A stretch of DNA of 63,271 nt, filler included, from Porpidia crustulata (lineage: Eukaryota), in NCBI GenBank assembly GCA_964255105.1. It is 9 parts of 9 records of this genome, joined end to end, with 100 filler letters (N's around TTAATTAATTAA, not from the genome) between each part and the next. Parts side by side here need not be neighbours in the genome. Positions count along the whole stretch, not along the records: positions 14,106 to 21,054 come from CAXUWE010001420.1; 8 more parts are not named here. One strand, given 5' to 3'. The notes below the pieces were generated by a model that was not told the origin of the DNA, did not search any database, and saw only the letters and a list, made by a program, of their open reading frames with translations. Every line of letters begins with the position of its first letter. Within the stretch, counting starts at the first letter, position 1. This document shows positions 1-63,271 of this stretch, one piece after another. The translations under genes were made by a program, and so were the position numbers.

Positions 1-903
1 CAACCCCCGACATCCACACTCATCTCTACCTCCCATCCCTTACCCCTGTCTCTACCCAAACACTTAACGCTGCCATCCGCGCTCGCGCTCCAAAGGTCCC
101 CATCTCCATCGAACAGCAACTTATACACGCTTGTCTCGTGCACCACAACCGCGGCCTCCTTCTGATTCTCCTCAGCACTTGTAAGACATATGCTCCACTG
201 CCGTATTTCGCCTACGCTTCCAGCGCTGACTATGTTCGCACTTTCCACATTGGGGCCATAGGAAAGAGGATCGATAGCTAGATCTTGGACACCACGGACA
301 TGGCCACGGAGGGTATGTAGTTTAGCCCCGCTTTCGACATTCCAGACCGCAATGACTGCGTCCGCACCACCTGAGACTAGTACGTTTTGCCCTGCAAGAC
401 GGACGCAGAGAACGCATTTCACGAAGTCGGAATGGCCACCTGTATATCTTTTTCCACGGGCACGGGTCGTAGCATTCCAGCTCCAGATGCTCTTGTCCCA
501 GCAGCCTGCAAAAACAGTATTGCCATCTGGGCTGAGGGCCAAGGATGTCAAGGGAGCGGTCGGGCCAGTGAAGACGTGGTCTATATTCCCGTTCTGAGTG
601 TACAACCATTAGTCCCACGTTGTTCTACTATCAAATTTTTGTTGATACGGCAGCGGGGAGAAGACAAGAAATGAACAGCGAACCTACTTCTAAGCAAACC
701 CTTCGAGCACTGCCCGCACTTTCCGCGACGTAGACCGTCAGAGACGAGGAAGGGGTGAAGGGATCGGCGATGACGGCGAGTAGTTTGGAGGGAAGACGTA
801 TAGGACTACCGTGCTTATTGGTGGATTTTGCTATGCGGCGCGTAGTCTCAGAGAGGGAGTGGGTAGTTTGGAAGAAGTGATCTGGGTTTGATGAGGTGGT
901 CAT
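1..903 (-). CDS. WD40-repeat protein, 3' end cut off by the contig edge
   Basis: ATG at 903 (MTTSSNPDHFFQT...ARRVCLE). Intron 594-687 (GTAGGT...CTAAT...CAG). Exon 2 reads NGNIDHVFTGPTAPLTSLALSPDGNTVFAGCWDKSIWSW...GGHSDFVKCV...LVSGGADAVIAVWN...LRGHVRGV...LWSASADG, i.e. several GH/WD-type repeats, and is open to position 1. Confidence 0.85.
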
Positions 904-1168
904 GCTTCTGTAAGGGGTTGGAGTGGCGTGTCTAAGAGACTCAGGGGTGATAAAATCCCCGTTCCGGTTGAGATGTATCTTAGTATCATATGTTCAACTG
1001 ACCAAAATGCGATAGTATATTGATCAAATGGAACACTAAGTTTCCTTTGAGTTCCACATCTCGCGCATCCAAAACATATGCTACCCTTGTATACAAGACT
1101 TTCCACCGCAATACTAGATAAATAGATACCTGTGCATATCCCAGGCCTCCCGTATGTCATTTATTTCT

Positions 1169-3801
1169 CTAATACTCGCTCAATCTCAGTTTCTTGCCTA
1201 CCGCCCGCCTTGCCTTGGCGACCTTCTCGCTTGGCCTTTCCTTCTCCTCCTGGCTAGCTTTAATAGCTTGTTGCAGCATTCCCGCATCGAAGAAACCATC
1301 TGGACAGGGAAAACAATACGGTCAGCGGGATTCTCTGAGCAGAACACGAAAAGATTCTTACATCCACCAAGCCCGTCATCATCACTTTCAACGGCCTTTT
1401 CCTCTTCCACGGTCACTTCTTGGCCTTTTCCTCCATCCGCTTTGATGACCTTGCCCTTGCTCTTGTCGTGAATGATAGGGGACCGTCCTTCAGTTTCTCT
1501 GACTCGACTCATCTTGGGCGATGATGTCTTCTGCTGTGTTGCCCGCAACAGTCTACGAATCTCGAGCAGATATGACTCGATTGCATCGACAAAGCGCTGA
1601 GTCTGGCGGTGCTTAGAGCTTGCACAGATGGAAACGGAGTCGTCTTTGATGATATAGCCAATACCAAAACCGTCGCCTGACGTTGGACCAAAACCGAATT
1701 GCCTTAAGGACGGATTACCACAATTCGAAGTAGAGAGTATCGTGTTATTGATCTTGTCCCAGCCTGAGTCTGCAAAAATACCAGGCATTTGTTGCAGAGG
1801 CGCTTTCGATGCTGGAGTTCCACCGGGAGAGCCATCTTCCGAAAGAAGTGAGTTGCGATTTGGAGAGCCAAGATGAGAGGCAGGATCGATCTCTGACCCA
1901 TTATCTGCGGGGCTTGAATATCCGTTGGAACTCATTCCGTTGCTGCTGGCGGCCTCGGCGCCCTCTTCGTCAACCGCGCGTTGCCAAACGCAGTACAAGG
2001 CATAAAGGTGACGGTCGTGACCCATTGCTTTTGCGCACTCCTTTGTCATAGCAGTGTGTTTCTGTGTAGCCTTTTTCAAGGCGTCTATCTTCTGGTGTGG
2101 TGGATTTGAGCCCCAAAAAGTCTTGACGAATTCAAATGCCGCAGCAGAAGTAGAACGAATGGCTTCTGTACGGCCATGTAAGAAGAATTTAGTCATAGCC
2201 GGTTCGTAGGTATTCTCTACTCGGCCATACAGGCCGTAGTAGGCAGCTTGGAAGGCCATTTGGACAAATGCATCTGGGGAGAATCCCATCGAAGTCATGA
2301 AATTCTTTCCGTAGCCCGCGAAATCAAGTGTTTGGAACTCGTTCTGCTGGATCAAATCCGCCAGTCGTGTTTCTGCAAATCGTAGTGCTATACTGAGCTC
2401 CGGCGACATGTCCCATTCCAGCTTGTGGGGCGTGGTACTGACATCACCGAAACTTTCCGGGTCTCTCTTTGAAGGATCCGGACTGGTAGATGCCCATAGA
2501 CTTGGTGCTGCACCATTGATACTCTTTGCAAATCGTAAAATGGTATCAGTGTAGACGTCGCTGGCCATTCTTAGAACAGTGTGCCCATCCACACCAGTAT
2601 GCTCAAAATTGATGCCTGCACTGCCGTTCTTGCAAACAATGATTTGCAATTTGTCATACCAGCGATTCGTGCATGTGCCGATCTGGACTCCTTTCACGAC
2701 CTGGCTAGTTCCACAGAGCATATTCCCACATAGCTCCGGCCCTGTCAGTGGCTCGGTGTAATCCAGGCAGAGGATGAACAGCGCGGAATCGACAATACTG
2801 AGACACTCGGCATTATTTGTATCTTCACCACGGTTGAGAACATCCCTCAGTCCCGACCAGATCTTTCGATTCTCGGTACTGAGGACGCCCAACGCACCCT
2901 TAGCGGCCTCATGGATAGGCGTCTGCTCCGCATCATCGACGACGACTTGCAAGTTGAGTGCCATATCTTTCTCGGTCATGATCAAATCCGAGTTGTCATC
3001 CAGCACATCAAACCAGTAGAATTGTCCTTTACAAAGTACAACGATATGCTTTGCCCCCGAGTCTTGTGCAATTTGGCATCCATTATCCGTCGGCACTCGA
3101 GCCGTACCAAATAACCGGGAATACTGATACATGCATAGCGGGGTGCCTCGAACTGTATCGGGCGGTAGTTCTTCTTTTCGCACTGCACGTACAAAGGAAA
3201 GCGTTGACACAACTAGGGATGCAGCACGTGTGACTTGGTTGTTTCGCGCAGGTGTCGGGTCATCTTCGAGGAGGAAGAACGGGTTGAGGTTCAGGACGAC
3301 GGGGTTATCAAAGTTGAGATACGAATCATACCCTAGCGTAGCTGATCAGCCTAAATTCGGGCGGAAAGTCCAATATTCTGAGGAAGAATCCCGTGGGAAG
3401 TGAAGAAGCTTACAGAATTGTTCGATGTAACTTGTCTTGCCGGTAGCATATTTCTTCAATCTAGCCTGCAACTCCGGACCGTCACTCTTGATAAAGTCAG
3501 CAACGACGGCAGCCGTGTCTTCCTGTTCTCGGCTACTCTGCAATGGCTTGAGGGCCTCCTTGTAGTTCTTCAGCGAGCGTTCGAGATCCGGTATCGGCAG
3601 CTTGGGCAGACTGTCTTGGGCTGCGAAGGTGATTCCGGGCTTGTGATCTGGTTTGTGTGAAGCAAGTGGTTCGCGCTGTGCGGATGAGTACGCTTCCTGG
3701 CCATTCTTGTTTGATGCTGGATTCGTATCCGAAGCAGGTGGCTGTGAGCCAGCAAGGGACTCATTGAGCGATGTGGGCATGGTGAAGTTGCGTGCTGTCA
3801 T
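1169..3801 (-). CDS. facC: Carnitine O-acetyltransferase (FacC/Yat1-type, choline/carnitine acyltransferase family)
   Basis: Motifs LPKLPIP, WYDSYL, NRWYDK, FEHTGVDG (catalytic His), SPDAFVQMAFQ, TYEPAMTKFFLHGRTEAIR, LSTSN and FGPTSGDGFGIGY. Introns 3333-3413 and 1300-1361. The last exon YGFFDAGML...GKKLRLSEY ends at TAG 1169-1171. Confidence 0.93.
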
Positions 3802-5929
3802 TTTGTATGATTCTCAGTCACGCGTACAGCGAGGAGATGCAAGTAGCTATTGACAAAAGCCGCAGGGCACTACGATAGAAGTAATGGCAGTCTTGGAGAC
3901 AGTAAGAAGGCATTGAAATTGCAATACTGCAATATGTCAATATATCAAATAGAAGTAGCAGGCCGGAGGCCGGAGGATAAGATAGACGGAAGGAAATTGG
4001 GTATGGGAAGGCTATTCTGGGGAAGAAATGTGGGGGTACTACAGCCCCGCGATTGCAATTGTGAGGTACAGCGTGTGAAGGATATGTGGACTAAACCTGG
4101 TGGACGAAGGGAACGAGAACGGGACTTCTTAATGATGGTGAGATTGCCATATGTTCTTTTCGACGTACCGGGCTAGCCAGAAAAGGTCACAGTAGTAGCA
4201 AAATGACCGAAGAGCTATTCTATCTGGAAGTATCAGTCAGACTGATTCTTGGCGGAGTTCTCTATCCCCAACCCAGACTACCTGTAGGTTCGTGAATATG
4301 ATAGCTGATAAATGTACCGTTCTGAGCGCACATACAAACGAATAGCACGTGAGTATATTCGGACGAATGGGGATCAGGGAGCCACAGTGAAGACAGTCCT
4401 CAACTTCTCGTGCGTCATCAGCATCGCGGACGAGAGGATGTGTTGATAGGGACGCAAGATACGCACGAGCGTTTCAACGCTGTCGAATGGCTGCTGATAA
4501 GTAATGGAAGTCCAGAAAGAGATAGGATCTCGAAGCAAAGAGGATGTGATGTATCGAAGCAAGTCTCCATGTGGGCATTGGAGGAAGACGAACGGCTTGG
4601 TTCAAATAGATTCAACGAGCTTCCATGAAATGTAGCCGGGATTCTTTATATTTAATGCGCGAAGACTTCTCCGTCTGCGTTATTGGCAAGCTCGTGTAGA
4701 AGTTGATCGGCGTGGCTTCGAGATTTGTCGAACCCCACCACAGCCCCCACCACCTCGACGGCGGAAGGCCGAATGAAGATGTAGAAGTGCGGGGTTGGCG
4801 TGACTGTGTCTGGCAGGCGGGGACGCGGAAGCTAGTGTAGCGATGACTGAGATCTTGCCTAACACATGGAAAAGCTTTAGTTTTGAGGTATTCAAAGGAC
4901 TGTCGTGGAATTATAACCATCTATGGCTGTTTGGAATCAAAATCACAGGAAATGCTTACACACAGACTCTATCAAAAATGCTGGATGAGATCTACTAAGA
5001 ACTCATCGCTTTTTGCCCACCGGCTTTCCCATTTTGTTGATCTCAGTTCCAATTTATCTCTAGATTCACTTCACTCTGTACTAGTTGTTTGAAAATTCTT
5101 GAAGCCCTCACTTCTACTGTACCCGCTCAAAACGTCCAGAATTTTCATTACTTAAGACCCATCCATTTTTTACCTCGAATCCGCTGGCCTCTATTACAAT
5201 TTATGAGGACGTTTTGCCAGCATCTACAAACCAAATTCGAGGAATTCCGCCCGGACGAGCAAGTTCACGTATTAGGATTTACCTAGCAAGTACTCATCAG
5301 ACCTGCAGATTGCATCAATTATGGCCAAGCGTACTTCCATCCTCTCCACAAGTCCAGATCAACAATCCTTGATCCGCAAATATTCCAGTCCCACCATAGG
5401 GCAGTCAGATATTCTAGGGCCAAGGGTAAAACGATGATGCCATTCATCGTCGTCGCTCTGGTTCCCTGCTCCTTGACAACTTGGTAGAGCCAAACTTGCA
5501 GGGTCGGTTCTATTCCGAATGTTTAGCATCACATCAGCTCTCCCATACAGGCACTTTTCTGACAATGGCATGCCAGCCCGACATTGATACATGTGATTTG
5601 TGAATGCGGTCAATCGGAGTTTGTGCCGGGCCTATCACGGCAATGATGAAGTTTCTCAATATATGAATACCTCATTCCCTAGAAAAAGGCTTTGCACCCA
5701 GCAAAAACCGATGAGATTCCAGGAGAGCATGAATAAATGCGCAGCACTGACTATGCATATAAGCTCAGCAATTCCTCTGTTTCGTCCCTTGCTCCAGCAT
5801 GATTTTGGGTTCGTACGATATTCATTCACCTTTGTTCGAACCAAAGCAGAGGAGGCTTGTGGCCATTTTGGAATGCAGAACCTCTATTGAGAGCACCAAA
5901 AATTGTGATGTGCATATAAAGACCCCGAG

Positions 5930-6856
5930 ATGAGAGGCGACATGGGTGAAGCGAGAAAAGATGTGGAGCGGAGTGAAATGCCTGACTGTCGCGTTGGTAA
6001 TTTGGTATTCTCCTCCCAGGACATTGTCAAGGCTTCAGACTCAACAGCAGTAATTCTGGAAATCGTGAAAGCGAGCGAGAGTAGCGGAGTAGCCACGGTC
6101 ACTATCCCGTTGTTCTCGACAACATGCTCGACGCTTTCGTCTGCAGCCACGGCAAGCACGCCGCTATTCACTCCATCCATCATTACACACTCCACCATCA
6201 CCTATCCGACCGTCACTTTCCCGACGATCACCTACCCGACAGTCACGTTCTCAACCATTACGTATCCCACCATCACCTATCCTACTATCACATACCCCAC
6301 CGCTTCTCCCTCGGCGACATCGGCGGCCGCCAATCCAGCGACCAACTTCTTCATCACCACTTACCCAACGGTGACGTTCACCGCCGCCACAATACCCACC
6401 ATCGCCCCAAACTCGACCGGTCCCCAAGCCATGTCTTCCACGCGGATTCTTCTTTCAACGTCGACGGGCAAAGCCCTCCTCGCCGTGCCATCCCTTAAGG
6501 CCAGCCTCGTCCCAGAATCTGCCGCTTCAAACCCTTCTACAGTAGAGATGACCTCGACCACATTGAACTCGACCGCCAATGCCACCATGTCGGCCGCACC
6601 GTCCGCTCCGCCAGAGATCACAGCGGGAGGTCAGCTTTATGACTGCTATGAAGATAACGCCCTCCGCGCCCTCGATCGTTTCTCGGACTCGGCCAGCGAA
6701 TTCTGCCCCACGTTCATCGCCACGCCGACAGTTGACATTCCCAATTATGCTCTAGGCATCCCCACCCCGAATCTGGAGAGTGCGTGTGCGTGTTTCCTGG
6801 AGACATCTCGTAAGTCTCCAAAACTTGCTGCAGAAATCCAACCTAGACCCCCATGA
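5930..6856 (+). CDS. Thr/Ser/Ala-rich repeat protein with a C-terminal small Cys module; boundaries uncertain
   Basis: 308-aa ORF with T-[IV]-T-[YF]-P repeats and a C-terminal CYEDNALRAL...ASEFCPTF...LESACAC module. A GTAAGT donor near 6809 suggests the gene continues past the contig end. No clear signal peptide at the annotated start. Confidence 0.6.
   Translation: MRGDMGEARKDVERSEMPDCRVGNLVFSSQDIVKASDSTAVILEIVKASESSGVATVTIPLFSTTCSTLSSAATASTPLFTPSIITHSTITYPTVTFPTITYPTVTFSTITYPTITYPTITYPTASPSATSAAANPATNFFITTYPTVTFTAATIPTIAPNSTGPQAMSSTRILLSTSTGKALLAVPSLKASLVPESAASNPSTVEMTSTTLNSTANATMSAAPSAPPEITAGGQLYDCYEDNALRALDRFSDSASEFCPTFIATPTVDIPNYALGIPTPNLESACACFLETSRKSPKLAAEIQPRPP
6194..6298 (+). repeat. 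Seven tandem 15-nt coding repeats (TITYP/TVTFP pentapeptide)
   Basis: Units accatcacctatccg / accgtcactttcccg / acgatcacctacccg / acagtcacgttctca / accattacgtatccc / accatcacctatcct / actatcacatacccc, with many third-codon-position differences between copies. Confidence 0.9.
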
Positions 6857-6955
6857 CTTTCATACCAAGTGTTCGGTTCCTGCCCGCCAAGCAGAAACCC
6901 CCTTTATTCCACCCTGAGCCGAAGCACCTCTCCCCGTATTCAAGCACGAATACCA

Positions 6956-7055
6956 NNNNNNNNNNNNNNNNNNNNNNNNNNNNNNNNNNNNNNNNNNNNT
7001 TAATTAATTAANNNNNNNNNNNNNNNNNNNNNNNNNNNNNNNNNNNNNNNNNNNN
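6956..7055. other. Artificial contig spacer
   Basis: 44 N + TTAATTAATTAA (stops in all six frames) + 44 N. Confidence 0.99.
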
Positions 7056-7433
7056 ACGCTAAACCGGTTATTTATCGGAGTTAAAGAGGTATTTATGACC
7101 GAGGATTTCTTCGAAACGATGTCATGCGACGGTATCAATCATCGTATTGTCTATCATGCTCCTATATATTCATTACTTTTGCTGATGCTCTAGCTGGATC
7201 TCTACCTCTATATCTATAGTAGCCTGATATTCTTAACATCCTTCTAATGCTACGACCGCCTTGACTACTATCCTGAGATCTTCATAGACTTAGTTTATAT
7301 ACAGTCATGTCAACATCCTCGCACAAATCCGAGAGCGTCGTTCCTTGAAGAATAGAAAGACTGATGATTAGCTCCACTTGAATCGACGGTTATAGAATAT
7401 TTTTAGCAGTGAATGATGGAGTGAGTCCTGGTA

Positions 7434-8222
7434 TCACGCGCCAAAGGTATCTCCGCCGGATCCCAACCACTCGCGCTCTTTTGCCGTAGTCTGACGCCCA
7501 AGCACTTCATTCCGATACGGGTATCTTCCAAATTCGCGCAGAATGTCACCGTGTTTCTTTTCAAATTCCATTGTGAGAGACATGTAATTCACCGCAGCTT
7601 CGTCCTTGGCCTCTTCAGCTTTGGATTTCAGGGCTTGAAATTCTCGTATGAGTGTCTCATGATCTTGGAGCGACTCTGAATGCATAAGTGGCATATACGT
7701 CCACACCCGCCATGCTGGCGACTTTGTATACTGATCGAACTTATCTAGACCGCGGGAGTAGAGATCTTGAAAGATAGCACGAGATATACGGTCGTAGTGG
7801 CCGTATATCAGTGCCTGTTGCTTCCGAAATATATTCCGTGGCATCTGATCAAGAAGCAGCATCAGCCCCAGTGCCGCTTCATGGCTTTCCGTGATACTGT
7901 TATTTTGAGTGAATTGACTGATGAAGGGTGAGGCAATGCGGGAATAATTCCTGCCATCTGCGTCCAAGTCTGTGGATTCCGGCAGCGAGAATTTATCAGG
8001 TCCGATTGACGATAATGCGCTGCGGAAGCCGGTACTACACTGTTCATCGAACGAAGCACGGGCGCTTTCGCCGAGTCCTACGCCAAACCAGCGGAACATC
8101 TGCTGTTCTCCGGGGGCGCTGGCAGTCCTAGATAGGTTTTCAAACCAAAAGCTAATGAGGCGAGAATATAGACTGGGGTTGAAAAGCTGCTTATCAAGGG
8201 TGAAGGCGCGTGAAGCTGACAT
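7434..8222 (-). CDS. DUF924 family protein
   Basis: Intronless 262-aa ORF with LLLDQMPRNIFR, YMPLMHSESL and HGDILREFGRYPYRNEVLGRQTT, the typical DUF924 motifs. Confidence 0.88.
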   Translation of the reverse strand: MSASRAFTLDKQLFNPSLYSRLISFWFENLSRTASAPGEQQMFRWFGVGLGESARASFDEQCSTGFRSALSSIGPDKFSLPESTDLDADGRNYSRIASPFISQFTQNNSITESHEAALGLMLLLDQMPRNIFRKQQALIYGHYDRISRAIFQDLYSRGLDKFDQYTKSPAWRVWTYMPLMHSESLQDHETLIREFQALKSKAEEAKDEAAVNYMSLTMEFEKKHGDILREFGRYPYRNEVLGRQTTAKEREWLGSGGDTFGA

Positions 8223-8832
8223 GGCGGACTGTCACAAAAGCACCTGCGGAGACCGTAACGTAATTATTCTTCTGAATATTGATTAGAAAGCAATTCATGA
8301 AGCACTTGTGGTTCTAGAGAGTGAAGGTCGGCGGTGGGATGTCTGCTTTTTATGTCAGTTGCAGCATGTTTTACAATACCATATTAATTTGTAACATTTG
8401 TTGATATAAATGTACAAAATGTCGAGATTTATCAGTTCGGGTGCGAGGACACTCCGATTGGAGGAGTGGCGGACGGGGCGGAGAGAGCGGGCTGTGGCGT
8501 GAGTGGCTAGTGCCACTTAGGATGTCTGGCGATGAACGTTCATAGATTTTTTCCACCTCCAAAATTCCCTTGTATTTCGACTACGATCATTAGGAATGTG
8601 GGCACTGAGCAAGCCAATCCGTTCATTCTTGGGTGTATAAATCCGGAACTTCTACGCACAAAGACTTCCGCTGAACACACATTCTTACAAACAAAGAAGA
8701 GTTGTGAAGAGTCATTCCCCTACAATACTGTCTTTTACACTCTGTTCAACCTTATATTGGTACTTTTTCCTATACAACCATATCCTTCAATACAGAACCG
8801 CCGAACCACAAGCTTGGATCACCACTCATCTC

Positions 8833-9399
8833 ATGTTCCGCCGACCGCTTTTCATTGCCTCCATAGGCAATCCATCGCCAGCTTACACGAATACTCTTCA
8901 CTCCGCTGGCCACACCCTCCTCAACTCTCTGAGCGAAGCTCTCGGCTACCCGCCTTTTGCTAAAAGTCGTGCACTTGCGAACGGACTCTTCACCTCCGGC
9001 GATGAGTACGCCTTGTGGCAATCACCCAGTCTCATGAACGTCAGTGGCAAGCAAGTCGCGTCTGCCTGGAAATCCTGGCTCCGCACATTACCTACCAATC
9101 AGGACCGCAACGTCGCCAGACTAGTGGTCGTGCATGATGAGCTAGAAAGTCCTTTGGGGAAAATCAAAATGAAGCAAGGTGGCAGCCCAAAGGGCCACAA
9201 CGGTATCAAGAGCTGTGTAGGTAGTCTAGGAGGTGTGGATTTTGTAAGAATAGGTGTGGGAATCGGACGGTGTGAGAGTAGAGATCCACAGGACGTTTCG
9301 GCGTATGTCCTGAAAAAAATGAGCATGACCGAATTACAAAAGGTGTGGGATGGTGCGGGTCCGCTGATGGCAATCTTGAACGAACTCAGAGACGAGTGA
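8833..9399 (+). CDS. PTH1: Peptidyl-tRNA hydrolase (Pth1 type, probably mitochondrial)
   Basis: ATG 8833. Motifs LFIASIGNP, TLHSAGH, LMNVSG, LVVVHDELE, GSPKGHNGIKS, RIGVGIGR and VSAYVL. Confidence 0.9.
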   Translation: MFRRPLFIASIGNPSPAYTNTLHSAGHTLLNSLSEALGYPPFAKSRALANGLFTSGDEYALWQSPSLMNVSGKQVASAWKSWLRTLPTNQDRNVARLVVVHDELESPLGKIKMKQGGSPKGHNGIKSCVGSLGGVDFVRIGVGIGRCESRDPQDVSAYVLKKMSMTELQKVWDGAGPLMAILNELRDE

Positions 9400-12380
9400 G
9401 GCGCCGGGGAAAGCCTTCATGGACCATCCACGTCTCAGGTCAACTATTGGCTGACAGGTCGAGAAATGGCTGAGAGACAGTCAATGAGCTCACCAGCCAA
9501 TTTACATTCCGACTGGCAAACAGTCCCGGCCCCCTGAGGAATACGGGCAAGCAGCTCAATATTCAAGTCGCCTTCCAAATTGCTTAGCAACCTATTTCTC
9601 TCCGGAAAATGGACAAGAAGCGTAATAGTGACTCGCGCCGTAGCTCATTTTCGATTCCACCACCTTTAGGAGCTCTCAATACGTGGAGCGCACACAATCC
9701 AAAAGATTTGCAATCGCATTCAAACGCGTGCCAAGTAGACTACCATAAAGCGGTATATCTAGAAACAAACACGACGTCTGTACAGCCGGACAATCACATG
9801 AAAACAATATTCAGAACCGCGCATTTTCCGCCAGAAAATCACTGATAGCTCCGTACTGTATAATGGCATAGTGGAATAATAAGAAGCACAATGCCAGCTT
9901 TGCGGCTTAGTTCTCGCAGAAAATGAAATCTGGGTAGCCTCACGTCAGCCAGAAGGCTTGCCATTACTTCGTATTAGGATACGAGACGGAAGAGCTTTAT
10001 ATGAACGAATACTAGCTTTACAACCAGAGTTGCATACTCGTACAAAATCTGAGCAGGAATATTCGACGGGGAGAAGGTACATTGATTTGATCCTAGACAT
10101 CATGATAGTAGACGTCTGATCGACAGCTTATCCGAGACCGAAACCACAATCTCATAGGATATTGATACGTGGCCGTTTCCTGGAATGACGCTGTTACTAT
10201 TCTCGCTTCTTAGATTGTCCTTTCCACCATTTTATCTGCTCAAACTTGCAACCAAGACAGACATTTTACCGCAAACTCACGTTCTTACCATCTCACTCCT
10301 TAGATTCCCATGACTTTATCCTCGCGCCTTGTTATCTCTTCACACCTTAGTCGAATCCCCTGTCTACTCCTTCATTCAAGCGAGTCATAAACTGGCCACA
10401 TCATCCCTTTCCACAACGTAAATCTCGAGTATCCAAGCAAGCAAAACCCTCTTTCACCAAGCCGCCCCTGAACCCCTTTCAGCCGCGCAGCCAGGATTCG
10501 CGAGCTAGTGCCTATCGCTGAGTCGTGATTATTCGCCATTCAATATGATCCTGTTCAACTTTTTTTTCGGTTTTCTGGAGCTCACTTGCATGTATACCAC
10601 GACCCAAGGTATGTATCTCAAACCATTTAATTTACGGAATCATCTTTATAGACAATACTATGAATTGTAGAGAACAATTTCTTGGAGCTGAGCGGTTTTA
10701 AGGAAGGAGTACGGAATGTCATCGAACTCGAAGTATCACCGCGCGGTGCAAATTTCGGTGGAAAAGGTCGATTACTTATCTAGATTCCAAGGGAACGGCA
10801 GATCTTGCCAATCGCTGCTTTCGTGACAGATTATTTCCACTGTTCTATGCGTCTCGTTTGCCTTTTGATTGGAAGGCTACGTAGATGTGGAAGAGGGTTT
10901 TCGGATTTCATCAGGGGAAATGCAGAGCCCGTCTTACCGACTGAATACCTATCTTCTAAAACCTATGCCTACAAGTAATCTACTATTTCGTCACTCGTGG
11001 CAAGATCACGTATCCCACTGACTTTGGCTACGAATAGGCCCTGAGTAATGGAGGGCATCGATGTATCTAGCTAGTTTGCCAAAAAAGCTGAATCAGAGAC
11101 TTTGGTTGGAAGGGATATACCTGTTGAGAGGTAGCACTATAGCAACAATTTGAAAAACCTCAAGCACAAGCCATATCCACGACGGTGAATCTCTCTTTAT
11201 CTTCCAAGAGCCCTGAATCGGCTCGGAAGAAAACGCAAGGATCACAGAGGGAACTATCGATGGCCGCGGTTTAAGACCATCCAATCCTAGTCATGATTGA
11301 CCAGGTCTTCGACCTTAAAGGAACTCTTGCGGCGGAGAACTGGATAGATCCATCGTGTACCGTACAAATCTCCAGCAACATCTACTTTTCCAAAACCATC
11401 AGCGCTGTGGTTCTCGTGCATATTCACATACGAGATCTGCGACCTGGTGTGGCTAGTAATTTGCATGGCTATTTATAGATGATGGGATGACGACTTTTGC
11501 GCCGTGGTTTTAAGTGGAGTTGGTTTTCTGATCGATCAAGATCAGATCGAGAGTCCTGTTTGGAAAGAGATTTTCAAACGCCTGTTTGAGAGAGATTGAA
11601 GAGGACGTTGGGCGATATAACGAAGAAGGTCTGGTTGGAGAGGTGGATGCGAGGGCATGAAGCTATGGCGATCATCCTACTCGGCCCCGTCTTTGACCCT
11701 GTTCGTTCCACTCGTCACGATTCTGCGCTGTGGTAATGGGGTAGTGATGATCGGGAAAGGCAGCCACGGCATCTCCTGAGAACGGGGTGAGGGAGGGGTG
11801 GAGTGAGTCGATGGGGGAACGGATGGGTCAGATTTGGTGTTTTGGAAAGATTGGGTAGGGTGCACGGTGCTTTGACTATGGATGGAGCGGAAGAAACTGA
11901 ATATTTTTTGGTGATGGGGATGAGATTCGAAGGATGCAATGGATGAAGCTGGGGTGATTTTGGATCGATAAGCACATCTTTCGATGCTGTGTTCACGTTT
12001 CTTGAGATAGGGAAGGTTGTTGAGAAATCTCAAAGCTGTTGCTACATGGTGCTTCTACTAAGATCGGGTTAATTATGCTGAGGGGTCCTTTTGGTGGGAA
12101 GGGTGATGTTGAATACGTGTGGTGGACGAAGTTGGCATGACGGTTGGGTCAGCATCACGTTCTTGAGGTCGGAAAAGGTGTTGAGAAATCTAAAAGTTGT
12201 TGCTGCATGTGGCTTGTTCGCCCTCTAGAGCTTTTCACCATCGAGCTTGTCTGTAGCTTGCACTCTCGGGCGTACTTCGCCAACAAGCTTGACTGAAGAA
12301 GGATCTTGCCGGGCCCTTCGAGGTTAGAATGCATTCAAACCGTAGCTTATACCCTCCGGCGCATATCTAACCGGAAACTG

Positions 12381-13571
12381 TCAGGAGAATTGAAGCACCC
12401 TATATCTGACAAGCTGCATGATTCTTTCCTGGTCCCATATCGCATATCCACGCATCCGTCGCGCTCTGTTAATCATCTTCCCGTAATCCCAGTTATCGGT
12501 TGCCTGAATCATCACCCATCCCGCATTGGGACTTGCCTGAACCTCGTCTCCGAGGAAATGCATGCCATCGGGGTCTGGTCCTCGAGCCGCATACGAACCA
12601 TCTCCTTCTCGGGGCCAGATGGCGAATTGGGGTTTCCGGGAACTATTCAGCAGCATTTCAAGGTAGGCCGAATCCCTAGCGATAAGGTGATGCATATACC
12701 ATTGCGAATCCATTGTGGCAATGCTGACGAATTCATGGAGGAAACAGGGCCCGCGGTTGAGGTAGTATTCGCTGAGGGATCCGGTGACCTTGTTCCAGGA
12801 GGTAACATCAAATCTGCCGACGCTTTTAATACTCACAGATTTTTTGCGATACCTTTCCTCCGCAATCAGCGTCCAGTACCTCTCGAATGCGTAATTGATC
12901 ACGGACGTGATTTCCTCGATTTCCCACGAGCGAAACGACATCAAGAAAAGCCCATCCATCGGTGCCTGTGATCTGGCATTCAAGCTGTTGTTATGACTGT
13001 TAGGGGGGTCGACGCCGAACAGGTTAAAATAAATCTGCCAGCGGTAAAACACTCGCCGTAAGCGTCGTCTTTCGGTCAGTAAGAGCTCGAAAACCTTGGC
13101 AGGAATTTCCTTTTCTCCGTATTCTGTCCACCTGACAACAGCCGAATGATAGAAGTCATTGCTTAGAAAGTCCACCATGTGTTCTAGGCCTAGTAATTTG
13201 ATGCAGTCGCCCACAGAGAGCTTTTGCTTCTCTTTATCATTGAATTCACCATTCTTGTACTGATTCAAAAATTGAAGAATACCCCTGGAATTGGCTGTGG
13301 ATTTGCCAGGGCATAATGAAGCCGAGCGGATCGCGGCAATGGGATCCATGAGGTCTCTCCCATTTTTGGTGATCTAATTGCAAAGAACATGGAATAGAGT
13401 CTCTGCGTGATAGACACGGTATGTTCCATGGAAGGAGGGTGAAGCATGGACTAGAGCGCTCAAAGAAGAGACTTCGGGCATCATGTCAAGGATGAGACGT
13501 CGGATTTCAGGAGGTAAATCCTCGATGGGCGATTGTGCAAACTTGCACGGATTCAGCGTTCTGAGTGCCAT
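12381..13571 (-). pseudogene. F-box-like N-terminal domain hypothetical protein interrupted by one in-frame TAG
   Basis: ORFs 13374-13571 (IEDLPPEIRRLILDMMPEVSSLSALVHASP, F-box-like) and 12381-13349 are in the same frame. They are separated only by TAG at 13374-13376 and eight sense codons (LCN*ITKNGRDLMDPIAAIRS). Confidence 0.65.
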
Positions 13572-14005
13572 ATTATTGCTGCTTTGATTGTATCGATCGG
13601 GTTAAAAAGAAGGGAAGTTGGAAGGACTCAGCTATCGTGGATTGCTGAATATTCAAAGAGAGGTTGCACGCTTTTAAGAAGACATTTAGCCACGGGATGC
13701 GGACGGAGACAAAATATAATGAAGGAGAGCATATTTATATGAATGAAAAATTGCACACGACCAAGTGTTGAGTGAGTGATTGATGCCGATTTTGTGAAGA
13801 GAATCTGCGACCCGTGAAATTCTACATAGACTATTCAGGTAGTTGCAGGAGTATTTCGATAGTTATCCTCCAGTAAGAGCAGACTCGTGCATAGTATGAA
13901 GGAGCTTCGATTAGTACGAGTCAAGGTCAACCAATGGAGCTGATTGCGCCATTACGAATATATACCCAAACGGAACGTTTCCGCCCTCCACCCACAGTAT
14001 CACAC

Positions 14006-14105
14006 NNNNNNNNNNNNNNNNNNNNNNNNNNNNNNNNNNNNNNNNNNNNTTAATTAATTAANNNNNNNNNNNNNNNNNNNNNNNNNNNNNNNNNNNNNNN
14101 NNNNN
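14006..14105. other. Artificial contig spacer
   Basis: 44 N + TTAATTAATTAA + 44 N. Confidence 0.99.
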
Positions 14106-14149
14106 TCTGGCGGGTGAGCGTCGCCGCCCAGGAACGATTACTATGACAT

Positions 14150-14526
14150 TTGAACAGCAAACTGAGGCTACATCATCTACGGACGATATACTGGATCAAT
14201 ATCTTCGCAGAACAGCTACATCCAATAGCGACAGTTTTGATGCGTTTGTGACGGGGCAGATTATCGAATTTGGTCATGGTATGGGGGGTAGTCATCTACA
14301 GCTGGCTTAGGGATAATTGTAGTCCATCAGTTCAAGAGCATGCCTTTGAACTACTATCAATTCCGGCGATGTCTGCGGAGGTTGAACATGTCTTTAGTAG
14401 CACTAAGCTGCCAGTCACTCTACGGTGGAACTCGATGTCAGAGGAAAGGATTGAATACCTTGAACTACTGAAGTATAGGTGGAGGAACAAATACTCGTAT
14501 CCACCCCTCGTTCGATTACACCCCTA
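14150..14526 (+). mobile_element. hAT DNA transposon remnant (transposase C-terminal dimerization domain plus right end)
   Basis: HAFELLSIPAMSAEVEHVFSSTKL...SMSEERIEYLELLKYRW matches the hAT dimerization motif (LSIPAxSAxxERxFS). It is followed by ...CACCCCTA (reverse complement TAGGGGTG, a hAT-like terminus) and the 8-mer GTTCGAAC, which fits the nTnnnnAn hAT target pattern. The left boundary is not visible. Confidence 0.75.
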
Positions 14527-14612
14527 GTTCGAACATCGCACCTAGGGTTAGGGCTGTGGAAAACTTGGGCACTAGCTAGGGGTGTAATCAAACGAGGGGT
14601 GGATATGAGTAT
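14491..14612. repeat. 36-bp inverted repeat (arms 14491-14526 and 14577-14612, 50-nt spacer)
   Basis: atactcgtatccacccctcgttcgattacaccccta versus the reverse complement of the right arm, atactcatatccacccctcgtttgattacaccccta: 34/36 identical, and both differences are transitions at CpG. Confidence 0.92.
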
Positions 14613-14853
14613 CTTAGTTTAGGAGTGGCACCAAAGAATTGCAGGGGCTGTGTGCGATAGTGCTGTTGTCAGCGGCGCTAAGATCTTTCCCGGACGACGA
14701 TATATGCCAAACCGAGGGAGCCTACTGAGCTCTCCAGGTTTGAATTCTATGTGAATAGATATTCCTAGAATAGGATCCATAAGATCTGTTGCAACGAGAA
14801 TCTTACGAGTTCACCTCCGAACTCCGCTCTAGTCGAGCGAACTGACAGCTATT

Positions 14854-16488
14854 GTGCCACGCCTCTGGTGCTGGCACGTGAGCACCCTGATCGTGACCCC
14901 TGGACTGGATCTTGCGCCTAAGAGAACCCGAGAAAGTGCTTCCAGAGTTCGAACTGGATGCAGCACTTGCAAAGCTCGTCGAGTGCAATGCGATGAAGCA
15001 AAGCCTGTCTGTCGACGTTGCGCCGTTAACGGTCGAACATGCGTGTACAACACCGCACGTACATCACCAGCACGTCGAAATGTGATCACGGTATATCTGC
15101 CTCCTATGCTAAGTCAACCGGCATTCTTCGTAAATGACCGCTGCCTCGACTTCTTCCACCAGGATCTTGCTGGGAAATTGGACGGACAATTCGATTCAAA
15201 GTTCTGGAGCAAGCTTGTATTGCAACTATCACACTCCGAACCATCGATTCGACATGCCGTATCAGCTATCAGCGTCATTTATCAAGACGTCGAATCGTCT
15301 TTACGGTATCCGGCAGGCTATGTCACTGCCAACCCCGAGGGTCAACAGGAGTGGAATACAGCAATCAAAAGCCTATCAGCTCGAATGAAAGCGCATCCCA
15401 ACTCGAACTTGGTACCTTTGGTCTGCTGCCTTCTGTTCACGTGTATCGAGTTCCTCAGGGGCAATGTTGAATCTTCTATGCTTCACATTCAGAGTGGATC
15501 CAATATTCTAGCTGCGCTCCGTTGCAAAAGCGATGCAGCCCCGGATCTAGGATCCAATCTCTCGTCCAACGATCTTAAAGCCATTGAAGATCATATCGTT
15601 CCGATGTTCTCACGTTTGAACGTACTCTGTTCTCTCGCTGGTAGAACGACTCCGCCAATATACGCTCTTACAGCTAAAGAAGACTCTCCTCAGGAAGACC
15701 TTACCGATTCTAGACAACGGCTCTCCGAGATCTCAGATACCTGCATCCGATTCATCGGCGAAGCCAGTCTGAAGGCAGCTAAGTTCCAAATTGACGTCGA
15801 CGACTTCGTTGAACAGATTAAGCTTCAAACAAGGCTAGACAAATGGCGCGACCAGCTAGTTGAACTTCTTGAACGAATGCAGGCTGCCGGCAACCCGGCG
15901 CAACAGGACGCGGTCAATCTACTTTTGGTGCAATATAAAGTCATTGACATCTGGATGCGAGTCTGTACCATAGCTGGGGAAACGGCCACAGACTTCTACC
16001 ACACCGACTTTGAAGAGCTTGTGCATTAAGCGGAACAGATCGTCAAGCCAGGCGTGGGAATGGCAACACCGCAACCGCTGTCTTTCGACATTCATATCTT
16101 GGGGCCTCTGTACTATGCCGCGCTGAAATGCCGTCATCCCGCAATACGAAGACGCGCGCTGGAAATGCTGCAATCGGCGCCTCGGCGGGAGGGGCTCTGG
16201 AATGCACATCACGCATACGTGACTGCCAAACGAGTGACCGAGCTGAAAGAAGGGCATCTCAACGGGCAAGAATTGCCAGACGAGACTTCGAGACTGCATG
16301 GTCTGGTCCTGCCCGATGATGAGTCACGGATCTATAACCCGGGCGAGATGCCTTTTGAATTTCGGATGTTTGACCGCAGCATCGTGCCCAGCCCGGCTTA
16401 TCCAGACACGCTTAAAGCTGTGTTTCACACAAAGCCCTGGGGGCTATTGGGAGAGTGGCAGACAATCACGGAGTATCTCAGGCTATGA
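14854..16488 (+). pseudogene. Zn2Cys6 transcription factor (fungal-specific TF domain) with an internal in-frame TAA; start uncertain
   Basis: Zinc cluster RTGCSTCKARRVQCDEAKPVCRRCAVNGRTC, and middle region FWSKLVLQLSHSEPSIRHAVSAIS and LVCCLLFTCIEFLRGN. TAA at 16027-16029 is followed in frame by AEQIVKPG...GPLYYAALKCRHPAIRRRALEML...RREGLWN to TGA 16488. There is no in-frame ATG just before the zinc cluster. Confidence 0.8.
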
Positions 16489-16721
16489 TGCGGCGAGTAT
16501 CTGTTATTAGCTGTTCTAGAAGTCGAAAGCGCCATCTATGAGATGCCTCTAGGGTTTTCCAGCCAAGATCTCCGCCGTCAATACAGTGACCAAGAACGCC
16601 TGCTAAACCTAATTGTATTGCTGATCAAGCTAATACTTATTCGTCGCCAAGTTCCAAAAGCACCGTAAGAAAATCTAATCCGAGATTCGACACTCGCACT
16701 TTCACCCTCAGCCAAATGACT

Positions 16722-17749
16722 TCAAGGCTTATACCTCTGTTGCAAGTGAATATCTCCTATAGACGAGCTGCTCGTGGCCAAAGCAGCCTTTCTGGACTGC
16801 CTGACCGACCAAGCCGCGCTGCTCCACTTGCCACCAAACGCAATAGCAGGGTGCAGGACCGTCATCGCAAGTACCGCCAGGAAAATCATCGGCCCCTCCA
16901 AGATCATAAAAGACACCTCGTTATTGGCAATGGGCCCATTGAAACCTTGCTGCAGCTCCGCAACACGGTATACCGAACGAGTGAAGATGAGCACAACAGC
17001 CGTGCCGAGCGCATACTGGAACCAAGTGAACTTCTTCGTATCCCTCAGCTCGACGAAGCGTACGTCCTTGGCGCTCTCACTAGTTCTGCGGAGGCGAAAT
17101 ATGAATTCCAACCACAATCCCATGAAGAAGAGCAGCGAGACGACTTGAAACACAACACCAGCGACCATGATGGCCCTTCCTGTCTCGGTCTTGGAGTGAT
17201 TATCGGCTGTGGCTGCGAGCCCGCCGCCGGCGCCCTGAAGGACGAGCGAGATGAAGTCGCTTGTCATGAAGGTGATTGCGTAGATGCGCGGGCTGAAGCG
17301 GGAGATTTGCTGGCCGTAGACGATGATTATGCGGGAGAGGCAGAGGTAGAGGGCGCCGGTGAGGAAGGCGGGGGCGACTGTTAGGGGGACGAGATAGCTA
17401 TGAGGGTTGTCAGAACTCTGTTCTCGGATTTGGATGGGATGCAAGATTGAGGAGGGAAAGAGAAGGCTTACATGATAAAATTGTTGAAGTCAAATGGGTT
17501 GTCATGCAGCATGATTCTGCCGGCATATCCAACAACCTCAAGAATGAGACCACAGATCATGCCAACCATGAATCCCCAAGTCTTGTACTTAATGCCGAGC
17601 CCGAGCTGCGCGACCAGAAGCAGGCCAAAAGCAGCGGCATAGACGGCACTGCCAGCAAGCGTGGGTAGATGTTCCACCTGAGCGCAGCTGAGGGGACATC
17701 TTCCCACGGTACAGTTTTCAATACTTTGGAGAGGACAAGTGTCTGGCAT
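16722..17749 (-). CDS. RTA1/Rsb1-family lipid-translocating membrane protein
   Basis: ATG 17749, intron 17398-17471. Motifs LEVVGYAGRIMLHDNPF, LTVAPAFLTGALYLCLSRII, YAITFMTSDFISLVLQGAGGG and RSVYRVAELQQGF...NNEVSFMILEG. Confidence 0.92.
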
Positions 17750-18596
17750 CTTGGCCGTAGAGTCAAAAAGATGAGAGTTGAAATTGGAGAGCGAGGAAGA
17801 AGAAAAGCACGATTGATTTGATGATTTGATCTGGGCCCATCTCCATGAAGCATTCCCGCCTATAAATACATTCTCTCCACCACCCTCTTCGCAGCCTTAA
17901 CATCGACTCTCAGGATCTGCATGCCTTCGCAATTCACGACTTCGGTCCAAAAGGGGCCAGATGACTACGAAAAAGCCGTGCAGCCAGCGTGTCAGCCTGA
18001 ATCTCGAGACCCGCATACCATGATTCGCCCATTTCAGCAGGAACTCGAAGTTCGCATGCTGAAAGCTCCACTCAACTGCGACACTACGAAGCTACGAGGC
18101 TTGAAGGACCGCGCGGCGAGCAGGTAAGGAGGGAAGCGTTGACCCGTTGCGCGTCGACACCCTAAGGTACCTAGCCGAGAGTAGGTAAGCCTGTGGCGAC
18201 GACTCTTGATTGGCGCATGGACGAGCATCTCGTAGTCGCCTAACCAAAACCCATCTAGCAAGCGTCTAACCAGAAAAGGGTGTATATTGAACTACCACAC
18301 ATTTTGAGGCAGCCGTCCATCCATGAACTCATCAGGTCAGTCTGATTGGTGCCGTTTCTACCAATGAACTGGAGTCTCGCACAGTCATCTTAGAATTCTG
18401 TTGCCTTGCCTTCGCACGTGGGGTTGTCGGCGTTCGTTGGCAAAACTGGGATTATTTGCGCTATACAGCACTAGGCATCATTTCTCAGGAATTTAGTTGC
18501 ACGAAAGACGGCCGTGTCGTCTTTTAACAGTAATTTTAGGCTCCGCAGCATTCTCTTCGCTAAACGACAACGTCGGTCAGGGCATCGCTGCACATC

Positions 18597-19186
18597 ATGG
18601 CCGTGAAGATAGCGGCGAATAGAACGGTTGATATTGCCCTGCGAGCGCTGCAGCTTATCTTCGCCATCATCGTCATGGGAACAGACGGCTACGGTATGGA
18701 GTATTAATGTCTCCGACTCTGTCGACGCACCGTTGAGTCTGACCCCATCGCCTAGCTATCCATGTGTTTCGCGGCCACACCGTCTACGAACACTTCAAGT
18801 TCGGCGACTTCTACGATTACTACGGCGTCCCTGATGCATGGGGCTTCTTACTGTTTTGTGCGGCGTGGACATTTCTTGGCGTCATCTTCCTCCTCATTAC
18901 TGGAATCGGCTTCGCGGATCATGCGTTGATTGGTTACATTCGTGTCGCCGTCGAGGCTGTGGCTTTCCTCTCATGGCTTGCTGGTTTCATTGCTGTGGCT
19001 GTTAACATAGGGAGCAATGCATGTCCGGCAGAAGAGAGCCACTGTGGGTCGCTCAAAGCGGCGACAGTCTTTGGGGCGCTGGAATGGCTGCTATCCGTGG
19101 TTACCACAATTCTGACTATTAAGCTCGTCTTCAACAGCACTCGCCGAGCAAGGACTTTTACAACTAGGCCCGCTATACCTATTTGA
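18597..19186 (+). CDS. MARVEL (membrane-associating) domain four-TM protein
   Basis: ATG 18597 (MAVKIAANRTVDIALRALQLIFAIIVMGTDGY), intron 18694-18755. Then WGFLLFCAAWT, VEAVAFLSWLAGFIAVA and CGSLKAATVFGALEWLL. Confidence 0.88.
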
Positions 19187-19769
19187 TCAGCGGCATAGGA
19201 CGCCAGTGGAAATCAGAACCATCCGACACGCTACAGACCGTTGAAAGTATCGCCATCGTCTTTTGAGAAAAGCATTTTACAATGGGATATGCTTGAGTGA
19301 TACATCCTCAAACGATTACAGGACTGGCAAAGGAGCCAGATGTTGATACCTCTGCTTTGAATTATGATAGAATACCTAATGTTCAAATAAATAGATCGCT
19401 ATCGAAAGCAGGATGACGAATGACTTCTGATTGAAATCAGGTGTATGTGACCACGTTTGTCGACATCTCGGATAAACACGAATCCCCCGGTATCGGCAGG
19501 CCAAATCGGAGTTATTGGGAGCTTCTAGCTATCTTAACTCCTACCCCCACACCCTAATTGATCCGCTTCTAGGCATCCGAATTCGGACGAATGAAGATTC
19601 GCTCATCTGGCATGATCCTACCTGGAGGATGATGCCGCATCTGCATGTCCCCTCCATGAGACAAAGATACATGGGATCGTCCATTTCGCTGATCTCGTGG
19701 TTGATCCACTGGCTCGACCTCTTCATTCGGAACTGCTGCAGACATTGCAGACACCGACACATTTTCCGA

Positions 19770-20757
19770 GGAGCTTGCTCTATTCTTGATCCGACGTTGC
19801 ACGAGCTTTATAATAACCTCTGTAGAGCCGTCAGGAAGAGGGAAAAGATAGACGTGGGACATCCTGGCTCATTGTCAGCCCCTGGATTGAGCGCCTCGAG
19901 GTGCAGCGGCGGTAAGGGTACCGTCTTACCTTCTACGTCAACCCCTCCAAAACCAGCCTGTCTATTCTGTCCGTCTTTTCCCTTTACCTCTGCCTTGCCG
20001 TTATGAGGGAAAGCTCCAATACGCGCTCCTGAAAAACATCGGCTAGAAGTAGGAACGTTATCTGGTCTCTCATAACTTCGTGGATGAATATGGAGTCATC
20101 CTCTGTCCACGGGGAGACGAGAACGTTCACAAGATCAACCACATCAAATAAGCGCTTCCCTCGCTTTTTAGTCGTCGTATAGCCCTCTTTGAGTAGCGCG
20201 TTGCGAACCCACTGTTGGTGAGCCGATCAGCATAACAGCCCTTGAAGTGTCCCGTATTCCGACAACACTCACAAAATAGACCTCGTTTTCTTAATTCATC
20301 GCTGACCACTGCCCCGGCGATCCGCTGGAAGCCGGCGAAAATTTCTTCAGACTGTTTTTGATCGACTTAAAGTTGGGCACCTCGGCGAGCCGGCCAGGAC
20401 GGGACTTGCAATACCATCGGGCGAAGTCTTTGATGAGAACATTGCTAGGGGTCGGGCAGTTCTTCTGTAGACACTCCGAGGTAGGAATGCCCCTTGTCGA
20501 CCGGAAACCGAATAAATCTGATCAGCATTTCTTAGGATGACCAGGGAAACAGAAACCCTTCAGTACCCCCCGTCGTCGGATTCGAGCACCCACATTATCC
20601 ATTGATCCCGCGCCTCCCGCTATTTCCGTTTGCATCTCTTCCTAGCTTCGTCCTTCCTTTGCTGTATGCCGTCCTCCTCTTCACGGACCCCCGGGGCACC
20701 CAGCCGTTCTCCTCCGCCGTTCGCCGGTAATCCTCCGCGGTAACGTTTTCGACCCAT
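19770..20757 (-). pseudogene. Degraded DUF3435-type tyrosine recombinase (Starship 'captain'-like), N-terminal half only
   Basis: Manual reconstruction across introns (~20518-20593, 20212-20272, ~19864-19929) and frameshifts: MGRKR/TAEDYRRTAEENGWVP/..KRK*REARDQW..IKDFARWYCKSRPGRLAEVPNFKSIKNSLKKF/AGFQRIAG..EVYF|WVRNALLKEG..KRGKRLFDVVDL..WTEDDSIFIHEVMRDQITFLLLA/CFSGARIGAF..EGLT*K|DV/HVYLFPLPDGSTEVIIKLVQRRIKN. Similarity to DUF3435 captains is recognised from memory of the family, not from a search. Confidence 0.78.
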
Positions 20758-21054
20758 CCGAAGGAGGCGAAGAAACCAGTGAGGGCAAGGGCAATAAGAA
20801 AGAGAGAAAAAGAGAAAGAAAGAATATAAGACGAATGCAATTGAACACCGACAACGAAACCATATCTTCGAACCACAAACATCACGCGTGCCGTGCACCG
20901 CCCGAAACACCCGACACCGCCGCGCCGGGAGTCCCCCATTTTTCGACTCGCCGGCCAAGGGGAGACTCCGAAATTGGACCCGCGCGGTTGCGTTGATTGG
21001 TTCGAGCGGATGGCGGTTGGTGAGGGTTGGTGAAGGGGGAAGGGAAGGGGGCCG

Positions 21055-21154
21055 NNNNNNNNNNNNNNNNNNNNNNNNNNNNNNNNNNNNNNNNNNNNTT
21101 AATTAATTAANNNNNNNNNNNNNNNNNNNNNNNNNNNNNNNNNNNNNNNNNNNN
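21055..21154. other. Artificial contig spacer
   Basis: 44 N + TTAATTAATTAA + 44 N. Confidence 0.99.
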
Positions 21155-21351
21155 GTGGTCGGGGGGGTTTTGCGTTTCGATGGATTGTTTTTCGGTTTTG
21201 CCTGTGGGTGCTGATCCTGAGTTGAGGCACGCGTGATACGTTTCGAGGGCGAAGGTGTCGGGCTTTCGACGTGTTTGAATTGCTGCAGGACGCCATTGAA
21301 GCTTGCTGGTAGTGGCGAATGCTCCTCGGTTTCTGCCTGGCTGTCGGACAT
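21155..21351 (-). CDS. 5' end of a gene cut by the contig edge; low-complexity N-terminus, possibly a mismatch-specific thymine/uracil DNA glycosylase
   Basis: ATG 21351, MSDSQAETEEHSPLPASFNGVLQQFKH...SPSKRITRAST...PSKRKTPPT, open to the edge. The product guess rests only on a weak N-terminal resemblance. Confidence 0.3.
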
Positions 21352-22531
21352 CTGCAGCGCTACGTGGTCTGCAAACAGAAGCTGTCAAGCGGTTCTACGA
21401 ATTGAGGATCAAGCTCAGAGCAGCTTGAAGATTTGAGAGACCTGGCCTTGTGTATATCATGGATCTTTAGCTCATTGTTTTCTCATGGGTTCTCTCATGA
21501 TGGACTTGTAAATTATCTTATATAACTTTCGAACAGTAGTAACAGGAATAATTGATGCACGCGTAGATCATCATGTAATACTGCTATTCACGCATGATGT
21601 TCAAAGATGAACGATTGACAAATTTTAGATATCATTACGAGTTGAGTCAAGTCAAATCACCGAGTGATGCCCCAAAGCCGAAGCGGCTCACTTGATGTCG
21701 TTAGGGTTAGGGTCTGCTGATGGTCCAGAAAGCAAGGCCAAGAGGACAAGAAGGAGCCTATTCATATGACTTGTACAAGACTGCAAGCATTCAAGAATTC
21801 GCAATCGGAAACTACGTAGAATAATCCTAACACAATCATTCTCTTCTCTATTGTCCGAAGCTTCCTCTACCTCTGGTCATAAGTTTGTCCAATTCATGAG
21901 AATGACATTCCAATTCACCTCGACGGCTTTCCCACCAAATTCGAGCTGCAGATCCGACCTTGTACTCTTCCTGCTCATGGAAATCTTGCGGTAATGATGG
22001 GATGGACTTCCGCTCGAGTCGCGATTTCGTCCATCATCCTTTCGAGGGCTATTCGCTCTCCGTGGTCTCTTATCAATGACCCAGAAGAAATAGCCTCGAC
22101 AGTCTTTAAGATTAATCTAAACACAAGGCATTATTAGCCAAATGTCTTCTCTCTCATGCAACTGATATCAAGCATCTAGCAAACGCTTATGGAATTCAGA
22201 GACTGAGAAGATATATGGTGATGTTGGTTGTGTAGACATTGCGCTGGGCGTCACCGAAAACAGTGCGTCATGCTCCTATGGCCCCAACGTGCTCATCACG
22301 TTGTCTGTGCGACAACACGCATTGATGCTACAACTCCTATAGAATGGACCTACCGTCATTTTATCAAGACCCACGGGTAGGCTTCCGGCAAGGCCTCAGG
22401 CTTTAGCAGATTCCCATTCAATCTCTGTATGAGATACACTTCAATTTAGAATGCCTTGATCATGTTTCCAGAGGTGACAACTGTTCAAGGGTCTGCAAAT
22501 CGCAGAATCGAGTTGTTGGAGCACATGCACA

Positions 22532-23598
22532 TCATTCAGGCTAAAACGCAAATTAGCTAGAGTGAACGTTATTTTAATGTGCTTAGTTCTCACCTTGAAC
22601 CTGCCTCTCCTCTCCCTCATCCTCTTGACCCTCTCCTTATCTTCTTCAAATTTCTTCACAAGTTCCCCCGCCCTTGCCTTTCGCTTCTCCCTTGTCTGGA
22701 ACCTATAGAAATCCTCTAAGCCTTTCTGCTTTTGTCTCTGTCTCTCAGCTTGCTCATGTGCTACTCCTTGCCGGGCTGGACCTGTTCTTCCTCCTCTCGT
22801 GACCGTGACAAATCCATCCTCATCGGGCTCTTGCCTCTGTTTTGCCTGTAGTCGCGCTTCGGCAGCCTCTCGGTCTGCGAAGGCTGTCATGTACGTATTC
22901 ACTGATTCGAGGAGCTGAGATTTCTCGGGGTAGCGAAGCGTGTGGTGGGTCAGGTATCCTATTTCGTGTTAACAGTGATGCTCTACTTGCTCAGTCACAT
23001 ACCTAGACGCACTGGCAGAGCCTAAGCCAGGCAACTCTCTCTTCAACCCTTCTCCCCACACTGGCTGTCTCTGCTCCTTCCGTAGCTTCTTTACGGCCTT
23101 GAAGCATGCTTCCATACTGGCTCGATCCACGAATAAAACGACAGCCGTGCGGCCATTTTTCTGTAATTCCCTATCCCACGTAAAAGGTAGCTCCACACCC
23201 TCTAGATCTTCAATTCCTCCGTCCTCATTGGTTCTTTTCCTCTTCCTCCCTTTTGTGTCTTGATGTCGCTTGGCGGGCGCTACCTTGTTAGTAAACGCCT
23301 TTTTCCCTCCATCTTCAAAATGTATATTCTCAATTCTGCCATTTGGAAGGTCTATCTGAGCAGATAGAAGGTGCTTGATATTCAATTCGTTGGAGTCAAA
23401 TGGAACATTCACGAGAAAGAGCGAGCGTTGAGCAGTCGCAGTTGAGATTTTAGGTTGGTGGGGCGTGAGGTATAAAAAGTGTGTCGCTTCGGTAGGGAAG
23501 GACGGCAACGAGGGTAGAGATAATGGAAATATAGTATATCCAGATATATGCAATGGAATTGTTTGTATTGAAGACATAGATCTACTAATCGGAACCAT
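22532..23598 (-). CDS. RRP7: Ribosomal RNA-processing protein 7
   Basis: N-terminal HFLYLTPH..RSLFLVNVPFDS and C-terminal EPDEDGFVTVTRGGR..GLEDFYRFQTREKRK..KFEEDK..FKPE*. Introns 22959-23012 and 22541-22593. Alternative ATG at 23577. Confidence 0.92.
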
Positions 23599-23997
23599 TC
23601 GCTGTTGTGGACATAAGGTAGGTAGATGATCTTGAAGAACTATGTGTCCGAGGTCGACTAGCGTAGACCCTAGCGATTATCTATCCAGCTATCTTATCTC
23701 CAGGCGTCCTCAAGGTACCTTGTGCTCGCGTGCAGTCATTCGACAAGGAGACAAAACCCCTATTCATCACCATCACCAGGATAGATATAAGAGCAGCAAA
23801 TTGAAGACTTGATAAGCTAGTGTGAGTCAGTCTAGAGGCTTTGTACTGCATTTCATGTCAAGCGCTCATGCTTGTGGCTTTCGAAGAGAGATTGCTCTAC
23901 AAGATCCGTCGTGAAAGGAGGAATATCTCAGTCTCCTGTATATGCTCCCTCCTCATGTTACGAATCTCATACCCTTTGCTGTATCTATCTAGATTGC

Positions 23998-24832
23998 TTA
24001 AGAGGTACCGATTGACGCAGCATCTGGTGGGTGTACGACAAAATGAGTCGTTGCATTACTCTTCGAAATTAAGGTAATGGAGGGAGGAGATGAGTCTTCC
24101 TTTGGAAGACGATTATTTTTGAGAATTTCAGTAGCCCACCAAGAATCCCGCGACCCCAAGAAAACGCCGATACTCCCTGAGTAACCTTGTTTGTTAGGAC
24201 TATACATTAGCTTCCAGCAGCTTTAAAGTGGATAGATTACCTTGGAAGAAATATAGTCTCGAGCGGTATATGGATGTCTCACCTACAGGCCACCAGCCCG
24301 CTGCATTCTGTCCCGTAGCACACTCCATCTCGATCTGATTGCTAGCAAGTAGGACATCTCCAAAACTGGCTATGTCCTTTGGCAGATAATGCGCGTCTGG
24401 ATTTTCTCCGGGGAGTGTTGTTGGCGATATGTCCTTGATGGTTTGCAACATTATAATCGCCACGACGCAATTGCCTTGCGCAATGTTAGAATCGCCAGTA
24501 AAATATTAGTAGACTAGTTGACACTTTCACTGACCATACTCATATTCAATAGGCAATTGCCTGGATGGGACCCCTGGAATGGGGGTCGGTTTGAGGGTCG
24601 CTGCGTGAAACTGAAGTTTGCTGGTACCGTATTTCTTTAAGTCTCCCCTATAGAGTAACCAAATCGCGGCCTCACAATCTTGGTGTTGTATGCCTCTATC
24701 ACCAATCCAAGTAGGATCCTTGGTACATCGATCCGTATAATGTCCTGCTTCTGTGGAATTTTTCCTCTCTGCCAAACCAAAATATGTGGCGAGGAATCCG
24801 AAGAAGACAATAGTGCAACGGACATAGAACAT
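23998..24832 (-). CDS. Small secreted Cys-containing protein of unknown function (3 exons)
   Basis: Hydrophobic N-terminus MFYVRCTIVFFGFLATYFGLA. Introns 24475-24534 and 24186-24282 join the three ORF-track fragments in frame (..EYEYG|NCVVAIIML..GWWPVG|YSGSIGVFLG..). Confidence 0.75.
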
Positions 24833-27800
24833 TCTAATGATGGGCTCCTACACCATCGACGACTTGATGATACATTGAAAATCAGAAAATTAGGACAAGG
24901 TTCATATACATGAATCCGCAATTCTCCATCGCGGCTGTACAGTTTTACTTCATAAGCGCAGTAACGATTGGTTAAAAGTTCAAATTGCGATTCGCGACAG
25001 CGAAAGGGTTGATATTGACTCGGAAGATCCAGCCGGGCATCGGCCAAAATCTTGGTGCCTATTCCCCGATGAGCTTTAGTTCTGAAGTCACTGAACAAGT
25101 TCAAGACGATATTTGTTCTCAGAACCCTACTGAAATTTCAACTGTCAACAGAACACTCATAAACTTACTGAATGCAGGAGGCTCTAATCAACCTACTACG
25201 ATTATCCTTGTAGTGTATATCAAATGTGTGGTTGTCTCCCCAGCATTTGATCCTTATTTTATATCTCGATGATCTGTGCACTATGTACCTAGCGCTCGAA
25301 TGATAAGGAGTCTGGTTATCGCTGACACTGACTCAAGCACGATAAGATGATCAAATGTCCTTCCCATGTAAGTCCCGGCGATCTTGGCGTCGATTTCTCT
25401 ATGTTGCGTAGCTGTACGATGAAACGCGTTGGTTATTTCAAAAAAACAATGTAAGCCTACAGAGCTTTTGCACCTCGAGATCGCAGAAGTAACGAAGGCT
25501 CAAAACAAGCTGTAGTACAATCATACCAATGCGAACCAAGTAGCTTTAGGATAGGATGAACGGCGTTCCCGGGATGTTTGAACATATATTAGGCGTTCTT
25601 TGCAATTGTTCGAAATAGTTTGAGCTCACCTATGAAATAAGGTAGCTAAGTTGTACCACATTTACATTAATTTGGCTCATGCTAAAATTAATTTAGTTCA
25701 TATCGCTGGTTGATGGTGAAATGATTGCATTTGGTGGTTTCACTTTCTTCGAAATTGTCGGCTTCCTCTAGAGAAATGAAATTCATAGCTTGATCTTTCC
25801 AATGCAAAATTTGCAGCTGGGCAAGACACTGGTTCTGCTTTGTTTGCACCAAGCTTCGATTGACGGTAGGGTGCTGGACAGTGAGCTTTTGAGAACGAAG
25901 GATGTGTAATAAAATATTGAGGGTCGAAATGAAGCGTTAAATGGAGCGCTGATGTAGTATTCTGTTCATAATTGATCATATTTGTGTTCTGTACTTGTGT
26001 GTAGATTTTCCAACTCAGAGTCACTTGGCATTTCGCGGCTCCTGCATTGAGACCAAACATTTAGGAACGTAAACGCACGGTGTTCTATCAAACAGTTCCA
26101 CCGTTAAAGGTAAATGGTATCACTTTGGCAGTAAACATTAGCGTAGAGTGGAGAAATGGAAGCTAGGAACATCTATCGCTGAGATAGATTAAAGTGGTCC
26201 ATACTCTAGTACATGCGAGAATGGGAGGCCTGATGTGTCACATAGCGTTTCTTCGACAATACCATAATCCTGGGACAGCTGAGGCGTAAGAAATAGTCCT
26301 CGAGAAGAATTAAATGTGCAGAAAGCTAGTGACACCAAAATCACCCGTGTTTTTCAAATATGATGCTGCTTTGATCGTTGAACTTGATGTAAGATGATCT
26401 TTTTTGACCAAGTCTAAAGGAGCCGGAAGAAAAAGCAATTGCTGGTGCCCGCCTCCAGGCAGAGTTTGAAAAACACCAAGGGCTCAAGTCGGACTATCGA
26501 CACCAAGGAGAATTGAAGAGCAGGTCTGGTGATGATCTAGTGGTCAATGCTTGCAGATTTTCGTCAAAGATTCGAAGGTCTTTGTTAGGAGGCATCCCCA
26601 AACTTGCATAGTACGTTACAACGAGGCTGAGATCTATTGGCTGTGCGGCTGAGCACGGGATTGGTCTGATTAGCCGCATTAGCTGCTGACTGTAAGGCTC
26701 ACTGCGAACTCTCCTCTCTCAACGTACGATGTACTACCCCCTATCGCTCCTGATCCACCGTACCTATGAATCCATCACGGTGAGGGCAAGACCTTCAGCC
26801 TTGTATTTGATACCAACAAAAGATATTGGTTGAGCAGAGGCCGGAGAAGTCATCTGAATTGAGGAACGTGCAGCATCGTTTGATCCACTCATAGTACTGA
26901 CGATTCGGACCTCAATGGCTCTCCACCTACGACCAAGTAGTCATTCAGCACGAAGCTGTCTGTCACCTGTGTACCTATGCTCCAGATCCGATATGGCATC
27001 ACAGCGCAGTATCAATAGCCTACAAGGCAGATGACAGCATATCAGGTCGCTAAGCAGAGCTACTTTCAGCGTCACCGCAAACGACAGAGTGGGTACCAAG
27101 CTCCTCAGAAAGCCAAGCAAAGTCTTCGCCTTGTTACTCTAGCTATGGATTATTATACGATCGTACATTCCATTACACTGAAGCAGCCTTGTGCTTGTGC
27201 AAGTCCATCCTAGAGGGTTGCCTGACAACCTAAACGCTAGCGCGGGCTCGTTAAAACTTCCGACTTGAGAACTTGTGGAAAGCGCTGAACTTACAAGCTG
27301 GACCTGATAATGATGACTCTACTTGGTCAGGCCACCAAGCTGCTCACAGAACACGGTATCGGACTGACTGTGATGAGGATCTTTGTTTTCCAAGTATTGT
27401 TTTTGGATGAGCGGTAAGAAATATCGTGAGCTTCCTCGTTCGTCATGAATCATGATTGTGGGTCACGGGAGTATCCGCTTAACTGCGCCTCGGTGTGCAG
27501 CCACGGTAGCTTAATCCTCCAACAGATTACGACTGCTAAACAAAGATACCTCTAGGGACAACAGTCTGACTGCCTACCTTCGAGTCTGCCATGTTCGCTA
27601 AGCTACGAGTTACCATTCTACCTCTCCCAGATGCTATTCTAGGTGAATTTGGTCAAGCTTTGCCGGATTGATGATCTTTCCGTCGCTAAGACAGTACAAT
27701 TGCATACATCTCACTATCCATCATGCTGCGCCCAACGGGATTCAACGGGGAATATCTGACCTTCTCTAACGTACCTTATCCCGGATCCCGGCTTCAGCAC

Positions 27801-28097
27801 CGAGCGTGGGGGAGCCTCATCCTGCCAATAGCTTTAGTCCGTCTGGGTTCAATAGTCTGTCATCTTATCCTCTATCGCATGGTAGGATAGCCAATTACGC
27901 CATACCGTTCCCCTTTGCGAGGCCCAGTGCCATGGGCCTGTGGCTCCATTCATACAGTCATATGTCTAGTCACCACCTCACGTTTAGGACGTTTTACAGC
28001 CTCAAATGCTGAGTGGCTCATCCACCACCCAATGTCGAGTCATCCCGCCAACCCTAACCCACCCCCCCTGGCTTTAGAGCCTCGGTCTATCCCATTA

Positions 28098-28197
28098 NNN
28101 NNNNNNNNNNNNNNNNNNNNNNNNNNNNNNNNNNNNNNNNNTTAATTAATTAANNNNNNNNNNNNNNNNNNNNNNNNNNNNNNNNNNNNNNNNNNNN
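28098..28197. other. Artificial contig spacer
   Basis: 44 N + TTAATTAATTAA + 44 N. Confidence 0.99.
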
Positions 28198-29911
28198 CTC
28201 CCAAACCATCAAATAGCTCTCCTTTGTGAACAACGTCTCCGTCGCCACCCTCTCGACGAACAGATCCTGCACCTCCAACCACTCCTCCCTTGCCCGATCA
28301 CGCACCTGCACCCTCCACACCTGGCGCTCAGCCTCGCCCTCGACGCTATCGGCGCGCGCGCGCACGGCCTCGTGCGTCACGTTGGCGCAGAGGTCGTACC
28401 AGATCGGTTCGCCGGGGGAGTGGATGGCCGGGTTCGGCTGGACGTAGGGGCTCAGGTCGAGGGAGCGGGTGGGGAAGGTGACGATGGTGGGGTTGTGCTC
28501 GGCGACGAACTTGTTCTTGGAGAAGCGTTTGATGTGGAAGAGGAGGCAGGGCGGGAGCGGGTGCAGGAGGCGGTAGCGTTTGCGGGTGTTGAGGTGCTCT
28601 TGCGATTTGAGGCCGTCGTATTTGGAGAGGATGGAGGTCAGGGGCACTTGGGGGATGATGTTCTTGTCGAGTTCGTCTTGGAAGAGGGGCGCGGCCGGGA
28701 GGTCGAGGGTGAGCATTAGGTAGCGGGTTGTGTCGACGTGGACCTCGGCGGCTTCTTCGAAGCGGAGGCGGTCGCCGGCGTCGGCTTTGGCAGTGATTTG
28801 CTGGCTTTCGACCTTTAGCTTGCCTTGGAAGATGCGGTGGATGACGCTTGTACCGGGCTTGGTTTTGCTGCCGCCGAGGGCTAAGTGCATGTTGTTGAGG
28901 AACCAGCTTAGAAAGTCGACAGGGTCTGATTGGTGGAGAAGATCGAAACGCTTGCTGGATTGGCGAGATATTTGTTGTAACAGTTCGTGCGGTGAGACGT
29001 GGGTCTTAAAGGCACGAGTATTCCATATCTTACGAACGAGGACTGAGAAGCGCTGAACAAGCTCAGCCTTCTGTGATAAGTCTTCGAGCATAAAGAAGTT
29101 TCGTAAAGGGGGGATGTGAGCTAGGGCTTGAATGATCACGTTGAAATAGTCATTCTCCTTGATGTTGTTCATCCCTACGAAACCTACAGAAGAATTAGAA
29201 AGAGCGTTGACCCGGGTACTTGGATGTCATACCAGGTCTGTACTTTTTCCCTCCTATATCCCATGCATCTTTGGCTTCCTTGTCAAGTTTTCCGACTTCG
29301 TCCTTTGAAAGTTGCGGATCTACGACAAACTTGATGTCCTCTAAGCTCTTACTTTTGACTTCATACCCTTCAGGTAGTACGTACACCTTCTTCGTCTGCA
29401 TATTCACATAGACATGATGCCCCACCTCCAGCGCATGGAAGTAGGCATGCGACTTAGGTCCTCGGCCCTGATAGTATTTGCCACAGACTAAGCAGGCGTA
29501 AACATTGATATTCGACAGTGTTACAGAACAAAGCTTCTCAAAATCGAAGTCAAGCACGGACCGGTTGATTGTATCTAGATACAGATCTGTATATCCTTCG
29601 AGAGGTGCCGTCTGCCGCGAGGCCGCAGAGTATGCAGATTGCTCGTCTTGTAGTTCTTGTGATGATGCGATTGACATAGCCTCTTCCATCTCTTCTTGTT
29701 CTATATCTGCGGCGGCCAATATATCATCCCCGTTCCTTTCATCCACTTCGCGCTGTTGTCCATTGGCTAGAGATGGCGCAGCACCTGAAGGGCTGAAGCC
29801 ATTACTCCTTCCAAGTCCTTCGAATTCATGATCGACGCGTGGCTTTTTAGAGGCTGGCGAGGCTACAGCCACGGCTTCTTGTAAGAGCTCCGTCGCTGGT
29901 CTTTTTGACAT
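28198..29911 (-). CDS. SAD1: U4/U6.U5 tri-snRNP protein Sad1/USP39 (ZnF-UBP plus inactive USP domain), last codons cut by the contig edge
   Basis: ATG 29911. Motifs LYLDTINRSVLDFDFEKLCSVTLSNINVYACLVCGKYYQGRG, GFVGMNNIKENDY (Asp in place of the catalytic Cys), HVSPHELLQ and IIPQVPL. Intron 29184-29232. Confidence 0.95.
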
Positions 29912-30389
29912 AATGAGCAACGCGCTTGCAAAGTGTCCTCGGAAGCAAGTGGTGGTCGGCAACGGCGTTAGAAATGGACAGACGCACGAGGGCAGTGGGT
30001 TTCGCGGAATCATTCCGCTTCCCGCCCTTCAGCTTGCTTAGATCTTAAAGTCGAATCGTCAAGATTTTATATTATTGTATATTATATACACGTGTAAGTA
30101 AGAATTAGGAGTTATTATTCTAGGTTAGAGGAGGGACAAAGTCGCTTCAAAGGGAATAGTAAGGAAGTAAGAAAACATAATAAAGAAGTATTATATCACC
30201 GTTTTGTAGTTGAATACTGCTCTGCTCGTTGACAAAAGGTCCAAAAACAATAAAACAAACTTCTGTAATTAATTTTCAGTAGAATATTAAAATAATCATA
30301 CATAGTATTTTGATACGTAACCGGCTGTTCTTAGTAGTAATATCACTTTACTCCCGCGCTAGAGGCTATTTTATACGTCTACTCTCCTA

Positions 30390-30447
30390 TACTCCCTCTC
30401 ATTCCCTCTCTACTCCCTCCTACTCCCTCCTACTCCCTCCTACTCCC
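30390..30447. repeat. Tandem 10-mer (TACTCCCTCC) within an AT/TpA-rich segment
   Basis: Three perfect copies at 30411-30440 plus degenerate flanking copies. The surrounding 30060-30560 segment is AT- and TA-rich. Confidence 0.8.
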
Positions 30448-31256
30448 TTGCCGATGGTCTTTGTCTACTTGACGACGCAGCTTAGAATAACGCGCAGGCT
30501 GGTGGGATCCTAAGATATACGATAAGGGAAATAGAATTCACTATGTTGCCCCACAAAGGTTGAGCCCAGGGTATTTTTGTGATATCTTGACTTCTCTGAT
30601 GAAACTTTCTTTTCATCTTGTCAAGATCTCAGAGATGTACCCTGGCCGGACCTCCCACATCACGAGTTAAGCGCTGCTTCACGATCGCGCGACCATGACC
30701 CGTGTGGCGTCAGACCCAGAGTCTGGGTGATACTGGGTGATCACGGCCTACAACGCGGGTAAATTTCTGCCTCGCAATTCTTCTTGACCGTGAGATGATC
30801 AGCGCTGTCAGTATAGTCAGTGCCGAATCTAGCTTGATCGCTAGGCAAACGATTATAGAAGGGCTGAAACCGATGAAAGCAGAATAGGTATTGGCAAGGA
30901 CATAAGGTTCAGAGAGCGAGTACAGCGCAGCGCTATCATGATACAGGAGAGCATTATAGGAGTAGAGAGGAGTAGGAACGAGCGAGGCTCTTCTGATTCC
31001 TAGTCGCTGGGAGGACGTAGTACAAAGGAGCGAAAATAAATCGTCTGAGACCCGCAGGAACCAATAATATTCGTTAGTACACGCAACCTAGTAATCGCGC
31101 GACGCAATACGATACATGGACAGAAATTCCACCAGGTAGCTGAGACATAGTCAATCATAACGAAAAACAAAGAGGGCTCCTTGCGTTGCCAAAGAAGCTA
31201 TACTACTTCACAGCTAAACAGTGGTAACCCAACTTCTTCGCTTCAAAGGCGGTCCT

Positions 31257-32690
31257 TCAGTCATCCTTTTCTGGGCGTCGTTGGAGTATTTCTGTCTGCG
31301 CGTTTTCTTGATATGTAGGAGGCGTTGCGACAGATCTATTTGTGGCCGAGTCTATGGCTTCTGGGTTTGGGAAAGGTTGCAGGACCCGTTCATGCTTGAG
31401 GAGTTCTTGGATATCCTCCTTGAACGACGTCGCATTTAGGCCAAGGCCCCAAGTGTGAATCGCATTACTCCATGTTATGTATTCATTGAGATCATTGATC
31501 TTGGTCAATTTTCCTTCAGCTAGTGTCCTGATGTGGTACTGGGCGCCTCGAAAAGGGTCTCTGAGATACTGTAGTCGGCATCGAAGATAGTAATTGAGTA
31601 GTGCCTAAGACCTTCGAGAGATCTGGATAATGCATCGCGAATTTGCTTCCGTTGATGCAGCCATAGCATAGAGGCCGCAGCAGTTTGATACATAGCATGG
31701 CTTTTTTTACCCGTCTTCTCGGAGGATTTGTACTCGATAGTCAAGTAAGGGCAGACGGAGTCTTCTTCAGCAAGCCAGCGTTCACAAGCTTTCGATTTTA
31801 GATTACTGCGATCATTGGCATTGAACATTCTTATGGAAACGGCGTAGGTGGCGTCAGGTTCAAGGTCCCAATCATAGGAGTATGCCCCACCAGGGATCGG
31901 TCCTTCTTTGTGCGGCTTCCACTTATCTCTACGCTCAGCTCTGACGACTTCGATTTCATCAAATGGGCCGTTATACTTGTTCCTATCACGCAGGATGATG
32001 GAGTCAGTGCAAATCATGATAAGTGCATGTTCATCGTACTGCCGATTCCTATGTTCATTTAAATCCTCTATGATATCTTGTAATTCTTGTTGTGTTTTGC
32101 GAATGAATACTCGAGAGCGGGGCTGGAGACTGAGTGCCGAATATGGTGGTGGGCGTCAGGTTCGATGGTTCACGCCTGTCCAGAACCATTCCACAAGGTA
32201 TCAAAATGCACTTCTTGAAGTCCGCATCTTTCGGGCCAACGTATTTTAACCCATTGGCTTCATAAGTCTTCCTCTTCTTGCTTGAAGTCGCCGTACAGCT
32301 AGACGCAGGCGTGGAAGGGGGTTCCATGCTCTCGTGGTCGGAAATTTGGTTCTCAGGCAGCACAGGAAGGTCGGGCGGAGCGTTGGAGGAATCGCAACGC
32401 CAGCAAGGGTAACCACAGCTGGAGCAATACTTGTTCTCTTCAGATTGAGGAGGATGGAGGGGTTTGGTATTGTGAGCGTACTCTACAGGGAAGGAATATC
32501 GTTTTCGAGGACTTCCATGAGAAGATGGGGACCTCGGTCGTTTTCGTCCTGTTAGAGAGCGAGGAGGGATACTGCTTGGACTCTGCTCCGGGTGGTCTAG
32601 GATCGATGACGGCTTCGTCTTGGTTCGGGATCCCTTGAGGGTTTTATCCTTTTGCTCTTCGTCGGGGCGAGCGGCCTTCAGAGAATCCAT
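31257..32690 (-). pseudogene. Frameshifted hypothetical gene with a PD-(D/E)xK-like motif
   Basis: The three ORF fragments (32055-32696, 31520-32017, 31257-31508) join after a +1 shift in the G4 run near 32120 and a -1 shift near 31547. The joined protein has WDLEPDATYAVSI..VCPYLTIEYK..AMYQTAAA..LRHYSITI..WSNAIHTWGLG..FKEDI. Confidence 0.65.
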
Positions 32691-32994
32691 CTGCAACGCG
32701 ACGAGGCGATGGGCGCGTACGAGCAGACGAGTACAACGATATAGGAAATGATTCGTTGATAATCAATCTAAGAAGAAACATTGAAGCAGGTCAGTCGAAG
32801 AGTTTGAAGGGTGATGGGTTTAGCTTGTTTCTAAGATTACATCTTGCCTCCGAGCCAATTATAATAATGTTAAACTGCCAGGGGAGGGGCAGCAACGAGA
32901 TCGACTTGTACGTAGTCAATAGTGCTGGCTACGAACCTGCTGGGAAAGCCAAATGATCTGACAAGAGGTAGAAGTGTTTAACTACCTTACTGAC

Positions 32995-33242
32995 TGGTTA
33001 AACCTCCAAATTAATTAGCCTTACAGGGCTGACTCCTATGAGCTTGCTACCTACCTATCTTATTAAAAAAGATATTTAGCGACTAAACTTCTAGAATAAG
33101 ACTTTTATAGAGTTATAATCGCTATAGCTCGCGAATACTTTATACTAAACCTTCTACTTGTAAAGTCAAACCCTACAGCGATAGAAAAGAAAGGTATACC
33201 AATTTCAGCCCTATAAGGCTGGCCAATTAGGGGGTTTGGTCA
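32995..33242. mobile_element. MITE-like non-autonomous element (~250 bp) with ~38-bp degenerate TIRs
   Basis: Left arm tggttaaacctccaaattaattagccttacagggctga (32995-33032) versus the reverse complement of 33205-33242, tgaccaaaccccctaattggccagccttatagggctga: 10 mismatches, 9 of them transitions. The interior is AT-rich and non-coding. Confidence 0.7.
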
Positions 33243-33467
33243 TACTTGAATTTGCAAGTTTCACTCGACGTGTCACTATGCAAAAGCGTCTCAGAATCTA
33301 CTTGCAGTTCAGAGGATGAGGCGATCTCTCTGAGTTGTGTGATAGATGTTTCATCTCTGAGATTCTCATCGCAAAGCCGAAGTCGTTTTGAAAGTTTTTC
33401 AAAGCGAACATGAAACGGCTACCAAAACAACTCGAATTGAACCCTGAAACCCAAAACGCCATACTGT

Positions 33468-34320
33468 TTATGCGCATGCCACCGGCTTACTGTAATCGTA
33501 TTCCACCTCCCGGATACCATCTTTGTCTAACACCTTAACAAGCATCTATATAGGCTCAATCAGCATAGCTCACAGATTAGTCTGTTGGTGCAGAATCGGG
33601 ACTGACCCCCTTCAAATCTAAAGGTAATCGCCGCTGCAGTTCGTCTGTGCACATGCGTAGTATCTTCATACCTTGTTCAATATCGATATCTGGATGGTGG
33701 TGTTTGTCGAGGATTGACATGCAGTAATACCTTAAGAATATGTTCAGTATCTTGGCAAGATGAAGGAATAATGAAGCTTTCGATAGAGAGCCAACAGAGC
33801 AGTGTGACGTACAGGCCGTATCCTTGAGCAGCATAAGGAAGGGATGCCAGTGATGCGTACTGGTCAATCCAATACAGGCTTGACTTGTATGTTATCGGAT
33901 CAATTCCACCTAATAGCATTCCGACTTGATAGGGCTTCTTTCTCAGGCTCTTCGCTAGCTCGTTCCGAGTATAGCTGGCTACAGCTGGAGGGCTGAGGTC
34001 GATTCCGTTGCGCATAGAGTAGAGCTGGACGTTGACACGGACGTAGCCTGCAAATTGTACTGCGCACTTTTTCAGCAGATGACCAAAAAGGAGGTCTGGA
34101 TTCCAATATACTAGTATCTCCCGCCTCTCCTGTGTACGCCATGAGGACATGCTGATTCAATTCTGCGGTCTTGTTGTCGGTTGCTTTTAAGACGGTGGCG
34201 CCTCTTGTCGCCGCTGTCGAAGCCGCAATAATCGTAAAATCTTTGCCAGTGATGCCGAGAAGAACGTCCCTAACATTCGCTTTAGCTGTAGTAGTACTAA
34301 CTGAAAAGTCCAGCTTACAT
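33468..34320 (-). CDS. PRE1: 20S proteasome subunit beta-4 (beta type-2, Pre1-like)
   Basis: AT|G start split by intron 34270-34318, with further introns 34060-34111, 33731-33812 and 33546-33606. Protein MDVLLGITGKDF..GEAGDTIQFA..QLYSMRN..YYCMSILDKHHHPD..DELQRRLPLDLKGMLVKVLDKDGIRE..*. Confidence 0.92.
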
Positions 34321-34541
34321 TTTGAATGACTGTCTCGGGATATGGAGAGGAGATGATCTAATAGTGATACAAGTTCATGGAGAGCTACGCGTGAGCTTGA
34401 GCAGCCTGCAAGCCTAGCACTTGCGGGCAACTTCAGGCGAAAATGCCAAGATTTCGCGCACAGACCAGCATGCCTATCAAAAAGTTCTTTTGAATATCAA
34501 AGTGCGGAAACCGGCGCACGAAGCAACAACTTAACCTCCCC

Positions 34542-35140
34542 ATGTCATCCTTCTTTACGGTGCCTGCCTCGCAAAGGAAACGTAAGCGCGACAATGCAGC
34601 CGTCGTACCCTCAAAAGAACGAACCACAAGTACGAGGTCCAGGCCAAAAACCCAGAATACGAAACCCACCAGGCCCAAACGAGACGAATCGATCTCGAGC
34701 AGCGGGTCAGAAGATGACACCAAACGCCGAAAACTTGGCGGAGGGGAGGAGGAAGAAGTATCCAGCAGCGACTCGGATGAAGAGGACGAGACTGGTGCTG
34801 AACGTCGTCTGAGGCTCGCCGAGAGATATTTGGAGAATATCAAAGGAGAAGTGGATGAGGTTGGCTTTGATGCGGAGGAGATCGACAAAGATCTTATTGC
34901 CGAGAGATTACAAGAGGATGTGGTACGAATCTCAAAGGTCTTTCTACCGCTATAGTAGAGTCTAATACTCCTGACAGGCAGAGACTAAAGGAAGACTCTA
35001 TCGACATATAGCCTCGGATCTTTCATTCTCAAGCGCGGCCAAAACCCAGTTCCGTGCCAACACCTTGTCAACGACTTCGATTGCCGTCTGCTTCCCCCAT
35101 GCCTACACTGTGTCGAAAGATCTGGCGCTCATTAAATGGG
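34542..35140 (+). CDS. RRP9: U3 snoRNP WD40 protein Rrp9, 5' part (cut by the contig edge)
   Basis: MSSFFTVPASQRKRKR..ETGAERRLRLAERYLENI..GFDAEEIDKDLIAERLQEDV, intron 34923-34977, then AETKGRLYRHIA. Head-to-head with the proteasome gene, 221 bp apart. Confidence 0.88.
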
Positions 35141-35240
35141 NNNNNNNNNNNNNNNNNNNNNNNNNNNNNNNNNNNNNNNNNNNNTTAATTAATTAANNNN
35201 NNNNNNNNNNNNNNNNNNNNNNNNNNNNNNNNNNNNNNNN
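35141..35240. other. Artificial contig spacer
   Basis: 44 N + TTAATTAATTAA + 44 N. Confidence 0.99.
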
Positions 35241-35592
35241 GCAGGGAGCTTAGTGTAGTGTACTAACAACATTTCGCCCGGATACCGTAGTATGTTTACA
35301 GTTTCAGATTTAATACTAAAATTACGTTTTTGTACTGTGTTTTTAATGTTATCGTCTAAAGGCAGTACGCGCAAATGATACCGTTCTACTACCGTAATCC
35401 AGGATTGCAAAGCTCCGCTAAGGTACTTCACCTTGTAATGCATTAGTGGCGTGGGGGCTAAGCTCCCACGGCTCCGCAGTGCCAGATTCTGTTAGCGGTG
35501 GTGATCTACCGCTCTAGACTACCTTGGTCAAGATCTAATTTCTGAATTCTTGAGAAGTTCCCAAATGGTTGAATAACAGGAGTGAGACCATC

Positions 35593-36349
35593 ATGAGTTT
35601 TCCTGGGATGTCCGGGAGGGGTGTCGGCGGCCCTGTCAGCGATACAGCAGGCATGAGCGACCAAGAGGCCATGATGGCCCGATCTGTATGTCCACTGCAA
35701 TGATAATCTTGCATCTGAACTGACCTCATCTGCGACACATAAGGTGCAGATAGCTATGGAATCTTGCCTTGGAAAAACTGTCCTGTCTGGTGGCATGGGC
35801 TTCGTGCTTGGTGGCGCATTCGGGCTCTTCATGTCTAGTGTATGCAGTTCCTGCGCGCCCCTCCGCACTCCACCTCCCACTGGTCTTTCCCCAACACACG
35901 CCGCCTCACTATCTTAGCCGATCTGCTGACGGCGACAATGCTTGAGAATAGATGAGTTATGATACGCCTTTGAGCGGTCCGGGCCAACAGATATCCGATC
36001 TCCCAATGCGGGAGCAGCTTCGGAGGGGATTCAAAGACATGGGCACGAGGAGTCTCAGCTCAGCCAAAAACTTCGCACTCGTTGGGGCTATCTATGCCGG
36101 GACGGAGTGCTGCATTGAAGGGGTATTGAATGCCCCTTACATCACGCATGTGGTCTTGAGGGCTGATCAATGTTGCTGTGCTAGTATCGGGCCAAAAACG
36201 ACACCAAGAACAGCGTCGCCGCTGGATGTATCACCGGAGGCATTTTAGGAGCGAAAGCTGGGCCACAGGCAGCAGCAATAGGATGCGGCGGGTTTGCGGC
36301 TTTTAGTGCGGCGATAGATTATTATATGAAGATGCCAGCTTCGGATTGA
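35593..36349 (+). CDS. TIM22: Mitochondrial inner membrane translocase subunit Tim22
   Basis: Four exons (introns 35686-35743, 35840-35951, 36123-36184): [76 protein letters not shown]. Confidence 0.95.
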
Positions 36350-36558
36350 AGGTCTCATCGTTTGCATAGCGCGGAGTCCAGGGGGCCATCTCTACTCCTT
36401 TTTGCGTTGGATTTCGCACATTTAGACTCCAAAACAGGTCGCTCTTAGAAGAAGTGTGACCCCAACAGCGTAGTGGACTACGCTAAGAGGAGAGGATTAT
36501 AGCAAGAATAATATGATTCTTAATGTTCGAGGCATTGACTGCCTAACCCTTCCTGAAT

Positions 36559-37790
36559 CTAACGTACTTGGAGGTCACGACACTCTCCATAACCATTATA
36601 TCCGACGCCTCTTAGATTCCACGGTGATCTTGGCGGCTGCGTGTTACCACCAGCGTCAGTTGCCCGTGCGAAGATATGGAATTTTTCTCCTCTAGGCAGA
36701 TTTGCCACTGCTCTCCATAGAGTCCAGCACCATTTCCCCTTTCCTCTACAGCTGTCATCGATCTCAGCATCTCTCCACGTCTTCCCCTCATCTATTGAGA
36801 TTTCGACTCTAACGACAGGGCCCTGATCTCCTTGCGGAAGTGCGTAACCTTTGACCTCAATGGTTCCCGTCGAAGAAAGTTCAATGATTTCCCCACCTCG
36901 GGGAACTGCAATAACACAGTTGATCGGCATATCCTGTATTGGTGGGGCTTTGTCCCAGTATTTCTCTGCTTCATGCTTGTTAATGGCTTCAGGTGGGAGT
37001 ATCTTATAATCACGCTGCTGATAAAAGTTGGATGATTCTTCCAACTGCACAGTAATTCGATCGAGCCATTTGACAGAGCGGCATCCGGAAACCCCAGGAA
37101 CAATGACACGGATTGGAAAGCCGTGATCAGCGGATAATGGTTTTCCGTTCATCTGAGCACCGTGAGCTTTGACTCGAAGATGATGGCTGAGAAGCAGCAT
37201 ACTTCCAAGGCTAGAATGACATCTGCTTCCTCCCTTAGGGCTCGTACGAGTTCTATGCTCCCTCCATACCAATCATCATCCTGCACTGTTGTTTGATAGC
37301 TAGCAAACGCGACGTGTCCCTTGTTCAAATCGACAATATTAACGCCAGCGACATTAAGAATATCCCTTAATCTTGGGCCCTTCCACCTGCAATTCATGAC
37401 AGCACCGTCACCCCAGTCGATACCGTCGACTTCTTTAAGAAGTGTACGCATACTATGGCGGCGGTTTCCAGCACATTGGAGAGCGCATACTACTTGATAC
37501 TGCTTGTAATGACTTCGTAATGTCTGCAATGTGAGCTCCAGTGGCGTGTCAACGGCCCCAACAACACTGACAATATGAGTCTGCTCATCCACATGCGGTA
37601 TGGGACCATGGTTCCTGTCGTAAGGCCGGTTCTCGGTGATGAAGCTGTGGAGCATTAAGTACTGTCATTGATTTACTGATAGTCAAAGGTATATTTCAGT
37701 AATCCACCTTTTGATGAGATCCTTGACCGGAGGTTCCCTGTTAAGAGGCTCTTCATGCGAGTAATCGAATTTCATGCTAGACTTCTCCAT
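36559..37790 (-). CDS. Sulfite oxidase family molybdopterin oxidoreductase lacking a cytochrome b5 domain
   Basis: Motifs EPLNREPP, YDRNHGPIP, ALQCAGNRR (Mo-ligand Cys), WGDGAVMNCRWKGPRLRDIL, MNGKPLSADHGFPIRVIVPGVSGCRSVKWL and WNLRGV. Introns 37645-37707 and 37153-37202. Start at 37790 or 37775. Confidence 0.9.
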
Positions 37791-38382
37791 TCTGAAAATG
37801 TATTTGGATATTGGCTAGACGTTGTGGATCATGTAATAAACGGCACGAGAGCAGACCGTGTGAGTGGAACTTTTGTCGGCAAACACAACAAGTAGTGTTG
37901 ACTCGAAGACCAAAGCTTGAGGCGAACACCATACCTCACGGTTTTTAATGTCGTCCTTTTGCTGGTAGACATTGTATATAGTAGACCTTCTAATGGAATT
38001 ATTCTAGCTCTGTCTAGTCCTCCAGCCAATCATAAACGTTTCATTCCCGTGAACCTTGATTTGCTCTAGACTTTGATTGCGTCCGCTTGCCTTGCGCAAG
38101 CAATCAGGATTTGTATCATAACAGAGGCAAGTACAACTACCCAATTATTACTCCAACTGGCCTGAAAATTCTAGACTACCTTCTACCATGGCCTTCAAGT
38201 TATCACTCTATACTACACGCGCAAACTTCGACGCTTATAATGCAGCTGAAGGCTCCGCCACCGCTGTACTGAGCTTAGCTACCCACCAATCTGTTCGTCG
38301 CAGGTGGGAATGTCCGCCCACAAGTCACCATTCGAATGCTGTAATATATGGAGGCAAAGCACACTCGCACTAAAGAACTGGA

Positions 38383-40635
38383 ATGCAGCGTCACAAAGCC
38401 CTTGAAGGCTCGCCTTCACTGATTCACGGATTATCTGGCGAGCAGGCTGATGCCTCGGAGGATGGTACTCTTAATAAAATAGGCAATGGGTCAAGGAGGA
38501 AAAAATTGAGAGTACTCACTAGTAAAACAAAGGTGAAAACAAAGAGGCTCTTCAGAGTCGAGGACGAGGGATCGACAAGTGAGAGTGCCGAGAGTAACGA
38601 CCATGGAGTGATGCAGAGTTTAGAGCACGATCCGGCATTCAGTCACGATAAATTGCACAAGCAGAAGCGTCGGAAAGATGGCGGGACAGCTTACAAGCCA
38701 TTGAACGCCCTCGAGTCTATCGCAACCGCTGTGGTTCACCCTGTGGATGCAATTAAAAGCAAGGCGACTAAATCAACAGCTGGGCAATTGTCCAAAGTGG
38801 ATCGCCCGTATATCTCTCGAAGAGACGACCTAGACTTTTTAGAGGCGCATGACAATCTGAATCATGCCGAATCCAGTAGGTCATCAAAGCAGGGGATGTC
38901 CGACAGCGAGGGAGACACCGCCACCTCGGCCTACCGCGAGAAGATCAAAGAAATGCAGAAACATCGCGAAAGTCTTCGAGCGGCCATGACCACCAGCAGA
39001 TATGTACGCAGGGTTCGAGTAGTACCGAAGCGACACATGGTATTTCCGGACTCCGACTTTTTCATGAAGAAAGACTGTGATGGAGACCATTTCGACTGGA
39101 TGAGTTGGTTGGGCTATGTAAGCCTTCATACATTCCAGGAATCTCGCCGAATAGCTACTGACTTCCATGCAGAATTTGATATATTATACTCAGGACTTCT
39201 GCACACAATACATAGATGATTACGATAAGCTCCCTTACGATATCAATGGCTTTAAACATCATGTAGAGCGGCTACTAGTGGCCAGCGCTCCGTGGCAGAG
39301 TTGGGCAATGGATGTCCGTGCAGTATATCGATGGGAAGACCCAAAGAAAACAGGCAAGTGGCTCGTGCTTTTTATTGTCCTTTGGTACACTGAACACGTG
39401 GGCGGTTTTGTTGTGAGTAAGACGAATATCTGCCTTCTAAGCTCGACTAAAAGTCTTGCCAGTGGAGCTATGTAATATACATTGTACTCAAGAACCGCTT
39501 TTACCCTACTTCCGTAGAATCTCTTAGGAACTCTATGCGGAGAGCCCTCGACAGCAAAAGCACTGCTTCCCGCCTTGGGGAATTGATCGACAAACATGGC
39601 CGTGAAGACTGGCTTGAGCCTCTTATGGTGGAAGTAGGCCCTTACATCCAGCTTCAGCTTGGAGATATCGCCAATATGCTAGAGGTCTTTGACAAGTAGG
39701 TCGGTCTCAAACTATGATAACATTGCTCTGACTTTATCATCAGTATGTATCATTGGAGATCTCCGCAAAAAACGGTCGCCACATTGTACTTTTTCGGCTC
39801 GGCTCTCATCGTGTCACTCTTTGCTGATATGGCTTTTTGCTTGAAAATATTTTGGTTCGTGATGGGTGGGATGTTCTTTCTTTGCTGGCCTATATCTAGT
39901 CTTCATCCAAAATACCGTTACTTAGTATCTCCATTCAAGTGGGTTCTATGGGATATTCCGACCAACGGTAAGTCCTCTGATTGTTTCATATGTAACAGGA
40001 GACTTATGATTCCATAGCCGAATGGTCTTTTCAATATCTTAGGCGGCAAGCGCAGAACACCCGAGAGCAAACAATCAAGAGAAAAGTAGGGGAGGCGCAT
40101 TCAAAAACGGCCTGGAATCCAAGTCTCGATCTGTACTCCGGGAATATGGTTCCCATCATCACATTAGATAGCCCTGATACCGACGGGGAGGACGAAGACT
40201 GGTACAGCGTGAGCTCTTCGACGAGCATTCTGGACGAGACTGATATTATTACCTACCGGGCTCAAACGAAAGGTGTCGTCGGTCGGCTCATTATCTTTTC
40301 AGGAGGCATTCGTTTTGTTCGGAGTATAGGGCAGAAGGAAGTGTGGCGGCGATCTTTCCTTGAGCTGGTAGAAATGAGAAAGGTTGACGGTTCTGTGCTT
40401 TCAAAATTAAAGATATCATCGCGCCAGCAGATCGAGTTCAAATTCACCGATGGGACGTCTCTTATGGAAGGAATGAGGAATCGCGATGACGCGTTCAATA
40501 CAATCATCGGTTTCTCTGGCCTACAATGGTGAGTGCGGAATCTGCAGTGACGTCTGATGAGTTACTGATATCCATTATAGGCAATCGCTTCAGGTAGACT
40601 TTAATAATACTATCGATCCGAGCCAATCCATATGA
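38383..40635 (+). CDS. Conserved multi-exon membrane protein with a probable C-terminal GRAM/PH-like domain
   Basis: ORF fragments 38383-39219, 39167-39475, 39745-40017 and 40146-40532 are linked by GT-AG introns (e.g. 39118-39172, 40529-40580). Contains VYRWEDPKKT and YHWRSPQKT motifs before hydrophobic segments, and VVGRLIIFSGGIRF..RDDAFNTIIGFSGLQWQ at the end. The domain name is inference. Confidence 0.75.
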
Positions 40636-42181
40636 CTTCAAAGCCATTGTCACTAGATGGGGGCATACTTCAGTGCATACCTCAGCATGAAGGCACCGAG
40701 CTCTATCACACTTTCCTCGAGGTAGTCGATTCGAGCTTTCACAATCAATAAATATGTACACCAACTGGTTTCATCGATAATCGTATTGCTAGGCTGTCAA
40801 TAATAGGTTACAAACCAAATTGCATAGCACAAGAATATAACGGCATAAGATCAGGCAAAGAGCGACCCTGACCAAGGAGTGGCCAAGCCAAAAGCAGTGC
40901 ATTAGTCATTGGAATATAAGAACTACTTCTGAACCTCATATTTTGTCTAATTGAGAAATTGGAATTCCAGATTCCGTGCGAATTGCTCTTACTCCCATCA
41001 AGCATCTTCTCTGCAGTTTATACATCATCAGTCTCCAACGACGCCGACATTTTCTGAGAAATTCACTCAATACACTTTCCCGAGCATTCGTACAGGTCTG
41101 GTGGCGACGAACATCCCGGCGTTTAGCGATGAGTACTGGAATTCTGCGAATGTCAAGTGGTACGGGATATTTCTAGAGGGCTAGGGGGGATTTGTCGGAA
41201 ACAAATTTTTGCCGGCGCAATGTGATTAAGAATATGCCAGTCATTGAGACCTTATGCACGAGAAAAATCACCGAGAGAAACTTTTTGTTAAGAGCGGCAT
41301 CGATAGGTATGTAGCCTTTATGCCTGGCCTTTTAACCTCAAGATAGAAAGAACGGGGGAAAAAAACACGCCGAGGGCTCAGAGGGAGGGGAGGGTATATA
41401 CGATTTCCGATCTACATGTTTTTCAACGTTGAAATTGGGTTTTCTCCGAAGCTCTACAATGACTTGCAGCAGTAGACCAGAGCAGCGAAACAGGGCCGTA
41501 TACAAATAAATCCATTGGCCGCACGTCCGCGGTCCCCCGACGACGCCAAGCTATTACGATTCTAGCTGCATGGGAAATTCGCTCGACGACGACTAAAACT
41601 CACTTTGTGGCAACCTCTGTTTTCGAAAATGCATACCTAGCTTGACTCCCAACCAAAAACCTAGAAACAACAATCGCTTGTTCATGCAGATTAACAGTAA
41701 AGGAAAGGATGTGTCGCTTTGCGTGACGCTGGCGTCTGATAGAGGAACTATAGGAAGTAGTCATCCAGACAAGGTTGCGCACGAGCTGCTGCTCCATCGT
41801 CGGTTTCGATTTTTTTTGGCTCTCTGGGACTCTACCTACTTCCATTGGGGACGTTGAAGAGTGGCGTGGGTGACTTTGGGGAAGTTCATAGCAACGGTGT
41901 CGTGATTCAGATTGGTTCGTGGGCGGGCTCTCCTATGGGTTTAAGGGGGTAGAAATGTCCATATGGGGCTTCGCATACTAGCCCTTGCCCTGTCTTCCGT
42001 TCACACGTGCACGTGCGAGAAGATGGCCTTGTAGCTGGAAGTTGCTGAAAAGTTTGATTCGGCATTGCTGTTAAACATACATGGAAACTGAAATGAGAAA
42101 TATGACAGTTCCCGAAATCTACAAAAACCCCATACAAATCCCGCCCCTGGGGTATATGGCCCGAGTCTCGCCCTATAACGC

Positions 42182-42281
42182 NNNNNNNNNNNNNNNNNNN
42201 NNNNNNNNNNNNNNNNNNNNNNNNNTTAATTAATTAANNNNNNNNNNNNNNNNNNNNNNNNNNNNNNNNNNNNNNNNNNNN
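42182..42281. other. Artificial contig spacer
   Basis: 44 N + TTAATTAATTAA + 44 N. Confidence 0.99.
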
Positions 42282-44068
42282 ATGATCTGTGTATTGCTGA
42301 GACGGATTGGATTGCAGTCATATGAAAATAAAATCGCCAAATATTCTAGCTTTCCACATCCCCCAAGCCATCGTCGTAACTGCCGCGCCCTCTACTCTCG
42401 CTCCCGACCTTCGAACACATCTACCAAATTAAGGGCAAGTTTGACTGCCTTTTTCTGACCGACCAGTTTGTATAATTGCTCGACGATGTTTTGCTTGGGG
42501 CTGTATATTCCACTTTGGATACAAAGTCGACGGGATCGTGGTTTCGCTATTGGGATGACAGAGATTTTTGAATTTGATGTTCTTTATTCCATGTGCAGTA
42601 TTAGATACATCAAGCTCGGAATCGGGGGGCCCGCCGGGGCAAAAATCTCTGTCCCCACCACAGCGAAAGATCGCCGATTCACCAGAGGAGAACTCTTCTT
42701 ATGCCGTATCCACCCTCTGCTGAAGCTGGTTGAGACTGCCATGCAAGACTGCCCTGGGAGATTCCAGGAATTTAGTAGTTGCACAAATTCTTCGTGTCTT
42801 GCTACATGCTCCACGAACTTGATGGCGATGCTGTCTGCATGAAGTGCTGCTATAGAGTCAGTGCCTGCGAATACTTGATGATTGCGGGGAGACTATTACT
42901 CACAATATGTTTCGTTTCAATTTCTCGTAAACTGAGCCGTACGTGATGAGGGTATCTAGGTAGATACAAGATTCCATAGCCATAGTAGGTGTTCTTTTTT
43001 AAATCAGCGACTATCCTTCAGAAAGACTAGATATTATTCTTGATGAAAAGAACCTAGTGAATCAGTTCCAGCGGGAAAATCGGTGTTGACGGATAGAAAA
43101 TATGCCAAAGACTTAGATAACTTTGTCCAAGATGAGTGAGCAAGATCTCGTCTTATTCTGTAGTATTTCATATTAGAAGCTCGTCGAGAACAACCAATAG
43201 CTTTGCCATGCTGAGTCCGCCGCAGGGAGATCCAAGGAAAGAATCACAGCGGACGAAAATACGCCTAGAAAAAGTTGCCGTTGTGACCTTTTGACTGTGC
43301 TTCTGAATTTGACAGTATCATTGCTTATTGGATGGTGGTTACTTTTTGTTTTTCCTCAGATCTACCTTTCTCACTTCCACTCACGTTTCCGAAAGATTCC
43401 CACCCTCAAAACCATCCCCATCCCCCTTCGAATGACCTCTTTCCCATCCGCTTCCACGCATCCTATCTCAAATCCCCGTTCAACCGCCCCATCACTCCGT
43501 GGCCTGCCGAGATGAATTCGCGGTAATAACCACCAACATTCTCTATTCGAGAGGTTTCAGATTATAGGTCTCAGATCGCACTAAGGAGGTGGGGGAGGGA
43601 GTGAGAGCGCGTGAGGGAGAAGGTATTGTAAAAAGGGGGTTGAGATTGAAGTAGGGAATCAGAGGGCAGAGAGTGGATGGTGGATAGATGACGCTATAGC
43701 ATTGACATGGTGCCGTGTTTCGAGTTTAGATTGGTCGGCGTCAGGGATGAAGCTGATGCTGTATTAGTAAATACTGAATTTTTCGCAGCTTGCACCATTG
43801 GGCCAGTCACATTTCCCCAACCGAGGTCCTGGCGTGGACAATCAAGTCTGGAAGAGTTTGCAAATGGTATTCCATTCATTGCGGTTACTAGGTGATTATA
43901 TCGTAGGCGCCCCAGAAAGCGGCCCATTCGCTCTTTGCCATTCTGCTGCCTGGACTCCCAAACACCGCCGAATGCTGCCTTGCGACCCATTCCCAAAACG
44001 CCAATCAATGCTCCCCGATTCATCCTAATGTCTCTTCGTTCAACGTCGCCTTCCCCAAGATTGCGCCC

Positions 44069-45503
44069 TTACAGGAAAATAACCCTGGCGTCTTTTGCAT
44101 GGCTCTCACCGGGACAATACGGGCACTTGAACCGACTGCCCTTGCTCAACTTGCTCAGACTCTCCTGCGCTACGACGTGGCCGCAAGGCATCATCATGGG
44201 GGGGTTCTCGTCGGTGGCCTGCTCTTTGGAGACGGGGCAGACGAAGATGGAGTGGAAGTGGTAGGCAGGGGGGAGTGGGATCTCGACCTGTAAATTATAA
44301 CATTAGCCTTTACTTTGGTATATTTGGAGTGGGGAGCTCACGGGAAGTTCATGCTGGGTGGTCCATTCTGTTCGCTTCTCTTTCATGATGGTTTGAAGTT
44401 TGAGGAGCGTGGGGAGAGCGATAGCGCCAGCTGTAGCAGCGATATAAAGGGGGGAGTCTGCGGAAAGTCCAAGGAGAGAGCAGAATTCTCGGGTGAAGGA
44501 ATTAGCGAGATCGTCCCAGGAGTCTTCATTGTGAAAGATGCGGCGATATGGCGACTGAGCTAGATTTGGACAAAATGCCATGGCGCCGCTCAGCTGTTGG
44601 ATTTCTCGGAGGTAGCGGCCTTGAAAGTGAGTAAATTCTCGTCGCGCATACTCGAGAGCTTGCTGTTGGCCTACGAGGAGAATTTCGCGGTCGGAAGGGA
44701 AGTTGCCGCCTCCGGAAAAGAGATAGACGAATTGGAGTTTACCCAATTCAAACTCGAGATTACTCCCTCGAAGCTCGAGGGAAGCGCTATTGGCTTTTGC
44801 CCATTCAATCGCTGGTAGGAGATTCCGCTCATTCTTGAGCTCGTGCAATATGTGGTACATATTGGCAAATTGTTTCCGGAGTGCCTCTGACTTGAGGGAG
44901 TCGATGCCAAGATCACGTTCAAGCGTGGCATAAGGATTGGATCCTCCAGAAGCAGGCTTGGTACGCAGTGGCTGCGTAGTGGCGTCTGTGAGGAAGGTTG
45001 ACGCAACCGAGAACTGCCCTTCCCGCAAAAGATGCATGGCTATCGCGCGGTTGATCAATGGATGGTGAGAGGAAAGGGCATCATAGTCCGTTGTTGGTAA
45101 AGGTTTATCTTTGAACTTCTGTAAATTTGGAACGTCAGCATCTATTTCACAGCCACCACCCAAAAGGGTTGTATGCCTTTTCCAACGCTTTTGAATAGTT
45201 CCCTATGCCCTTGTAGATCTCTTTTAAATCTTTGTTGACAGCTTCAAATGAGTTCCTGACCGGGTTTTGAAGGTGAGCAAGAGTCTTGGTAGCAAAGTCA
45301 TTAGTGGGATCTGTTGGGGTTTGAAGATTAGCAAGGCTCTGAACGCTTCACTTCAAGAAGACGAATAGTAATCAAGACCCACTTGCTTCCATAGCATCCC
45401 TCGCTCGGGTCAGGATATCAATAGTTTTCTGAACGTTTTCGAGGCTGTTTGAGAGATTGGCAGTCTCCACGAGTCTCTCATGATCTTTCAGAAGCGATTC
45501 CAT
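44069..45503 (-). CDS. RMD5: GID/CTLH complex RING subunit Rmd5/Gid2
   Basis: ATG 45503. LisH-like [64 protein letters not shown], and after intron 44288-44341 the degenerate [35 protein letters not shown]. Confidence 0.93.
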
Positions 45504-46205
45504 CTTGTCGTTTGAGTACTGTCCAGATCTAGTTGTGATTGATGACTGGGAGATTCAGACTGCAGGTGGTCTTGGAGCCCTGCTCATGGAGTCAAGGGAG
45601 TCATATTCATGGATCATGCGGGTTGCATCAGTGTGCACATCGGCAGTAGTTTGAGTGAACTAATACCTGATCAGTGATAGACGCTCTTCGTGCGGAGAGA
45701 ATGGCGGTTTGCTGAGCATGATAGATGGATGAACACAATGGTTGATTGAAGGTCACAGGGACCGCCCCGGCCTTCTGCGGACCGTTTTTGCCGCGGCGTT
45801 TGTATCGACAATTTGACGACAACCGAGGGACTGCGATATAAGCCTGAAATCCGCATTAATACCCAAGGTAGATATGATAGGATCTGGTATGGCATGATAC
45901 TTCAAATCCAAACAACAAGAAATGAGAGTCATATGGCAGTCCGTCCTTGATAAGTCATCGTCCAAGTTGCAATGATACACAGTACGAAATGATTGAATTA
46001 CATGACCGAATCCTTCTACATAGCAAGGATAATCAATAGAGCAGGCCTTATGCATACTCCAGAGACCATATTAATATTGGATATGAGATTCTCCCTATTT
46101 CAGTCCATTTCAGTAACGGCTGTGTCTCCGCGATTCAATCCTTAGGCACCTCACTTCCCTATCAAATGAAGTACGAGGGCTCAAACCCTCCAGAAGACTG
46201 GAACA

Positions 46206-48851
46206 ATGTCTCCAACAGATGCCATACACACCGAAGACCCTCGTGCTACTGGCGAAGATGATACATGGCATTCGCCTGCTACATCTCCTACAACAGAGAC
46301 TCATGACCAGGGAAACCGCCAGCAACATCAACGGTTTGTATTTACGGATCCTGCTGCTTTCAGGTATTTGGAAGAAGACCCTTCGACCAAAGTCTTGGCC
46401 AGAAGGCGTCGGCTTCACGGCTACGAGATCTATGTAGTAGAGCAGTGGGCTTGCTCTAGGATTCATCCAACATTTCTAATCACTACATACACGGGTCTTG
46501 AACAGCATTCTGTCGTGGTTGATGTGCTTAGTGTTCCAACTGATGAAGAGGCCTGGTCACCACGGCTACGTGTGTATTTCAAAGCAATTATACAATTTCA
46601 TGCTCGAAAAAAGCAAACACCTCTGGGCACATTAATGGTAACGAACCTCAGCGGATTCCCGTCGGCACTGACGGTGATTGCTGTTCCTGATGGCGATGTC
46701 AGAAAACACAGAGAAGATTTCATGGTCAATGAGAATTTAAAGCGTATGGGTTGTTCAGGCCGTACGGGCCTTAATTTATCTGCCCCCGTCGGAGCAACGC
46801 AGGCCAAGTTCAATCAACTTTATCGTACGAGCGAGAAAATTCCATTATACCGCGCAGTCATTGAGTTGGTCAAGCTTTGTCAGGTATCTTTGTTGCTCTT
46901 TGGCAAGCTAGCTCCCGAGTACGCGGATGGTTTGCTTTGCGATGTTACGGAAAAGGCCATTAATGACTGGTGGATCGAATTCGGGACCGAGTTCTTTAAC
47001 ATTGAGCCTAGTGACGGCATACTTGGGCCAACTACAGTTGCGGCATTACTTGGTGTGCTCCTGGGCGCCCGCAACAGGTTGCACGCTTTCGGCGCTCCTG
47101 TTGCGAAAGATGCCTTCGACTTGGTGAGCACAAAAAGGGGCATAGCCTACTTTCAAAAATCACAAAAGCTTGCGAGAACACGCCGACTCGATCACAAGAC
47201 TCTCGAACGGCTGTACAGGGTCACTGCAAAAGCTGCAAGCGGCGAGACGTGGACAGTTCCACGGGCGGTAAAATCGACTGTAGCCGAGCTGAGTGGTAAG
47301 GGCGAGGCTTTGGCTGCAGGTATGGGCAGTTCACGGGACAAGGCTGGGATCGCGGAGATAGAAACGCTGGACATCGAGACATTTATTCAATTGCTCTCCG
47401 GAGAAAGATCAAAGTGGCTGTGGCATGGCAAGCCATTGAAGCATCACAATTCCGATGCCTTCAAGAATCTTGGTGGTGATGAAGGCATGATTTTCAGCAA
47501 TGACGAGCAAGGAGGCTTTTTCTGGTCAGGAACAAAAAGAGATTCTGTAGTAGATGATCACCCAAGGTATGGCCTGTCTGACCGCTTTTACACTCAGCCA
47601 TCACATGGGTCTTCAGCAAGCATGGATGCTACGGATAAGGATCAAGCCTTACGAAGGACTGTCCTAAAAAGCGTAACAGGAAAAATGACCGATGCCCGCA
47701 GTGGACTGGGGAGGATCAAAGACGCAGTGGGCAAATCAGGTTTGCGCGGGCACCACTATAAACATTCGAAGGATGGAAATATCGCGTCAGATGGCGATAG
47801 CTTCAAGGAGAGATTGAATCGGGATAGCGATGAGCTCACTAGGGTGCCTGAGTCAGCGGCATCGGCATCAGAACCGGAATCACGACGTGAAAGCGGCACT
47901 GTAGAGGAAGGGACGAATATGAAGAGTATCCGTAATAAAATGATCTATGGGTCTGAGTCCAGCGAAGTGTTCGCCAGATCGACCTCCAGTTTGGAGATTG
48001 AAATGTTGGCTCAGCGGTCAGGGAGCGACGATCATCCTATATTAGTCCCACCATCGAAGAAAATTGAAGCTTCTCATCCAGTCAAGGACGCAGAGAAGGC
48101 AGAAAAAGGTCACAATGCCTCGAGGCCAGCCTCGGATGGAGATCCCGCGGATGGTGACGAGCTTGGATATAGCAGTCTTGATCTGAAGCGCAGCTGGGAG
48201 CCTTTTCGAGGGCCATCCACTTTACAACCGCCTCTGCAGAGGACAGAAAGCCTTCCTGTTGAGTCAGTAAATGCCAAAATAAGCTACTTTGGGCATCGAT
48301 TTCCCAGACACCTTTCATTCACCGCCGTAGTTGATGTCTTCCCACTCGGAACTGATGCTGTTGCCGCCCTTGCTGATGCAGACAAGGATCCCGACAATGC
48401 TCTAAAATTGGAAGAGAGCTTGGCGTTCGATGCTGAGGTCATGAAAGCACGACTCGAAAGGCTTCAGAGCCAGTGTGCTGCATGGGTTGAGAACAGGGTC
48501 AATAGCGTGGAGAGTCTTGTTCAACAAGGTGGCGGAGATCGAGAAGAACTAGACGCGATATATCGACAAAAGCTTGAAGAGCATAACGCGCTCCGAGAAG
48601 CCTCGGATGGTCTTTTGGCGGGAGAAAGGGTATCTCTGACTGAAAGCGTCAAGGACATTGATGTCCTAAGCGCTAAGCTTGAGTACGAGCTAAGTGCTCT
48701 GCAATCGAAAGTGGAAGACGTTGAGATTGCGGTGACCGAATTCGAGCGTCAAGTTGTCCAGATCGAAACCAGGGCCGAAGAACTAGACGAGGATAGCAAC
48801 ACGTCAGGATGGTGGAATACTTTGATACCCAGATTGCGCTGGTCCCAATGA
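46206..48851 (+). CDS. STB2/STB6-like (Sin3-binding) protein
   Basis: Intronless 881-aa ORF with FVFTDPAAFRYLEED, GYEIYVVEQWACSR, LMVTNLSGFPSALT, NENLKRMGCSGR, DGLLCDVTEKAI and EPSDGILGPTTVAALLG, plus a C-terminal coiled coil. Confidence 0.85.
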   Translation: MSPTDAIHTEDPRATGEDDTWHSPATSPTTETHDQGNRQQHQRFVFTDPAAFRYLEEDPSTKVLARRRRLHGYEIYVVEQWACSRIHPTFLITTYTGLEQHSVVVDVLSVPTDEEAWSPRLRVYFKAIIQFHARKKQTPLGTLMVTNLSGFPSALTVIAVPDGDVRKHREDFMVNENLKRMGCSGRTGLNLSAPVGATQAKFNQLYRTSEKIPLYRAVIELVKLCQVSLLLFGKLAPEYADGLLCDVTEKAINDWWIEFGTEFFNIEPSDGILGPTTVAALLGVLLGARNRLHAFGAPVAKDAFDLVSTKRGIAYFQKSQKLARTRRLDHKTLERLYRVTAKAASGETWTVPRAVKSTVAELSGKGEALAAGMGSSRDKAGIAEIETLDIETFIQLLSGERSKWLWHGKPLKHHNSDAFKNLGGDEGMIFSNDEQGGFFWSGTKRDSVVDDHPRYGLSDRFYTQPSHGSSASMDATDKDQALRRTVLKSVTGKMTDARSGLGRIKDAVGKSGLRGHHYKHSKDGNIASDGDSFKERLNRDSDELTRVPESAASASEPESRRESGTVEEGTNMKSIRNKMIYGSESSEVFARSTSSLEIEMLAQRSGSDDHPILVPPSKKIEASHPVKDAEKAEKGHNASRPASDGDPADGDELGYSSLDLKRSWEPFRGPSTLQPPLQRTESLPVESVNAKISYFGHRFPRHLSFTAVVDVFPLGTDAVAALADADKDPDNALKLEESLAFDAEVMKARLERLQSQCAAWVENRVNSVESLVQQGGGDREELDAIYRQKLEEHNALREASDGLLAGERVSLTESVKDIDVLSAKLEYELSALQSKVEDVEIAVTEFERQVVQIETRAEELDEDSNTSGWWNTLIPRLRWSQ

Positions 48852-49059
48852 GTTGGCATTTGTTAGCTTTTGTGTTACCTCGATGTTCTCTGAATTTGGT
48901 TGATACCCCAGCGATTGCATAATACTGTTTTAGTCTACAGCAATAGTGAAATATAAGATACTACAAATCATTGGGTTATAATCAGCAAGCTCAAAACTTG
49001 AGTAAACACATCGGTGATACACGCCCTGGCCGCGAAGGCGTGGTGAGCCACAAATATCG

Positions 49060-49222
49060 TACATATCGCGCTCTCCCTTCGCTTCCCTCGCACGGGAATC
49101 CCGTGATCCACTCCGAAAGAGTACCGAATCCCTGATATCTCAAGATGCGTGCGATCATAGACACAGTATATCTTCCGCTCACAACATTCATCCAGCCGGA
49201 TTTCCCTCCCGTAACCGTTGCC
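49060..49222 (-). CDS. Probable 3' exons of an unidentified gene entering from the contig edge
   Basis: ATVTGGKSGWMNV | GTGAGC...CAG | GFGTLSEWITGFPCEGSEGRARY followed by GTACGA. Convergent on the STB-like gene. Product not recognised. Confidence 0.35.
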
Positions 49223-49322
49223 NNNNNNNNNNNNNNNNNNNNNNNNNNNNNNNNNNNNNNNNNNNNTTAATTAATTAANNNNNNNNNNNNNNNNNNNNNN
49301 NNNNNNNNNNNNNNNNNNNNNN
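49223..49322. other. Artificial contig spacer
   Basis: 44 N + TTAATTAATTAA + 44 N. Confidence 0.99.
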
Positions 49323-50175
49323 GTTTTGGATATCGGTCATCCCATATGTAAAAGGGAGTTTCAACTTTTTCGCAACAGCTGAAAACGCCTTGGTTCAACA
49401 ATGTTCATGCGGTACAATCGTTCATATTCCTCGAGATCTCGACGGTCTGGTTGAGAGGTTTGCTTTGCGACGGCGAGAAGAAGGAGGTTGAGGATGTATG
49501 AAGCAGAGGGTTTTAGGGATCATGTAAGTGATGGGGAGAGTCGTGGAGTTTTGGAGGGAGAGGTTTGTAGTGGGAGGATGGATGTGTTAGAGCGAAGGGG
49601 TATTGTGGCATCGTAAAAAGGGGGGGGTTCATCGTGAGTTTTCCGATAGAAGGATCGTCATCTGTGGATTTATATATCGACGGCTATTGTGGATCAGATG
49701 AATAGATTTCGGGACAGGAAGTCGGGATATAGAGTTAACGATGATGACGATGCAGAAAGTATAGATAATAATGACGAAAAGCTGACAATATCCGTTCTTG
49801 GCGCTTTGAGCGTCATGCGTGAGCGTCCTACATTGTCCAACGTTTTGTCCCAAGATTAAACGGAGGAAATGTTGGCTAAGTATCTGGTGCTACGCAAAGA
49901 CCTGTCAGATGCGCTGTCGAATCTCGAGAAATTGCTTAACTGGATTCGACTTCCTCGGACCCAGCCATAAGGTCATTTCGTTACTACTTCAAGCCTGGAA
50001 GTTCTTTATTATCCCGTACTCACCATAAACTCAAGTTCGTGGCGGGGCCGTATCCCCAAGTAGTTCTAAGACATATTTTTTGAAAGCGTCGTACGCTTCG
50101 GTCCAACCTCTTCAAACATGTCCTGACATTTCTTTTGCTCGTGTATGCGCGGGCTCATACTCGTATGTTCGATTG

Positions 50176-51137
50176 CTAATTCGACCTATATGGCTCCTTC
50201 GAAATCTCCACAGTGAACAACACCATCTCCGTCGTCTTCACATAAACAGATTCGCTCCTGATATGATTACTTGTACTAACTTGATGCCCGAAGGCAGTTC
50301 GCCAGTCCGTCACATCCCACTCCAGACCTTTTGTCGTGATGGTCGCAGGCTTTCCGAGCGGGATAATGCCAACGCTCTCGCCCAGGGCTCCGGGACCCAG
50401 TGGCGTCCGTATCTTGTTCTCACCTTTGTGTAAGCAAAAGATAATGCTCTCTGACGTGATCAAATACAAAGAACGAATGACCCGCGACATAGGTGACAGA
50501 ACTTTTGGGCGCTCCCTGCTCTGGACTGCCAATAGCTGGTGCAAGATAGAAAAGGCTTGATCGGCTCGACCGCCTAGGCCGCCGAAGATGGCTACATCAC
50601 GATATCCAACAACCTCGGGATCTTTCATTATCTGCATGATCGTGGACTTCTTAACGAGGTCTAAGCATTTCATAAGGTCTGTTTTGTCCTGATCCGGTAC
50701 TTTGATAACCTCACTTCCTTGTCCGCTATAGTGGCTCAAGACTTCAGCCATTACAGAATCCAAGTCTCCGCAGATAGCAGCAGGATGCTTGATAGTATCA
50801 GCATTCAGCAGATAGGAACTAGCACTTCTGAATAGCGAACACAAAGTCGTTCCTCTTCCCCTTCGAGTCCGAGGTCAAATAGGCGATTTGCTCCTCCATC
50901 AGCACAGTATACTGCTTCAGCTGCGTGATTCGCTCATCAGCCATTGACAACCTATATTTGCTTTCTTTCTTTAATTTCACCTCTATTGCATACGTCGATT
51001 AAAAGAGCTTTATTATCAATTGGTTGGTTGAGTATGATCACAGAGAAGGGCACCTCATTGTCTGCTGAGGTATAACCAAATGTGTATCGGGCTGGGTCAT
51101 GAGATTGAGGATCACAAACAACTTTTTCGGAGTCCAT
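50176..51137 (-). CDS. THI80: Thiamine pyrophosphokinase
   Basis: Motifs VIILNQPI, YCADGGANRLFD, ICGDLDSV, DQDKTDLMKCL, GGLGGRADQ, ITTKGLEWDV and FGHQVSTSNHI. Two introns (50921-50980 and ~50789-50842). Confidence 0.93.
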
Positions 51138-51409
51138 CGATAACACGACTTAGCGACTTGCTGGCAATTGAGGAATTCGACATCTTGCGAGCACTTATTT
51201 TTAGCACCTCAGATGCGGAATTGATCCGTACTTTTCAGAACGATTCTCCTCTGTAGCCAGACTGCCAGATAGTTACCTACTTTCATACAATAAACGTGGT
51301 CTTGTACCAGCGTAATGTAAACTCATATGTCTTCTAGGGAGAAAACTTTGTGGCTATCATCAGCGTTCGGACGTTACCTAAATGTTTCTACCAGCTCGCT
51401 GTGCTCTTG

Positions 51410-52245
51410 CTAATGGGACCTCATCATGTTTGCCAGAAACTCAAAGGTACCCCTACGCTTGTCCACGATATCCATGAACTTCTCCTCAGGTCCGATGCTA
51501 CCAATGATGACCTGGTCTTTCCCACTAGCCAAGCCCTCATACGCTTTGTCACAGAATTCGTCAAGCGGCATACCCAGGGCCCGTCCCTTTTCCTGCCCCA
51601 TGTAATCGTGCAGCTCTGTCTGCACAGGTGGTGGAGAGACTTCGAGGACCTTGGTTTTCGATCCAGCATTAGCAAGCTGCTCGCGGAGGCATAAAGTGAA
51701 GCAATTGAGGGCAGCTTTCGAAGCAGAATATGCCGGCATGTTCCAGGCTGGGACAATGGCGAGATTGGACCCAGTGCTGCGATTGTTAATGAAACTTCCA
51801 AGGTGGGGCTATGGAATTTTGTCACTCACAAAACGATACTCGTTGGGTACGGCTTTGACTGAAGGAAGGGTAGGAAAATGGTCGTGAGATTGACGAAGCT
51901 GGTGAAATTGACGCTCATCTCTTCATGGAAAGCTGCGAGATTGACCTGATCAGGCTGGGAGAAGTCATACATGCCCTGGATCCCTGCGTTGAGAAAGACG
52001 CAGTCGATATCAGGGTTCTTGCTAGTAACGGTCTGCACAAATTTGTTTAGTTCTTGGTTGTCGTTGATGTCGTATGCGAAGCCGTCAGCTTTGCACCCGT
52101 ACTTGCGGACAAAGGCATCAACCCTATCCTGTCTACGACCGACAGCGATGACTTTGGAGCCCTCACGGATGAGTTTCTCGGCCATACCTAGGCCAATGCC
52201 AGAGGTAGCCCCAACCATGAGGATGCATTTGTAGGAGAATGACAT
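51410..52245 (-). CDS. Short-chain dehydrogenase/reductase (DltE-like classical SDR)
   Basis: MSFSYKCILMVGATSGIG (GxxxGxG), VFLNAGIQ, intron 51777-51829, catalytic YSASK, PPPVQTELH. Confidence 0.92.
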
Positions 52246-53172
52246 GGTGGTATGCTGTAGAATGGAAAGCAGGGTCAATGTAGCCGGTATGAGAGGTCAA
52301 AGAAAGTTGTAGAGTGGAAGTAGAAGAGCTTCGGATTGATAGACTTGCCAATCGAGGGAACTGCAATGAAGCAGCTTTGTACTGCGCCAGGAAACATTAT
52401 TGTTTCACATGACCCAGTAAAGCATCGGCTTGTGGGAGCTTCACATCTACCCATGATGTTGTGATGGTAGAGACAGAGGATACCAATGGCTCTGAGCACA
52501 CCACTAAATCCCTCCAAGCATGCCATTTGGAGTATAGTCTTGCGGTAAGCTCATGCAACAGTCTCTACCTACCTTAGCCTTGCCTTATCATTTCTGCACC
52601 TCCAAGCATACCCAAATTGGAAAGCGTGGTCAAACATAAGCTACCCCAAATCAGGCAAAGATCCCGCCGCCCTGTGATTCCCCCTCCGAGCATACCTATT
52701 TAGACGTAGCGCAGGTGTAGGCCGGCCTGAGATTCGAGCACGCCGCCCTGGGTCCTTGAAGTAACCAAAAAGCGGCCGCCACCACGTTATGTTTGTCCCG
52801 GCTTGCCTTTCATTATCATTGTCCTAGGATCACGAGCAGTCTACCTTAACGAGTGTTACGTTATGATACCGGATCCGACGCAGTCGCTCCTTTGGATGCC
52901 GCTACGTAAACCTTCTTCCTGGGAAAGAGATTACGTCAACGAGCGAAAAGCTTCACATTCTCTTGAGAAAGTAAGACTTATCCCACCCTGACCAAAAAGC
53001 TTTCGCGGTCAATTATCATGGCTTTTCTTCCTTCTTATTCCTAACTTCTTGGTCCTGTTGCCCGTCACCCGGTCTAGCGATCCGCTGATCTCGTCAATTG
53101 CGCGGCTTTCCTTAATCTCATCATAGATTCGGTCTTGTAAAGTTGTAAATTCAGTAAAGGGCATCTCCATGT

Positions 53173-54690
53173 ATGGCCTACCGTGGGAAGCTGTCGAAAG
53201 CGTGTCTACCGTGCAGGAAGCGAAAGCTACGCTGCGACTTGCACGAGCATGGCTGTACCCAGTGTGCTCGGGCAAAGCTCACTTGTTCGGGTTACCGCGA
53301 CACCAAAGCTCTTAGGCTTCGAGACGAGACCAGTATCACCAGGAAAAGGGTCGATGCCCGGCAGTCAATCAAAGCAATACCCCGGTCCATTTCTGTGCCC
53401 ATCTGCAGTCAAGCAAAGGACATCTTTTACTACAATTACGTTGTTGGCGCCAACAAGCCCTTCAGCTTCCTGCGGGCAATCTTCTTACCTACTTCCAATG
53501 TTGAGTACCTTGATAGGAGCGTCAACGCCGTCGCCCTGGCCTACTTGAACTATCAGCGTCATTCACCTAGCGCCGAGGAAGAAGCTAGGAAGCAGTATGT
53601 CTCGGCTTTGGGTTTAGTTGGTGCTGCCGTACGAACCTCAGATCAGGCAAAGCAAGATTCTACTATTCTTGGAATATTGTTACTTGATCTGTATGAGAAG
53701 ATCACCACCATAGAGCCATCGTTTGATGGGGCCTGGGCAGCGCATTTGAGCGGCGCCTTGGCTTTGGTCAAGCTTCGTGACAACCGGCAGTTTGAAGAGC
53801 CCAATGTCATCGCCATGTTGATGCGCTTAAGCACAAATCTGCTCATCAGCTGTGTGGTGGCAAGCGACAGGCCTCTATGCGCTGACGCCGTCATCCTTCG
53901 CTCTAATATCGCAGCATACTCTCCAGGATCAATTGATCCGAAATGGCGGGAATCAGACCTCATTATTGAGTTTGCTCGTCTGCGCCAAGAAATTAAGGAA
54001 GGTACCGTCCCAGATGACGAGGCTATATCTTGTCTGATCAATCTCGACTTCAAGTTTGTGAAGCTCTCCATGGAGGTCCCTACATCGTGGCAGTACATGA
54101 CGATAAGTGTGACAAGAAGGACAAAGCATCATTACAATCTGTTCCATCACATACACCCAGCTGAGCACATCGCACAGATGTGGAATACCCATCGACTGAC
54201 CAGACTCTCGATCAATGAATTGATTTGCGCTCGCTCTCTGGACAGTCGTAGAGAGCTAAACAGAAGTCGTGAGGATACTACTTTACAGCAACGTGCTACA
54301 AGGATAATTGAAGATATGTCGTCTGATATTTGCGCTTCGGTACCACAGTACATCCAAAATACTTTCGGGCCCCTTTTCCCAAATTCATTAGAACATTCCG
54401 AGCGCTTAGGCAAGTCCTCTGATATCGACAACAATTCTCTGTCCATTGCGCGTTGCAACCCGACTCATCATGTTCCGTGCTATCGGCTTATATTTCCACT
54501 GTATGTCGTTGCGCAGTCAACTGTGACTCCAATTTCCCTGAAGCGATGGGTTATCGAACAACTACATTTTATGGCGGATTACCACGCCATAAGAAATGCG
54601 GCAGCAATTGCCAATGTCATAGAGTCAGGTGAACCAAAGCACATCTGGCAGGTGTACGCAATGCTTGGAAGCTACGCTTTCGTGTGTTAA
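53173..54690 (+). CDS. Zn2Cys6 transcription factor
   Basis: Intronless 505-aa ORF. MAYRGKLSKACLPCRKRKLRCDLHEHGCTQCARAKLTCSGYRD, middle region ILLLDLYEKI..WAAHLSGALALVKLR, and C-terminal ICASVPQY..LIFPLYV. Confidence 0.92.
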   Translation: MAYRGKLSKACLPCRKRKLRCDLHEHGCTQCARAKLTCSGYRDTKALRLRDETSITRKRVDARQSIKAIPRSISVPICSQAKDIFYYNYVVGANKPFSFLRAIFLPTSNVEYLDRSVNAVALAYLNYQRHSPSAEEEARKQYVSALGLVGAAVRTSDQAKQDSTILGILLLDLYEKITTIEPSFDGAWAAHLSGALALVKLRDNRQFEEPNVIAMLMRLSTNLLISCVVASDRPLCADAVILRSNIAAYSPGSIDPKWRESDLIIEFARLRQEIKEGTVPDDEAISCLINLDFKFVKLSMEVPTSWQYMTISVTRRTKHHYNLFHHIHPAEHIAQMWNTHRLTRLSINELICARSLDSRRELNRSREDTTLQQRATRIIEDMSSDICASVPQYIQNTFGPLFPNSLEHSERLGKSSDIDNNSLSIARCNPTHHVPCYRLIFPLYVVAQSTVTPISLKRWVIEQLHFMADYHAIRNAAAIANVIESGEPKHIWQVYAMLGSYAFVC

Positions 54691-54888
54691 TGCTATCCGA
54701 GCCTCTGTGCTCACTCTTAAACTTTGCTGTTTAACATCCTGACCGTCTGGTTTCTTTGCGCAGAGTTCGAACAACGCTCCATGGAGTTCATGTACGCATA
54801 CAAGGCCTTCCTTGGGTTGGATGTTACGAAGACCATTCGATCTCCAATCTGTGATCCTTGATTTGTACATTAAAATACTCTTCAAGCT

Positions 54889-55621
54889 CTATAGTCTCTG
54901 TGCATGTCCGCGCGCCTTCGAGCACACCACTTTCGACGACTGCCTTGGTAGCCACAAAGAGCATGTGTGTGGCAAAGTTTTTCGCTTGCATGCCCTCGAG
55001 CCAGTACTAAATGGGATCACATCTCGTTCCATCTTCTTTTTCTGCGCTTCAGACCCAATCTGGCTAGCATTATCGTCATGAAGCCATCTACCTATCTGGG
55101 TGGGTTTTAAACGGGTTGGGGAATATCTCAGAATTGTGATGCAACACATACGGAGCCATTACAACGTCTGTCCTGCCGGGAATGTAGGTTCCGTCTAGTT
55201 CGAAGCCTCCAGGTGGCATGACCCTAGAGAAGCGCGCTGGGTTGGCCATTCCCAACCGTAAACCCCTCTCGTACTGTAGCACGCAGGTATGGTAGATTCA
55301 GTAGATCCGCTGTTGGTTCTTTCTCATTTACGCTGAGCTGCTGCCTTAGGCGTTTGTGAATATCCGGGTGCTTCGCTAGAATATGATGGTCACAAATTTC
55401 ACAGCTGCGGAGTCGGTGCCAGCGAACATAGCGGCCATGCATTGAACAATAGTTTCGGGGTTGGAAATGCTGGCTGCCACCAGCCGCGACTGGTATGTGT
55501 CATCCTTCTCAGAGTTGACGTCGTTGGTGATGCAGGTAGCGAAATCATGGATACGGGCTAAAGACTCCTTGAACTCAGTGTTTGGGAAAAGCCAATGGAG
55601 CATGAAATGAAAAGCGCGCAA
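54889..55621 (-). pseudogene. Cytochrome P450 remnant (C-terminal half, frameshifted)
   Basis: The I-helix AMFAGTDS, K-helix LPYLRATVREG/LRL, VLHHNSEIFPNP..HPDR and heme motif IPFSTGSRAC fall in four separate ORF fragments. No N-terminal half is recognisable. Confidence 0.85.
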
Positions 55622-56249
55622 AGAGCATGTAGGTAGACAGATGTATCTATGTCCGGAATACTCATTTCATCAGTGATTCATTTTACACGTAAGGAAATCA
55701 GCTTGCAAGCAATAGAACGAAGGTTTCTTGATCTCAAGAAATGCAACAGACGAGATTCACATTAGGAGATAGAATTGTGCAGCATTGATAGGTCAGATCC
55801 AAGCCATGAACGGCAGTGTAAGAACAAACAAATGGATAGCTAGCAGTGATCTGTTGTTCTCTGAACGAGAGTTCGTCTCGTGATCTCGAAGAAATTCTGA
55901 TCAGCGGCTCAAATGAATCAGAGAATTCGATGAACCACGGTCGGCATGTCACGTCAGAATTAATCTTCTACAACCCTCGGGACAGTTGACCACTCTCCAA
56001 GCTGCTGGAAGTACGATGTTCGAATACGTAAATTAGAGACGCGCCGACGTCACCACATCGAAAAATACGTGGGAAATTACGCTGACAAACATCATCCCAA
56101 AACTCACACCCTCTCGACCACCTAAAGAGATAGTCACTCAATAGCTCTCCCTCCCCCAGTCATTACATCTCCCAACTCCCGCCATGATTAGATCAGCGCC
56201 CCAGACACTCGTCCGCCACACAATACCATCCTTCCGCGCCGCCCGCCCC

Positions 56250-56349
56250 NNNNNNNNNNNNNNNNNNNNNNNNNNNNNNNNNNNNNNNNNNNNTTAATTA
56301 ATTAANNNNNNNNNNNNNNNNNNNNNNNNNNNNNNNNNNNNNNNNNNNN
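56250..56349. other. Artificial contig spacer
   Basis: 44 N + TTAATTAATTAA + 44 N. Confidence 0.99.
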
Positions 56350-57194
56350 TCCGCGAGGTCTTGGAGGCGGGCGCGGGTTTCGTCGAGGCGGGCACGGGCA
56401 ACGACGTCGATCGTGTCCTCGCTGCCGGTCGCCGGCGGGGTTTTGCAAAGCTCCACATAAGTGCGGGCGACATCGATGGCCTTACGGTAGGTTTCCCGCT
56501 GCATGGGGTTCAGATAGGGAGGATCTTCCGGATTAGCGGCAGCGACGAGGACGACGGTACGCGCGGCTTCGAACGTCACGACGAGGCTGTCGTTCATGTC
56601 GTGCCGGAACTTGTTCCAGAGGTAAGTCCAGAACTCGGCGCGGCGGCGGAGGTCCGCGGCTTCGTCGAGGAACTCGAGGCCCATGTCTGCGTAGTCGCTG
56701 GCTCGCTGACTCGTGTCGTACTCGCCTTGCGGGATCAGGATGCGAGCTTCGCGGGCGAATTCGCGGGTGCGTTCTGTCGATCCGGCGCGGTATTTGGTCG
56801 CGAGGTGGGAGAAGTAGTCGGCTCGGCGTGTGACCCGCTTCGTGGTCTCTCGGAGCCTTTCCGCATGAAAGGCGGCGGAAGAGTGGACGATCTTGGCGGT
56901 TGCGATTTCCTCGAACGCGGTGCGGAGGAAGCGTCCGGCGTCCTCGGGGGTGTGCCGAGCTGCCGTTGCTTTGAGAGCGGGCGCGACTGCGAGACGGGCT
57001 TCTTCCTCAACACGAGGTAGGTCCCTGAAGGCATCCATGGCCGCGTCTCTGAGACGGCGGGCGTACGTTGCCGCTCTGAGTGCTTCGATTTCTTGCTTTC
57101 TAGCGGCGAAGCCAGCGGTTTCTGCTTCTTGTTTAGTAGCGCGAACCTCCATTCGCTTTCGGAGGCAATCATACTGCTTGACCAATGGCGTCAT
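56350..57194 (-). CDS. Ala/Arg/Glu-rich predicted helical protein of unknown function, cut by the contig edge
   Basis: ATG 57194, more than 280 uninterrupted codons with GC-rich third positions. No recognisable family motif. Confidence 0.6.
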
Positions 57195-57989
57195 ATTGTG
57201 ATGTTGTCGACTCTAGTGGTCTGCTCGGTTTTCGTGAGTCTGGGAGGTAATCGAGCAGGGTAGGTGGATGTAGAAGCTTTAGGGCGCACACACAAGAATG
57301 AAGCGCTTTTATTTAAAGAATGAGTATGTAGGTCAACATTTCTGCGAGTATAAGAATAATGACATTGTTCTATAGTCTTTGTCTTCCGCCGCCCGTTCTT
57401 TGATATTTGAGATGCAGGTCTTCAGAACTCAATCTGAGACATTGCCACTGTGTGAAAAGAAAGTAAAACCTCCAGACAACGACAATAGATTGGACGTTGG
57501 GATTGATTTGAAAAATATTAGTAGATATCTCGTGATGACTTAGAAGTCGTAGGAATGTGAATATCACCTATTCTAGATCAGGAATAAAGAAAGAAAGGAC
57601 TAAATAGTAGTCTAGAAACACGGCGTTCCAACCAACACAGATTCCATGCATTGGGCGATTCACAACTGATTTGAAGCAACAAGACGTTGGCCAACGGTTC
57701 CATGCCTTCCCATACGTGAATGAAACATCTTCAACCCCTTATTAACTGCACTCGCCTTCTGAAATAGCATAGGAGTGACCACCTACATCTGGCGAACGAA
57801 CTCACATTTACCCCGATGTTCATCGTTGGCAACAACACTTCTGGGCGATAGTGAAGTCCCTCTGTCCGAGAGAGAGAAGGTGGCGAAAGCTTTGACTCCA
57901 TCACTTAAAAGTGTTGTCTTCCGTAGATCCCTAATTCTCACGTGTACAAATGAGAGCACTTCCGCAGGTGTAGAAATCAACATTTAGAA

Positions 57990-59126
57990 ATGAAATCAGA
58001 CGACCTCAACATCTTCCCACATGAGGAGCGTCGGCTGAACATATTCGGCAACGATGTCACAGGCAACAGAGACGTAATCATCTTAAATAGTAGAATTCCC
58101 CGCCATCTCATGGCTCACCACGAGATTCCGGCGCGGCTGAAGGAGATGATTGGAATATACTATCAATCCAACACATTCTTCCTCGGACTCGGCTGCATGC
58201 AAAAGTTCGAAGCTACGAGCAAGTCACGTAGGCAAGCCGTGAGATTTTCCGACCAGCCTGACTTCGATCCGGCTGCGTTGACGAATCTGAACGACTACGG
58301 TCTTTGTCACTTGAGGAAGCTGTGGGTTAATGTTCCGTAAGTTTGTTGAGATTGCGATTGAAGGACTGGAATATACTTAGAACATCAGATTGGAAGATGT
58401 ACATCACCACCGCTCTTTTGTAAACTCGGAAAAGGCACATGACCAAAAGTCTTGGACACGCCGTACGCTGGCCTATGTCAGTCGATGCAAAGTCTCTGTA
58501 CTGTGTTAATCTGCTGATCTTGGTAGGATATCCCACAAGCGTCCAATGTTTCTGATCTCACAATCGACATTAGTGACTGCCTTACCTACCGTACCGGTGA
58601 CAATCGCGATGGCTACATGATTTGGCAAGGGTTTAAATATGCCATCCCGTTCTGTATCGAAGGACTTAGGTACTTGAACAGGCTTACTCTGATCACGGAC
58701 CATCAGCCGGGTCTGATACATTGGATGAGTGCCGGACTCGGATTGGATGGATTTTTGTTAAAGACCGTCAAGATCCCGCATACAAAGTCTGACGGCCGAC
58801 AATTATGGAGGTGGGAGCATGTATATGCTGGACCCTTGAGCTGGAACCGTGTAGCGGATCTACGAGGATTGGCGTATGTGATGGTGACGAGCCCTGATAG
58901 AGAGATTATCGATTACTGGGACAAAGATGACTTGAACGACAGTGAAGTACAAGATGTTAGGGTTTCAAACCTTGAGTCGTACAACAAACGACGAGGAAGT
59001 GTATCAACAGCCCCGTCGCAAGATGCCCGAGCACTCATACGGGCCAATCGCAGCTCGATATACTCATTCGACACTCGGAATGGCATGGCAGATCCTGAAG
59101 ACAGTCCTCGGAGCAAATCAATATGA
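57990..59126 (+). pseudogene. Fragmented hypothetical gene
   Basis: Protein-like ORF pieces 57990-58340 (IYYQSNTFFLG..HLRKLWVNV, then a GTAAGT donor) and 58617-59126 are separated by a region with stops. Not assignable, and it could be an intact multi-exon gene. Confidence 0.3.
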
Positions 59127-59346
59127 TTAGTCGCTCATTTGATTCGGCCATACCAATTCCAGTCATTGACTGAACAGTTACTTTCATACCCGCTTGATGC
59201 CAGATGCAAATAAACGGTGTATATTTGGGTATCTTAGTAAACGCCCATCAAAAGCCATTTCTTTCATCAGTCAGTCTCCCATAAATCATATTTGATTTCG
59301 TGCATCCGTCGACTTTGTTCCAATGATAGATGAAATGTTGTTGATG

Positions 59347-62222
59347 TCATCCAAAGAATTCTCCTGTCACCAGCGTTTCCCATGGTCTACCAGTCTCCCA
59401 GACTTTCTCAATCAACGTCCTTGCTTTGTGTACCTAGATACATGTAAGAATCCACCAAGGCTTGTGCAATATCGTCCGAATGCATGACGGCACCCGCCCA
59501 AGGTAGAATGCGAATCAGGAATCTGATGATTGACCTACCTGTGTCATACCTGAACCCTCCACACTCTTCAGCCTTTCCATAATCCTGTCCCTCTGATCTT
59601 GCCGTTTCGCATCGCAGCCAGCAGTAAACATTGGGAAAAGTAAACAGGCCTCAGCCGTGCCTCCTTTCCTTACTTTGTACAATGCACCTTCAATCTCTCG
59701 CACCGCAATCTGCACCTCGATGTCCGAAGAGGGTTTGCCCAGTACACGCTTGTTCAGATGAATAAGACCGGCCCAATGGAAAGCTTCATTAGTAGCAACC
59801 ATTTCAAGTAAGTCCCAACCATCTTCAGTCGCATTTTTACGAGGGCGATGAGGACATCCCTTGTACCTGTGCATCCTTGCTTCCTGTAAATCGTATTTGA
59901 GCTTACCAGCCGCTTCAATGGTCTGATCTGAGGGTTCCCAGTCCTGGTGTATGTTGCCGCTGGAGTCAATTCGTTCATTGTCGCATCGTCTAGCAAGCTC
60001 GGCGATCTTCGCGAGTATGCCAACGCAACGACTCGTGAAGCCAAGGAGACAATCAATCTGAAAGTCATTATCATCATCTAATTCATCGGCCACCCAGTAG
60101 TCCCCACTAAATAATGGCTTATCATTTTTACCCCCACTGAGGCTCCCAAGGACATCTAAATAGGCGAACCATCTGCCAAGGAAATAGGAAACTTTATCTT
60201 TTCGATGCACAGACTGTGCGCCACCTCGAGCTAAAATCATACGTCGAGCAACATTCAGATGGTTCTGCCAAGGCACAGGAACGTCGAAAGTGTTCGGTGA
60301 AATTATCTCAAGAGACGCGAGCATAATGGCTGTCGCAAGATTAACATTCGATATCTGACCAGTGGGGTCACCGAGAGCGCGGCGAAGGGCCGGAAAGACG
60401 TCTTGAACCCAGAGCGCGATTCGATTAGCTGGTTCGGGTTGTTTGAGCAGGCGTGCTCGATGACTCGCGGAATATGCTAATAACAAGTGGAGAAGGTTCG
60501 TATCCCTAACCGCCACTGCAAGTCATCAGCAAAAGAGAAACACTTAGTGAAGATTTCCTTACTTTGAGGAAGGATGCTTTTGAACGGGTTTTCTGAACAA
60601 TCATGAGGAACTAGGATCCTAGCTGTGTGGTTGAGGAAATGATGAAAGTAGAGCATATTCATGGGATTATCTTGGAGCGCCGAAGGTAATGGACCTAAGG
60701 ACCTGGGGATAGTAACTATCACTGGCTTTGCATAGTAATCACCGTGACCATGGGCTGCGTGGGTGCCATAGATTCCAAACCCGAATTCAGCGGGAGCATC
60801 ATCATCACCACTTACAACGTCTTGTTCTGAGCTGTAAAGATGGACAGTGGACAACGAGGGAGTAGAGCCGTTCAGTGCAATAGAATCATTATTGTTTGGT
60901 AGATCCAAATCCGGAAACCCTCGATCAATACCATGGTTGGAAACTGGGGTACTAGCGGAGGATGCAATGTAGGGCGATGTAGGCAGGGCACTCTCAGTAC
61001 CAGAGTCAGCGGGAGAATCATCTGATAGCAGAGATTTCACGGAAAGCCGGCGAAGATCAGGTGACTCTTGGAGCATTTGGGATGAGGACTTCGAGGTGGA
61101 GCGCAGATAGTTCTCATCAGACGCAACAGATGATGCTGCTGGAGTCAAGGGAATGCCCATGCTACTGTTATATGGATTTTGGTGAACAGACTGCCCGGTA
61201 TTGGTTGCATTGTGTGGTATTGCAGACCTGAGGGCTCCTCCGGCGTTGTAGACACCATATGGTCCAACTTGGTTGCATTGCAGACCATCATTTGCATCTG
61301 TCGTAGGACTGAGTCGCAGTCTTTTAGATCTATGGGCCGTATGCAAAGGAACGTCATCCTGGCCTTTACGGGAATTGTTTGAGACTGATCGAGGAGAAAA
61401 AGAGCTCTGAAAGGGAGGTGGCATTTGAGGGTCTGGTAAAGATGAATGACCTCCAACAGGTAAGCTCATAGTGCTCAGATAGTTTGGTGGGCTTTCCGCG
61501 TTAGAGTCTGCTGGGGAAGGGTACGATAGAGGACGACCTTGGTCTCTTATCCTAGACAACTGTACTGCTGAAAAATGATCTCTAGGCCCTCGGCCATCTT
61601 GGCCGATGTTGTTATTTACAAAATTCAAAGGCTCTAGCTGGCCAGCCATTCCGCTACTCTGCATACGCCCAAGCGTTGGATCGAATGTGGACACTGGCAA
61701 ATGAGGAGTTGCGATTTCCTCCGCGTGCAACGAAGCATTCTTCACGAAGGTATTTGGGTGAGAAGGTTGGGCGTCCATGCTTGCTGGTAGTAGATGAGGC
61801 CTCCCGCGTGCCCTGCGTGATTGAAGAGAACCCTGAGATTCCGGAGAACCGGCAGCCGTTGGTGAAGTCTCGAAGTCCGAGCCTCTTGAGACTTGAGGGC
61901 TATCAAGATCACTGTCCCCAACAGGACTAACAGTATTCTGATGTTGAGGAAAGCTGGAGGTTTGTAAGATAATATCACCACCTTTTCTTTTCGTCCGACC
62001 TTCCCAATTCAACCGAATACTGTAATCACAGGTTTCGCCTTGCCGCTCGCAATTTTGGCATTTGGGCTTCTCTTCTCCGCATTTGATCTTCCTAGCTTTA
62101 CAAGGCCTATGATATGTCACTAAGATCTCACTGAAAGTATTGCGCCAAGGAGTGACATACCAGCATCCATTGCGACTTCGTGTCTTGGGCTCTGGCGCCC
62201 CGGCTTTTTTAGGTCGAGGCAT
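59347..62222 (-). CDS. Zn2Cys6 transcription factor with C-terminal fungal-specific (DUF3468-type) domain
   Basis: RSRNGCW|PCKARKIKCGEEKPKCQNCERQGETCDY and YFHHFLNHTARILVPHDCSENPFKSILPQM..LLAYSASH..CLLFPMFTAGC. Introns 62107-62160, 60516-60562 and 59434-59538. Ends GEFFG* at 59347. Confidence 0.93.
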
Positions 62223-62752
62223 TGTATGATCAGACGTACACGACCGCCTGTTAGCATATGAGGATTAGTGATTCCACACACACCCGTAGTGTATCAATGC
62301 GTAGCCTTCCATGTAGTTCAAGGAAATCCACATGGATTATCAGCTATTCTACAAGCAACAGCTCGAATGATCCCGGATATCCTCGGTGAATAATACAAGA
62401 CGACATTCTTTCGACGCATCTAGCATACTAATTGTCGTAGCCTCAGCTGTCAAGGTTAGAGCTCGAGTAGACTTTCAATCTGATAGAGATGAAAAATTAC
62501 TGAGGACTGCAGAGTACGAAGGCTGCAGAGGGTGAGAGGGACATAAAAGCACTACGTAGAGCTTCGTTCCGCGAGCTAGAGCGATAAGATACGCTAGCGG
62601 AACAACTTCCGCGCAGCCAAAGGATTTTGTTCTCATCCCATGTGCCCATCCACCATCCACGCCATCTTAAAACCCATCTTACGACCCATCCTTTCCTTCC
62701 TCCATAGCTCTCCTAGGCTCCTTCTCGCCTTCAACTTCACAAACGCCTCAAA

Positions 62753-63271
62753 ATGGAATCACGGGGCAGTATTCTAGCCAAGCGCCACCCCCTTCAACGC
62801 CTGACCTCCCCCTCCCGCGGTGTCTCCTCCCTCGTCCACGTAAGCGCAACTTAGCCTCATCCTCAATACACACCGCTGATCCCAGGAGTTTGCGGGCCTA
62901 TCAAGTTTTGCTGCCTCGTTCAAATAGTACATCACTCCCCATCCATGCTATTCACTCAAATTCTCAGCTGACTCTCAATTTACAGTCTCATCGACTACCC
63001 CAGCCCAATGTGAATCAATCCCGCCGTGAGCCTGTACGAGGGACATCGTAGGCACCGAATTTCGGAACCTTCTGACACGCTCCAACAGTAATGACTCATA
63101 TGGCTGGCACTTCCAGTACCTGACCATCATCGGTCTCTCCCTCGCGACGCTCACCTTTGCGCTCGGCTCCCTGGCCGACATCACACTCTCGCCGCTGCTA
63201 TTCCGATGGAAGAACACGCTATCAGTGTGCTCGGTGCCCATCGAAGTATTGATCAGCGTCCTATACTGGAC
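62753..63271 (+). CDS. FAR-17a/AIG1-like integral membrane protein, 5' part
   Basis: ATG 62753, MESRGSILAKRHPLQRLTSPSRG... After three short introns it reads YLIDYPSPINDSYGWHFQYLTIIGL..LADIT..KNTLSVCSVPIEVLISVLYW. GWHFQYLT is the family motif. Runs off the window. Confidence 0.85.

Follow-up and report, generated by a model that had tools for sequence, protein, structure and literature searches.

On the minus strand, the first ~250 codons of a tyrosine recombinase gene of the DUF3435 captain type, the type that drives the giant Starship transposons of fungi, lie at positions 20757-19761, counted from the ATG used by the family (20757). The window, by which is meant the whole 63-kb stretch of DNA that was analysed, comprises nine unrelated contigs of ~6.9-7.0 kb each, joined by linkers of the form N44-TTAATTAATTAA-N44. 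The gene fragment resides on the third contig (14106-21054), and arguments from its neighbourhood are valid only inside that contig. The features are given below in order along the contig, where L denotes related metagenomic loci and P related proteins. Lesions were called by alignment to five relatives.

14252-14527, plus strand: hAT transposase dimerisation-domain remnant (Pfam E 2e-6)
14833-16488, plus strand: Zn2Cys6 transcription-factor frame (Zn_clus and Fungal_trans_2)
16725-17896, minus strand: RTA1 gene (Pfam E 2.6e-63)
18743-19186, plus strand: MARVEL-domain gene (Pfam E 1.1e-18)
19187-19749, no strand: unrelated spacer between the breakpoint and the MARVEL gene, matching neither the relatives nor the DUF3435 profile, save for a Cys-motif likeness at noise level
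19750-19760, minus strand: breakpoint; the family's fourth intron would start at 19760 (GTG...)
19761-19863, minus strand: exon 4 remnant; DV, a +1 frameshift at 19857, then HVYLFPLPDGSTEVIIKLVQRRIKN...EN
19864-19929, minus strand: intron 3, 66 nt; GTAAGA ... CTGAC ... CAG; kept in L001, L003, L004 and L005
19930-20211, minus strand: exon 3 remnant; WVRNALLKEG ... WTEDDSIFIHEVMRDQITFLLL, SGARIGAF, GLT*K; frameshifts at ~20039 (-1) and ~19966 (+1); TAG at 19935-19933
20212-20272, minus strand: intron 2, 61 nt; GTGAGT ... CTGAT ... CAG; kept in L001, L003 and L006
20273-20517, minus strand: exon 2 remnant; IKDFARWYCKSRPGRL ... FAGFQR ... EVYF; frameshifts at ~20341 (-1) and ~20285 (+1)
20518-20566, minus strand: probable intron 1, 49 nt; GT..AG with a CTGAT branch-like motif
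20567-20757, minus strand: exon 1 remnant; family ATG at 20757-20755; frameshifts at ~20743 (+1) and ~20696 (+2); TAG at 20622-20620
20758-21054, minus strand: partial 5' block, the captain 5' flank and promoter region; 21049-20932 aligns to the block of L003, L004 and L006 (tblastx, alignment)

Only one public run containing the stretch was found (run X1; share of words 1.00). A Logan contig of this run is identical to positions 18700-21048 of the window (2,349 bases, 0 differences, 0 gaps); it crosses the ~19750 breakpoint and stops at 21048, at most 6 bases from the end of the window contig. Run X1 may derive from the same sample as the window assembly. Since it is possibly the window's own source, the agreement excludes an error of the assembler but not one of sequencing. 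A second run X1 contig (2.5 kb) has 61 bp in common with positions 20373-20433, with 5 differences, and is probably another, diverged copy of the captain family in this sample.

Exons, introns and lesions of the captain remnant

All of the peptides that an earlier note on this DNA had quoted as traces of a hidden gene were found in minus-strand frames between 19569 and 20521. IKDFARWYCKSRPGRL lies in the frame 20291-20521, AGFQR in 20127-20366, WVRNALLKEG together with WTEDDSIFIHEVMRDQITFLLL in 19984-20226, and QRRIKN in 19569-19868; SGARIGAF occupies 20032-20009, and GLT*K was also confirmed. The start is placed by the related protein P0010, whose Met1 aligns at 20757, and by an ATG context common to L006 and L005.

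Two of the three GT-AG introns proposed in that note, 20272-20212 and 19929-19864, are kept in relatives, and the first (20566-20518) is probable only. Both conserved introns retain their GT..AG ends and a CTGA(C/T) branch-like motif in all relatives that cover them, and the annotated protein P0020 has no extra residues at either position. Excision of intron 2 joins EVYF to WVRN, matching DVYRW of P0020, and GL.Y.D is continuous across the intron 3 position in P0020 and other annotated proteins. Intron 3 carries a window-specific 10-nt insertion. L006 has an intron comparable to the probable intron 1; in the window the two ends of this intron do not preserve the reading phase of the exons around it, and the position that serves L006 as acceptor is mutated.

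The window copy bears seven frameshifts and two TAG stops in total, and splicing therefore yields no uninterrupted frame. Both in-frame stops, which had been noticed before, are real: at 20622-20620 L006 has CAG and P0010 has Gln, and at 19935-19933 all four aligned relatives (4/4) read TGG. Seven frameshifting indels replace the "several" 1-nt frameshifts described earlier, the one at ~20696 being a 2-nt shift. As had been stated, the relic is missed by ORF-based tracks, and gene callers overlook it as well.

Three pairs (20743/20696, 20341/20285 and 20039/19966) account for six of the seven frameshifts, the frame being regained after 47-73 nt; the third pair encloses SGARIGAF, which is out of frame with its neighbours. 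We see no explanation for this pairing past chance in a decaying sequence. Over 406 informative columns, 51 substitutions are specific to the lineage of the window copy, more than for any other of the six copies compared. RIP is not supported as the cause of decay, as 14 of the 51 substitutions are C>T or G>A versus 17 that are T>C or A>G, with no C>T in CpA and a GC content of 0.53.

Assignment to DUF3435 and relatives of the fragment

Pfam DUF3435 was not matched by any of six single-frame pieces of the window, even at E <= 10 (0/6), where these pieces span only about the first 100 of the 418 profile positions. A Polyhedrin match of one piece (E 0.013) fell below the cut-off and was discarded as a chance match. 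A profile of 748 positions was built from seven full-length DUF3435 proteins and run on every stop-to-stop ORF in the window (2,850). It gave five colinear matches, all on the minus strand:

20294-20521, minus strand: profile positions 66-113, E 1.9e-4
20130-20366, minus strand: profile positions 110-131, E 4.7 (weak alone)
19987-20226, minus strand: profile positions 135-191, E 2e-12
19811-20095, minus strand: profile positions 194-213, CwTGARigaF motif, E 0.14 (weak alone)
19572-19868, minus strand: profile positions 221-252, E 1.7 (weak alone)

No credible match past position 252 of 748 was found on any of the nine contigs. The first two matches support exon 2, together with tblastn matches of P0155, P0020 and P0024 and with the indels seen against L001, L003 and L006. 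The third and fourth support exon 3, and the fifth, with tblastn matches of P0001, P0003, P0004 and P0032, supports exon 4.

A word-indexed search with 19987-20226 (minus strand) returned 71 candidates, three of which (P0001-P0003) are related to this part of exon 3, with 69-77% identity and E values of 3e-24 to 6e-21. These are short, unnamed proteins, and two of the three reach DUF3435 below the threshold (17.3 and 11.3 bits versus 25.8; profile positions 1-69). With P0003 as the query, phmmer matched, among 1.84 billion representatives, at least 150 proteins at E <= 1e-3 and at least 44 at E <= 1e-10; those listed are mostly short fragments. Thirteen of these relatives were scanned with Pfam: 10/13 are above the DUF3435 cut-off, one is below it and two short ones have no match, and the seven longest score E 1e-20 to 5e-32. 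The long relatives include annotated proteins of Aspergillus tanneri, Lecanora helva, Colletotrichum caudatum and Aspergillus spectabilis, and a 901-aa protein from a Cirrosporium MAG. The nearest annotated full-length proteins are 43-48% identical to the window across 57-61 aligned residues. When 152 related proteins were compared with the 63-kb window by tblastn (E <= 1e-3), 155 matches were obtained, all within 19686-20757 and none elsewhere.

Relatives at the DNA level were sought by scanning JGI metagenome contigs, in which 130 pattern matches led to nine confirmed loci (L001-L009). By all-against-all blastn, L002 is the same as L004, and L006, L007 and L008 represent a single locus (99.8-100% identity). 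The weak match L009 (38 residues, E 3e-4) lies on a contig crowded with overlapping long ORFs and was rejected as spurious. The five distinct relatives that remain after merging are, by blastn, 79% (L001; 642 bp, E 4e-152), 75% (L003), 78% (L004), 75% (L005) and 73% (L006) identical to the window. L001 seems intact over its 1.9-kb contig. Its exons exceed the Pfam DUF3435 cut-off (61.2 and 32.9 bits versus 25.8) and encode a Cys-rich tail as well as the motifs HALRR, LGH and DYL. The match to L001, combined with the confinement of all 155 tblastn matches to 19686-20757, puts homology beyond chance. The DUF3435 resemblance claimed in the earlier note is thus upheld by significant profile matches in the window itself, by L001 and by the relatives of P0003.

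The other copies are damaged in differing ways. Exon 1 is missing from L003, which also has in-frame stops; L004 ends at about residue 300, and L005 departs from the window ~40 bp ahead of the breakpoint of the window copy. In L006 (3436-4990), residues ~1-220 are fused to a Cys-rich tail (~543-729 of P0155) with loss of the catalytic core. Most of this family is therefore dead. A P450 gene fragment lies downstream of the captain relative in L006. Outside the captain region, no sequence common to the window contig and the related loci was found.

Truncation, 5' block and neighbouring genes

The captain catalytic pentad is R-K-H-R-Y (PMC10104507). Only its first Arg and its Lys have counterparts in the window, as assigned by motif order and invariance in 8/8 full-length relatives, not by structural alignment. 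The Arg position is codon 20023-21 in SGARIGAF, where G-A-R is invariant, and the Lys position is codon 19787-85 in RRIKN, which corresponds to the invariant Lys of W.KNN. No match at E <= 10 was obtained when the family profile was searched against PDB sequences. The region with the His, the second Arg and the Tyr, represented by HALRR, LGH and DYL in L001, is absent across the whole 63-kb window.

In a multiple alignment the window tracks L001, L003 and L004 up to the GT at 19760 and is unrelated to them thereafter. The similarity fades within ~10-30 nt (19781-19750), and blastn matches end at 19780-19781. L001, L003 and L004 stay alike past ...NNKDPENS, through the fourth intron and into the catalytic DUF3435 exons, which bears out the earlier proposal that the catalytic half is missing after ~19770. 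The gap between the breakpoint and the MARVEL gene is only ~560 bp, too short to accommodate the ~370 or more codons that are missing.

On the other side of the gene, L003, L004 and L006 have mutually unrelated flanks and a common upstream block that begins sharply ~460 bp before the ATG, as measured in L006. Its onset is at ~2985 in L006, ~700 in L003 and ~3750 in L004. The block has a TATAAAA-containing core; the bases just before it are TTAC in L006 and TTAT in L003. It resembles a transposable-element terminus and is a candidate 5' terminus of the family. The window contig runs into this block and stops ~115-125 bp short of its onset. The 5' end of the element would thus lie just beyond the contig end, in line with the left boundary predicted by the earlier note at or beyond this point, and the break in the contig is itself explained by its ending inside a repeated element terminus. 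Within the contig, the captain gene points inward from the conserved block. A captain is described as the first gene of its Starship, with the upstream boundary mostly lying within 2 kb of its start, and at most ~7 kb from it (PMC11162782). No terminus, no direct or inverted repeat and no empty site could be seen on the 6.9-kb contig, and a repeat search gave no fragment-related terminal-repeat candidates. Rfam found no family in the whole window, and thus no 5S rDNA or tRNA target nearby.

Degraded or 'Starship-like' regions have been defined by DUF3723, ferric reductase, patatin-like or NLR genes (PMC9156397). None of these hallmarks was found by Pfam among eight ORFs of the contig (>=90 aa; 5.6 kb), which gave only hAT dimerisation, Zn_clus with Fungal_trans_2, RTA1 and MARVEL. 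An in-frame TAA (16027-16029) without an obvious surrounding intron breaks the Zn2Cys6 frame, which may be another pseudogene of this contig. The end of the hAT remnant is overlapped by an inverted repeat of 37 nt (14491-14612; 48-nt spacer, 95% complementarity). With the captain block at one end and the hAT remnant at the other, the contig has transposon debris at both ends.

The RTA1 protein shares 89% identity with a protein of Lachnellula. In a quick tree (the careful search being unfinished) it groups with Leotiomycetes with a support of 87, and the tree mostly follows fungal classes. The subfamily is 75-89% identical over Leotiomycetes, Sordariomycetes, Dothideomycetes and one Talaromyces, and a second paralogue group is at ~50%. 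The Talaromyces and Mariannaea sequences fall among those of Leotiomycetes, which hints at occasional transfer. The tree makes no case for RTA1 as horizontally moved cargo, and its grouping would fit a gene that is resident in the host, not one that travelled as cargo. The host itself is placed in Pezizomycotina by the RTA1 neighbour and by the named relatives of the fragment, all of which belong to that group.

Origin of the relic and comparison with known elements

The reading that we prefer, with a probability of roughly 0.85, is that the region is a non-functional relic, consisting of the 5' third (~250 of 600-900 codons) of a captain-type DUF3435 gene and part of the conserved DNA that precedes it. 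The relic is unable to encode a recombinase and has no present function. Most likely, a Starship-type element, or at least its captain-bearing 5' end, would have inserted into the genome of a Pezizomycotina fungus, probably a Leotiomycete-like one. A deletion or rearrangement would then have taken everything from the fourth intron on, including the catalytic His, second Arg and Tyr, and the piece left over would have drifted neutrally, gaining its seven frameshifts and two nonsense codons. The homology, the lesions, the point of truncation and the conserved 5' block running off the contig are shown directly; the order of these events, like the mobile, cargo-carrying ancestor, is what we infer from the remnant. 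The earlier note had called the region the 5' end of a derelict Starship: a dead captain 5' stump is indeed present, and the 5' end of the element would be just off the contig, but a 6.9-kb contig is too short to carry the claim as far as a cargo-carrying Starship.

The ancestor may never have been a giant Starship at all. The fragment could instead descend from a small, cargo-less element, whether captain-only or Crypton-like, or from a dispersed multi-copy DUF3435 family. All six distinct copies of the family are known as gene-sized similarity only, and L006 is an internal-deletion derivative of a kind common in small transposons. Most predicted Starship tyrosine recombinases are likewise solo, with 559 in bounded elements and 10,212 solo genes, of which 'many may be pseudogenes'; against this, the authors ascribe the ratio mostly to assembly limits (PMC11162782). 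The long relatives are moreover typical DUF3435 proteins of 580-1050 aa. We regard such an origin as unlikely, though as the likeliest of the alternatives.

It is unlikely to a greater degree that the fragment heads a bounded derelict Starship whose captain alone decayed, by internal deletion, while its cargo (the MARVEL, RTA1 and Zn2Cys6 genes, 14.1-19.2 kb) survived. The gene does point inward from the conserved 5' block, as captains do, captains usually start within 2 kb of the upstream boundary (PMC11162782), and degraded Starships with persisting cargo have been documented (PMC9156397). The RTA1 subfamily also shows 80-89% identity across four fungal classes, with a Talaromyces sequence among Leotiomycete ones. 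However, no hallmark accessory gene was recognised in the eight scanned ORFs, the contig and the related loci have only the captain region in common, and the RTA1 tree separates mostly by class and places the window among Leotiomycetes, as expected under vertical descent. More doubtful still is the wider proposal that the fragment and its metagenomic relatives constitute an undescribed Starship family of uncultured Leotiomycete-like fungi, characterised by the ~460-bp 5' terminal block, a possible TTAC-type junction and internal-deletion derivatives (L006), with the window's MARVEL, RTA1 and Zn2Cys6 genes as surviving cargo.

Very improbable is a reading in which the window copy is itself an L006-like internal-deletion derivative, composed of the N-terminal third and a Cys-rich C-terminal tail in 19544-19807 (minus strand). 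L006, L007 and L008 show exactly this architecture, with residues ~4-220 of P0155 joined to 543-729, and the segment has a C-x2-C...W-x2-H...RCG pattern that can be aligned with the tail at the C-terminus of P0110 (pairwise E 0.042; profile E 2.8). These scores are at noise level, however: another pairwise comparison gave E 0.43, P0132 had no match at the site, none of four candidates among longer database proteins was related (0/4), and there is no DNA similarity to the tails of L001 or L006. This interpretation of the segment was consequently dropped. It is hardly credible that the true gene is intact and that a fragmented or chimeric assembly produced the frameshifts, stops or truncation as artefacts, since, although the assembly is highly fragmented (~7 kb contigs) and the contig terminates within a repeated block, another assembler produced an identical contig across the breakpoint, the RTA1 and MARVEL genes on the same contig are open and high-scoring, and two of the lesions are substitutions giving TAG, not indels.

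There are 11 named families of Starship captains. The relic of a captain-type gene described here has the homologous N-terminal third, G-A-R and W.KNN in common with Starship captains (DUF3435, PF11917), an example of which is HhpA of Hephaestus (PMC10104507), and it agrees with them in its inward orientation from a conserved 5' block and in its Pezizomycotina host. The insertion site of Hephaestus is given as TTAC(N7)A (PMC10104507), and the TTAC that precedes the block in L006 equals the core of this target; being the only instance, the agreement may be coincidental. Unlike captains, the window copy has only ~250 codons, seven frameshifts and two stops and is devoid of the catalytic His, second Arg and Tyr, and unlike the elements of captains, the window has no demonstrable termini, repeats or cargo. 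CryptonF elements, the fungal Cryptons, are tyrosine-recombinase DNA transposons that form the outgroup of Starship recombinases (PMC11162782), whereas the relatives of the window that were found are all DUF3435 proteins.

The 'Derelict' of Macrophomina phaseolina is likewise an inactive remnant, an end-state of Starship birth-and-death, but such regions are described as hallmark cargo without DUF3435 (PMC9156397). The window presents the reverse, a stump of DUF3435 beside which no hallmark cargo is visible. The closest counterparts are the solo or pseudogenised recombinases of the starfish study, which predicted 10,771 recombinase genes and removed fragments and pseudogenes by filtering (PMC11162782). 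The window copy belongs to the same class, being shortened, with no detectable element boundaries and with active-site residues missing, and would have been filtered there. We see no substantive difference from that class; the window copy stems from a fungus that is uncultured or poorly assembled, and gene callers miss it.

Dead and solo captains have already been widely reported, and the relic in the window is a member of an ordinary, common class. Its annotation matters little alone, as that of one transposon relic overlooked by ORF-based tracks. It adds one data point to the view that most captain-type recombinase genes of fungi are solo or dead. The comparison with its relatives has also given a usable 5' terminal block, with which intact members of the family could be sought in long-read assemblies of the same habitat.
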